Made by a program: the position numbers and the translations under genes. Of a DNA stretch of 64,000 bases, positions 1 through 64,000 are shown one piece after another. Position 1 is the stretch's first letter, and every line of letters begins with the position of its first letter. The stretch is from Eledone cirrhosa (lineage: Eukaryota): the NCBI GenBank assembly GCA_964016885.1, contig OZ024742.1, forward strand, positions 192,572,001 to 192,636,000, given 5' to 3'. The notes beneath the pieces were generated by a model. The model saw only the letters and a list, made by a program, of their open reading frames with translations, searched no databases and was not told the origin of the DNA.

Positions 1-1953
1 ATTTTCCAATTAAGCGTGAAGGGGGTGGAGTTCCTTTTGAGGTTCCAAACGTAGGAGGCGAGTGTTGTTTGATTTGATTTATCCGGTCTTCTGAAGGAGT
101 GGGTATGGGCATACCAACGGGTCTTAAAGTTGTTGGAGGTCATGCCGATGTAAGTTTTTTTGCAATCCTCGGTGCCCGATGACATCGCATTTGTATACGA
201 TGTCATTTGTGAGGCATTTGTTTTCTAGTGGGCATGCTTCCTTATTTAGGCAATTACATAGAGCCCCAGTTCGGGGATTGGTTTCGGAGGTGGTTGGCTT
301 ATTTAGTTTAGAGTTGTGGTTGGCTATATTCCTAGCTAGGTTAGGTGTGGTGGAGTAAGACAGTCTTATAGTGTTCTTATTAAAGATGGTGTAGTACCTA
401 TGTTGTATGGGGAAGTGTAATTTCAGTAAAGTGAAGAAAATCCTAGCTATCGGAGTAGATACCTCTCTATTGAAGGGAGGGTTGTACCAGCTAATCTGCC
501 TATGTCTATTCCTCCTCTGCAATTTTGCGGTGGTTTCTAGGTAAGTTATCTTATCTTTAAATCCGCTACGGGCTAGAGCGTCATTGTAGTAGGAGGCAGA
601 TGCAGTAAAAATATCTTTGTTGGCGGAGAGGCCAGATATTCTAATAGAGACGCTTTTTACTAGGTTATCAGTAATGTTTTGGGGGTGGTTTGAATTAACA
701 TTAATATATTTAAGGGACTCGTTAGGTTTGTGGTACGGGTAATAGAGGGAAGTATCTAGGTCGAGAGTGACATCTAAGAAGTTGGCCCTAGTCAAATTAG
801 AATCTATAGTTATACTAAATCCTAGATTAGAGAAGAAAGAGCTTAAGTTTTTCCGAAACCCATCGGTGGTTCTGGGGCTAACCTTATGCAGGGCGAAGAG
901 GCCGTCGTCTCGGTATAAACCTCCAGTTAGGCCGGTAAAGAGGTTCTTCGGGTTATGTAGGATGTACAGGCCCACAAGGTCGCTAATTTCAGCCGAGTCA
1001 CTCGCCCCCATGCTAACGTCAAATGGGGTCTGAGATTTCTTGTTGATCCAGTAAGATCCATCGTGGTATAGAAAGGTCTTACGAGCGTGGAGGATAATAA
1101 CTTGCTCGGCATCGGTAATGGTGGTAAAATTCCTGGCAAAGTTAATTGCGTCCTTCAGGAGGGGCTCCGAGATAGAGGCATAGTAGTTTTCTATGTCGAG
1201 TTGCAGGAAGCGAGTGTGGTGTTTATCGGGTAATTCTTGGAACCATGATATTGCCTCAGATGTTCTACTCCAGAGTCGAAGTGGTGAGGCTGCCCGCAAT
1301 AATGGTAGAACTCTATCCAGGATCTTCTTACTGATAGAGCCGATGTCAGAACGAGTGGGGTTGATAAGTCTGACTGATGGTTTGTTGAGGAAATTTCCCT
1401 TATGGTCCTTCAGGGTAAAGTGCGGGGTCTTTACCCTTAAAGGTTCGGTTCGGTCATGTAATTTAAGGGACTTGGCGATTTCTTTTCCGGCCGCGTTTGT
1501 CTCAGTCAGCGCCCTCTCTATTACCTTTTTGTAGGTGGTCGTGATGGTATTTTTTGCCAGCTTATTGTAGGTCTGTGGGTCTACCTCATAAACGTTTTTG
1601 GTTTTATCGGAGGAGACATAAAGATTAGGGGATTTTTTTATATTCCGTAATTCGGCATTTAAGTAGGCCTGGAATGGTGTGGTGGCTCTCCGGAATTTAA
1701 TATCCTTGATCATCTTGAAGAGGTCTTCCTCAAATGGTTGGAGTAGGCTGTTGGTGAGTGGTGTCTTATTCGTTTTGAAGCCGAACTTCTCATCATTGGT
1801 AGATGCTACATCAGGGTTGTCGAGGAAGAAGGCCCTCTATCTAATTCGCTTGATGAACTCGTCGGTACGTCTGATGAGTGTTTTTAAGTATAGTTTCCTT
1901 GGAGGGATAGGGATGTTCTTCAAGGAAATATCAAGGTCGAGTTTGGTCAGCAT
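1..1953 (-). pseudogene. PLE reverse transcriptase / GIY-YIG endonuclease ORF, disabled
   Basis: SLKNIPIP N-terminus; TAG at 1837-1839 where W is expected (RIR*RAFF), same frame as ORF 124-1713; RT motifs LDIENYY, MGASDSAE, LYRDD; CNC..CPL..C; frameshift at ~175 restores TYIGMTSNNFKTRWYAH..LASYVWNLK. Confidence 0.92.
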
Positions 1954-2083
1954 GGTTTCTTGATGATGGTTATAAGGGGCACAGAGAGTGCTAAAATGTA
2001 CGTTATTCCGGGTTGAATCGGAGGTAACCACAGTAAGTAAGGTACTCAATACATAGCAGAGTATAACAGTTTTAATATAGATG

Positions 2084-2134
2084 AGATTCTACAGGACTAG
2101 AACTGTTTCATTCATTAGAAATCATCAGGAATCT
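2084..2134 (-). ncRNA. Type I hammerhead ribozyme (pLTR family A)
   Basis: agattc-CTGATGA-tttc taat gaat-GAA-acag ttctagtc ctgt-A-gaatct; stem I covaries with the copy at 23802. Confidence 0.85.
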
Positions 2135-2862
2135 GGGTATCAAAAAATAAATATGGTATTTATAGGTCTCTACAAGTGGTAGGAGAGGGTGGGGAGTGGG
2201 ATGGGTGCAGGTCATTGGTTGATAGAAAAGGGAATTCATTAAAAGCTAATTCTACAAAGCTATAGTTAATTTTTATTTTTATTTATATTTATTTATGTTT
2301 TTAGAGTAACAAAGGCAGACAGAATTCTATAAACAGGTTCCGGATGGCATACCATTCCTTGTCAATAAGTTTCTCTTAAGCTAACAGATGTCTATAAAAT
2401 CAGTGGGGGGTCAGTCATGCTCGATAGAATTAAAGAAAAGGGAGATTCTTTAAAAGCTAAAGTCATTAAGGTTCTACTAAGTGACAAAGGTCTAGAGAAT
2501 TCTGCAGACAGATTCAAAATACTGAGTGCATATCTTACTATTATCTTCGAACTTCTCTTAAACTAATCAACAATATGCCAAAATCAACAGACACATTCAC
2601 AAAAAAACAAAAAAACAAAAAAAAAGAAAAACAAAAAAACACACATAAAAAACAAAAAAACACACATACTCACTCACACACTTACGCGCAACCATAAACA
2701 CACACACAAACACATATACACACATAAAAACACACACACATATATAAAAAAATATATAAATATATATAAAAATATATATTCATGTACACACACATACATA
2801 CACACATACATACATACATACATATATAATACATATACACATATACATACGCACATATATAC

Positions 2863-2919
<57 letters not shown>

Positions 2920-2922
2920 CAA

Positions 2923-2963
<41 letters not shown>

Positions 2964-3019
2964 CACACATACACACACACACACATATATACATATATAT
3001 ATATATACATATATATATA

Positions 3020-3079
<60 letters not shown>

Positions 3080-3198
3080 GATACACACACACATACACAT
3101 ACATACACACACACACATATATACACAAATAAATACACTCACACGCATACGTACAAACACGAGTATACATATGTATAAATATCTATACACACACACAT

Positions 3199-3235
<37 letters not shown>

Positions 3236-3429
3236 TATATACATACATATATATACATATATATACATACATATATATATATATATCTCTATACACACAC
3301 ATATACATATACATATATATATATATATATCCATACATACACAAACATACACATACATACACAGACCTATACATAAATATACACATATATATACAGACAT
3401 ATAACGCACATATACACACACATATACAT

Positions 3430-3482
<53 letters not shown>

Positions 3483-3737
3483 CATACATATACATATACA
3501 CATATATATATATATATATATACACACACACGCGCATACACACATACACACACCCACACACAAAATATATATACACACACTCTCTCTCTCATGCACATAT
3601 ATATATATATATATACACACACATATACATATATATACATACACATACACATATATATATATATATATATATACATATATATATACATATATATATACAT
3701 ATACACATACATATACATATACATACATACATATACA

Positions 3738-3930
3738 GAAAATACTCCAGAAAGCGCGCTCTTACAACGGAGGACACAAGGGCTGCGACCTTTGTATTTC
3801 AGAGAGCTACGAAATTTTATTCGCCAAGGGCCCGCTACTGAACAAACTCTCTGAACACTGCCCGAACTGCATGCACAAGAACTTTGCAACATTGAAACAC
3901 TTTAAGCCAGTGTTAAAGCCCGATGGCTAA
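3738..3930 (+). pseudogene. C-terminal tip of a Naiad-like GIY-YIG domain
   Basis: Reads [47 protein letters not shown], matching the CxLC..E..I..LLN..E..CxH ending of the other PLE ORFs here. Confidence 0.85.
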
Positions 3931-4148
3931 AAACGACCTCCCCCTATTGGCCCCTATACCTCCTCCCCACCCTACCCCCACCCCTCCTCAACCTGAAATA
4001 CGGCCACTATGGTCATGTGAGTACCTCTTTCGTATCTACATTTTCCGCCTGTAGAGGTGTCTTTATGTGCCTGTGCATATGCGTATATTTATTGAGTACC
4101 TATTTACTTGTATGTGTATATATTTGTTTGTATATGTGTATATGTGTA

Positions 4149-4225
<77 letters not shown>

Positions 4226-4392
4226 ATATGTGTATTTATGTATGTATGTATGTATGTATACGTGTGTATGTGTGTGTGTATGTTTATGTATATGTATGTG
4301 TATGTGTGTATGTATGTATGTGTGTGTATATGTGTGTATATATATGTGTATATGTATGTGTGTGTATATATATATATATATATGTGTATATA

Positions 4393-4444
<52 letters not shown>

Positions 4445-4462
4445 CATGTATATGTATGTGTG

Positions 4463-4504
<42 letters not shown>

Positions 4505-5783
4505 GATAAATCTACCAAGAGTTTACGGTAGTGTCCAATCCGTATGAAGAACTCAATGTATTCCGGATATCATGGAAAGAAGAGATGTAATGAAAAATCA
4601 CTTTCGGTGAAAGATAAACGGTATACAGAGTCAAGATAAAATATTAAACAAATAATGAATAAACAATGATACTGTTCCTTATATTAAACAAAAAAAGTTC
4701 ATTATTTAACGATCGTTTCTAGGATATATATGTGTTAGAATTGGCATGCATATTCAACAGATCTATGTACAAAATTATACAAAATTATACAAACTATCAA
4801 GATTAAATATACATACCAACACATATATACGCCGTCTTCAGAAATAATGAAGTATATTTATTGATAATAACAACAATTCAAAATTTCAGGTCCGTTTGGG
4901 AACAAAATTGACCAATGAAAACACAAAGGGTTAAATGCAGTTCGGTGTGTGTATATACATGTAAAACCCTTACACATATTTTACAAAAATGTATGTATAA
5001 TTTGTATACGCATACTAAAAGGATGGATGCAAATACAAAATTTCAAGGTTAATGTCTCTGTAAGTTTATAATGCACAGATGAGATGCGTATAGACACACA
5101 GATATGAAATTAAGTATATAAATATATTTTTTCATACTCACACATATCCGTACAATCACACATACACGCGCGTATATGCATAAATATACACATAACCACG
5201 AACATACAAACACACACACACCCCCACTCACATTTATATATGTGGATATAAAATCATAAGCACATGGATATTAATTCACTCACATAAACACTGGCACACA
5301 CATTTAGATCAAGACACAGAAATTAGGTGGGAGGGGGGGGGAGAGGTCAGTATTCAACGGTCTGAGCAGACTGCCTAATATAGATGTATCTATAAACTAA
5401 GAAAATAAAAATAAAAAATAATAAATAATAAATAAACATTAAAGAGGAAGGAATAGAAAGAAAAAAGAAAAAAGAAATATATCAAGAAAATATATATATA
5501 TATATACATATATATACACATACATATATATATATATATATATACATACACATATATATATCATCTGTATTTGTAAGCGTGTATGTATGAATATATATGT
5601 AGGTAGGTGTCTATATATGTTTGGGTATTTATATCTGAATATAAAAATACATATATGCGCATGCAAATATGAATGTAAGATTGTGTGTGTATATATGAGT
5701 GTGCGTATGTATGTATATATGTGTATATATGCATGTGTATATGTATGTGTATGTGAATGTGTGTATGTGTATGTGTATATATA

Positions 5784-5814
<31 letters not shown>

Positions 5815-5833
5815 GTATATGTGTATATATATG

Positions 5834-5864
<31 letters not shown>

Positions 5865-6072
5865 GTGTGTGTATGTATGTGTGTGTATGTGTGTTGTATA
5901 TATATGTATGTCTCTCTATTTATATGTCTATCTTCGTATCTATGTGATTATATGTGTGTGTGTGCATGTATACACATATATGTGTTTATGTGTATATGTG
6001 TGTATGTGTGTATATATGTGTGTGTGCACACACATATATATGTGAGTGTGTATAAGTGTCTGTGTATATGTA

Positions 6073-6116
<44 letters not shown>

Positions 6117-6174
6117 TGTCTATGTGTGAATATATGTCTATATTCGTATGTGTGTATATATGTATGTATATGTT

Positions 6175-6239
<65 letters not shown>

Positions 6240-6466
6240 TATTATTATAATATAACTTATGTGTATGTGTGTATATGTGAGGGTGTGTATGTGTATATAA
6301 TATGTGTATATATAAGTGTAAAAAAATATATATATATGTGCATGCCTGTTTTTTATGTGTGTGTATATATATATATATACGTGTGTATATATATGTATAT
6401 GTGGGTGTTTGTATGTGTATTTATGGTGGTATGTGTATGTGGGTATGTATATATATATATGTGAAT

Positions 6467-6550
<84 letters not shown>

Positions 6551-6904
6551 ATATATATATCTCTATTAATGCGTGTATATATGTATATGCATATGCCTTT
6601 TTATTTTTTATTTGTATGTCTGAGTTGGGTGAGGTTGTAGTGGTGTTTCTATGTATATACGCATATATGGATGCGTATGTATTTGTATATATGAGTATAT
6701 GTAAGTGCATATGTATGTATGATTATATATCTAATTCTATGTATGAATATACATGTATATATATGTGTGTATGTAAGTTGTGTGTGTATGTATGTATATG
6801 TCTATGTGTCTATATATATATATGTATGTATATCTATGTATGTGTATGTATGTACATGTATGTCTATATATGTGTGTATGTATGTGTGTGTGTATATATA
6901 TATG

Positions 6905-6960
<56 letters not shown>

Positions 6961-7190
6961 TGTATATATCTTTATTATTTATTTTTTATATATATGTGTG
7001 TGTGTGTATGTGTGTGTGTGTGTGTGTGTATATATATCTTTATATATGTGTATGTGTATGTTCGTGTAGGTGTATGTGTGTGTATGACTTTATATGTATG
7101 TGTGTATGTGTGTATGCGTATATATTTCTATGTGTGTGTACATGTATGTATGTGTGTGTATGTGTATGTGTGTGTATGTGTATATGTATG

Positions 7191-7259
<69 letters not shown>

Positions 7260-7583
7260 CTATATGTTTTTCTATTTGTATATGTATGTGTATATAGGTA
7301 TATACCTTTCTCTTTGTATGTCTAAGTTGTGTGATAGTGTAGTGGTGTTTGTATGTATATACCGATATATAGATGCGTAAGTATTTGTCTGTATGTATGT
7401 ATGTAAGTCTGTATATATTTGTGTGTGTATATATAGCTATGTATGTGTATATCTGTATGTATATTAGTATGTAAGTGTTGTATATGTGCATGTATGTGTG
7501 TGGTTATATATATGTGTGTCTGTATAGTATGTGTGATTATATATATATGTATGTGTATGTGTATGTGTATATACATATATATG

Positions 7584-7636
<53 letters not shown>

Positions 7637-8722
7637 GTGTGTTTGTATGTATATGTGTATATGTATGTATGTGTGTATATGTATATGTTTATATATGTGT
7701 GTGTATGTATGTTCTTAGTGTGGATGTGTGTATATGTATGTATGTGTTTGTATATGTGTGTATATATAAATGTATGTGTGTGTGTGTGTCTATGTATATA
7801 TATGTATATATATATGTGTATGTATATATATATATATATATATGTATGTGTATATATATGTATATATATATATATATTTTCTTGATATATTTCTTTTTTC
7901 TTTTTTCTTTCTATTCCTTCCTCTTTAATGTTTATTTATTATTTATTATTTTTTATTTTTATTTTCTTAGTTTATAGATACATCTATATTAGGCAGTCTG
8001 CTCAGACCGTTGAATACTGACCTCTCCCCCCCCCTCCCACCTAATTTCTGTGTCTTGATCTAAATGTGTGTGCCAGTGTTTATGTGAGTGAATTAATATC
8101 CATGTGCTTATGATTTTATATCCACATATATAAATGTGAGTGGGGGTGTGTGTGTGTTTGTATGTTCGTGGTTATGTGTATATTTATGCATATACGCGCG
8201 TGTATGTGTGATTGTACGGATATGTGTGAGTATGAAAAAATATATTTATATACTTAATTTCATATCTGTGTGTCTATACGCATCTTATCTGTGCATTATA
8301 AACTTACAGAGACATTAACCTTGAAATTTTGTATTTGCATCCATCCTTTTAGTATGCGTATACAAATTATACATACATTTTTGTAAAATATGTGTAAGGG
8401 TTTTACATGTATATACACACACCGAACTGCATTTAACCCTTTGTGTTTTCATTGGTCAATTTTGTTCCCAAACGGACCTGAAATTTTGAATTGTTGTTAT
8501 TATCAATAAATATACTTCATTATTTCTGAAGACGGCGTATATATGTGTTGGTATGTATATTTAATCTTGATAGTTTGTATAATTTTGTATAATTTTGTAC
8601 ATAGATCTGTTGAATATGCATGCCAATTCTAACACATATATATCCTAGAAACGATCGTTAAATAATGAACTTTTTTTGTTTAATATAAGGAACAGTATCA
8701 TTGTTTATTCATTATTTGTTTA

Positions 8723-8809
<87 letters not shown>

Positions 8810-8836
8810 GTGCGTATATGTATATGTGTATATGTA

Positions 8837-8867
<31 letters not shown>

Positions 8868-8871
8868 GTGC

Positions 8872-8907
<36 letters not shown>

Positions 8908-8914
8908 GTATATA

Positions 8915-8967
<53 letters not shown>

Positions 8968-9005
8968 ATATGTGTATATATATATGTATATGATTGTGTG
9001 GGCAG

Positions 9006-9049
<44 letters not shown>

Positions 9050-9150
9050 GTATATATATGTATATATATGTGTATGTGTGTGTATTTGTATGTATATATG
9101 TATATGCGTGTATGTGTGTGTGTGTATATGTATGTATATGAATGTGAGTG

Positions 9151-9183
<33 letters not shown>

Positions 9184-9197
9184 ATATATATATATAT

Positions 9198-9243
<46 letters not shown>

Positions 9244-9258
9244 GTATGTGTATGTGTA

Positions 9259-9321
<63 letters not shown>

Positions 9322-9334
9322 ATGTATGTGTATA

Positions 9335-9388
<54 letters not shown>

Positions 9389-9564
9389 CGTATGTGTGTA
9401 TATGTGTGTGTGTATATATATGTGTATATGTATGTGTTTGTGTGTATGTATATGTATATATGTGTGTATGTGTGTGTATTTGTGTGTGTATATGTACATG
9501 TATGTGTGTATATGTATGTATGTATATGTATATGTATGTGTATATGTATATATATATGTATATA

Positions 9565-9598
<34 letters not shown>

Positions 9599-9622
9599 TA
9601 TGTGTATGTATATATATGTATA

Positions 9623-9657
<35 letters not shown>

Positions 9658-9724
9658 GTGCATGAGAGAGAGAGTGTGTGTATATATATTTTGTGTGTGG
9701 GTGTGTGTATGTGTGTATGCGCGC

Positions 9725-9764
<40 letters not shown>

Positions 9765-9779
9765 ATATGTATATGTATG

Positions 9780-9848
<69 letters not shown>

Positions 9849-10040
9849 ATGTATATGTGTGTGTATATGTGCGTTATATGTCTGTATATATATGTGTATA
9901 TTTATGTATAGGTCTGTGTATGTATGTGTATGTTTGTGTATGTATGGATATATATATATATATATGTATATGTATATGTGTGTGTATAGGGATATATATA
10001 TATATGTATGTATATATATGTATATATATGTATGTATATA

Positions 10041-10074
<34 letters not shown>

Positions 10075-10193
10075 TATGTGTGTGTGTATAGATATTTATA
10101 CATATGTATACTCGTGTTTGTATGTATGCGTGTGAGTGTATTTATTTGTGTATATATGTGTGTGTGTGTGTATGTATTTGTATGTGTGTGTGT

Positions 10194-10274
<81 letters not shown>

Positions 10275-10306
10275 TATGTATATATGTGTGTGTGTGTGTA
10301 TGTGTG

Positions 10307-10347
<41 letters not shown>

Positions 10348-10350
10348 TTG

Positions 10351-10405
<55 letters not shown>

Positions 10406-11129
10406 GTATATATGTGCGTATGTATATGTGTATATGTATTATATATGTATGTATGTATGTGTGTATGTATGTGTGTGTACATGAATATATATTTTTATAT
10501 ATATTTATATATTTTTTTATATATGTGTGTGTGTTTTTATGTGTGTATATGTGTTTTTGTGTGTGTTTATGGTTGCGCGTAAGTGTGTGAGTGAGTATGT
10601 GTGTTTTTTTGTTTTTTATGTGTGTTTTTTTGTTTTTCTGTTTTTTTGTTTTTTTGTTTTTTTGTGAATGTGTCTGTTGATTTTGGCATATTGTTGATTA
10701 GTTTAAGAGAAGTTCGAAGATAATAGTAAGATATGCACTCAGTATTTTGAATCTGTCTGCAGAATTCTCTAGACCTTTGTCACTTAGTAGAACCTTAATG
10801 ACTTTAGCTTTTAAAGAATCTCCCTTTTCTTTAATTCTATCGAGCATGACTGACCCCCCACTGATTTTATAGACATCTGTTAGCTTAAGAGAAACTTATT
10901 GACAAGGAATGGTATACCATCCGGAACCTGTTTATAGAATTCTGTCTGCCTCTGTTACTCTAAAAACATAAATAAATATAAATAAAAATAAAAATTAACT
11001 ATAGTTTTGTAGAATTAGCTTTTAATGAATTCCCTTTTTTATCAACCAATGACCTGCACCCATCCCACTCCCCACCCTCTCCTACCACTTGTAGAGACCT
11101 ATAAATACCATATTTATTTTTTGATACCC

Positions 11130-11180
11130 AGATTCCTGATGATTTCTAATGAATGAAACAGTTCTAGTCCTGTAGAATCT
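11130..11180 (+). ncRNA. Type I hammerhead ribozyme (family A), inverted copy
   Basis: Reverse complement of 2084-2134, followed 16 bp later by (TA)n. Confidence 0.85.
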
Positions 11181-11195
11181 CATCTATATTAAAAC

Positions 11196-11229
<34 letters not shown>

Positions 11230-11527
11230 AAAAATATATATATATACTTATATATATATATATATATTAAAAATATATATATATACTTATATATTATATA
11301 TATATATATTAAAAATATATATATATACTTATATATATTATATTATATTTAGAGTTATAAACTCAAACAGTCCTTTACAATTAATTAGCTCAAAGAAAGA
11401 AGCATTTCTGAGCCGTGAAATACAAGTTAATATAAGTTAATATATAATAAACACATAAGTGTTTGTATTGCAAAGACCAAGTTAGCTAGAATGAAATAAA
11501 CTAATTCAAATAAATATAGTTTGCCTG

Positions 11528-11616
<89 letters not shown>

Positions 11617-11663
11617 TATATATATATACTTATATATATATATATTAAAAAAATATATATATA

Positions 11664-11716
<53 letters not shown>

Positions 11717-11735
11717 TTATATATATATATATATA

Positions 11736-11813
<78 letters not shown>

Positions 11814-12135
11814 TATATATAGCAATAATAATAAATGTGAAGACGTAAACCGATACGTGCATATATATATATGTGTGCATGTATGTATATACATAGTACT
11901 GTACGTCTGTATACATGTATGCATGTACGTATACATACATACATACATACTTACATCTAAGTAAGTGCCGTACTAAGAGTGAGAAATGAAATTTCGTTTC
12001 ATTCTATTCCATTTATCGTTTTCAGTGTGCCCGGCCGACTGAACTCACTCGATATGCAAATTAGGCTGCTCAGCCGTTAATATGCATAAGAAAAGTATAT
12101 ACTTTCAGATGTTCAATCATCTGGCAGGAAGGTAT

Positions 12136-12178
12136 ACGTTGCTGACGATAGCTAATAAGCTTGAAACTAGTACATCGT
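12136..12178 (+). ncRNA. Minimal type I hammerhead (retrozyme family 1)
   Basis: acgttg-CTGACGA-tagc taataa gctt-GAA-actagt-A-catcgt; palindromic stem III ACTAGT. Confidence 0.85.
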
Positions 12179-12577
12179 TCCTGTGTCAGTGTTGAACAAA
12201 AAGGTGACGTGGTTGCCTAAACACTGTACGGCGTAATTCGGAATGTTTGTTTGTTTACGAACAAACAAACCGAGCATTATAATAAATGTTCGGTAAACCG
12301 ATATGTGCATATATATATGTGTGCATGTATGTATATACGTACTACTGTACGTCTGTATACATGTATGTATGTACGTATACATACATACATACTTACACCT
12401 AAGTATGTGCCGTACTAAGAGTGAGAAATGAAATTTCGTTTCATTCTATTCCATTTATCGGTTTCGGTGTGCCCGGCCGACTGAACTCACTCGATATGCA
12501 AATTAGGCTGCTCAGCCGTTAATATGCATAAGGAAAGTATATACTTTCAGACGTTCAATCATCTGGCAGGAAGGTAT

Positions 12578-12620
12578 ACGTTGCTGACGATAGCTAATAA
12601 GCTTGAAACTAGTACATCGT
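12578..12620 (+). ncRNA. Minimal type I hammerhead (retrozyme family 1)
   Basis: Same motif as 12136, one unit downstream. Confidence 0.85.
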
Positions 12621-12823
12621 TCCTGTGTCAGTGTTGAACAAAAAGGTGACGTGGTTGCCTAAACACTGTACGGCGTAATTCGGGCTGTTTGTTTGTTTAC
12701 AAACAAACAAACCGAGCATTATAATAAATGTTCGGTAAGCCGATACGTGCATATATATATGTGTGCATGTATGTATATATATACATACTACTGTACGTCT
12801 GTATACATGTATGTACGTATACA

Positions 12824-12950
<127 letters not shown>

Positions 12951-13792
12951 GTAGGAGGTGAGTTTTATTATAGCACAATAAAGCAATGCAAATATCGGAT
13001 AAGTAGCACTCAACAGTTTATAGGACTGGAGTATAAATAATATAAGATCAAATGATGGTTAAAAGAGTTCCATGTATTTTATTATGCGCATTTCAAAAAC
13101 AAATATCATCATGGGATGATACTTGCGTTCTTATCAGATAAAATGGGGAGACATGATATGAAGTTTAAAAAAGACTTGCGGGCAGTGAAGTGTTAAATCT
13201 ACATATGAAAAATAAGGTAAGATGGATATATGAGATTGGGAAAAAAAAGAAGGAAGGGGGAAGGAAAGGTAAGGAAGAGGAAGAAAGAAAATAAACGATG
13301 ACGGGGGAGCAGTATAAGAAGGAAGGATGAGAAATGAGTGAGAGAGAGAGAGATAGCCTTTAATACTGAGAAACACCGTCTCACAGAGAGAAATAAAAAA
13401 TAACCGTTGTAAGATAATACATAATTTAAAACAATTTTGAAATTAAAAGTTAATGAGGTTTATGAATGGTGATGTTTATGGTTAAAGAAAAAGGAATGAA
13501 GAATAGTATTTATTTAAGGTTTATATATTGAAGGGTTTAATAATATGTGCGAAAAAGGAATTTATTAATATGTATTATTAAAATAAAAATATTAAGGAGA
13601 TAAGGTGAATGAAGAAAAAATTAAATGAATTATGAACTTAGAGGAATTAGTTAGGGTCTAAGTTTGTTTCTATGTATTGTAATAGGAAAATAGGAAAAAG
13701 TAAATAATAGGTTTAATACGAGCACGGAAGGAGAGAAGAAAATTTAAGGAAGAAAAAAATATATAACGTCAAAAAAATATGTTTACAAAATT

Positions 13793-13885
13793 TTTGCCTT
13801 TCATCCTTCCGGGGTCGATAGAATAAAGTACCAGTAATGCACTGGGTAATTGCTGGTCTTGTGCCAAAAGTAGAAACAATATTAG
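13793..13885 (+). mobile_element. 3' fragment of tRNA-derived SINE
   Basis: gcctttcatccttccggggtcgatagaataaagtaccag core shared with many copies in the window. Confidence 0.75.
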
Positions 13886-14544
13886 TATATATTAAAAATA
13901 TAGTTTGTATACCCAAGAATATAAGGAAAATGCTATAGTGAGTAATAATATGAATTAAGAAGTAATTGAGAAGTAAAAGTTACAGATTAAAGATTAGAAA
14001 TTTAAAAAAAAAAGGAAAAAAGGAAAAAAGGATGAAAAAAAAAGAAAAATAGGGGACCGCTAACGACATAGAATGAGTAAATTGTATAATATAATATACT
14101 TAAATAAGGTAGAAAGATGGGTATATTTGTAAAAGATATAAAAGCGTTTGAGAAAAGAATATTTAAAACTAATTAGGTAGTGAGATATTAGCTGTATACT
14201 TTATGGAAAGTTCTATGGGATTTATGCAAGCAGAGCGAAAATAAATCCGTACGTCTATTTATTATAGAAATAGAAGACCCTCATAGAACTGGACATGAAA
14301 GGAATTTGCCCATTATAAAGGAGAAAATCATGGAATAGCTTACATAGGACTAGATATAAGATAGGGAAAGCCACCTCATGGTACGACAACCTGAGATACC
14401 AGAGTGTCATGTTCGTGGACGCTACCCCTGGAGGGAAATTAGCTAACCAGTGTTAGTAAACTAAGATAGAATACAATAACCAAACACGAACACACCTCAA
14501 ACACTATAACACACGCAAACGCATGCGCAGAGAAGAAGACAAAA

Positions 14545-14575
<31 letters not shown>

Positions 14576-14890
14576 ACGGATTAAATAAAGATGGCGTAGA
14601 CATACACTACAACAGGAGGAAACATAATAGCACCACTGATGATGTTCTAGATGTGCAACGAAAGAACTTTGTTAGACTATATATATGTGTTTGTGTCTAT
14701 ATTATATCTGTATTTTTGACCGTTGGTCAGTCAATGGTAACATTGAGGACCGAATGAATTAACTGATATAAATGATACAGAAGCGAAAACCAACCAAACA
14801 GTGAGTATGTTCTGTTATTAATTCTGGGAATATTATTACACAAATATGACCCTCCCCAAGTATAACAATATATATATACATATATATATA

Positions 14891-15141
14891 GTTAGGGAAG
14901 CAGAAAATTGCTTATTATGGTCCAGTTCGTGGTTAAGAAAGCCAGTTTCATGGACGGTTTCAACGTTTCATGGACGGTTTCTTGGAGTATAAAGAGTAAC
15001 TTAGTCACTATTTTGAAAATTTGTACGTAAACAACAATTATAATTGAGTGGCTGCTATTTGCAGTATAGCAATATAAGGTTGCACTTACCAATGAAACGG
15101 TCGTAAATACCTGGATAAAATCCTTCTCTTAATGCTTACCT
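14891..15141. mobile_element. Solo PLE pLTR with internal inversion, same family as 51443-55083
   Basis: 14891-14965 matches 51444-51515; 14985-15141 matches 54915-55083; flanked by (TA)n. Confidence 0.85.
15009..15109 (+). ncRNA. Hammerhead, U3-A8 core variant with long stem II insert
   Basis: tatt-TTGAAAA-tttg..ccaat-GAA-acggtcgt-A-aata. Confidence 0.6.
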
Positions 15142-15156
15142 GTGTTTTCTCTTTTA

Positions 15157-15201
<45 letters not shown>

Positions 15202-15205
15202 CAAC

Positions 15206-15249
<44 letters not shown>

Positions 15250-15310
15250 ATGCTAGCGTGGAAGATAGACGTTCAGACGTTAAACGATGATGATGCTGAT
15301 GATGATGATG

Positions 15311-15357
<47 letters not shown>

Positions 15358-15362
15358 CATAC

Positions 15363-15419
<57 letters not shown>

Positions 15420-15487
15420 CACACACATATATATATACATACACACACACATATATATAAATATATCTATATATATATCTATCTACC

Positions 15488-15551
<64 letters not shown>

Positions 15552-15580
15552 CATATATATATATAAATACATATATACAT

Positions 15581-15635
<55 letters not shown>

Positions 15636-15660
15636 TACATATATATACATACATATATAT

Positions 15661-15703
<43 letters not shown>

Positions 15704-15746
15704 GCACATATATATATATATATATATAATATACATATATACATAG

Positions 15747-15817
<71 letters not shown>

Positions 15818-15841
15818 ATATATGTATATATATAATATATA

Positions 15842-16090
15842 CAAAGAGAGAGACTAATCCAGGCTGTGTTGGACTTCGGACCGAGGAGGGTAAACTCCCT
15901 AAATATCGGTCACTCTCCAACGTGTTTGCGGTCGGCATGGAGTTGGATACACGCAGGCGTGAGCCTCGCGTGCTGGAATGGCTCTTCCAGCGCGTCTCCC
16001 TCACCATCCTCCGGGGAAACGCCTTTTCTTTTCTGTCCGCTGGGGCTGTGGGGCAGCCAGCGCGTGGGCCCCCATCTGTCCATAATAGTG
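15842..16090 (+). mobile_element. 3' fragment of a CRE-like (RLE-type) non-LTR retrotransposon
   Basis: [11 protein letters not shown]...[15 protein letters not shown] resembles the conserved QRxSxxIxRGNA C-terminus; begins right after (TA)n. Confidence 0.65.
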
Positions 16091-16206
16091 GGAGATGGGA
16101 AGAGCGAGAGAGACAGTCAGCAATTATATAATTATTGCTGAAATATTTTGTAGAGTTAAAGATTAAGTGATTTTAAATAAAGATGAGACATGTTATATAT
16201 ATAAGT

Positions 16207-16550
16207 GTTTCTACTTCTGGCACAAGGCCAGCAATTACCCCACTGCATTACTGGTACTTTATTTTATCGACCCCGCAAGGATGAAATGCAAAGTTAACCT
16301 CGGCGGGATTTGAAATCAGATGATAAAGTCCATAACTCCACGCTGCGAAGCATGGCGTTCGAACCTCTAAAGTTACTGCCAATCCACCACCCTCAGAGTT
16401 TCTACATTTGGTACAAGGCCAGCGATTACCCCAGTGCATCACTGGTACTTTATTTTATCGGTGGATTTGAACTCAGGACACAAAAGGCCATAACTCTATG
16501 CTGTAAAGCATGGTGTCTGACACTCTACCGATATTGCTAAACCACCACCT
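16207..16550 (-). mobile_element. tRNA-derived SINE(s), internally duplicated
   Basis: B-box-like gagttcaaatcc plus shared core and 3' tail on the minus strand. Confidence 0.8.
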
Positions 16551-17167
16551 TATATATATAATAAACAATTGAAAGCATCCTCTTTGGTTACAAATAATTC
16601 AACATTTCACTAATTTTATCTGAAAACAATACAAGAGAACAACAGCAACAACATCAATACCAATATACCACCACCACCATTACTACTACCACCACAACCA
16701 CCACCACTACTACTTCCACCACCACCACCAACACCACCATCACCATGTGTATTGAATGAAACTTTTCCACGTGCAAGCTATGTGCTGTTGGGCATTTTTG
16801 ATGTATTTTGCTGCCTGACCAGATTATCGATTAATTAATGTAAGCTCTATTAATTTTTGTTGATGACCATAATTAATTTGTGGGATAAATCAATAATGTT
16901 TATGTCTTTATTGGATGATTTGATAATCGTTAAGTCGATGATCATATTAAACTTTTGTTGATTACCCTATAAATTTGTTCAATTTTGCCATCTCACTACG
17001 ATTCCCTTCGAGACATACTGCGAAACTGATTAATCCTAACATTGAATAGGACAGTGTGTGTGGCACGTTGCTGCTGTGCCATGCATGTGTGAAGCATCTC
17101 GTGGTATTGTGTTTTCGTCAACTTATTAGTACATAAAGTCAAGCATACAAGCATACATACTTACATA

Positions 17168-17231
<64 letters not shown>

Positions 17232-17253
17232 TGTATATATATATATACATATA

Positions 17254-18092
17254 TAGAATAGAATGAAACGAAATTTCATTTCTCACTCTCAGTACGGCAG
17301 TTACTTAAATGTAAGTATGCATGTATGTATACGTACATACATATATGTATACAGACGTACAGTAGTATGTATATATATATACATACATGCACACACATAT
17401 ATATATATATATATGCACGTATCGGTTTACCGAACATTTATTATAATGCTCGGTTTGTTGTAAACAAACAAACACCCCGAATTACGCCGTACAGTGTTTA
17501 GGCAACCACGTCACCTTTTTGTTCAACACTGACACAGGAACGATGTACTAGTTTCAAGCTTATTAGCTATCGTCAGCATCTATACCTTCCTGCCAGATGG
17601 TTGAACGTCTGAAAGTATATACTTTCCTTATGCATATTAACGGCTAGATACGTGCATATACATATGTGTGCATGTATGTATATATATACATACTACTGTG
17701 CGTCTGTATACATATATGTATGTATGTATACATACATGAATACTTACATTTAAGGAACTGCCGTACTAAGAGTGAGAAATGAAATTTCGTTTCATTCTAT
17801 TCCATTTATCGTTTTCGGTGCGCCCGGCTGACTAAACTCACTCGATATGCAAATTAGGCTGCTCAGCCGTTAATAGGTATAAGGAAAGTATATACTTTCA
17901 GACGTTCAACCATCTGGCAGGAAGGTATACGATGCTGACGATAGCTAATAAGCTTGAAACTAGACATCGTTCCGGTGTCAGTGTTGAACAAAAAAGTGAC
18001 GTGGTTGCCTAAACACCGTACGGCGTAATTCGGGCTGTTTGTTTGTTTACAAACAAACCGAGCATTATAATAAATGTTCGGTAAACCGATAC

Positions 18093-18135
<43 letters not shown>

Positions 18136-18494
18136 CATGTATGTATATATATATACATACTACTGTATGTCTGTATACATATATGTATGTACGTATACAT
18201 ACATGCATACTTACATTTAAGTAACTGCCGTACTAAGAGTGAGAAATGAAATTTCGTTTCATTCTATTCCATTTATCGTTTTCGGTGCGCCCGGCAGACT
18301 AAACTCACTCGATATGCTAATTAGGCTGCTCAGCCGTTAATATGTATAAGGAAAGTATATACTTTCAGACGTTCAACCATCTGGCAGGAAGGTATACCAT
18401 GCTGACGATAGCTAATAAGCTTGAAACTAGACATCGTTCCTGTGTCAGTGTTGAACAAAAAAGTGACATGGTTGCCTAAACACTGTACGGCGTA
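17254..18494. mobile_element. Retrozyme-like array: inverted unit (17254-17646, -) joined to ~1.8 direct units (+)
   Basis: HHR at 17540-17580 (-, core intact); HHRs at 17929-17970 and 18396-18437 (+) both lack U16.1 (gaaactag-acatc). Confidence 0.85.
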
Positions 18495-18868
18495 GAAGTG
18501 TGATAAGGAACCAGGGGGAGCCTAATGCACCAGAGTACTCGATACTTAGGGTAATAAAGTGGATAATAGGAAAATAGTCAGGACCGCGACGGCTGAGGTC
18601 CGGCCGTTTCGACAACTGACAACTAGATCCGAACTAAACCATCAGTGTTTCATATATATATATAAATTATACTCCGTACTTTTGATTTTAATTTTGATTT
18701 GAATTTGAACTTGAATGTTTGTACAATTACTGTACAATTCTCGTAAAATATATGTCACATCCATTCCACCCTGTAAATACGAAACTGTTGCTAACAACAT
18801 CAATTTATGTTTATCTATATTATTGTTCAGTTGATAGGAGGGTGATTATATGTGCAAACATTGATAAT

Positions 18869-18913
18869 GCTTCGATAAATCCAAACGAGAGTTTGGAAGA
18901 AACGATTGTCAGC
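18869..18913 (+). ncRNA. Minimal hammerhead variant (U3 C4 ... A8)
   Basis: gct-TCGATAA-at ccaaac gaga gtttgg aa-GAA-acgattgt-C-agc; flanks homologous to 59750-59910. Confidence 0.6.
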
Positions 18914-19088
18914 TATTAAATGATTTGAACACAACTTTGATAATTGTATAATTTATTTATTTAACTGCTCTGTAAAACCACTAATGTTCATACATTGAGC
19001 TATTTCTCTTACTGGTAATAAGGTAATTAAGAAATTACTGACCTTCCTGTTTATAATTGTTTATACTATATACATAACTATAAATAGT

Positions 19089-19132
<44 letters not shown>

Positions 19133-19135
<3 letters not shown>

Positions 19136-20006
19136 GGAAAAATGAAACGAAATTTCATTTCTCACTCTTAGAACGGCTGTTACTTAAATATAAGTATGTA
19201 TACGTATATACGTATATGTATACAGACGTACAGTAGTATGTATATATATATATATACATACATGCACACATATATATATATATGTACTATGGATTCACCG
19301 AACATTTATTATAATGCTCGGTGTGTTTGTAAACAAACATCCCGCATTAAGAAGTACATTGTCTAGCAACCATCGTTGCTCATTTGTTCAACCCTGACAA
19401 AGGAACGCTGTACTAGTTTCAAGCTTATTAGCTATCGTCAGCACCGTATAACCTTCCTGCCAGATGGTTGAACGTCTGAAAGTATATACTTTCCTTATGT
19501 ATATTAACGGTTGAGCAGCCTAATTTGCACATCGAGTGAGTTAATCGGCCGGGGTACCAAAAACGATAAACGGAAAAAATGAAACGAAATTTCATTTCTC
19601 ACTCTTAGTACGGCTGTTACTTAAATATAAATATGTATACGTACATACGTATATGTATACAGACGTACAGTAGTATGTATATATATATACATGCATGCAC
19701 ATATATATAAATATATGGTATACTTTGCTGACGATAGCTATATATATATATATAAGGTATACGTTGCTGACGATAGCTAATAAGCTTGAAACTAGTAAAG
19801 CGTTCCTTTGTCAGCGTTGAACAAATGAGCAACGATGGTTGCTAGACACTGTACGGCTTAATTCGGGATGTTTGTTTACAAACACACCGAGCATTATAAT
19901 AAATGTTCGGTGAATCCATACGTACATATATAAATATGTGCATGTATGTATATATATATACATACTACTGTACGTCTGTATACATATACGTATGTACGTA
20001 TACATA

Positions 20007-20010
<4 letters not shown>
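19133..20010. mobile_element. Retrozyme-like array, subfamily B, head-to-head arrangement
   Basis: HHR 19405-19447 (-), truncated HHR 19717-19740 (+), HHR 19761-19803 (+); (TA)n on both sides. Confidence 0.85.
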
Positions 20011-20078
<68 letters not shown>

Positions 20079-20079
20079 T

Positions 20080-20130
20080 GGCTTTTACAGGACTAGAACT
20101 GTTTCATTCGGGAGAAATCATCAGGAAGCC
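20080..20130 (-). ncRNA. Type I hammerhead (family A) in a pLTR fragment
   Basis: ggcttc-CTGATGA-tttc tccc gaat-GAA-acag ttctagtc ctgt-A-aaagcc. Confidence 0.8.
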
Positions 20131-20516
20131 GAATGTCCAAGTAATATGGTGGTATTTATACATTTTATGGTGGTAGGAGAGGGTGGTGATTGGGATGGGT
20201 GGAGGTCATTGGTTGATAGATATAAAGAAAAAGGAATTCTTTAAAAAATATATTTAGCACAACAAATTCAAGCTAAATGCTTTACATACAGATTCACACT
20301 GAGAGGCACTCCTAATTTTTAAGGTTCATTTATTCGAAGCAAACAATGGCTATTCATTGGTGAGGTCTGCAAAAATGGTCAGATGTCTACAATCACACGA
20401 ATACTCCGCCTCACACCCACATATTTATACTCTGCTATGTATTGAGTACCGTATTTACAGTGGTTACCCCCGATTGAACCCGGGAAAAACATATCTATAG
20501 CTATATCTATATACAT

Positions 20517-20890
20517 ATATTCTAACAAGGCCATATTTGACAGAGTGGCACCTTACTATTCCACTGCGTTAGCTAACAGCGGATTCTCCGATAAAATTTC
20601 TTACTGCTCTCCTAATGACACTGCCGGTAGAAATAAAAATAGAAATAAAAAAAATAATTTGGTTCTGCTCACCCTTCTCGCTTCGAGTTAAAACTGATGT
20701 AGGTAGGAATATCATGGCACTCCCTGACAAGCACTTCCCCATAGGACATACATACAGAACTATTTATAATAAACACAGTGTGAAACTCGGATATTCCTGT
20801 GCTAAAAAAATATGAAGCTCACATCACCACCCACACCAAAAACTCTTCCCCACTCAGATGCTCTTTCAGAAGCCCAGAAGCTGGATTGTG
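20517..20890 (+). pseudogene. Decayed Naiad-like PLE fragment (RT thumb/linker)
   Basis: SNKAIFDRVAPYYSTALANSGF..KKIIWFCSPFS..HFPIGHTYRTIYNKHSVKLGYSC, with frameshifts. Confidence 0.85.
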
Positions 20891-21112
20891 TTAGCTAATT
20901 CCTTTTAAATACAAGCTAAATATAATATGATAAGATTTTGGCTTTAGTTTTCTCAATGTATTACTAAAGGAAATAAAATACAAACACACCATCAATAAGA
21001 GACATACAGACTTTAAACAAATATACTTATAAATGGCTAAAATCATTCCTATAATCTCTCTGTACATATATGTGTGTGTATATATATATATATATGCGTG
21101 TGTGTGTGTGTT

Positions 21113-21157
<45 letters not shown>

Positions 21158-21267
21158 GTGTGCGTGTGTGTGCGTGTGTGTGTGTATCGACCGTTTCAGC
21201 ATTCTTCTTACTTAATTACTTTTTTATATTCTATCTTCTTTTTTGCTATCTTTCTTTTCCTTCTATT

Positions 21268-21518
<251 letters not shown>

Positions 21519-21829
21519 AACGTGAGTTAGATAAGCTCATAGGTAAACGTCTTAATCCCAACACGTCCATGTCTAGCCGGAGTTTCTCAGATGAAAGATT
21601 CGACCAGACAGTTGACAAAATAATTCACTGCCATCAGTAAAGGCATAAGGAATGACTGTGTGAGTGTGTGGAGGGAGGTGTATGTGTGGTGTGTGTGTGT
21701 GTGTGTTGGGTGTATTTTATGTGTTCTGTGTGTATTGTATCATTGTCTGTTGTGTTTACTTGGTGAATTGGGTGTGAGTATTGTGTGACTGCGTGTTGTC
21801 AGAGTTTTGTGTGTATTAGTGAGTTAGTT

Positions 21830-21863
<34 letters not shown>

Positions 21864-21883
21864 GCATAATACATACAACTACG

Positions 21884-22772
<889 letters not shown>

Positions 22773-22845
22773 ATATATATATATATTATAAAGTGAAATT
22801 AGGAGGCCAAATATGTTGAATTTCCTTGATTTTGCATTACTGTAA

Positions 22846-22903
22846 ACACTATGCACATTTCAATGGCCAGGTTGCGTAAGAAACCGGTGACCTCATCAGG
22901 TGT
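22846..22903 (-). ncRNA. Type I hammerhead (related to 47551)
   Basis: acac-CTGATGA-ggtca..tggccatt-GAA-atgtgcat-A-gtgt. Confidence 0.75.
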
Positions 22904-23404
22904 AAATTGCGTAATACATGTATACCATCGGAATGATGGTAAGCTTTAAGGAAAAAAGCAAAGAAAAAACAGAGGAAAAAGTTTGTTCTATGTTTTAGAC
23001 CCAGAGACGGACGTAGTAGCATGCTGTTTCATTGCTCGCTCGACTCTGAGTTATATATATAGTATCAATCTGAGAATGCACGTAGTAAAGCAATTGCACG
23101 AGATGCACCTTCACTTTGTCAGCTAGCTGCTTTAATGTTACGGATTAACATGAATTTTACCTTTACAAAGACAGTTTGTGCAACAGATAAGTACACCACT
23201 AACATGGTAGGAAGTATCTGAGAAAATATTACAAAGAATGGACAGGAAAATTGAAAAATGTAATTCGACCCCCCCCCCCCCCCAAAAAAAAAAGAAACCG
23301 AGATAACTATATAAATATATTACGGCAAGAAAGAAATAAACAACACAGTTTTTGTCATTGTAGAATGGGAATATGTTAATTCTGGGCAGGTGAGATCGAT
23401 TAGA

Positions 23405-23660
23405 CCACAGGTTCTCAATCCATTTCGGTCAAATGCCCCCTTTTGTCCCTCGAAATCACGAAACGCCACCCCCCCCCTATTTTTCCATTTTTCAATATAC
23501 TCTGATTTTGATATTAGTAGATTACTGGGCTAAATCAATTTATGTTAGAATCTTAAAAAAAATCTTTAAAAATCCTCGTACGAATTAAATACAAAAAAGT
23601 TTTAGTGCAAAACAAAAGCAATCTATTTCAAATTGTATATTTTAGAAAAATAGAGTAACA
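23405..23660 (+). mobile_element. hAT-like DNA transposon/MITE end fragment
   Basis: caggttctcaa terminus; homologous to 44735-44955. Confidence 0.55.
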
Positions 23661-23801
23661 AAGGCTTTGTTACTCTAAATATAGCTTTTAAAGAATTCCC
23701 TTTTCTTTAAACCCATCAAACAATGACCTCCATCCATCCCAATTACCACCCGCTCCTACCACCAGAAAAGATATAAATAACACCATATTACTTGGACAGT
23801 C

Positions 23802-23852
23802 AGCTTCCTGATGATTTCTCACGAATGAAACAGTTCTAGTCCTGTAGAAGCT
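23802..23852 (+). ncRNA. Type I hammerhead (family A) in a pLTR (~23650-23935)
   Basis: agcttc-CTGATGA-tttc tcac gaat-GAA-acag ttctagtc ctgt-A-gaagct. Confidence 0.87.
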
Positions 23853-23935
23853 TTTCTATAGTAAATATTTATACTCTGCTTTGTATTGAGTACCTTACTT
23901 ACTGTGGTCACCCCCGATTGAACCCGAGATAAACC

Positions 23936-23986
<51 letters not shown>

Positions 23987-23990
<4 letters not shown>

Positions 23991-24076
23991 CCATGTCCAT
24001 TACGAGCTGAGGATCCGCTGAGGTGAAACAATTGTTTCACCTTAGCGGATCCTCAGCTCGTAATGGACATGGTTAT
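23987..24076. repeat. 90 bp near-perfect palindrome centred on a hammerhead stem III
   Basis: Each arm reads gag-CTGAGGA-tcc gct(g/a)a ggt-GAAACAATTGT; one mismatch; axis at 24031/24032. Confidence 0.95.
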
Positions 24077-25820
24077 CCGGAACAGGAAGGACAACCGTTC
24101 GAACGCGCACGTGCAGAAACGATCACTTCACACAGGCAATATTAATTGCGTGCGAGAGGTGTAAGAGAGATAACTGCCAAAGTCCGAAAGTTTCTAGTTG
24201 ATAAGAAAATTAGGATGTTGTAATTCAATCCGGAGTTTTGTAGTTTTGTAGTAAGAGGTGTTTCCAGACATGTGGACAACATGTGAAGAATTCATTCCTT
24301 GAGTTTAGGCAATCACTATTGCGTAATCTCTTTAGAATATATATTCCTTCATCAATACATAGTCCACACGTCGGATTTCCCCTTGCGTATGGCTTGGACC
24401 TAGTGATGACTTTCCATTGAATGGAATAGTCTATACTTGAGTCCTTGAGGGACCATACGTGGCTCGCGAGTTTCGTGGATGAACGTCTGTCCGGGTACCT
24501 AAAGGTCGACTGGTGGTTCAGGAAGCGTTCCTTTAATCGGCCCTCCGCCATACCCACATAGGATTTGATCTCCTCTGGTTGATTTGGTCGGTTGGAAGTG
24601 ACCACAGCTTCATAAACTACAGCGGGTGTGTTGCATTGCTGTTGAAGGGGACAAGCATCGGGCTTACGGCAAGAGCACCATAGTGGGGTGTTGCCCTTAG
24701 GGCTGTTGGTGATGTGGGCCTTCATGTTCTTAACGCAATAGTATCGTAGTTTTACTTTGTGTCGGTTAAAGATGGAGCGGTATTTATGACCTATGGGAAA
24801 GTGTCTATCTAAGAGGGCTAGATATGTTTTGCCTACATTGGTTTTAACGTTGAGTGAGAAGGGAGGAGAGAACCAGAGAGTTTGTCTATTGTTACGCTTT
24901 CTTTTCTTATTGCTGTTGTTGTTAGTGGGAGAGTAAGTGATAGGTTGCGAGAAGTCTCTGTTAGCTAACGCCGTGTTATAGTAGTGTGCTGCTCTGTCAC
25001 AGATAGCCTTATTAGAGGAGAGGTTTGAGATTCTAGTACTGATATTATTTACGAAGTTTCTAAAAACAGTGGGAGAGTGGCATGAGTCCTTGTGAATGTA
25101 ATTGAGTTTTTCGGTAAACTTATGGAAGGGTCTGTAGGTGTGTATGCGAAGGTCTAAATTAATGTCTAAGAAATCTACGCTAGAGAGGTTGGTAGCTACT
25201 GTTATCCTAAGTCCTAACTCTTTGAAGGTAGAAGCTAAGATTTTTTAAACTTTTATGGCTCGATAAAGTCAGTCCATCGTCGCGGTATATTCCCGTGTGG
25301 CAGTCCGAGAATCTAACACGTAATATGTCTAAAATAAATAGGCCAACCAAGTCGCATACGTCAGCACTGTTAAACGATCCCATGGAGACGACGAATAGGT
25401 CTGAAGTTTTTGACTTCTTTTCCCAGGCTACTCCGTTGTTGAAGAGGAGGGTTTTCCGGCAGTGAGCGATGATTTCCCTGTCTAAACCATCGACGGTAGT
25501 GTAAGTGGTAGCAAAGTCCAACACTTCGTTTAACAGGGTCTCTGAGATCGAAGGGTAAAAATCAACAATGTCAAACTGTTTGAACTTCGCTTTTCTGGAT
25601 TTGAAGGTGTTAAATCACTTAATTACGGAGTCGCTGTTCTCCCACTGGGGCTGGTTGGACTTGGTCCTAATGGTCTTAACTATTGTTCTAAGTATGGCTT
25701 CACTGACTAGTCCCATATCTGTGCGTGCCGGGTTTAGTAGTCTACAGGTTGGGTTAGAAGTAAAGTCTACCTTGTGATCTTTCATGGTGAGGAACGCCTC
25801 CCGCTTAGCTAGAGATTGTG
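24032..25820 (-). mobile_element. 5'-truncated, decayed Naiad-like PLE (RT plus GIY-YIG)
   Basis: MGSFNSADVCDLVG, IYRDD (25207-25524); CSC..CPL..C, VVY..YVG, CGLC..LNSRNE..CPH (24225-24725). Confidence 0.92.
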
Positions 25821-25950
25821 TGTGTTAGGTACACGTCTAGTTATCCATCTCTCCAACAGGGGGCTCACACATGCGGCCCGCGAACTACTTTTCTATGAAC
25901 CGTGGTAGAACCAATATTTCAGATTCCATTATAACTAGCGAAAATAAGTC

Positions 25951-26163
25951 GGTGAGCTGGTGGAATCGTTAGCACATCTGGCGAAATGCTTAGCGGTACT
26001 TCTTCCGTTTTTACCTTCTGAGTTCAATTCCGCCGATCTCAACTTTGCCTTTCATCCTTTTGAGGTCGAAAAATTAAGTACCAGTTGTGAATTCGGATCA
26101 ATGTAATCGACGGGACCCTAAACCCTAAATTACACGCCGTGTGCCTATAGTAGAAATGATTAT
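25951..26163 (+). mobile_element. Full-length tRNA-derived SINE
   Basis: A-box-like tggtggaatcg, B-box-like gagttcaattcc, shared core and tail. Confidence 0.8.
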
Positions 26164-26317
26164 AACTGGTAAAAATCATCACCCACCACCACCTTCGGCC
26201 CACTGTGCCTCTCCTCCATGACTTAATGGCCCTTTTATGTCCTTGTGTTTGAGATCCCTCTTCTACACACACACACACACATATATATATACATTTTACT
26301 TTTTTTCTCTCTCTGGA

Positions 26318-26552
26318 CTATGCCCATGCTGGAGCATCACCTTGGTAAGTTATGGGGACGTCAACAAACCAAGAAGCATCGGTGGAAGGGCAAACACAAA
26401 CGCAAAGACACACATAGACATATATGCATATATACGACGTGGTTCTTTTAGTTTCTGTCTATCAAGTCCACTCACAGGGCTTTGGTCAGCCCGGGCAATG
26501 GGACTGAACCCGGAAACATGTGGTTGGGAAACAAGCTTTTTGTTACACTGCG
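26318..26552 (-). mobile_element. Second SINE family, decayed
   Basis: tRNA-like head gggttcagtccc on the minus strand. Confidence 0.55.
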
Positions 26553-26869
26553 CATATATATATATAATCCGGAAGTTTCCAACAGTAATGGTTGCATTCT
26601 TTAAGGGTATGTCAATATTTATTTATAAAACTGCTCTATATTATATTTTATATGATGAAAGCACACCATAATTTAACTTGGTGTCCTTGAAATATGTATA
26701 ATGAAATAAATATGGTTTTATAAATATAGTTTCCATTTGTTAATATCGTATTTTTACTCCAAATATTTGTTGAGTGCTTTATATCAGTTATAAAAAGATT
26801 TGCTTGTTGTATCCCAACAATTTAAATAGAACTTTTACATATATATATATATATGAATAAAGTGGTCCT

Positions 26870-26934
26870 TCATCAGTGATCTTCCAACCATCATCGGTAT
26901 TTCTTCGCTTTAAAGACCATATACCTCCGGTTGG
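26870..26934 (-). ncRNA. Candidate non-circularly permuted (pseudoknotted) hammerhead ribozyme, copy 1
   Basis: ccaacc gga ggtat-A-tggtct-ttaaagcgaa-GAA-atacc gatgat ggttgg a agatca-CTGATGA; all three helices covary with 33446-33510. Confidence 0.7.
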
Positions 26935-27199
26935 TGCGAGCAACGGCTAAAGAAAGTCGTTGGGACATGTAAATAAAGGAAACAGCGAGAGTGTAAACAA
27001 ACAAAGATAGTGAAGCAACGAAAAGTGAGGAAGAGCGAGTCAAGTCCAAAAATTTCCATGAATATAAGTTCAGTGAAATCGTGAACGAGAGAGAATAAAG
27101 ACCATCAAACCTGGTTGAAATGTGAGCAAGGAAGGAATTTCGCACAGGTCTAACGGGAGGAAGAAGGGGTCTAGTCTGTGAATTCGGTAAACATAAGTT

Positions 27200-28205
27200 C
27201 TGTCAAATCGTCTACAAATCACCAGGCCTCAAACGATCACTTAGTTACATACAAAATTCTGCCTAAGAAAACTCATACAACACATACACCACACGCTACA
27301 ACAACACATACGGACTATTTCCAGCCTTGTACCACAACTCGCTGAAACCCCAGAACCTCTGTCCAGAGTCATCTCCGCCACTATAGACAGGTCATACCAT
27401 CATCGCCGAGACTCCGAGAAAATACGTCTAATGCAAACATTTCTCAAACTCAAGACGGCCAACTGTCTTAACAGCATCCCAACTGTAAACACCAACAGAG
27501 GCGAACAAGACGGTACCAACACCGAACCTAGCGGCGCCCCGACCAACAACACACCTGACGCAAAACACCTCGTCACAGACTTGACAGGATCCCTCTCCCG
27601 AGAGGAATTAGACCTCCTCAGCCTGGGTCCCAAGTTCATATTGAAACAGAGACTGGACGACAAATTATGGCTCGACATAGAAAAGAATTTCTGTCGGGCT
27701 GCCTACCAACTAAAATGGATATCGACTCTCGGCAACAACACCAGGGAATCTATCAAACCCAGATTCCCGATATACCAACTGGATCGCCCACTCTGTCCAC
27801 CGCCTCCCAACCGCGAGCTTGAAGAAAAACTCTCGAGGCTAAAACATTCCGTATTTAACATCTTACGGAAACAGAAGAAGATAGCCCCAAACCTCTCCAG
27901 GACACAACAACTCGCCCTGAAGAACCTACGGATTAGGGGACTTATATACTTACCATCCGACAAAGGTAAAGAGTTTTGCGTCATCTCTCAAGCCACATAC
28001 AACAACCTAGCCTTTGAACACCTAAGCGACAATGAATTATACACAGAGATCCCGGACATGACTGCAGCCCAGATCGAAAAACAGACCAACTCCATCTAGT
28101 TCGATATCTGTAGGAGAAGACAACTCCCAAACAAAGTTAAGCTCAACTACACCACTAGAAATAGCAGACTGCCCACTTTCTACCACCTCATCAAGACCAA
28201 CAAGA
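27200..28205 (+). pseudogene. N-terminal part of a Poseidon/Penelope-type PLE ORF
   Basis: LVTDLT..LSREELDLLSLGPKF..LPSDKGKEFCVI..HLSDNELY; ends after ..PTFYHLIKTNK. Confidence 0.8.
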
Positions 28206-28247
28206 ATAGTACTAAGACGCAAATTTATTTTCATTGTTAATTTAATA

Positions 28248-28319
<72 letters not shown>

Positions 28320-28425
28320 GTATATAGTGAAACACAGAACTTCATTATGGATTTTACTGGATTACATTGAGTTCTATCTACGGTACGCACCCTACTACCA
28401 GAGGTAGACCACACTGAAAAAGGAG

Positions 28426-28479
<54 letters not shown>

Positions 28480-28535
28480 ATGTGTGTGTGCATTATATAT
28501 ATATATTACTACATACTTACATATATATATATATA

Positions 28536-29337
28536 TAAACGGAAAAAATAAAACGAAATTTCATTTCTCACTCTTAGTACGGCTGTTACTAAGAGCCGTT
28601 AATATGCATAAGGAAAGTATATACTTTCAGACGTTCAATCATCTGGCAGGAAGGTATACGTGGCTGACGATAGCTAATAAGCTTGAAACTAGTACACCGT
28701 TCCTTTGTCAGGGTTGAAAAAATGAGCAACGATGGTTGCTAGACACTGTACGGCTTAATTCGGGATGTTTGTTTACAAACACACCGAGCATTATAACAAA
28801 TGTTCGGTGAATCCATACGTACATATATATATGTGTGCATGTATGTATATATATATACATACTACTGTTCGTCTGTATACATATATGTATGTACGTATAC
28901 ATACATATATTTAAGTAACAGCCGTACTAAGAGTGAGAAATGAAATTTCGTTTCATTCTTTCCGTTTATCGTTTTCGGTACCCCGGCCGATTAACTCACT
29001 CGATATGCAAATTAGGCTGCTCAGCCGTTAATATGCATAAGGAAAGTATATACTTTCAGACGTTCAATCATCTGGCAGGAAGGTATACGTTGCTGACGAT
29101 AGCTAATAAGCTTGAAACTAGTACAGTGTTTCTTTTTCAGGGGTGAACAAATGAGCAACGATGGTTGCTAGGCACTGTACGGCTTAATTCGGGATGTTTG
29201 TTTACAAACACACCGAGCATTATAATAAATGTTCGGTGAATCCATACGTACATATATATATGTGTGCATGTATATATATATATATACATACTACTGTACG
29301 TCTGTATACATATATGTATGTACGTATACATACTTAT
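28536..29337 (+). mobile_element. Retrozyme-like array, subfamily B (429 bp unit) with short 5' inversion
   Basis: HHRs at 28658-28700 and 29087-29129; 28536-28590 is inverted. Confidence 0.85.
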
Positions 29338-30459
29338 ATATATATATATATATATTACTACATACTTACATATATACATACATTTACGTATGTGTATAAC
29401 TATACATTTATATATTTGTATATATGCATGCATTTATATTTAAGTGTGTGTATATGTGACTGGATTTATGTTTTTTTGGTAAGGAGAGAATTTTGCCACC
29501 AGATTTTATTACCTAGGGAGATTAACTACCACAGTTTTTCAACTTCATCAAACACCAACGCAGGCCTGTGTGTGTATATATGTGTATGTATGTATGTATG
29601 TATGTATGTATGTATGTATGTATGTATGTATGTATGTATGTATGTATGTATGTATTTATGTATGTATGCATGTGTGTGTATGTTCGTATGTATGTATAAG
29701 TATACACCCACACCTTTCATCACCATTGCTTCTTTTTCTTATCATTTCTGTTGAAGTTGTTCTTGTAACTGTTGTCATAGTTGACGTTGCCCTTATTTTC
29801 ATTTTCTTTGATTTCTTTCGTTTTTCTTTTATCTCCCTAGGGAATTCGTTGACAAGCTTCCTTTATTTATTACTTCCTTTTCTTCATTCAAATGCATTCA
29901 CATTTAAAATTTCACATTATAAAATTTACCAAAGTAAAGATCATTCTAGCCCCCCTCTAACGCCCACTTGCTCCAAAACGCCCCCCCCCTGGAGCCCTGA
30001 AACGCTCCCCATTGAGAACCTTTGGATTAGACTATAGTCAAAGGAATGTAGTTTGTGGAACCTAATAAACATTGGACTGCTACCTACTGAATCTGAGGAA
30101 AAGGGGTGACCGGGATAAGAGGGGAAGGAAAAAGACAAGAGAACGAAAGAGAAACAAGGAGGAAGAGAGTGAGAGAGAGGGGGAGAGGATAGAGAGATGG
30201 AGGGAATAAGTATGTGTGTGTGTATAATGTATGTATATATATATATATATATAGTATTTACGTATCGAGAAAGAGAAAAAAAGGGGGGATAGGTGATACA
30301 TATAGTTATTTGCCAAGTAGCGTATGCCAAAGGTGCTCGATACTAGTGCCGGCAGTATTAAATATTCGAAGTGTTAATATTTAGTGGGCTAGAGAGTTAG
30401 CAGAGCGTAAGCACGTGGGAAAGTAAAAAATCGGAGAATAGACCGTTAAAACATGTTTA

Positions 30460-32397
30460 TTTAAAATATCACCTACGTACGTTTCGCCCAGTTGGGCTTC
30501 TCAAGGGCATAAATAATCACAAGTGTTTCTTATATTGCTCGGAAAGAGTTTTTGGGGTTAAATCCACATCAAGGTTCATTGCTCGCAAAAATATCTTGTT
30601 TTGATTTTGCAGCAGGTCAAGGGAGGTAACTCTGGCCGGTGTTAGGGCAGTCTTTCCCGGACAAATTTTTTTTTTTTTTTTTTTGCCGCATCCGTTTGTC
30701 TGGTATGCAAGGATTGTTTTCTGGGTGTTATTTTGCAGCGCCTGCCCGCCGGGGTGTTAAGACTTGTTGCAGGGAGATCCAGTGTACTATTTCACTCTTC
30801 ATCCTTAACCCATCTGAAGAAGGATATTTTTAAGCGATGTGTACAACTTATCGCTGTTTCAGCTCTGCTGTTGATGAGCTCGTGGGGTGCAGTTATGATG
30901 TGGTAGAGCTCCATGAGGCAAATATCGCATTTCCTCTTGAAGTTGTACGGTGCAGCCCTGCCGACAATCTCCCAGTGCGTGGAGAAGCTAATGTTTAAGT
31001 CCTTTAGTGATGTGATGTAGTCCGCGAGCGAAGTGGAGTGCCTTAGTTTTCTATTTGTGAAAGAGTGGAGATGTGTTCGAAACCTAATTTTGAACGGGCC
31101 GGAGGTGGCCCCTATATAATGTTTAACGCTATTGTGGCTAGTAATAGTGCATCTATATATAACCCTATCAGTCAAGCAGTATCCTCTAAGGGGGCAGCGT
31201 CCTCTGTCGCGGCAGTTGAAATTTCTGTCGCGGTTCCGTCTATTTCCCACGGTAAGGCTATCATTGTTGCTGCCTACGTTGTTACCTACGCTACCGCAGC
31301 TGTCGTTAGCACAATTACAACCCACAGCACGCGGGATGGTGCGATTGTTATTCCGCACGTCATGTTCTGCATGTTCCCCAGTCATTTCGCGGTCATTCTG
31401 GTTGCGTCTGCGGATGCCGTTGCCAACACTATTGGATGCTGCCAGGGAGTTGTTAAGGCCGATATAGTTATTGTCAGGTGTAGGTGCGTCTGTGTCGAGG
31501 TGCTGTGTCTTGGTGATCTTACTGTGGTTCGTTGTTCCTATGATGTCTGCTAGGTTAGGAGTAGTAGAGAAGGATATTTTTATATTGTTCCTATTAAGAA
31601 TTTTTCTATACCTATGGTTGGGAGGGAAGTTCTTCTCTAAGGCTTCGAAGAACATCCGGGGTATGTTGGAGGCCACACTCCGAGAGTAGGGGGGTGGAAC
31701 CATAGGACGTTACGGTGGCGATTACGTGTCCTTGTACTTTTGCTACGGGTGGTTCCATCTAAGTGACCGCTCTTATGTGTGTTAATGTGCAGTCGCCCGT
31801 TCGGTGCCCCTTTCACTTTATGCTCGGGTGCACTCTTTCTACCTCTTCCATGTTTATGTACACGAAGATGTTGGTTGGAAGGCGTTGGTAGTAGGCCGTC
31901 GCCTTTGTTGGTTTTGTAATAGGGGAATAGTTTGAGTAATCTACAGTGTTCACCGTCGCCGGGGACGTGGTCTTTGGTGCGGTTATCTATTCTATTATAT
32001 CCGACTTCAACGAGGTCGCCGCGTGATCGGTTATAGGTATGGCTTACTATAACGTTAGTTTTATGAGGGGGTGGTTTCTAGAGCTAGCGTTAGGGATGTA
32101 GGAAATTCCTCGGTTAAAGCCGGCGCTTATCAGGGCCCTATTGTAGTAATCAGCCGCTTGGTTGAAGATATCCTCATTGGCGGATAGCCTCGAGATTCTA
32201 TGTGAGATACTATAGACTATGGAGTTGAGAGTCTGCTTAGGGTGGTTGGAGGCATAATTAATATAAGAGAGGCACTCTCCAGGCTTATGGTATGGCTTGT
32301 ATAGGCCCGTACTCAACTCCAGGGTCACGTCCAGGAAGTTGACAACCCTGTGGTTGAGGTCCATAGTTACGGATAGGCCGTATGACTTAAAGAACCT
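30460..32397 (-). mobile_element. 5'-truncated Naiad-like PLE with long low-complexity linkers
   Basis: VNFLDVTLEL..YHKP..SNHP (32047-32397); CRDRGRCPLRGYC, VIY..YIG, CDICLMEL..LINSRAE..CTH (30792-31703). Confidence 0.92.
30468..30510 (-). ncRNA. Hammerhead, U3-A8 variant, in PLE 3' UTR
   Basis: cc-TTGAGAA-gccc aact gggc-GAA-acgtacgt-A-gg; stem I is weak. Confidence 0.6.
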
Positions 32398-32564
32398 GTG
32401 TATATATATATATATATATATACATACACAGTATATACATATATATATGTGTGTGTGTGTGGGTGGGTGGTGGTGGTGGTGGTGGGGGGGGGGGGGGGGG
32501 CGTACGTATGTATGTGTGTATGTATGTATATGTAAAGTCACCTTTTGGTCTCGAATGACCATAG

Positions 32565-32860
32565 GGTTTGCACCTAGAAAGTTTCGTTTATGATGTACAA
32601 GTCCGAGTAAGCTTGCTTGTAGAAGACCAGCAGTCGCCCATGCATGCCTCCCCTCTCCATGCGACTGATGTCGTTCAAGAGAAAGGCAATGACCGATAAA
32701 GCTTGGCACAGTAACGTCGCAAATTATTTCTACAGATGAGTGAACTTGAACAACGTGAAATAATTGGTTTTGCACAAACACACATCGCAACGCCTGGTCG
32801 GGGAATAAAATTCACAACCTCACGATTGTTAGCCCAAAGCCCTAACCACTAAGCCACGCA
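32565..32860 (-). mobile_element. tRNA-derived SINE
   Basis: gtggcttagtggttagggc head and B-box-like region on the minus strand. Confidence 0.7.
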
Positions 32861-32909
32861 CCTTTACACACACATGCGCATGCACAGTCACTCCCTCACA
32901 CATACACAA

Positions 32910-32955
<46 letters not shown>

Positions 32956-32961
32956 TATATA

Positions 32962-33617
32962 CGTATTCTCACTGCATTTTAAGTTATCTTAAATAGCAAC
33001 TACACAGCCATTTCTATTCTCCATATATTTCGTCATGTTTTTCGCTGTGACCATTGTTCTCTCCCCTTCTACCTACCTATTTCGCCACTTTCTACTCTCA
33101 CCCCTCTTTCTTCCCCCCCTTTCTACCTATCTACTCTTACCCCACTTTCTTCCTCTCCCTTTCTCCCTCTCACTTTCACCCCCTCGCCTGACCTTTTAGC
33201 AGTTCTCTTCTCACTTACAACTGCGGCGATCGGATGTGTGTCTTGTTCCTCTTGACCACTCAGTCTTGAACTTAAGTTCTCTTATCGAGTGGTCTTGGAT
33301 TTCCTACCTATATTTGCTCGCACATTGCTTGGTTTGTTGTTTTTTTTTCGCTGTTTTGCTACTGTTTTCTCTTTTCTTGCCCTTTGCTTTCCTTCCTTCC
33401 TTCCTTCCTTCGTTTTCCCAATAACTTATCCAGTTATTGACGCCTTGGGCGGTAGATATCTTGTCTTTAAAGCGTAGAAATATCCGAGACGCTCAGTAGA
33501 CAACTGATGAGGAAAACTACCCCGCGCCCCGTTCTTGCTTTCTTCGTATTCCCACTGCATTTTAAGTTACCTTAAATAGCAACTACAGAGCCATTTCTAT
33601 TGTGCATATTTTTCATT
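32962..33617 (+). mobile_element. ~583 bp partial-tandem pLTR/retrozyme-like unit between (TA)n tracts
   Basis: 32964-33018 is repeated at 33547-33601; contains the permuted HHR. Confidence 0.7.
33446..33510 (+). ncRNA. Candidate non-circularly permuted (pseudoknotted) hammerhead ribozyme, copy 2
   Basis: tgggcg gta gatat-C-ttgtct-ttaaagcgta-GAA-atatc cgaga cgctca gt agacaa-CTGATGA. Confidence 0.7.
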
Positions 33618-33929
33618 ATATATATATATATGGGTGTCTGTGATCTATATACACTGGTCATAGATACACACACACACACACACACAGATATATATATATA
33701 AGAGACTTGGGTAATAAGAAAATAACTAAATAGCTCTGTAGCTTACATAGAGCACTCTCCTTTCCTTTACCCTTCCTACGGAAATAATTGACACATATAT
33801 ACACACACAACAGCAGCACCATCTCTCTATCTTTCTCTTCTATTCTCCTTTTCTGTCTCCTCTCCCTCTCTCTATGTCTCACTTTCAATCTACTCTCTCA
33901 CAACCACTATCTCTTTCTCTCTCTCTGTT

Positions 33930-34671
33930 TATGAAGGTACCCAGAAACCCCATATCTCGGTATCCCGTGCTTCGATTTACGCGAAACTTCTTTTATTCCA
34001 TTTGTATTCCCATTTCAGGGACAACTGGCTTTCAAAGACACGAGTTGAGACAACAATGACGGCTGGAGCCCCGTAATATAGGAGTTGAGACAGCAATGAC
34101 GGCTGGACCCCCGTAGGACAGGAGTTGAGACAACAATCACGGCTGGACCCCCGTAAAACAGGAGTTGAGACAACAATGACGGCTGGAGACCCGTAAAACA
34201 GGAGTTGATACAACAATGACGGCTGGAGCCCGTAAGACAGGAGTTGAGACAACAATGACGGCTGGAGCCCTATAAACAGGAGGTTAGACAACAATGACGG
34301 CTGGAGTCCCGTAAGACGGAGTTGAGACAATAATGACGGCTGGAGCCCCGTAAGACAGGAGTTGAGACAACAATAACGGCTGGAGCCCCGTAAGACAGGA
34401 GTTGAGACAACAATGACGGCTGGAGACCCGTAAGATAGGAGTTGAGACAACAATAACGGCTGGAGAAACGTAAAACACGAGTTGAGACAACAATGACGAC
34501 TGCAGCCCCGTAAGACAGGATTTTAGACAACAATGATGGCTGGAGGCCCGTACGACAGGAGTTGAGACAGCAATGACGGCTGGCGCCCCTTATGCGCCCT
34601 TTTGGCTGTATTGTATTGCATTACATACAAGCAAACAGGCAAGCAATCACAGCCTTTTAGTAATATATAGA
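33930..34671 (-). mobile_element. Possible non-autonomous Helitron carrying the minisatellite
   Basis: Minus strand starts a|TCTATATATTACTAAAAGGCTG followed by tetranucleotide-like repeats; 3' CTRR end not identified. Confidence 0.45.
34041..34590. repeat. ~40 bp minisatellite, ~14 copies
   Basis: Unit gagttgagacaacaatgacggctggagccccgtaagacag. Confidence 0.97.
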
Positions 34672-34849
34672 TATATATATAATATGTAAGCAAAATTATA
34701 TAATTAAGTAAAAGACAAACAAGTCCTCTTTTCTAGGAAATGAGGTATAGATGTTTAGACACTACGTACTTTCTCCTCTATTCGTAGAACTGTCTCAAAC
34801 GACGGCCCTACACAACAACAACAACGAAAAACAATTATTATTATGTGAA

Positions 34850-35395
34850 TTGGCAGTATCGGTAGAGGGTTGGACGCCATGCTTTCTAGCATAGTTGCGT
34901 CCCCTTACAGTCTGAGTGCAAATCCCGCCGAGGTTAATTTTGCCTTTCATCCTTACGGGGTCGATAAAATAAAGTACCAGTAATGTACTGGGTTATTGCT
35001 GGCCTTGTGCCTAAAGTAGAAACAATTATTATAATATGATCTGAGTTCAAATCCGGCCGAGGTTAACTTTGCCTTTCATCCATATGGGGTCGAATAATTA
35101 AAGTCACACACTGGGATCGATTTAATCGACTTTCCCCTTCCCAAAAATTACTGGCCTTGTGCCTATAAAAGAAACCATTATAATAATGGTTTCTTCTTTA
35201 GGCACAAGGCCAACAATTGTGGGAGAGGGGTAAGTCGAATAAACCGACCACAGTGCATTACTGGTGCTTTATTTTACGACCTCGTAAGGATGAAAGGCAA
35301 AGTTAACCTCGGCGGGATTTGAACTCGTAACGCAAAGGGGCGTAACGTTATGCAATGAAGCATGGTGTTCGACGCTCTAACGATACTGCCAATCC
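34850..35395. mobile_element. Cluster of three SINE copies (+,+,-)
   Basis: Shared core at ~34940, ~35070 and inverted at ~35290. Confidence 0.8.
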
Positions 35396-35562
35396 ATAAA
35401 TGACAAAAATGTAGGTGATTGTTCTCTATTATTCTATATAAGTAAGAAAGTATACATTAATAGATTTATACAAGTAAGGGTCATAGACTTCACCCAGAGT
35501 GAATCAAAATCGAACGTAAAAAAAATGACTATAATTATTTTTTGTCTGAGCGTCTCCAAAGT

Positions 35563-35597
<35 letters not shown>

Positions 35598-35800
35598 ATG
35601 TATGTATATATATTCACACACACACAAACATATATACGTACACGCACACGTAAAAAAAAAAAAATATATATATGTGTGTGTATATATTATCCATATGGCA
35701 TTCACACACCAACATAAATATATATAAATATATATTTACATTTATACACACACGCATACTTTGTATTTTGACTCCTTGTGTTTGTTCTGTTTTATTTATC

Positions 35801-35898
<98 letters not shown>

Positions 35899-36164
35899 GT
35901 ATACAATCACACACACATATATATATATTTCCATCAGAGTTTATCCAACCATACGGTTCGGTCAATCGATGATATAGAGACTACGATAATTGGTGACATT
36001 GATCAGCCAAGTCAGATTTGCTTCTTTACAATTTCTTGAGAAATCTATTGAGGTAGTAGTGGCAGTATCATTTCTATTGAATATATCTTATTCGATTTTA
36101 AGTAGCAAACATTTCATCCGTTGTGAACACTTTATTAATATAGCTTTTCTATCTATCTATTTAT

Positions 36165-36405
36165 CTGTAGGTTGAAGAGCAAAAGGAAGAAGGGAGCACT
36201 TGCACAAAACGCTCTTGAAGTTGAGGGTTGTTCTATCGACGGGGTATTAAACAACCCATTTGTGGCACCGCCTCCCTCTATTGGGGATTTCGATTGTTTA
36301 ATTTGTTTGTTTCAATATTTTTACCCGATTGTATGTAAAATTCCCGGCATGTGTCTTTGTTTTGTTCCCTTTTCTTGTGCGCCCTTGTGGCAAATAAAGA
36401 AATAT
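36165..36405 (+). mobile_element. Severely 5'-truncated Tx1 copy (3' UTR only)
   Basis: Similar to 41954-42222; ends gtggcaaataaagaa then (TATC)n. Confidence 0.7.
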
Positions 36406-36415
36406 ATCTATTTAC

Positions 36416-36485
<70 letters not shown>

Positions 36486-36702
36486 CTGGGATGGACACAC
36501 GCGTATAACTTGCTGAGTAAGTTCTGTTTAAATTTATATAGAAATTCTTGTCTGATAACTTTAATTTTTGTACCATTTTGTAGAGGGACTGCCAGGTCAA
36601 ACTTTGATCTGGTCAGTCCCTCAAAATATTCTACGCCTTTAGGCGAAATAGTTAAACAAAAAAAAAAAAGTTTTTTCTTGTTGAAAAGTCAATATTTTTT
36701 AA

Positions 36703-38496
36703 ATGGCTGAAGCTTCTTCACCAAAATTCGAAGGAGGAAAGGGGAAGATGAACTTACAGCTTCCCCCTGCCACTGTCACAGTAGCAGAGGTCAAGAAGAA
36801 AGGTCAGCCAGAGGAAGAATTCTCTCCACCTGTTAACCGACAACTTGACGTTGCCATGGCAACAACCCAAAGAACCAGCAGCAACAGCAACAACAACAAC
36901 AATGCGACGGACGAAAACAACACCAATAACAATAACAATAACAACAACAACAAGACCAATAACGGTGACAACAACAACAATGATAACAACAACACCACCA
37001 ACGACAACAACAACACAAACAAACAAAATTTCTCCTTCGCCGAGACGACAAGGAAAACCCTCGACTATCTGCCAGTAGATATAACAAAAGCGAAGGAGCT
37101 ACTGGCGGATGCGAAAAAATATATAGTGTACGGGGAAAATGGTTCATTCACAATCCATTCCCCCCCGAAACTAAAAAGCCAGAGACTCCTAAACACGGTC
37201 ATGTTTAGGACAATCTCGAACAAAAGTAAAAAACCAGCTCAACCATCACAGAGCGAGATAGAGCTGGTTTTAAAAGACGTCATGAAGGACATCACCTTCA
37301 TTCAGAAGGATAGACTCTACGGGAGTCTATCCATTCTCATGAAGGACAGGGACACAGCAGTGAAACTGTCCATCAAACCAATCACATCCACCGCATACAC
37401 CTTCTACCCTACGTACATGGGTAGAAGAACACAAAAAATAAAAATCCGCACCATCCTGCCGATTATGGACATATGGTGGGTTTTGACAGGTTTTCTGGAC
37501 CTGGAGGATGACATGCTGGTGTCCATGGGAAAGGCATCGGGTGACGCGTTCAGTGGAACGAGCCTCGAACTTGTAGTTCAAATGAGGCCCGAAAGGATCG
37601 CCCAGATCCCTGAACGCGTCATACTGGATGATCTAACCTTCATCAACATTACCGTTGAGGGTAGACGGCCCTCGTGTTACCTCTGCGGAACCAGAGGTCA
37701 CCTGAGGGCTGTCTGTCCCCAACTTAATAAGAAAACCCCAATCCTGCCTACACCACCAACAACTGCACAACCAACACAATCACCACAACTACCACTACAA
37801 AAACAACCACCACAGCTCAAACCAAAACAAAACAATGTCCAACCCATCCCCTCCACTCAAAAAACAAAAACAATTTCCAAAACACCCGTACCGCAAACAC
37901 AACCCGAAAATATACCCCTCCCCTCCAACGCGGAAGATGACCCTAGTTCGTCGTCAGACGAGGAGGAGCACTTCCACACAATCAAAAGAAAAAAAAGAAA
38001 ACACACCTCAGACACACAAATGAAAACAACCCCTCCCCAAAACATAACACTGACACCAACACAAAAGAGCTCACAACAACAGCAAACAAAAAACACCACA
38101 CAAAAACAAAAACATGCATACACATACATAAATACAAGAAACAAAAAACTGTTAAACATTGTGTACAACAACAATCTAATAAAAACACAAGGGCCTAACT
38201 TCACCCAGGCAGGGGATTTCCCCCACCTCAAAATGATTAAGGCCCCACAGGACACCTATAAAACTTTAAAAAACAATTTTAAAGAGGACGTGGGTCCCCC
38301 CTGCGTCGGGCCCATTAACCGCGTCCTCCTAAAAAACTATCCCACCCCCTCCCCAAACACCCACACAACTCCAAGCTCCCCAACCACACAACACGCTGAT
38401 GCCCCCACACTTCCACAAACCACCACCCCACCCAACAACCCATCCCCCACCCTAATGGAAATTGTGCAGCCCGATACCCGGGACGCAGAGAGGTAA
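36703..38496 (+). CDS. LINE ORF1 protein with CCHC zinc knuckle
   Basis: 597 aa open frame; CYLCGTRGHLRAVC; basic KRKKRK; Asn-rich tract. Confidence 0.88.
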   Translation: MAEASSPKFEGGKGKMNLQLPPATVTVAEVKKKGQPEEEFSPPVNRQLDVAMATTQRTSSNSNNNNNATDENNTNNNNNNNNNKTNNGDNNNNDNNNTTNDNNNTNKQNFSFAETTRKTLDYLPVDITKAKELLADAKKYIVYGENGSFTIHSPPKLKSQRLLNTVMFRTISNKSKKPAQPSQSEIELVLKDVMKDITFIQKDRLYGSLSILMKDRDTAVKLSIKPITSTAYTFYPTYMGRRTQKIKIRTILPIMDIWWVLTGFLDLEDDMLVSMGKASGDAFSGTSLELVVQMRPERIAQIPERVILDDLTFINITVEGRRPSCYLCGTRGHLRAVCPQLNKKTPILPTPPTTAQPTQSPQLPLQKQPPQLKPKQNNVQPIPSTQKTKTISKTPVPQTQPENIPLPSNAEDDPSSSSDEEEHFHTIKRKKRKHTSDTQMKTTPPQNITLTPTQKSSQQQQTKNTTQKQKHAYTYINTRNKKLLNIVYNNNLIKTQGPNFTQAGDFPHLKMIKAPQDTYKTLKNNFKEDVGPPCVGPINRVLLKNYPTPSPNTHTTPSSPTTQHADAPTLPQTTTPPNNPSPTLMEIVQPDTRDAER

Positions 38497-38520
38497 GTGC
38501 CTTTTCTCTTCACCACCAAC

Positions 38521-41500
38521 ATGGCTATGCTAAGAGTAGGCTGTTTAAATGCGCGTGGCCTGGGCTCAACTTGGAAGCAAGCAATGCTTCTAAATGACCT
38601 CAGGTCACAACGTATAGATGTGATGGTTATTTGCGAGGCCCGGATCAGCAACGTGCGACAGCTGGCCCCCACCTTTGATGACTTTGAGATGCACGCATCT
38701 CTCTGTCAGCCCGGAGGTGGGGGTGGAGTTGTCGTTCTGCTGCAAAAACATCTGGGTCTCGCAACACAGATGGTACATTTGGACCCGGAGGGTCGACTAG
38801 TGGTTCTGGACCTTGGCAGTGGTAAAGGCGGAGCGTTTAGGTTGGTAGCCGCCTACGGCCCTTTCGGGTCAATGCGGCCGGACTTCTTCCATCGTCTGGA
38901 GACTTTTCTAGGGACGTCCCGCTCCTTGCTATTAGTGGGGGACTGGAATGGTATCCTAGATGCACGCTGGGACTACGTAGGGGCCTGCCCCGATAGAGGG
39001 GGGTGTAATAGCCTCAAAGGGTTAATCGGTCGATTTGACCTGGCCCATAGATATTGACTAGATTTTCCGACTGCGCCAACCTGGACTTGGGCAAATCGTA
39101 GCGGATCATCTAGGTCGTACCTAGATAGGTTCTTAGTTAGAATTAAGGATAAGGACTTTTTAAGTTGTCCAAAAATGCGCATGGTTGGCTATTCAGACCA
39201 CAAATTAGTGACCTGCATGGTCAACCTTGACAGAACTCATAGACAGGGCCCCGGTTGCTGGAAGCTCAACTTGTCCTTGCCGGCAAGTAGAGCCTACAGG
39301 AATCGGATTAGTACGTTAGTTAAGGAACGGTTGACTGGAGCGATCGTCAACAGCAGGTGGTGGGTATCTCTAAAGAGAGAGATTAGAGTAGTCTCGATTG
39401 AATTTAGTAAGGTTCTAGCTGCGGATAGGAATAGGAAGGAAAGGGAGCTAATAGATAGAGTAGAAGAGGCAATTAGAAGCGGCGACGTGGCCAGAGTGCT
39501 AGCGTCGAGAACGGCTTTGAGCCAGTTTTTCGACGCGAAGCACGAAGGCTGCGTTGTCCGAAGTAAAATACGTGCTCTAGGGAACGAGGGGACTAAAGCT
39601 GTTAGCTGGGCCCGCGTGACAGAGGCCAACAGTGGAACTAAATCCACCATCCGGTCTTTGCGAGACCTGGATGGACGGGCGATTCTTGAGCCTAAGCAGA
39701 TGTGTGAGGCCTTTCAAAGGCACTTTGCCCGACTGTTCGGGAGGGGCGGGGAGCCGGTTGGGAACGTGGACTTCGGTCCATACCTCGACGGCCTGCCGCG
39801 CCTCTCGGACAGGGAGGCGAAGTCCTGCGAGGAGCCGATTTCGGCCGCTGAGATAGAGGACGTGCTGAGCCAATGCGGCAAACGCAAATCCCCGGGTCTC
39901 GATGGTCTTCCTTACGAATTATATCTAGCTATGCCGGACTTGTTCCCCGATCTCCTCGAGGCGGTCTACTGCAACTGGCAACAGAACGGGAGAATTCCCT
40001 GTACTGTGACCAAGGGCGTAGTCACGCTAGTGAGGAAGGACGAGAACAAGGGGGACGAAATAAGTAACTTCAGGCCCATAACACTGCTAAATACAGAGTT
40101 ACAGATTTTGGCCAAGGTGCTAGCAAAGAGGTTGGCGCTTGTCGTGGGCAACCTGGTGGGAGATGCGCAGACATGCGCTATCCCGTCCAGGTCCATCCAT
40201 GACAACCTCCACCTCATGCGATACATCATAGAGAGGGTTGGGAACGAACCCGGCTTTGGTGGGGCTCTGATCAACTTGGATCAATCTAAGGCGTTCGATA
40301 GGGTCGACCATGGTTACCTGGATGCGGTGCTAGCGGCGGCAGGCTTCGGACCCGTTTTCAGGGGCTGGATCACTGCTATGCACAGCAGCCGCATCTGCTC
40401 TAGGGTCAAGGTGAACGGCTACCTCTCGGAGCCGTTCAAAATCGCGCGGTCCATCCGACAAGGGTGCCCTCTCTCCTCCCTTCTGTATGTGTTGACTCTC
40501 GAGCCACTACTGCGGAAGTTGGAGTTGTTGCAGGGCATCCCTTTGGAACCGGGATTGCGGAAAGCGGTGTCGGCCTACGCCGATGACGTGACAGTAATGG
40601 TGTCGACGGCCTCCGAAATCGAGGCGGTCGGCACCTTACTGGAGGAGTACGAAAAGTTCACAGGGGCTAAGCTGAACCGGGACAAGTCGATCGGTTTGCA
40701 ACTCGGCACGTGGAGGGGCAGACCGATGCCCTCCGATGGCGTCGTCGGACGCTAGACGGAGGGCCCGGTGAAGTTGCTCGGGGTCTGGTTCGGACCGGAC
40801 CTCCAGGTGGAGAAAAACTGGGCGGAGGTTACGAACAGGGTGTTTGCACTGACCCAGAAGTGGGCCAGTTGCAAACTATCCCTGAAAGGTCGGGCGGAGG
40901 TGGCGAACACCTACATAGCGTCCGTCATCTACTACCGCCTGACCGTAGTGCCCTGCCCAAGGGAAACCCTCACCAAGATGGAGCGCGCGCTCTTCCAATT
41001 CCTTTGGAAGAGGCGAGCTCCTATGGTGAGGAGATCCATCTGCTGTCAACACCCTTCGAAAGGAGGGCTGGGGATGCCGTGGCTAATGATGCGTAAACAC
41101 GCATTAAGGCTACGGCACCTCTACGTATTCCTCACCGGACAACCGGTGTGGGCCTCGTTTGTGAGACGAACCTTTCCCAGACTCGTCTCACTCACCGAGC
41201 TGCAATCCTGGGTCAAGCAAAGACCGAGAAAACTGGGCGCCTGGCACACTGAGTGTGCCCAGGCGCTCACCGCCCTCTGGCAGGCGGATCCGGTTATCAG
41301 TGGAGACTCCACCGCAACATTCTATAGAGGGCTGGTACGCAGCAGGTGCGACGACGCCCTCGGAGAAGCCCTAGACATGGAGGAGGACGAACTGGCCGGC
41401 CTGTTCGGTAGGACATTCAGCCCGGGACCTATGGACAACTTCCAGAAGTCCCTGGCCTGGCAGTGCTACCGAGGAGCTTTACCCGTTCGAGAAAGGCTCT

Positions 41501-41959
41501 ACAGACACGGGCGCCCGGGTAGGGACCCCGCCAAAAAGATCTGTCCCAGATGCGTGTGCGACGAGGAAACCGTTGCACACGCATTGGTACACTGCTCGGG
41601 CGTAGGCCGATCTGTGGGGCTATGTCGAACAACTGCTGTCAAGGGTGGGACCGATCCGGTTGACCACCGAGTCTATTGTAATGATCAAGCCGCCTCCCCC
41701 CTTCAAAGATGAAGCAGAGGCGGTGTTTCTGTGCGTAATAGCCATGGCGAAAGAGGTTGTATGGTGGACGCGTCTGAAAGGACTGAGGTCAGGCACCTTT
41801 CTCTCTGGCCAACAACTGGTCCGTTTCTTCCGATATCATTTCGGAAGAAGGATCAGGATGGAGAGAGAGGTGCTGCACCCCAGTCGTTTTTATGAAAGGT
41901 GGGTGAAAGTGGCGAGAATGGCCCGTGTGAATGGGCCTTCTCTTTACATAAGCCTGTAG
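38521..41959 (+). pseudogene. LINE ORF2 (APE endonuclease, RT, C-terminal Zn motif), disabled
   Basis: LNARGL, VGDWN, SYLDR, SDHK; SPGLDG, FRPITLLN, KAFD, RQGCPLS, YADD; CPRC..ET..H..HC; stops at 39055 and 40753, frameshift at ~41605. Confidence 0.95.
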
Positions 41960-42361
41960 GTGGAAAAGAGGAAGGAACGAGGGAGCACCCCCTCTCTGTG
42001 CTCCTGAGGAAAAGGGTTGCACACTTTTTTCGTGGGTGTGTGCGACCCCCCAAGGCGCCTCCTCTTTATTGAGGATTTTGTTATAAATTTTATTTTTTGT
42101 TATATCTTATTTTATTTTTATATTTTGTTATTGCCTCCTCCTTATTGAGGACGCCTTTTTGTGTAAACTCCCCCCTTTGTACTTGTCCCACTTTTGATGC
42201 CCTAGTGGCAAATAAAAGAAACATATCTATCTATCTATCTATCTATCTATTTGTTATATATTAATAGTTTTATTTTCATATACCTGTATGTAAACTCCCC
42301 ATTTGTATTTGTCCCCTTCTTTTGTGCCCTTGTGCCTAATAAAGAAATTTATCTATCTATC

Positions 42362-42903
42362 TAAACACCTACCTACCTAACTACCAATCAACGTACCTAA
42401 CTACCTACCTACCTAACTACATGCCTACCTAATTAACTACCTATATAGTTAACTTCCTATATTTTTACCTTTCTACAAACTCACGTACTACCTACCTACC
42501 TACCTACCTACCTACCTACCTACCTACCTACCTACCTACCTACCTACCTCCTACCTACCTTCCTACCTACCTACTTACCTACCTACTCACTTACCTACAT
42601 AACTACCTACATTTCTTACCTTCCTACAAACCTACCAATCTAATTCCCTTCCTATCTACCTACGTACCTACCTACCTACCTACCTACCTACCTACCTACC
42701 TACCAACCTACCTACCTACCTAATTGCCTACCTACCTATCTACCTACCTCCCTCCCTACCTACCTACCTCCCTCCCTACCTACCTACCTACCTAACTCCC
42801 TACCTACCTACCTATCTACCTACGTAGCTACCTACCTATCTATCTACCTACCTACCTACCTATCTACCTACCTACTTACATTTCTACCTTCCTACAAACC
42901 TAC
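42362..42903. repeat. Degenerate (CTAC)n tract
   Basis: Directly visible. Confidence 0.95.
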
Positions 42904-42905
42904 AT

Positions 42906-43495
42906 AGTGGAGGTGAGTGGTTTAGTGGTAAGGGTGATGGACCTATGTTGTGGTTCGATTCCTGGGCTGGTTTGTATGTTGTGTTCTTGAGCAAAACACT
43001 TCATTTCATGTTGACCAGTATACACAGCTGAAAACCAAATTGGGTACTATAAATAGCTGGGGGTATAACCCTGCGATGGACTGGGGGAGTCTTGTACTCT
43101 CAGTCGCTTCACGCCATGCAAACCGGGATAAGCACCGGCCTGCTGAGCTTCCTGACTTGAGACAGACTTCAGACTTTAGACAAGCCTACCTACATACGTC
43201 CCTATCTATCATCTTGTGCATGTGTTATTTAACATAGCTTTAACTCAACCCAAGACGTGTGAGTGAAATTGTGAGCGAAATTGTGAGCGAAACCAGTCAG
43301 TTTGGAAGCCAATCAGATTGACTGTACCAAAGGGTCAGCCGTGTCACACACAGCTTAATGCTGATTCTCCCTGAGAAATACGTTAATGGTACCCTTGTTT
43401 TGTGGAATGCTCAGCCACTAATACATTAATTTCATGAACAGGCTGATCCTTTGATCAAACAACTGAAACAGTCATCGTTAAAATCGATGGGGCTC
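42906..43495 (+). mobile_element. SINE plus SINE-tail fragments
   Basis: gtggtttagtggtaag..ggttcgattcc tRNA head; related segments at 44483-44712 and 57620-57740. Confidence 0.7.
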
Positions 43496-43788
43496 AAATC
43501 CATTCTTTTTTCTTTTTCTTTCTTTCTTTCTGTCTTTCTTTCTTTCTTTCTGTCTTTCTTTCTGTCTTTCTTTCTTTCCTTTTCCCTTCCTTCCTTCTTT
43601 ACCTCCCACCTCTATTCCTTACTTTGGTCTAGAAATATCTAATCATTTAGCATTGCTTTCTCTATTTCCCCGATCATCTTTTCATTAATTCTCAACGGGA
43701 TAAGTGTATCTGACAGAAATGTTCCAATTTCCATATGATAGTAGTGACAATATTTGTATCTTTTGCAACAATAGCAACTATACGAATA

Positions 43789-43960
43789 TCTTCTTCTTCT
43801 TCTTCTTCTTCTTCTTCTTCTTCTTCTTCTTCTTCTTCTTCTTCTTCTTCTTCTCCTCCTCCTCCTCCTCCTCCTACCCCCTCACTCTCCTCCTCCTCCT
43901 TCTTCTTCTTCTTCTTCTTCTTCTTCTTCTTCTTCTTCTTCTTCTTCTTCTTCTTCTTCT
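43789..43960. repeat. (TTC)n/(CCT)n microsatellite
   Basis: Directly visible. Confidence 0.97.
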
Positions 43961-44482
43961 TTGCATAGCATTAAAATTTCGTTTACATCTAAGAGCAGAA
44001 ATTTTACTGGAATAAAGCAAAGCAATTAAATCTGTTATAATTTTATATATATAGTTCATTCATGTAAATATTTACTGTAGTTACGACACTTTACTAATTT
44101 TATTTATAAATTCAGGTTTTGATTGCGTTAAACTTACCTAAGTATATGGAATCACTGTTGTTGAAATCAAAACAAACTGAGTGTATACAGTAATAAATGC
44201 CATTGTGAATTGAATTAACGCTTTTCAAAACTACAGTCGCTACAACCAATGGAAATGATTGTTATGCATAACTATTCCAATAGTAAATGTTATCTGCTTC
44301 TTCTTAACCAGGTTAACTTTATCAAGTCAATGCGTGTAAGCATCATTTGTATTGACTGATATTTAACTCTACATGTCACAGAAGTCTGTAAGAGAAAACT
44401 ATATTTGAAAGATCAGAATTTCAATTCAATCTATTTTCTGGTGTAATGCAAATTTAGTTTTCTGTTTTTCTCTATCAACTCA

Positions 44483-44955
44483 TGTGGCGTAGTGTTTCCG
44501 ATGGTGGACACACGATCAAACGGTTGTGAGATTGATTCTCAGACCTTTGTGCCTTTGAGTAAGACACGTTGTTTCACATTCCTTCAGTCCACTATGTTAG
44601 CACGAATTGCACCTGTAATTCATGTGGTCAGGCTTGTCACATACTGTATCAATCTGAATACACGTGTCTGTGGAATACTCAGCCACATACACATTAATTA
44701 CACAATCAGGGAGTTCTATGTATTCATCTAGAGCAAAGGTTCTCAACCCATTTCGGCCAAACGACCACTTTTGCCTCTCAAAATCACGAAACGCCCCCTT
44801 ACCCTATTTTTCCCTTTTTCAATATACTACTGATTTTTATATCAAATCAAGTTATGTTAGAATCTTTAAAAAATACTCGTACGAATTAAATACGAAAAAG
44901 TTTCAGTCCAAACCAAAAAGAAAGCTATTTCAAATTATATATTTTTGAAAAATAG
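44483..44955 (+). mobile_element. SINE (44483-44712) followed by hAT-like end fragment (44735-44955)
   Basis: tRNA-like head; second part homologous to 23405-23660. Confidence 0.6.
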
Positions 44956-45302
44956 ACGTGAATGTTCTCAAAGATTTGATCTCAGTCGAAAAAGCTTTTT
45001 TATTAAATTCTATATTTCACTGTTAACTGTTAATATTTTGAGTGGATAGACTATTCTACAATTCAAACTGTAAAGTCAAAATGCAAACGATGCAAAATAT
45101 GAAGAAATTCTTACCTTTCTCTTGAATCACAAACTCGAGGGAAAAATAGTACCTTGCAAAATAAAATATCTCGTAGCAAATTAAAATACTTAGTAACAAC
45201 GAATGAATTGAGAAGCTTCGTGACAGTGAGAAAACATTATCTGTATCCCTTATATATATACATAGATAGATACACACATACACATAAACGCACACACGCA
45301 CA

Positions 45303-45338
<36 letters not shown>

Positions 45339-45550
45339 CACACACAAACTTGTGTGTGTGTGCCTTGGTTTTGGTACAAAAAGAATTTTGTCTCCAGTTT
45401 TTTTATGCCAGGTCAAAGGCCACTGCTCTTTACAACAACGCCAAATAAAAACGCCATATATATATATATATATATATATTTATTAGAAAGTGAGGTTTTT
45501 TTTTACAAATTGAAAAATAACCGAGGTGTCCTAAACGAGTGAAAGTATAA

Positions 45551-45651
45551 AGAAAAAGAGATGAAATCGAAAATGCAACTGGAGTCTTATTTAAAAAAAA
45601 TATATATATATTTAAAAAAAAAATAAGACTCCAGTTGCATTTTCGATTTCA

Positions 45652-45662
<11 letters not shown>
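45551..45662. repeat. Short inverted repeat (~42 bp arms) around a (TA)n spacer
   Basis: aagagatgaaatcgaaaatgcaactggagtcttattt ... aaataagactccagttgcattttcgatttcatctctt. Confidence 0.92.
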
Positions 45663-45738
<76 letters not shown>

Positions 45739-46162
45739 CAACTTATATATATATATATCATTATCTTTAAAAGGCAGATTGTTGTTGTTGTGTGTGTGTG
45801 TGCACATGTTCCATGTTTATACATTTGCACAATTTCAAACCGATTCGACTCAACGTCTGTGAGAATGTTGTAAATGGTCTAACTTAGGTCATCGACTATT
45901 TATTCCATTCAAACTCACCCACAATTATGGAAATAATTGATAAAACTAAATACATGACGCTTTACCCCTTTAATAGAATCTGCTTACCTCTCTCTACTCC
46001 CCTTCAAATTCGATAAAACTACATACATGCTTACAAACTTCCTTTAGGAACGCTGAAGAGAGAGAGAGAAGAGAGTGAGAGGGAGAGAGAGAGAGAGAGA
46101 GAGAACGTTTGTTTTTGAGTGTGGAACGGTCAAACATTTATTTACTTCAATGACAAAGAGAA

Positions 46163-46590
46163 CTTAACTCTCCCCCATATCACACCTCCTCCCTACTGTC
46201 TTAAATTTAGAAAACATATACTCTATGAGGTCACTAAACCTGCTAGAAACAGCCGCTAACTCTCCCCCATATCACACTACTCCCTACTGTCTTAAATTTA
46301 GAAAACATATCCTCTATGAGGTCACTAAACCTGCTAGAAACAGCAGCTAACTCTCCCTCATATCACACCTCCTCCCTATTGTCTTAAATTTAGAAAAAAT
46401 ATATCCTCTATGAGGTCACTAAACCTGCTAGAAACAGCAGCTAACTCTCCCCCATATCACACCACTCCCTACTGTCTTAAATTTAGAAAACACATATCCT
46501 CTATGAGGTGGCTAAACCTCCTAGAAACAACAGCTAACTCTTCCCCCTATCACACCCCTCCCTACTGTCTTAAATTTAGAAAACACACAT
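46163..46590. repeat. ~92 bp tandem repeat, ~4.7 copies
   Basis: ctctatgagg at 46221, 46312, 46406, 46499. Confidence 0.95.
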
Positions 46591-46964
46591 TAGACAACCA
46601 TGCAGAACAACTCCATCGCAGCTCTGTTGTTCGGCTGGCATCGTCTACGCGCGTGTTGCGCAAGTACTGTGAAACAATAAATCTCAACACTTCTTTGCAC
46701 AGAGATAATATCCATAGGCGAAACTACAATTGTCACTGCTGGCGCAGCTCCTGCTTCGGCAGTCCAGGTCTGCAATTCATTCACCCAGTGCCTGGCAGAC
46801 AAAAAAGTGCTGCCATAAAATGGGTGGTGCAACCTAACTTTGGTAACTTACTGACCCCGAGCAACGCCGTGCTTTAATGCTAGTATATATATAAATGAAG
46901 AGAGAAAGAGTGAGGGACAGAGAGAGTAAGAAATGTGTTTGTGTGTGTGTGTGTTTCGTACTTG

Positions 46965-47063
<99 letters not shown>

Positions 47064-47550
47064 CCTGGCCTGACTGTGGTCTGACATTAATATCGACCTC
47101 TCTTCCTCTTTCTTTCTATCTTCTTTCTTGTAGCCATCAACCCTTACTTTTCTACTTCTCTCTTCTCTTCCTTCTCTTCTCCCCTCTTCCTGTCTTCCTC
47201 CCGCAGACTTATCTTCCTTCCCCCTCTTGCTTGCCTATATCTGACCGATAGTAGTTGCATTTATTCTTTTAGCTGACATGAACCCTGGCTTCTCTTCTTC
47301 TTTCTTCCCCCTTCTTCTCTCTCCTTCCTTTCTTTCTTTCTTTTACCTTGTGTCATGAGATTGACGCTAACTTATGTTCCCATCCCTTTCTGTTTTCGTT
47401 TATCTGACCGGTAGTAGCATACTATAAACTTTAGCCACATCACTCGAGGGCGACCGGCTGAGGTTGAAGGAACAGAATAGCGGTCGCCCTCGGGCCCTCG
47501 ATTTTCAGCCCCATGTATTTCATCTATTACATTCACGTATTATATTTCGA

Positions 47551-47608
47551 ATACCTGATGATATCACCGGATTCATACGGAACCCGGTCATTGAAATGAT
47601 CATAGTAT
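47551..47608 (+). ncRNA. Type I hammerhead in a solo pLTR-like segment
   Basis: atac-CTGATGA-tatc accgg..ccggt catt-GAA-atgatcat-A-gtat; strong hairpin upstream at 47443-47494. Confidence 0.78.
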
Positions 47609-48463
47609 AATAAACCTTTCAAGGATTTACACAAATCCAGCCTCCTGTCATTTCATTATAATATTTAACTCCGTAATAGCACCACCAACTACAAAAACAA
47701 AGACGGTTGAACTGCCTTACGTTGAGTACTCTCTATATTATTGCATTACGATTGACCATACGGAATAGACCAGCTCTATACAGTGGTAAACCTCAAACCG
47801 GAATAAATATATATATATTTATATATATATATGTGTGTGTGTGTGTATCTGTGTGTGTCTTTATTTATGTGCGTGTGTGTGTATTTGTATGAGTGTATAT
47901 GTGTGTGTGTGTGTGTTCTTATACACATGATTATTGTCCGTGCTAGTCGTACACATTTGACTTTGCACTCGTTTTAAACATGGATTGCTGATTAATTCAA
48001 CATAATTTCTTTAAAAAATAATTAGAAAAGAAATAAAAAAATGATGGGTAATATGCCATAAGGTTAATTGAAAAATAGAGGACCGAGTGAAAACAGATGG
48101 TTTTATCTACTCAGAAGAGGATATAAGCCATAGTTTATATTACTCTAATCAATCTAATTACGAGAGAAAATATATCGATCTGGAAAAGTTAAGAAATAAT
48201 TACTTTGGATTACTAAATATCTGGACGAATCATGAAATAATTGAAGCGGAATAGCAACAATGAAAATCCGTTGGCTGCAACGAGGAGTATTCCAGTTTGG
48301 TCAAATGGATTAGTACGATCACTAAATTAAATTGTTAAGTGTTTGTCCGTGCGTTACACAAATGATTGGGCACTAGTTATGCACTAGTTGGGCTAGATTC
48401 GGCACTAGTTATGCACAATCTTTTTGCATTTGCAAGTGGCCTGTTAAAATTCTGTGAACATTT

Positions 48464-48770
48464 TTATGCAAGCCCGTTTTTTTCTGCAATCATACTAACA
48501 CTTACTCGACGATCTTTCGCCATAACCATTCGTTGCACTTCCACATTTTGTTCATTTGTCGACGAGATTCTCCTTCGAGGACGAGGTTCATCTTCAGCAT
48601 TTTCTCGGCCCTCTTTGGAAGATTTGTGCCACTTAAAAACCTTAGTTCTCGATAGAGTGACATCTCCACAAGCCTGTGTAAAAGAAGTAAATGTTTCGGT
48701 GGCAGATTTGTTGAGTTTCACGCAACGTCTTATATCGCTTCTTATATTCTTATTGGTACACTGACATTCA
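48464..48770 (-). pseudogene. Mariner transposase N-terminal HTH fragment
   Basis: KLNKSATET..GDVTLSRTKVFKWHK..EGRENAEDEPR..DRRVSVSMIAE. Confidence 0.88.
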
Positions 48771-48969
48771 ACTTATATTGTTGAACATTTGTCATTCTCT
48801 TATAATCAGACTAACCAGTATCTTAGTGAGCTGGTTAGTTTACCTCTCCCTATAGCGCTTAGGGGCTAAACCTGTGCTTGCTTATCAAACACACCCCTCA
48901 ATTTGTTGTTGAAATTAAGATGGTGACTAAAATATTGCGTCCCCTAGAGAGAAGAGCTGGCTATCCATA

Positions 48970-50850
48970 GAATGGAACAGTCAAAATTCACAAAACAATG
49001 ACAGCAGCAGCAGCTACACCAACAAGAGGACCGGTAACAAATACAACGACTAAAACCTAATTTCACGTGCAGCAGCCGCAATGAATTAGATTTGCACCAC
49101 TACCAATATCTACCACCGCGAACTCCACCACCTCCACCATAATGACAGGAAGCATGACCAAATCAAACACCAGTACCACCACCATCGCCAACACTGCAAC
49201 AACTGAAATAAAAACACAAATAACCCTAACACAGACAGCGACAACACAAACAAACAAACAACTTAGCGCAAGAAAAATATGACAGGATTTCCGGATTTAA
49301 CATCGTCACCACCACCACCACCACCACCACCACCTCTACACACGCCTGTATTTCAACACACACACCAACATACTCCTGAAAACGCAGAAACCACACAGAC
49401 AATAGAGAAACATCCACAACACCAACATCACTAACACTACATCCGCCAACACTATCACTGATTCCACCAGCAGCCCAACCAACCAAACAAAAACACGCAA
49501 CAACTAACCACACAAGAACTGGGGCGAGGTAACGATTGGGGTGACCAATAGCCCCCAGAAACAAGCCGAAAGGAAGCTATCTCTGAAAGGACGGGTCGAA
49601 GTAGCGAAGGCCGATATCATGTCCGTTTTCTATTATCGGCTGCCCTTCGTGCCTTGCCTTCGATCTCGCCTAGCCAAATTTGAGCGCCAGCTCTTCAACC
49701 TCTTCCGATAGGGACATGTTCTATTGGTGAAGCGTTGCACGTACTGCCAGCACCCTCTATACGGAGTGTTGGACAAGCCGTGGCTGATAATGCACAAACA
49801 TGCTCTGAGGCTACGGCACTTTCAGATATTCCTGAACGGTGAACATGTGTGATAATCGTTTGTGAGACACGTCTTTCTGCAGCTCATGTTTTTCAGTTGC
49901 TGTCATGGGTCAAACGTAGACAGGAATTGAGCTACTGGCATTAGGAATGTTGTCAGGCGCTTACAGGCCTCTACCATCGGGCATTGTGGTCAGTGGAAAT
50001 CCACTCTAGAGTTTTATAGAGGACCAGTGGTAGGAAACTTCGACGGCATTGTCAGAGAGGCTCTGAGCGTCGACGAAATCAAACTGGTCAGTCTATTCCG
50101 AAGAATTTTCAATCCGGAGACTATGGACAGTTTCCAGAAATTCCTGGCTGGGCTGTGCTGCCGGGATGCACTTCCGGTTCGAGACAAGCTCTCCAGGTTC
50201 GGAGTTGCTGTTAGACAGACCAGTCCAAGATGCCCACAGATTGATGAAACCGTTTTGCACGCACTCGTCCAGTGCCCGAGTATTGTTTTCTTGTGAAATT
50301 TTGTCGAATAGCTATTATTGTATGTAGGATAGATCCGGCTGTCGACCGAGTCCATCGTGTAGGTCGCAGCCTTCTTTTGGCCAAGAAGGGTAGGCAGTTT
50401 TCCTCTGCCTGGTGGATCTAACTAAATAATCTGTGTGATGGACGTGACTGAAAAAACCGAAGACAAACATTTTCCTCTTCGGCCAAGCCCGCATCAAAGT
50501 TTTCAAGTTCCACTTGGAAATGAAGGTGACGGGGTAGATGGAAGTACTGCATTCCCCCAGTACATTTGTTAAAAGTGGATGAATGTAGCGAGAATGGCTC
50601 AAGTGAATGCGCCTATTCAGACCATGCGCCTGTATGTTGGAGGGTTTAGAGAAGAGAGGGGCACCTTCCTCTTGACTCTTGGAGAGTAAGGTGGTTTACG
50701 ATTAGTTGGGTTCATAAGTTAACCCTGGGTGAATCTGCCCCAGCTGGAGAATTTTTATTCCTATTAAGTTATTGTTTATTGTCTTATTTCTTTACACGCT
50801 TTCATTTTTGTAAATCCCCTCTGTCTCGTCTTTTGTATTGTCTTACATGT
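48970..50850 (+). mobile_element. Old, internally deleted Tx1 LINE related to 36488-42222
   Basis: 49570-50640 aligns with ORF2 C-half (KLSLKGRVEVA, MDSFQKFLA, PRCPQIDETVLHALVQC); many stops. Confidence 0.85.
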
Positions 50851-50864
50851 TTCGGCACTTGTTG

Positions 50865-51180
50865 ATTGGCAGTATCAGTAGGGCGTCAGACACTATGCTT
50901 TGCAGCATAGAGTTATGGTCGTTTATGCTCTGAGCTGAAATCCCACCGAGTTTAGCTTTGACTTTCATCCTTACAGGTTCGATAAAATAAAGTACCACCA
51001 GGCACGCACTAGGGTCGATTTAAATGTCTTAGCCCCCCCCCCCCCAAGAAAATAACAACAACAAATTGATGGCTTGTGGCTAAATCATAAACCAGCACCA
51101 GTAATGCACTGGGGTCAATTTGGTCAACTTTTCCTTTCCTTTCAAATTGCTGGCTTTGTGCCAAATGTAGAAACAATTAT
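50865..51180 (+). mobile_element. SINE and SINE tail
   Basis: Same family as 34850 and 56511. Confidence 0.75.
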
Positions 51181-51625
51181 TAAGAAATAATAACGATGAT
51201 GGAGATGATGATGATGAAAATAAGTGAAAGTAGTTCAATACAACACACACATACACACACACACGCATATATAAGTATGTATAGACATATATATATATAC
51301 GTGTGTGTGTGTGTGTGTAAAAAATGTATATAACCATATACTGAAGATAAATAATTTAAACAGATTAATAGATTAAGCAAAGAACATTTGCATAAAGTAT
51401 TAATATGTTCAAACTACACACACACACACACATATATATATAGTTAGGGAAGCAGAAAATTGCTTATTGTGATCCAGTTCGTCTTTAAGAAAGCCAGTTT
51501 CATGGACGGTTTCAACATATGGTTAGGGGTAACTCCACAAGTTTGTAAGAATTCCGTTCAATTTTGGAGTATAAAGTATAAAAGAGAAAACACAGGTAAG
51601 CATTAAGAGAAGGATTTTATCCGAG

Positions 51626-51726
51626 TATTTACGACCGTTTCATTGGTAAGTGCAACCTTATATTGTTATACTGCAAATAGCAGCCACTCAATGATAATTG
51701 TTGTTCACGTCCAAATTTTCAAAATA
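51626..51726 (-). ncRNA. Hammerhead, U3-A8 variant with long stem II
   Basis: tatt-TTGAAAA-t ttgg..ccaa t-GAA-acggtcgt-A-aata; inverted copy at 54931-55031 has GUG at the cleavage triplet. Confidence 0.68.
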
Positions 51727-52010
51727 GTGAGTAAGTTACTCTTGAAATAATTCTTAATATATATAGAAAAACATTTTTTTGGAATTGTATTTACTAGAAT
51801 AGAGAGAGAGGAAGAGGAATTAAGAAAGTGAGGGGACAAACGGAATAGTATAGAGAGAGAGGAAGGGGGAGAAGAGTTAGGAAGTAGAGTGACAAACTGA
51901 GATGGAGGGAGGGTTAGAGGTGGAAGGATTCCTTGATCAGTTTTGATACGTAGACTTCATGTCGTCGATTGTAGTGAGTTAAAGAGAATTACATTGATCA
52001 TAGTGGGAGG

Positions 52011-52097
<87 letters not shown>

Positions 52098-52350
52098 GGG
52101 GGAGATCTAAAGAGATAAATATATATATAAAAAATAAAGATAAAAATAAAAGTAAAGAAGGGGGGAGAAAGAAGAAAAGAAAAGATAGCCAAAAAGGGGA
52201 GGGAAGAAAGGAAGAAAACGAAAAGAAATAGAAGAGGAATGAAGAAGGGAGGGATATAGGTATTGGTTTTTGTGTGTAATTAAAGGGGTTAGATACAATA
52301 AGAGGGTATAAAGTCTAAGTATGTGCAGTTTGTCAGTTGGTAGTAAGAGG

Positions 52351-54668
52351 TTAAGGGTTCGATTTGCACTTGTAGTGCGAAAACTTTTCTTTGAGTCTAT
52401 GGTTATAATAAATTGATCTTTCGATTTTATTGTTGAGTAACTTTTTCTTCGAACTCAAAATGTGGAACAGCTCAAGGTCATCGAGAGCTTCTCATACCAC
52501 TGCGATATGGGGGCGCGTTCGATAATTTTTTCCACTTCAGGGTGTATTGATGTTTACTTTTCCTCAGTTGCCAGGTCTTGTTTGCAAGGGTAGTTACATA
52601 ACGATACTGGGAATATTTTATTGCGTAACGGTGTGTATAACAACGGGCTTTAAATGTATTCCCAGTCGCTCCAATGTAATACCCTTTCTGGTTGTCTGAT
52701 TCCACTGTGCATTGGTAAACCAGGTTAGACTGCATGCATTCATTATGTAATGGACAGGTTTCGGGTAGGTGGCAGTTACAATTCTTGTCATGGGCAACTT
52801 TGGCATTATTGGTGGGCTGCGATGCCTGTACAAGTGTGTTACGTTTTGTTTGCTTATTAGTGGGTGGTTGTGTATTAGATATTCTGTTGTGTTCAATGGT
52901 GATTGTATTGTTATTGTTATAAATTTGTGTTCTGGTGTTGTTATGTATCTTTTTAGCGTTAAGCATCTTAATGTGTGCCTCTATATTTGGTGCCGTGGAG
53001 TAAGATAGTTTAATAGATTTAGTGTTAAGGATTTTGCTGTATCTATGTGAATCTGGAAAGTGCTTATTTATTATTCTAAAGAAGGTAGAGGGTAGGTTAG
53101 TACTAATAGAGGTGTTACATATGGGGTTATAGCAAATATATTTTCTACTGCGTGACTTGTTTGATTTCGATGTTGTATTTCTATTTACCGTATAATTTGT
53201 AGTTCTATGCGTAAATGCGTGTGTGCGAGTGTTTCTGGAGTTTGTGTTATGCGTGTTCGTGTGCGCTTTGCGGAGGCTTTCATCTATATATTCTACTATA
53301 TCTAAGTGGCCTGCCTTGTCTAGTGCGGTATTGTAGTATTCTGCATGTTCCTCGAAGATTCGTCGGTTAGACGAGAGGCGGGAGATCCTAAGGGATATGC
53401 TGCGTGGAATGGTTTTAATTATGGATAGTGGGTGGTTTGAGTTACAGTTGATGTATGCTAAGTTTTCATTAATCTTGTGAAAAGGTCTTATAAGTCCCGT
53501 ATTTAGGTTAAGCGTCGCGTCTAGAAAGTTAACTGTTTTAGTGCTATACTCATACGTTATGCTAAGGCCTAGTTTCCCGAGAGTCTTTCTAATATTCTTA
53601 CGGAATCTTTCTATACTCTGGTTATTTAGATTCTTAACAAGGAGAAGAGCGTCGTCTCTGTAGATTCCACCGTGAAGGTCGCTAAACTCACTCTGTAAAC
53701 TATGGACTACGTAAATACCTACTAAATCTGTGACTTGAGCCGAGTCGTTAACCCCCATCGTGATGTCAAAGTTATTTAATCTATCTTTACGTTCCCAATA
53801 GGCATTTTCAAATTTAATTATTGTTTTCCTAGCAGCTAATATGATTTTTATCTCGTCGTCTTTTAGGTCAGAATTGGCTTTGGCGAATGTTAAGGCTTTA
53901 TCCAAGGTGTTGGGGGATATAGAGGAGTAATAGTCGTTAATGACAAATTGTATAAATTTAGATACTTTTTTGTTAGCTATATTGTTAAACCACTTAATTT
54001 ATTCGGTAGCGTTACCCCATAGTTTAATCACTAGTTTATTCTTCATTTGTGCTATCACTCTGTCTAATATATGTTTACTAATTTTCCCGATATCCGATTT
54101 GGACGGGCATATAAGTCTAATTGTGGGGTTATAATCAAAATTTACCCTGTAGTCCTTGAGATTTAAGTGGCTCCGTTCTGTCGTCTATTCCTAGGTGATT
54201 GACTATATTGTGTGCCTCGTTGTAGATGTTTATCAGTGCTGCCACATTAGTTTTTTTCTCTTTCCTATGTAATTATTTCCGTATGAAGCTATTGTATGTA
54301 TTAACATCCATCGTATACACATTTGATGTTTTGTCCGCTTTGACAATAATTCCATTGGTAGTTCGCAGCTTTTTTAGGAATGTATTTATGTCATTCTGGA
54401 GTTTACTCTTCCTCTGCTTTTTGAATTTGATATTCATAATCATCTTCAATAAGTCCTGTTCAAAGGCATCCAGTTGAGGGTTGGTAGGTGGGTTCTTACA
54501 CGATTTGAAGCCGTATTTTTCCTTGTTGTATTCCACGGTACGACCATTACGTCCTTTGTCGAAATGGAAAGTTTTTCATCTAACTCGGCGTATAAAGTCG
54601 TTTGTTTGCTCTATCATCCCGAGGGTATAATCCTTTCTCAAAGGTATAGGAATGTTCTTTAGGGACAT
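52351..54668 (-). pseudogene. PLE RT / GIY-YIG ORF, disabled
   Basis: MSLKNIPIP, KADKTSNVY, MGVNDSAQ, IYRDD, CNC..CPL..C, LVY..YIG; several stops and frameshifts. Confidence 0.93.
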
Positions 54669-55078
54669 ACCTATGTAATGCTTTTCCGTAGTATTACCGT
54701 ATGTTTAGGTGGTTGCTCGACCGATAAGGAGCCTGTAGTTAGGGAAGCAGAAAATTGCTTATTGTGATCCAGTTCTAACTCTTCTCCCCCTTCCTCTCTC
54801 TGTATACTATTCCATTTGTCCCCTCACTTTCTAATTCCTCTTCCTCTCTCTCTCTATACTAGGAAATAAAATTAAAAAAAAAATGTTTTTCTCTATATAT
54901 TAAGAACTATTTCCAGAGTAACTTACTCACTATTTTGAAAATTTGGACGTGAACAACAATTATCATTGAGTGGCTGCTATTTGCAGTATAGCAATATAAG
55001 GTTGCACTTACCAATGAAACGGTCGTGAATACCTGGATAAAATCCTTCTCTTGATGCTTACCTGTGTTTTCTCTTTTA

Positions 55079-55156
<78 letters not shown>

Positions 55157-55439
55157 TAAAATAACAGATTAAAGTTTAAGCAATGATGAGTTGCATAACG
55201 TCGAGGGCTTTTCTCATATTACGTCATGATTAATATTGCGGAATTACCAATTCTGCACAAAGACCTTTTTTCCAATTCCATCCCACCCGTTCCCTCAATC
55301 TATCTTATTTCTCATTCTTTCTTCTGATGAAGGACTAGCGTCTGAAACGTTAAATCCCTCTTCCTGCTATATCAAGCGTTAACCTAAAATATACCTTCCA
55401 TATACTGTACCGATTGCGCTGTTATTTCTTTTTACCTTT

Positions 55440-55474
<35 letters not shown>

Positions 55475-55545
55475 GTAGGTCCCGGGTTGAGTCGGGGATA
55501 ACCACAGTAAGTAAGGTACTCAATACATGGCAGAGTAAAATTTTT

Positions 55546-55658
55546 TTATTTTATAGAAGGAGCTTCTACAGGACTAGTACTGTTTCATTCAGATGAAATC
55601 TTCCTGAAGATTTCATCTGAATGAAACAGTACTAGTCCTGTAGAGGCTCCTTCTATAA

Positions 55659-55663
<5 letters not shown>
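55546..55663. repeat. 118 bp palindrome made from a family-A hammerhead pLTR
   Basis: Axis at 55604/55605; right arm reads cttc-CTGAAGA-tttc atct gaat-GAA-acag tactagtc ctgt-A-gagg. Confidence 0.93.
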
Positions 55664-55699
<36 letters not shown>

Positions 55700-55700
<1 letters not shown>

Positions 55701-56435
55701 GGCATACTTTTGATGAGGAAGAGAGTGAAGGAGGCAGGCAGAGGAGCTGATGCAAGAGGTCGAGACTGTGTCGATAAGTGTGGGACTTAAAATGAATGAG
55801 ACTAAGATGAAGTATCAGGTAGAGAATATTAAGAAGCCAGAAAAATTATGAGTGTAGACGGGAAGCCGCTAGAGTTGGTTGAAGACTTCCTGTATCTGGT
55901 AGCAAAGATTGAGAACACAGAGGAGGATGTGGTTGAGACGAAGAGCAATGCTTGAGTGGTGTGCCACACGGACCTTCGTAAAGACCTGAAGTTCCGTCTC
56001 TTCGTTGCTACAGTGGAGTCTGTGCTACGGTACGGGTCTGAGGCTTGGACACTGACCAAGAGATTCACTCAGATAGTGGATGGGTGCTACAAGAGAATGC
56101 TGAGGGTGGCTCTGAACTTTAATCAGTATTCACCAAGTATGAAGAACTCAGAGCTGTACGGGAGTCTCCCAAAAGACAGCTTGAAAGCAAGACAGAGGAG
56201 ACTGAGGTTAGCTGGACATGCTCACCGACATTCAGATTTGACACTGCACTCAGTGCTCCTGTGGAAACTCCTACATGGACACATTAGAAGAAGGAGACCG
56301 AGGTTGCAATATGTTGATGCCCCAATGGCATACACTGGTCTCTTGGAGACGCAGGAAATGGTAGCGATGATAGTGATGATGAAGGACAGAGACCGGTGGA
56401 GAGAATTCATCCATGGATCTTGGGTATTTTACCCG

Positions 56436-56438
<3 letters not shown>
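55700..56438 (+). mobile_element. RTE-clade LINE 3' fragment
   Basis: LELVEDFLYL, ESVLRYGSEAWTL, RLRLAGH, RPRL, DRDRWR. Confidence 0.85.
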
Positions 56439-56491
<53 letters not shown>

Positions 56492-56510
56492 TTGTGTGTT
56501 TACAATAATA

Positions 56511-56728
56511 ATGGTTTCTTATATAGGCACAAGGAAAGTAATTTGGGGGGAGGGGAAAGTCAATTAAATCGACCCCAGTGCGTGACGAGTACTTTATTTT
56601 ATCGACCCCATAAGGATAAAAGGCAAAGTTAACCTCGGCGGGATTTGAGCTCAGATCATAAAGAGCCGTAACTCTATGCTGCAAAGCATGGCGTCCGACC
56701 CTCTACCGATACTGCCAATCCACCGCCC
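56511..56728 (-). mobile_element. Full-length tRNA-derived SINE
   Basis: ggcggtggattggcagtatcggtagag head, B-box-like region, shared core. Confidence 0.82.
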
Positions 56729-57503
56729 TTTTACAATAATAATATTCCTCAATCATTCTCATCAAGAGCGAAAATAGCATTTATTGAAGTATGATTATAA
56801 AAAAAATGTATTAAAATTTAGCCGATGTTTGGTCATTGCTCTGGTTTCCATTTTTTTTTCTTAGTCGTGAGTGAAAATCAATTAGTTCCCAGACTATTTC
56901 AACTAGCTTGTAATTATAGATAAGTGTTATTTTCCATTTTGATGAAAACATGAAAAACATGAAAAAATTACTGCCAAATGATTTATTTCTGGGAAGCAAA
57001 TCTCTACATTTAGGTGAATAGTGAAGAAAAATGATGCAGTTGAAACTTTGAATGAATATAGACGTCTGGTTCAGAGTCATAACATGAGATCGGCTTAATT
57101 TTGTGCTGTTGTGCAAGGGTTTCGTCATCTATATAGGTGGGTGGCCCCGTGTAGCTCTGGTGTCACAGTGAAGGTGACGAAATCACATACAGTCTTACTT
57201 CAGCGTCTGATGAAATATGGATTTCTCACTGAGAGACAGATATAGGAGCGCCCTCAAGAGTGTGTACCCCAAGGAAGTATGTTTATAATAAAGGTTCAAC
57301 CCATTATACAGTGTAGTTTGTGGAAGTATAGTCGTCCTACAATGTTTAGTCTATCGCCTACACACTCAAGTTACGGAGGAAATCAGAGGATAATTACATT
57401 TCAAACTTGTCTTACATCCATTCAAATAGAAACACAATGCCATTCACATAGGAAAACACACGCAGAGTAACAAACATGTTCTCACATAGATACATACTGA
57501 TAC

Positions 57504-57543
<40 letters not shown>

Positions 57544-58792
57544 TCTCTCTTCTTTTTATCTCCTTCTTCTCCTCTCCTCCTCTCTCATATACGGAAGTTT
57601 CCCTGAATGAAACAATTGTTCGAACAATGGAACAGCCTCTCCTTAAAATTAACGTGTATTTAGCTGAGTATTCCACAAACACGTAAACTCAGAGTGATTT
57701 AGCGTGAAAAAGTATGTGAGAAGGCTGGCCCTTTTAATTACGGGTACAGTCAGTTTGATGGACATTCAAACAGTTTTCATATATCCAGTTTTGTCCATAA
57801 AGCAAGGGTCGACTTGAAGATATGGTAAACGACGCTTACCCAAGATGCAATGCAGTGAGATTGAACCAGGAACCTAATAATAGCGAACCAAATTTCTGAA
57901 CCATTCGGTTATGCTGTGTGAAATACACCCCCCCCCCCCACACACACTCACACTCGCACACATAAATACACACACACAATTACACACACACATAATGTCA
58001 TATCCGGTACTTCATGTGACAAGACAAGCACTAGATAACCAAAAAAAAGGGGGAAAAAAAAAAGATAATTAAAAAAAAACAAAGAGATTCAATGGACACT
58101 TCTAAATTTAGTGATTGCTTTTTTTAGGAATACCAACTTGTTGACTTTGTAAAAGCAAAACTAATCTAAACGAAGATTTCTTTAAAAAGAATTGCTAAAG
58201 AATAAGAAGAAAATTAACCTAATTTTAATTATAACAACATGCTGGTTCTCCGTCGGTTTCAGCAACAGCTTTTCCAGTCGATTCAACCCACGGAACACGC
58301 TTCTTGTGAAATTACCTTGCAAGTGTCTGAACACTTCTCAGATACCTTTATCCATGTTGTTGTTCCGAGGAAAATTATGTGTAACATATTGTGTGACAAG
58401 GCTGGCTTTTTGAATAACAGGTGCATTGTTTTCCATTGAGCGAAAAATAAATGTCTTCCTCCAAGAATCGAACTAATAAACCTACTGCAGTGAGCCAAAC
58501 AGATACACATCTTCACATAACAAAGGTAGTTTAAAGGTAAGTGGATCTCTGTCGGTTTCCTTAATGTGTTGCGGGGTATGTTGAAAATATGTGTTATTGT
58601 AGACTATAGCAATACATAGCGAACATTAAATTATAAGAAAGTTATTAAAAACTTTACTGATAAGTACTTAATTGAACCTCGTATTTAGGATGAAATACCC
58701 CATTACGGAGGTGTTGAGAGAACAAAGATAACAGGAGGAGTGTAAAATTGTACAGCCATTATAAAGGCGTGTTGATTTACTACTGTATAATA

Positions 58793-58843
<51 letters not shown>

Positions 58844-58863
58844 AAACACATATAATATATCTA

Positions 58864-58921
<58 letters not shown>

Positions 58922-59594
58922 TATATATGTAAATAAATATATCCATGTACGCACGCACACACACACACCCACACCCACACCCACACACACATATATATAT
59001 ATGTTTATACATATGTTTATATGCGCACATTAGTGACTATATTTTGAACGCATGCGTTATATTTCTAAAACATCACTGCATTATATATTCAGTAGTTTTA
59101 ATGGACGTAAGTTGCACAGGGAACTTAACATTTTAAGTCACACCTTTATGAAGGTGACTGTACGAATTATTTTAGAATGAATTTGAAAACTCTGTCACTA
59201 CACACACACGTATGCATGCAACATACTCTAAACCCTTTCACTGGAATGAAATACGTGTTTGTGCGAAAATCTTTCCTAATCGAGTAGTGGAATTTGTATC
59301 ATTCACATAAATACTTAATGTTTCAAGCATATATTTGGATAAAAGCTAAGGACAAAACATTACTGACGCGGCTATGTACATATAGACCATTACATTTAAC
59401 TACATGCTCGCGTACCTATCTAGCCACCTTCCTACTTCACTATCTACCTACATACCTTACTGACTAACCACCCAACTACCTACGGATAATTTACGCTTAT
59501 TGTTTGTATCAATAAGGTGTTGTTACAGTTATTTTCTGCATTTGTGAGAATATAAATACATACATACATACACATGCACATATGTTGTGTGTGT

Positions 59595-59700
<106 letters not shown>

Positions 59701-59796
59701 TTATAATAATGATACTATTTATAGTTATATATATACTATACTATAAACAACATCAATATATATGTATCTATATGATTGTTCAGTTGAATAGTAGGT

Positions 59797-59904
59797 TAAT
59801 TATATGTACACACATTGATAATGCTCCGATGACACCAAACTTAAGTTTGGAAGAAACAATTGTCAGCGATTAAATTATTTGAACATAACTTTGATATTTG
59901 TGTA

Positions 59905-59952
<48 letters not shown>

Positions 59953-60060
59953 TACACAAATATCAAAGTTATGTTCAAATAATTTAATCGCTGACAATTG
60001 TTTCTTCCAAACTTAAGTTTGGTGTCATCGGAGCATTATCAATGTGTGTACATATAATTA
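59797..60060. repeat. Inverted repeat (~110 bp arms) around (TA)n, each arm with a hammerhead
   Basis: HHR 59823-59867 (+) and 59990-60034 (-): gct-CCGATGA-ca ccaaac ttaa gtttgg aa-GAA-acaattgt-C-agc. Confidence 0.92.
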
Positions 60061-60093
60061 TATATATGGATATATATATATATATATATATAT

Positions 60094-61314
60094 ATGGATG
60101 TGGTCGCCCTTTATACCTCCGTACCAGCATCCCCAGCCGTCGACCTGTTGACCGAACGAGTCCGAGCATCTAACTTACACTGCTTCGGACTCACACACAC
60201 GGACATCCACCAACTCCTCTCCTTCGTTGTGGATAATGCACTCTTCAATTTCCTCGGCCACACGTACAAACAAATCTCTGGGCTACCTATGGGCTCTAGT
60301 CTGTCCGGCATACTTGCGATCTCGTACATGGACCACCTGGAACGCAAGGCACTCAATACCTGCCAACCCAACGCCGTCGCCTTCTACTCCAGATACGTTG
60401 ATGACATCCTGATACTTACTTCTTCCCGGGAGATGGCGAATGAAATTCACCAAATCTTCAACGATACTGACCATCACGTCGATTTCACCATCGAACACCC
60501 AGGAGAAGACGGGTCACTCGCCCTCCTCGACTTCCGTATTAACATCTCGGAAGAAGGAGACATAAACACCACCTTCTACCGCAAAGCAGCGTGCAAGGAC
60601 TTATTTGTGCATTACAACTCAGCCCTCCCCAACAACGCTAAGAGAGGCTATGTCCTAAATGAACTGACACGGATCACTAACAGATGCAGCGACCCGATGG
60701 GTGGTCTCACCCATACCACGCAATTCCGTAATCTACTCAGGTCTAATGGATATCCCAAGCGACTGATTAACGGAATTAGAGACCCCAGACCCAATAGACA
60801 GACACCCACTAGAAACTTAAATAAAAGCAGGTGCTTCTTTAAAATCCCCCACCTGAGTGAATATACCACGAACGCCATCCGCAGGGCCATACGGACGGAG
60901 GGACTTGACATACATTTGGCCCACACAGGACCTTCGCTCCGAAGATGCCTTTCCAACAAACCCGACGAGTCAGATGGGACGTGTTCCCTCAGCAACTGCC
61001 CGATACGGGGGACAGATTGCCTACGCACCTATGTCGTATATAAGATTCAATGCGATAAATGTAACAAGTTTTACATAGGTAGCACCATCCGACCCCTACA
61101 TGTTCGTATCAAGGAACACATCAACACCAACGCATCTTCCTTCCGTAAACACATCCTTAAATGCGGAAACCCACAGGGTAGACCCTTGGTCACAGTCCTA
61201 GCGACTGAACGCAGCATCGGATCCTTAAGGATAAAGGAAGCACTTGTTATTAAGAACCTCAGACCCCCACTTAACAACCGGGCTGAGAGAAATGAGCTGA
61301 CATGGCTAACTTAA
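60094..61314 (+). pseudogene. 5'-truncated Poseidon/Penelope-type PLE: uninterrupted RT C-half plus GIY-YIG
   Basis: DVVALYTSVP, GLPMGSSLS, RYVDD, FYRK, VVYKIQCDKCNKFYIGSTIRPLHVRIKEH, KEALVI..PPLN. Confidence 0.93.
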
Positions 61315-61984
61315 CCATAGTGACCATTCACAGCCCTTACGGCCTGCTATTTTCACACACACGCACGTATATGCATACCCATACGCATACACACACACAT
61401 CTATATTTATACACGCACACATGTTTTTACAACCTACCACCTTTCACACCCTTTGATTTCCAGCTTCTACAGCCCACTATCTTTCACACACACACACACT
61501 CACACATATACACACTTACACATATACACACACAGTTACACACATATATATTTACACACACATATTTTACGGCTTTCACACGCTAGCGCACCCTCTTGAT
61601 TTAACCCATTTGGTCAGTAGCTTTTGCCACAGCCTATCACGCGCACGCGCATTCTTTCCCTCATTTAAATTTTAAATAATTTTCTCCCCATAACGGCATT
61701 CCTGTTTTAACGACATCACAACTTTCTCCGCTTAGCCTGTTCCCCCCCTTTTGGAACTTTCCCCCGTTGATGGGCGTGAGCCCGAAATATTGGGATTAAA
61801 ACTCCATTACGGTAACCCTTCTACCTTTGTTTTGTTTTCATCTTTGTCTCTCTCAATTTTCACTTTCTCCTATTTCTCCTATCTATCATTCACTTCCTAC
61901 CTCGAGATTTCCCTCTGCATTGTTGTGGCTTTCTAAACTACTTATTTTACACATTTCACAATGCTTCAAGCAAACTTTAACACC

Positions 61985-62049
<65 letters not shown>

Positions 62050-62434
62050 ATATATATATATATATGGATATATATATATGGATATATATATATATGGATA
62101 GTGAACATTTTGGAAGCCCATAACTTGAGTATTGGAACCTGTGTTATCACGAGGTTTTTCTATTAATTAAACGTAAATCAACAAAAAAAGCACATCTCTT
62201 TTATAGTGAAATTTGGTTAATTTAGATATTTTATCTATGGCAAAACATCATTAGAATTATGACAAGAAAAATGATTAGTTAATGCCTCTAATTTCTTTAC
62301 ATTCTCCCTTTACTTTTTCTCCATATCTTTATTTTTTCTCCATAAGTAATATCACTGATTTAAAATCAATCATCATTTTCTCACAAAAAAAAAAAGAATG
62401 TGTGAAACGCAGCAAGGCGATGGTAAATCGGCTA

Positions 62435-62502
<68 letters not shown>

Positions 62503-62522
62503 ATATATATATATATATATGT

Positions 62523-62665
<143 letters not shown>

Positions 62666-63059
62666 TAGATAGATATAGACATGACATCTGTTAATAACAT
62701 TTTACACGGCATTCTAGGACAAATTTGACATAACGGTGAATATGAGTTTTCAATAAAAGAATCTATGCTTTTTTAACGACAAATATCCTCTATTTTAAAT
62801 GAGATCAATTATGCTTAACCCTTATTGTACAATATTACAGAAAAATAGTGCCCAAAACGCATACGATAATATTTATTAACACTGATGTGATACAAACATT
62901 AACGATACACAAGCTTCATTAGAATGCAGAGCATTTGACCTAACAGAAGCATATACAAACCTTAAGGTGAACTTTGGTACAAACATTAGCTGCAGGCTAA
63001 TAAAAGTAACGGAAGGATATTGAGACAGATGCCAATAATTTAAATATTTATTGCGATAT

Positions 63060-63542
63060 ATTCTTAACTGACTAGGTGATCCCCGATATGCACTGGATAG
63101 ATTTGTTATCGAGTGCTGCATGGCAGGAACGAAAATCAGTGTTGCGAAGTGTGAAGCGCTCGTCTCCGCAAGGACGCCTGCGCAGTTCACTCTATATATG
63201 AGTGGAATGCCACCGAATCAGGTGGAGAATTTCAAATATCTCGGAGCCTATTTCACAAATGAAAGAAATCAGGAAATTGAGTTAAGTGCAAGAATTGCAG
63301 AAGATGGTGTAGTAATGCGCCAGCTTCAGCTTTCGATCATCAGAAGAACGGGGGTAGGTGTAAAAGTCAAACTCGATATTTTCAATTCTGTATTCGTGCC
63401 AACCCTTAACTATGATTAAGAATATTGGGTAATGAGTGAAAGAATACGATCGCGAATACAAGAGGCCGAAATGGGATTCCTCCGAAGGGTCATTGGAGTA
63501 ACGTTACTCGATAGAGTGCATAGATCGGAGATCAGAGATAAG
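63060..63542 (+). mobile_element. RTE-clade LINE fragment
   Basis: VENFKYLG, SVFVPTLNY, EAEMGFLRRVIGVTLLDRV. Confidence 0.85.
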
Positions 63543-64000
63543 AATTCACAGTTACAAGACTAAGCAGATTCTTACTCAGTAAAGTTGTCAATACATTCTA
63601 AGATAAGGAACGTAATTATATTTTTACTTGAATGTTGTCTAGGCGGGTGATCTACGCGTTTAAGATCTCACTTCAATTAGATTCACTGGAGACAAATGTA
63701 TTAATTATTTATTTGAAAGTGTATATTGCTAGAGGCAGAGCTGACTTATACCGAACACCTCAACTGGCAGCATTGTGTAGTGACCATTAAATATAGGGAC
63801 ACCGAACACGTCAACCGAACACGTCAACACGTCAATTGATTGTATTTCTAGACAACCTAGATTCCACTTGATGGAAGACATAGTTTTGAACGACATATAA
63901 GCCGTTGCTTCAAGATGAGTCAGCTAAAATGTAAAACTATAAACCAATTAAGGAATTAACGGTAAAATCAACAGTATTTGTGTATGAGGGAAAATTGATA

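Follow-up and report, generated by a model that had tools for sequence, protein, structure and literature searches.

A candidate hammerhead ribozyme with a displaced stem II strand in high-copy retroelements of Eledone cirrhosa

The closest described system is the type-SGC hammerhead, in which a full hammerhead core is built from blocks in the order S-G-C (Eckert et al., 2023; PMC10085705). According to that paper, a short linker joins stems I and II, an extra helix ties their other sides together, and stem II directly follows CUGAnGA within a block C that is assumed to be indivisible. The same paper reports type-SGC ribozymes from metatranscriptomes only, with none in the genomes of known organisms, and gives cleavage rates of 0.007-0.19 per min. 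The PK hammerhead and pistol are, like the fold described below, compact knotted folds with a pseudoknot helix in place of helix II and an adjacent A-rich linker (Zhan et al., 2024; PMC11300833). In the text description of the PK hammerhead, on which the comparison was based, G10.1-C11.1 closes a loop that pairs with a hairpin loop (helix IV), and pistol is described there as having no CUGANGA loop. Other relatives are found in retroelements. Animal non-LTR retrozymes are dispersed, high-copy families of non-coding tandem units, from monomers to multimers, with one hammerhead each; their ribozymes are of type I and their RNAs measure 170-400 nt (Cervera and de la Pena, 2020, PMC7229834; Li et al., 2026, preprint 10.64898/2026.07.22.740005). 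Penelope-like elements, like those studied here, combine a near-3′ ribozyme with partial tandems, inverted truncated copies and TA targets. Their hammerheads have the type I order, unlike the S-G-C order found here; eight cases termed "half core" are also mentioned, in which a distance of 35-50 nt, to one side or the other, separates the second half of the core from the first (Craig et al., 2021; PMC8557442). Hero-clade restriction-endonuclease LINEs carry a single ORF with a zinc finger/RT/endonuclease-like layout and insert at microsatellite targets (PMC4640811; PMC9004415). No report of a hammerhead in Hero-type elements was found in the literature searched. The ribozymes of R2-like elements are HDV-like and lie at the 5′ end.

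The 64,000-nt stretch of Eledone cirrhosa DNA analysed here (the window) contains two motifs that invite comparison with these systems. The original prediction placed two divergent 65-nt copies at 26870-26934 (minus strand) and 33446-33510 (plus strand), and both were found there with their helices. Stem III is GAUAU/AUAUC in one copy and GGUAU/AUACC in the other, stem I is UUGUCU/AGACAA in one and UGGUCU with an AGAUCA partner (AGATCA in the DNA) in the other, and an outer helix is present in both. These extents hold for the 65-nt motifs, but the full fold is longer, and the two divergent copies come from different subfamilies of a repeat that is present in high copy number. The core order UH > GAAA > CUGANGA was confirmed in both, the pseudoknot nature of stem I is supported, and the predicted cuts fall after an H17 that is C at 33460 and A at 26920. 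The base before GAAA is A in both copies, a minority choice (U is commonest among the first 100 of 10,442 looser-pattern matches), and position 11.1 is unpaired in both. As had been anticipated, standard models miss the motif: Rfam gave no match at either copy or at four other loci, nor among the matches listed (150 of 470). The circular order C-G-S and the Rfam match that mark hammerhead types I, II and III are not found here.

Copy B, the whole predicted ribozyme with its S-G-C core and split stem II, spans 33412-33517 on the plus strand. Its P0 5′ strand, GUUUUCC (33412-33418, partner 33511-33517), is seen in the MFE fold, as is the 7-bp hairpin P1 (33419-33439), in which compensatory changes separate subfamilies A1 and A2/B. 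The displaced 5′ strand of stem II, ACGC (33440-33443), pairs with GCGU (33472-33475) and is supported by covariation across lineages. It is followed by the P2 5′ strand (33445-33451, partner 33490-33496), the equivalent of the type-SGC stem I-II interaction helix. Block S (33455-33466) comprises the stem III 5′ strand (33455-33459), C17 (33460) with the predicted cut on its 3′ side, and the stem I 5′ strand (33461-33466). The stretch 33467-33484 holds a UUAAA linker, the stem II 3′ strand, an unpaired A (33476), G12 (33477), GAAA and the stem III 3′ strand (33480-33484), and 33498-33517 holds the stem I 3′ strand (33498-33503), CUGAUGA (33504-33510) and the P0 3′ strand (33511-33517). Copy A, predicted at 26865-26966 on the minus strand, has the same parts. 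Its P0 5′ strand GUCC (26966-26963, partner GGAC 26868-26865) and hairpin P1 (26962-26941) occupy 26941-26966. The displaced stem II strand UCGC (26939-26936, partner GCGA 26908-26905) and the P2 strand CCAACC (26934-26929, partner 26889-26884) lie within 26929-26939. Block S (26914-26925) is made up of the stem III 5′ strand (26925-26921), A17 (26920) and the stem I 5′ strand (26919-26914), while 26870-26903 includes G12 (26903), the stem III 3′ strand (26900-26896), the stem I 3′ strand (26882-26877) and CUGAUGA (26876-26870).

Genome searches with the pattern of the original prediction returned 1,269 matches against 0 for a reversed control, and a looser pattern returned 10,442 against 106. 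Among the matches listed, both stems formed in 0/120 metagenome and 0/120 viral-contig pattern matches. These counts together indicate that the motif is not a product of chance; it is a repeat with more than 10,000 copies in this genome, and no homologue outside the genome was seen among the metagenome and viral matches listed. Perfect matches to a 13-nt linker pattern occur exactly twice in the window, once in each copy; with two mismatches allowed the pattern gives 8 against 4.5 expected, so that only the exact pair is informative. Pattern families ending TCTCTGAAGA or starting AAATTAGCG or AAAGGGGCG, among others, did not form the stems and were dropped.

About ten lineages retain the helices despite different sequences. 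Only subfamilies A and B had been used to propose the split stem II and P0; both features then turned up in lineages C, H, Q and I, which had been found with patterns omitting them. The 3′ strand of stem II reads GCGAU, GCGUU, GCGCC, GACCC, GGGGCC or UGCAC depending on the lineage, and the upstream strand covaries with it. Lineage H (26 segments) has a junction without unpaired bases, a P0 of 12 bp, a P1 of 8 bp and the stem II GGGUC/GACCC; lineage Q (30 copies) has GGCCCC/GGGGCC and a GUC site; lineage I comprises 35 segments. Covariation was assessed on 22 real copies, picked by hand and aligned by sequence only: 83.1% of cells are paired, compared with 63.3% in 500 shuffles (reached by 0/500) and 33-41% for slid partners. 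Two-sided changes affect 4/5 pairs of stem II, 5/6 of P2, 4/5 of stem III and 6/6 of stem I (19/22 in all, a count reached by 36/500 shuffles). Stems I and III are 89-90% paired in this alignment, and stem II is the weakest helix at 67%, several rows being one column out of register or old decayed copies. Among copies with intact stems I and III, both upstream helices occur in 36/38 of A, 8/17 of B, 3/3 of C and 8/10 of H, against 10-21% for shuffled upstream sequence; in lineage I the two-helix test was passed by 1/8 copies. For lineage A the descriptor also admitted other registers, and pairing with the P1 3′ strand is a competing option.

The core itself is present throughout as CUGANGA, GAAA and UH. 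For most lineages the search patterns required the first two; no pattern specified U16.1-H17, which is kept nonetheless, with U-A at 15.1-16.1 in 20/22 rows. Consensus cut-site triplets are AUA, AUC, GUA and GUC, and any of the four bases can occupy position 7, which is also true of hammerheads. When folded without constraints, copy A and lineages H and C yield P0, P1, P2 and stem III; the MFE fold of copy B favours an alternative pairing of the stem I strand, and the folding z-scores of A-type copies are not significant.

The preferred reading, given a probability of about three in four, is that these motifs are a hammerhead ribozyme in a further permutation, serving retroelements. Read 5′ to 3′, the fold would consist of a P0 strand, hairpin P1, the stem II 5′ strand, a P2 strand and the stem III/UH/stem I strand, then a linker of 3-5 nt, the stem II 3′ strand, the GAAA/stem III strand, and the second strands of P2 and stem I, CUGANGA and the closing P0 strand. 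This is the topology that type SGC would take on if its ends were linked, P2 to stem III, and the chain were opened anew between A9 and stem II, the new opening being clamped by P0 and P1 as a four-way junction; in lineage I a three-way junction behind a single 10.1-11.1 pair would take its place. The partner of the strand that follows CUGANGA is another upstream segment (P0), generally next to P1, and at most the single 10.1-11.1 pair, in A and I, links the strand after A9 to the strand before G12. In type SGC, stem II is formed directly after CUGAnGA (PMC10085705). The opening falls inside block C, and the type-SGC descriptor cannot match the fold; the S-G-C order itself was already published. 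What is new relative to the literature searched is the split of block C and the upstream displacement of the stem II 5′ strand; a description of this topology was not found in that literature, subscription papers and Repbase reports being outside its reach. The helix IV arrangement of the PK hammerhead and the core of pistol are likewise not found. The strands after A9 and before G12 enter two different helices here, and the block order is S-G-C, in contrast to the PK hammerhead. By analogy with hammerhead chemistry, stem II would stack under the A9-G12 pair, the linker and P2 would hold stems I and II together, and G12 and the 2′-OH of G8 would catalyse cleavage after H17. Self-cleavage of this fold is an expectation drawn from related ribozymes.

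Several other explanations bear on the same observations. The original prediction held that stem II is absent and that a fixed UUAAAGCG linker does its job. That linker is indeed common to both window copies and to lineages A, B and C, yet H, I, Q and further lineages have other sequences in its place, and these covary with the upstream strand; the GCG(U/A) of the linker is the stem II 3′ strand, with the partner upstream of stem III, which makes the fixed-linker model very improbable. An ordinary type-SGC ribozyme (Eckert et al.), with stem II after CUGANGA as usual and P0 and P1 as an off-state or incidental flanks, is hard to sustain as well. The segment that follows CUGAAGA in lineage H (U-GUGUC) could pair at 4/5 positions with GACCC in the published bulged-U register, but this register is mismatched at the second pair and competes with the 12-bp P0. 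The classical register offers at most one junction-proximal pair in the A and I consensus and 0-2 in B and C, and the interaction-helix strand lies upstream, not downstream, in every lineage. The residual classical pairing of lineage H may be a hint of how the fold originated. The two strands fold comparably well, as would be expected if the helices were at work during insertion, either in single-stranded DNA or on the opposite strand, and the resemblance to hammerhead words were incidental; all three conserved core blocks nevertheless lie on the LINE sense strand, and many variant pairs are G-U on that strand, leaving such a role scarcely credible.

A further explanation, unlikely yet deserving some weight, accepts the fold and supposes that cleavage is slow, conditional or lost, the structure being mainly a 3′ recognition or protection element for the element's reverse transcriptase. 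Integrated copies retain an uncut junction and end downstream of it, and insertion 5′ ends, counted by eye, show no enrichment at the predicted cut (27 true breaks in 69 matches, compared with 16 in the first 100 of the 167 matches at a control position 2 bases away). In addition, the four-way junction that replaces the 10.1-11.1 pair could destabilise the core, and published SGC ribozymes are slow (PMC10085705). However, retrozymes with active hammerheads also integrate with uncut junctions (PMC7229834). U16.1-H17, the A15.1-U16.1 pair and the H17-G12-C3 spacing have been held within 1-2 bases although the helices changed entirely, and this is a requirement of catalysis, not of binding. These constraints favour the reading of the motifs as a permuted hammerhead.

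Both window copies belong to non-coding retrozyme-like repeats. The element carrying copy B (32962-33614, plus strand) lies between TA microsatellites and consists of a non-coding tandem repeat with a 583-nt unit, present about 1.1 times; 32962-33031 is repeated at 33545-33614. Copy A lies in a 5′-truncated unit of a roughly 630-nt non-coding repeat with a TA run at its end (26853-27211, minus strand). The Penelope-like context that had been proposed was not borne out: the Penelope-like ORFs of the window are not carriers and come with separate, conventional hammerhead-like motifs on their 3′ side, and copy A is simply adjacent to an unrelated, truncated Penelope-like ORF fragment at 27212. 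Most copies elsewhere lie within non-coding tandem units of 520-800 nt (periods of 520-706 nt in the A family) with one ribozyme per unit, as in non-LTR retrozymes. The hammerhead is not type I, and the units, which carry the rewired form, are longer than the 170-400-nt RNAs of published retrozymes. Some of the half-core cases mentioned by Craig et al. (PMC8557442) may be related to the fold.

In two lineages, H and Q, the ribozyme fold forms the 3′ UTR of restriction-endonuclease LINEs, on the LINE sense strand; one of the two is 75-84% identical to fish proteins. The 3.6-kb LINE host has a single ORF with an N-terminal zinc finger, RT and a C-terminal endonuclease-like region, 61% identical to Tetraodon polyprotein Q7T1J8, and like Hero-clade LINEs it has microsatellite targets. 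Homologues of its protein include fish and lancelet sequences, with Q7T1J8 and Q76IN2 among those identified. In the lineage H ORF, RVT_1 was matched at E 5e-14 and zf-RVT weakly; the endonuclease region was tentatively recognised from characteristic motifs and homology to fish RT polyproteins, had no Pfam match and returned nothing in a PDB search. The H host is presumably a Hero-clade LINE, and Q7T1J8 presumably Zebulon. Among 303 genome records scanned, no autonomous parent was seen for A, B, C or I; LINE-like matches outside lineage H were a lineage Q locus, one weak match near a B copy and three weak RT matches. Protein-led LINE scans elsewhere yielded no match in prokaryote genomes and, among viruses, a single weak locus that is unrelated. 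In its inferred role, the ribozyme would cut read-through transcripts of tandem copies into unit-length RNAs, which could be circularised and reverse-transcribed more than once round to give partial tandems, as proposed for retrozymes. A more tentative and somewhat doubtful extension is that the fold, with block C split and stem II reached via a four-way junction, is an undescribed permutation serving as the general 3′ processing ribozyme of Hero-type LINEs. If so, the head-to-tail tandems of these LINEs would be explained by movement through an RNA that is circular or concatemeric. The fold would then occur widely among fish and other animals, undetected by any current descriptor, and the non-coding repeats of this genome would be retrozymes that acquired it from LINEs of this kind.

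The preferred reading would place a non-circularly permuted hammerhead, previously known from metatranscriptomes and metagenomes, in an animal nuclear genome at more than 10,000 copies. It would also break the premise of the six-permutation scheme, that CUGANGA is inseparable from its stem II strand, so that more natural ribozymes may be hidden from existing searches. With a candidate hammerhead in the 3′ UTR of a restriction-endonuclease LINE that has close relatives in fish, the origin of the tandem structure of these elements becomes testable with a short transcript, and the P0/P1 arms offer a natural insertion point beside the active site for engineering.

Contigs from two runs of two organisms cover the stretch and are uninformative on expression. 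A2 copies repeatedly show a junction at H17; a single inherited event may account for it, and it was not counted as support. H copies end about 35 nt past A9 rather than at the cut, in a search whose query favoured whole ribozymes, and four dispersed H loci share an identical seamless 3′-to-5′ junction.

Two hammerhead-like motifs, copy A (whole predicted fold 26865..26966, minus strand) and copy B (whole predicted fold 33412..33517, plus strand), lie where the original prediction placed them and carry the helices it described, as re-examination of the sequence confirmed. They were expected to escape standard descriptors, and copy B indeed has no match in Rfam; neither motif is hit among the window matches listed, nor is there a match at four further loci. 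The motif is a repeat in this genome. The linker-plus-core pattern used initially returned 1,269 matches across 3.0 Gb versus 0 for the reversed control, a looser pattern 10,442 versus 106, and a B-type pattern 757. As a control for chance, stems I and III were both formed in 0/120 metagenome and 0/120 viral pattern matches listed.

The block order UH > GAAA > CUGANGA is already published as type SGC (Eckert et al. 2023, PMC10085705). According to that article, type SGC RNAs cleave and are known from metatranscriptomes only; a short linker leads from stem I to stem II, and the two stems are also held together by an additional helix. Its authors assumed that block C, CUGAnGA plus the adjoining stem II strand, is inseparable; their descriptor requires stem II immediately after CUGAUGA(U)G, and their SGC-2 oligos display it there. 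In the motif described here, by contrast, the predicted 5′ strand of stem II lies upstream. The motif falls outside hammerhead types I-III and outside type SGC as defined. In the text of the literature searched, which took in passages of Forgia 2023, of a review from 2025 and of a paper from 2026, no hammerhead with a split block C was found, nor was one in Hero-type LINEs.

The claim that stem II is missing did not hold: the supposed linker, GCG(A/U), has its pairing partner in a (U/A)CGC further upstream. In the window copies, the bases after CUGAUGA do not pair with those preceding GAAA. Comparison of subfamilies A and B of the repeat instead pairs this strand with bases lying some 45 nt 5′ of stem III, in a helix termed P0 (GUCC/GGAC in A, GUUUUCC/GGAAAAC in B), and a hairpin, P1, follows the upstream P0 segment. 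The split stem II and P0 were proposed from A and B alone, ahead of the search for further lineages, which were retrieved with patterns containing linker and core only. Lineage C has stem II GGCGC/GCGCC, a P0 of up to 7 bp and a P1 of 8-9 bp. In lineage H (26 aligned segments), a 12-bp P0 stands immediately 3′ of CUGAAGA, P1 has 8 bp, stem II (GGGUC/GACCC) abuts GAAA and the site is GUA; lineage Q (30 old copies) combines stem II GGCCCC/GGGGCC with a linker of 3 nt, and its site is GUC. P1 is absent from lineage I (35 segments), where stem II reads GUGCA/UGCAC, P0 has 6 bp and G10.1-C11.1 is present as a lone pair; an A10.1-U11.1 pair is possible in most A copies. Because lineages A, B, C, H, Q and I show such pairings, stem II is predicted to be present with its 5′ strand upstream, and the core would sit on a four-way junction, or a three-way one in lineage I. 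In old lineage I copies (L390-L419), the stem II 3′-strand bases are far more variable than their neighbours.

For statistics, 22 real copies, hand-picked from 37 records to span lineages, were aligned by sequence only and scored at 22 pairs in stem I, stem II, stem III and P2, the interaction helix. Pairing occurred in 83.1% of cells versus 63.3% in shuffles (0/500), which kinship among sequences can beat without structure, and in 33-41% when partners were slid by 1-3 columns. Two-sided change affected 116 cells versus 43 in shuffles; however, the 19 pairs showing it were equalled in 36/500 shuffles, which counts against covariation. For stem II the paired share was just 67% of cells, since four rows (H, M, P and window B) are shifted by one column and several others are decayed. 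P0 and P1 cannot be aligned across lineages, so their support consists of the pairings within each lineage and a two-helix count in individual copies (49 A, 28 B, 7 C, 16 H and 16 I examined). Where stems I and III were intact, stem II and P0 of at least 4 bp each were found together in 36/38 A, 8/17 B, 3/3 C, 8/10 H and 1/8 I copies; when the upstream sequence was shuffled, the share was 10-21%. Folding without constraints, in which pseudoknots cannot be made, recovered stem III together with P0, P1 and P2 in copy A and in H and C; this set was not returned for copy B or A3.

Lineage H makes up the 3′ UTR of an element 3.6 kb long (L420:4600-8200), presumably of the Hero clade, with a reverse transcriptase (Pfam RVT_1) and a C-terminal endonuclease-like region, the latter present at 22/25 loci; P0 begins 6 nt past the stop codon. 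Its last 213 residues share 75-84% identity with proteins from several teleosts, and 61% with Tetraodon Q7T1J8; the teleost identity suggests horizontal transfer of this LINE. Its teleost relatives are both marine and freshwater. Another such C-terminus (28-45% identical, matched at 8/30 loci) precedes lineage Q. A weak (28%) match to the LINE endonuclease region at L091:2324-2578 shares its strand with a B-type ribozyme that lies some 800 nt downstream; it may reflect a parent element or chance.

By analogy with solved hammerheads, used here as the mechanistic model (PMC11300833), the motif is taken to work like a hammerhead. G12 and the 2′-OH of G8 would bring about cleavage 3′ of H17. The displaced stem II would stack under A9-G12, and, as in type SGC, the linker with P2 would stand in for the contact between loops I and II. 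Cuts at successive copies would release unit-length RNA. We put the probability that the motif is an active ribozyme of this split-stem-II topology at about three in four. H copies end about 35 nt downstream of A9, and at four dispersed loci this end is joined seamlessly, by an identical joint, to the element 5′ end; at one of the H loci a 611-bp 3′ piece precedes a full copy. Such joints fit a reverse transcriptase that goes round a circle or copies along a concatemer, and do not prove cleavage. A genomic test added no support, since among the matches counted the 5′ ends of A copies showed no excess at the predicted cut site over a position two bases off. In two genomic copies an insertion of 2-3 nt falls precisely at that site, and it might have arisen at religation. 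Five A2 copies (L001, L007, L012, L026 and L028) have a junction in common, at which a sequence that stops at H17 is joined to an internal unit position.

Copies A and B sit in non-coding, pyrimidine-rich units, B within 1.1 units of a 583-nt repeat and A within a 5′-truncated unit. Related units occur as partial tandems, in arrays that reach nine units, and as truncated pairs in inverted orientation, with ends that are mostly TA runs. This layout of partial tandems, inverted pairs and TA ends is that of animal retrozymes (PMC7229834) and also of Penelope-like elements (PMC8557442). The Penelope-like ORFs adjoining the window copies were considered as ribozyme carriers and rejected. Four Penelope-like ORFs of the window (124-1836, 24225-25821, 30792-32400 and 52478-54527, all minus strand) carry DKT and CxCX5C motifs, lack a Pfam match and fit the Hydra clade as described in PMC8557442. 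At 23990-24075 the 3′ end of the second ORF (25821-24228, minus strand) is present twice in inverted orientation, with a conventional CUGAGGA...GAAAC motif. A canonical Penelope-like family is represented by an N-terminal fragment (27212-28099, plus strand; also L032-L050), and its 3′ UTR holds a hammerhead-like motif in which CUGAAGA is followed by an additional A. Another repeat carries type I-order hammerhead-like motifs at 11136 and 23808 (plus strand), with CUGAUGA, a short stem II, GAAAC, a 6-bp stem I and a 4-bp stem III. The window also holds an L1/Tx1-like element (36703-41712, plus strand), whose ORF1, endonuclease and reverse transcriptase frames are broken by stops, and a 40-bp minisatellite of about 14 copies (34035-34589).
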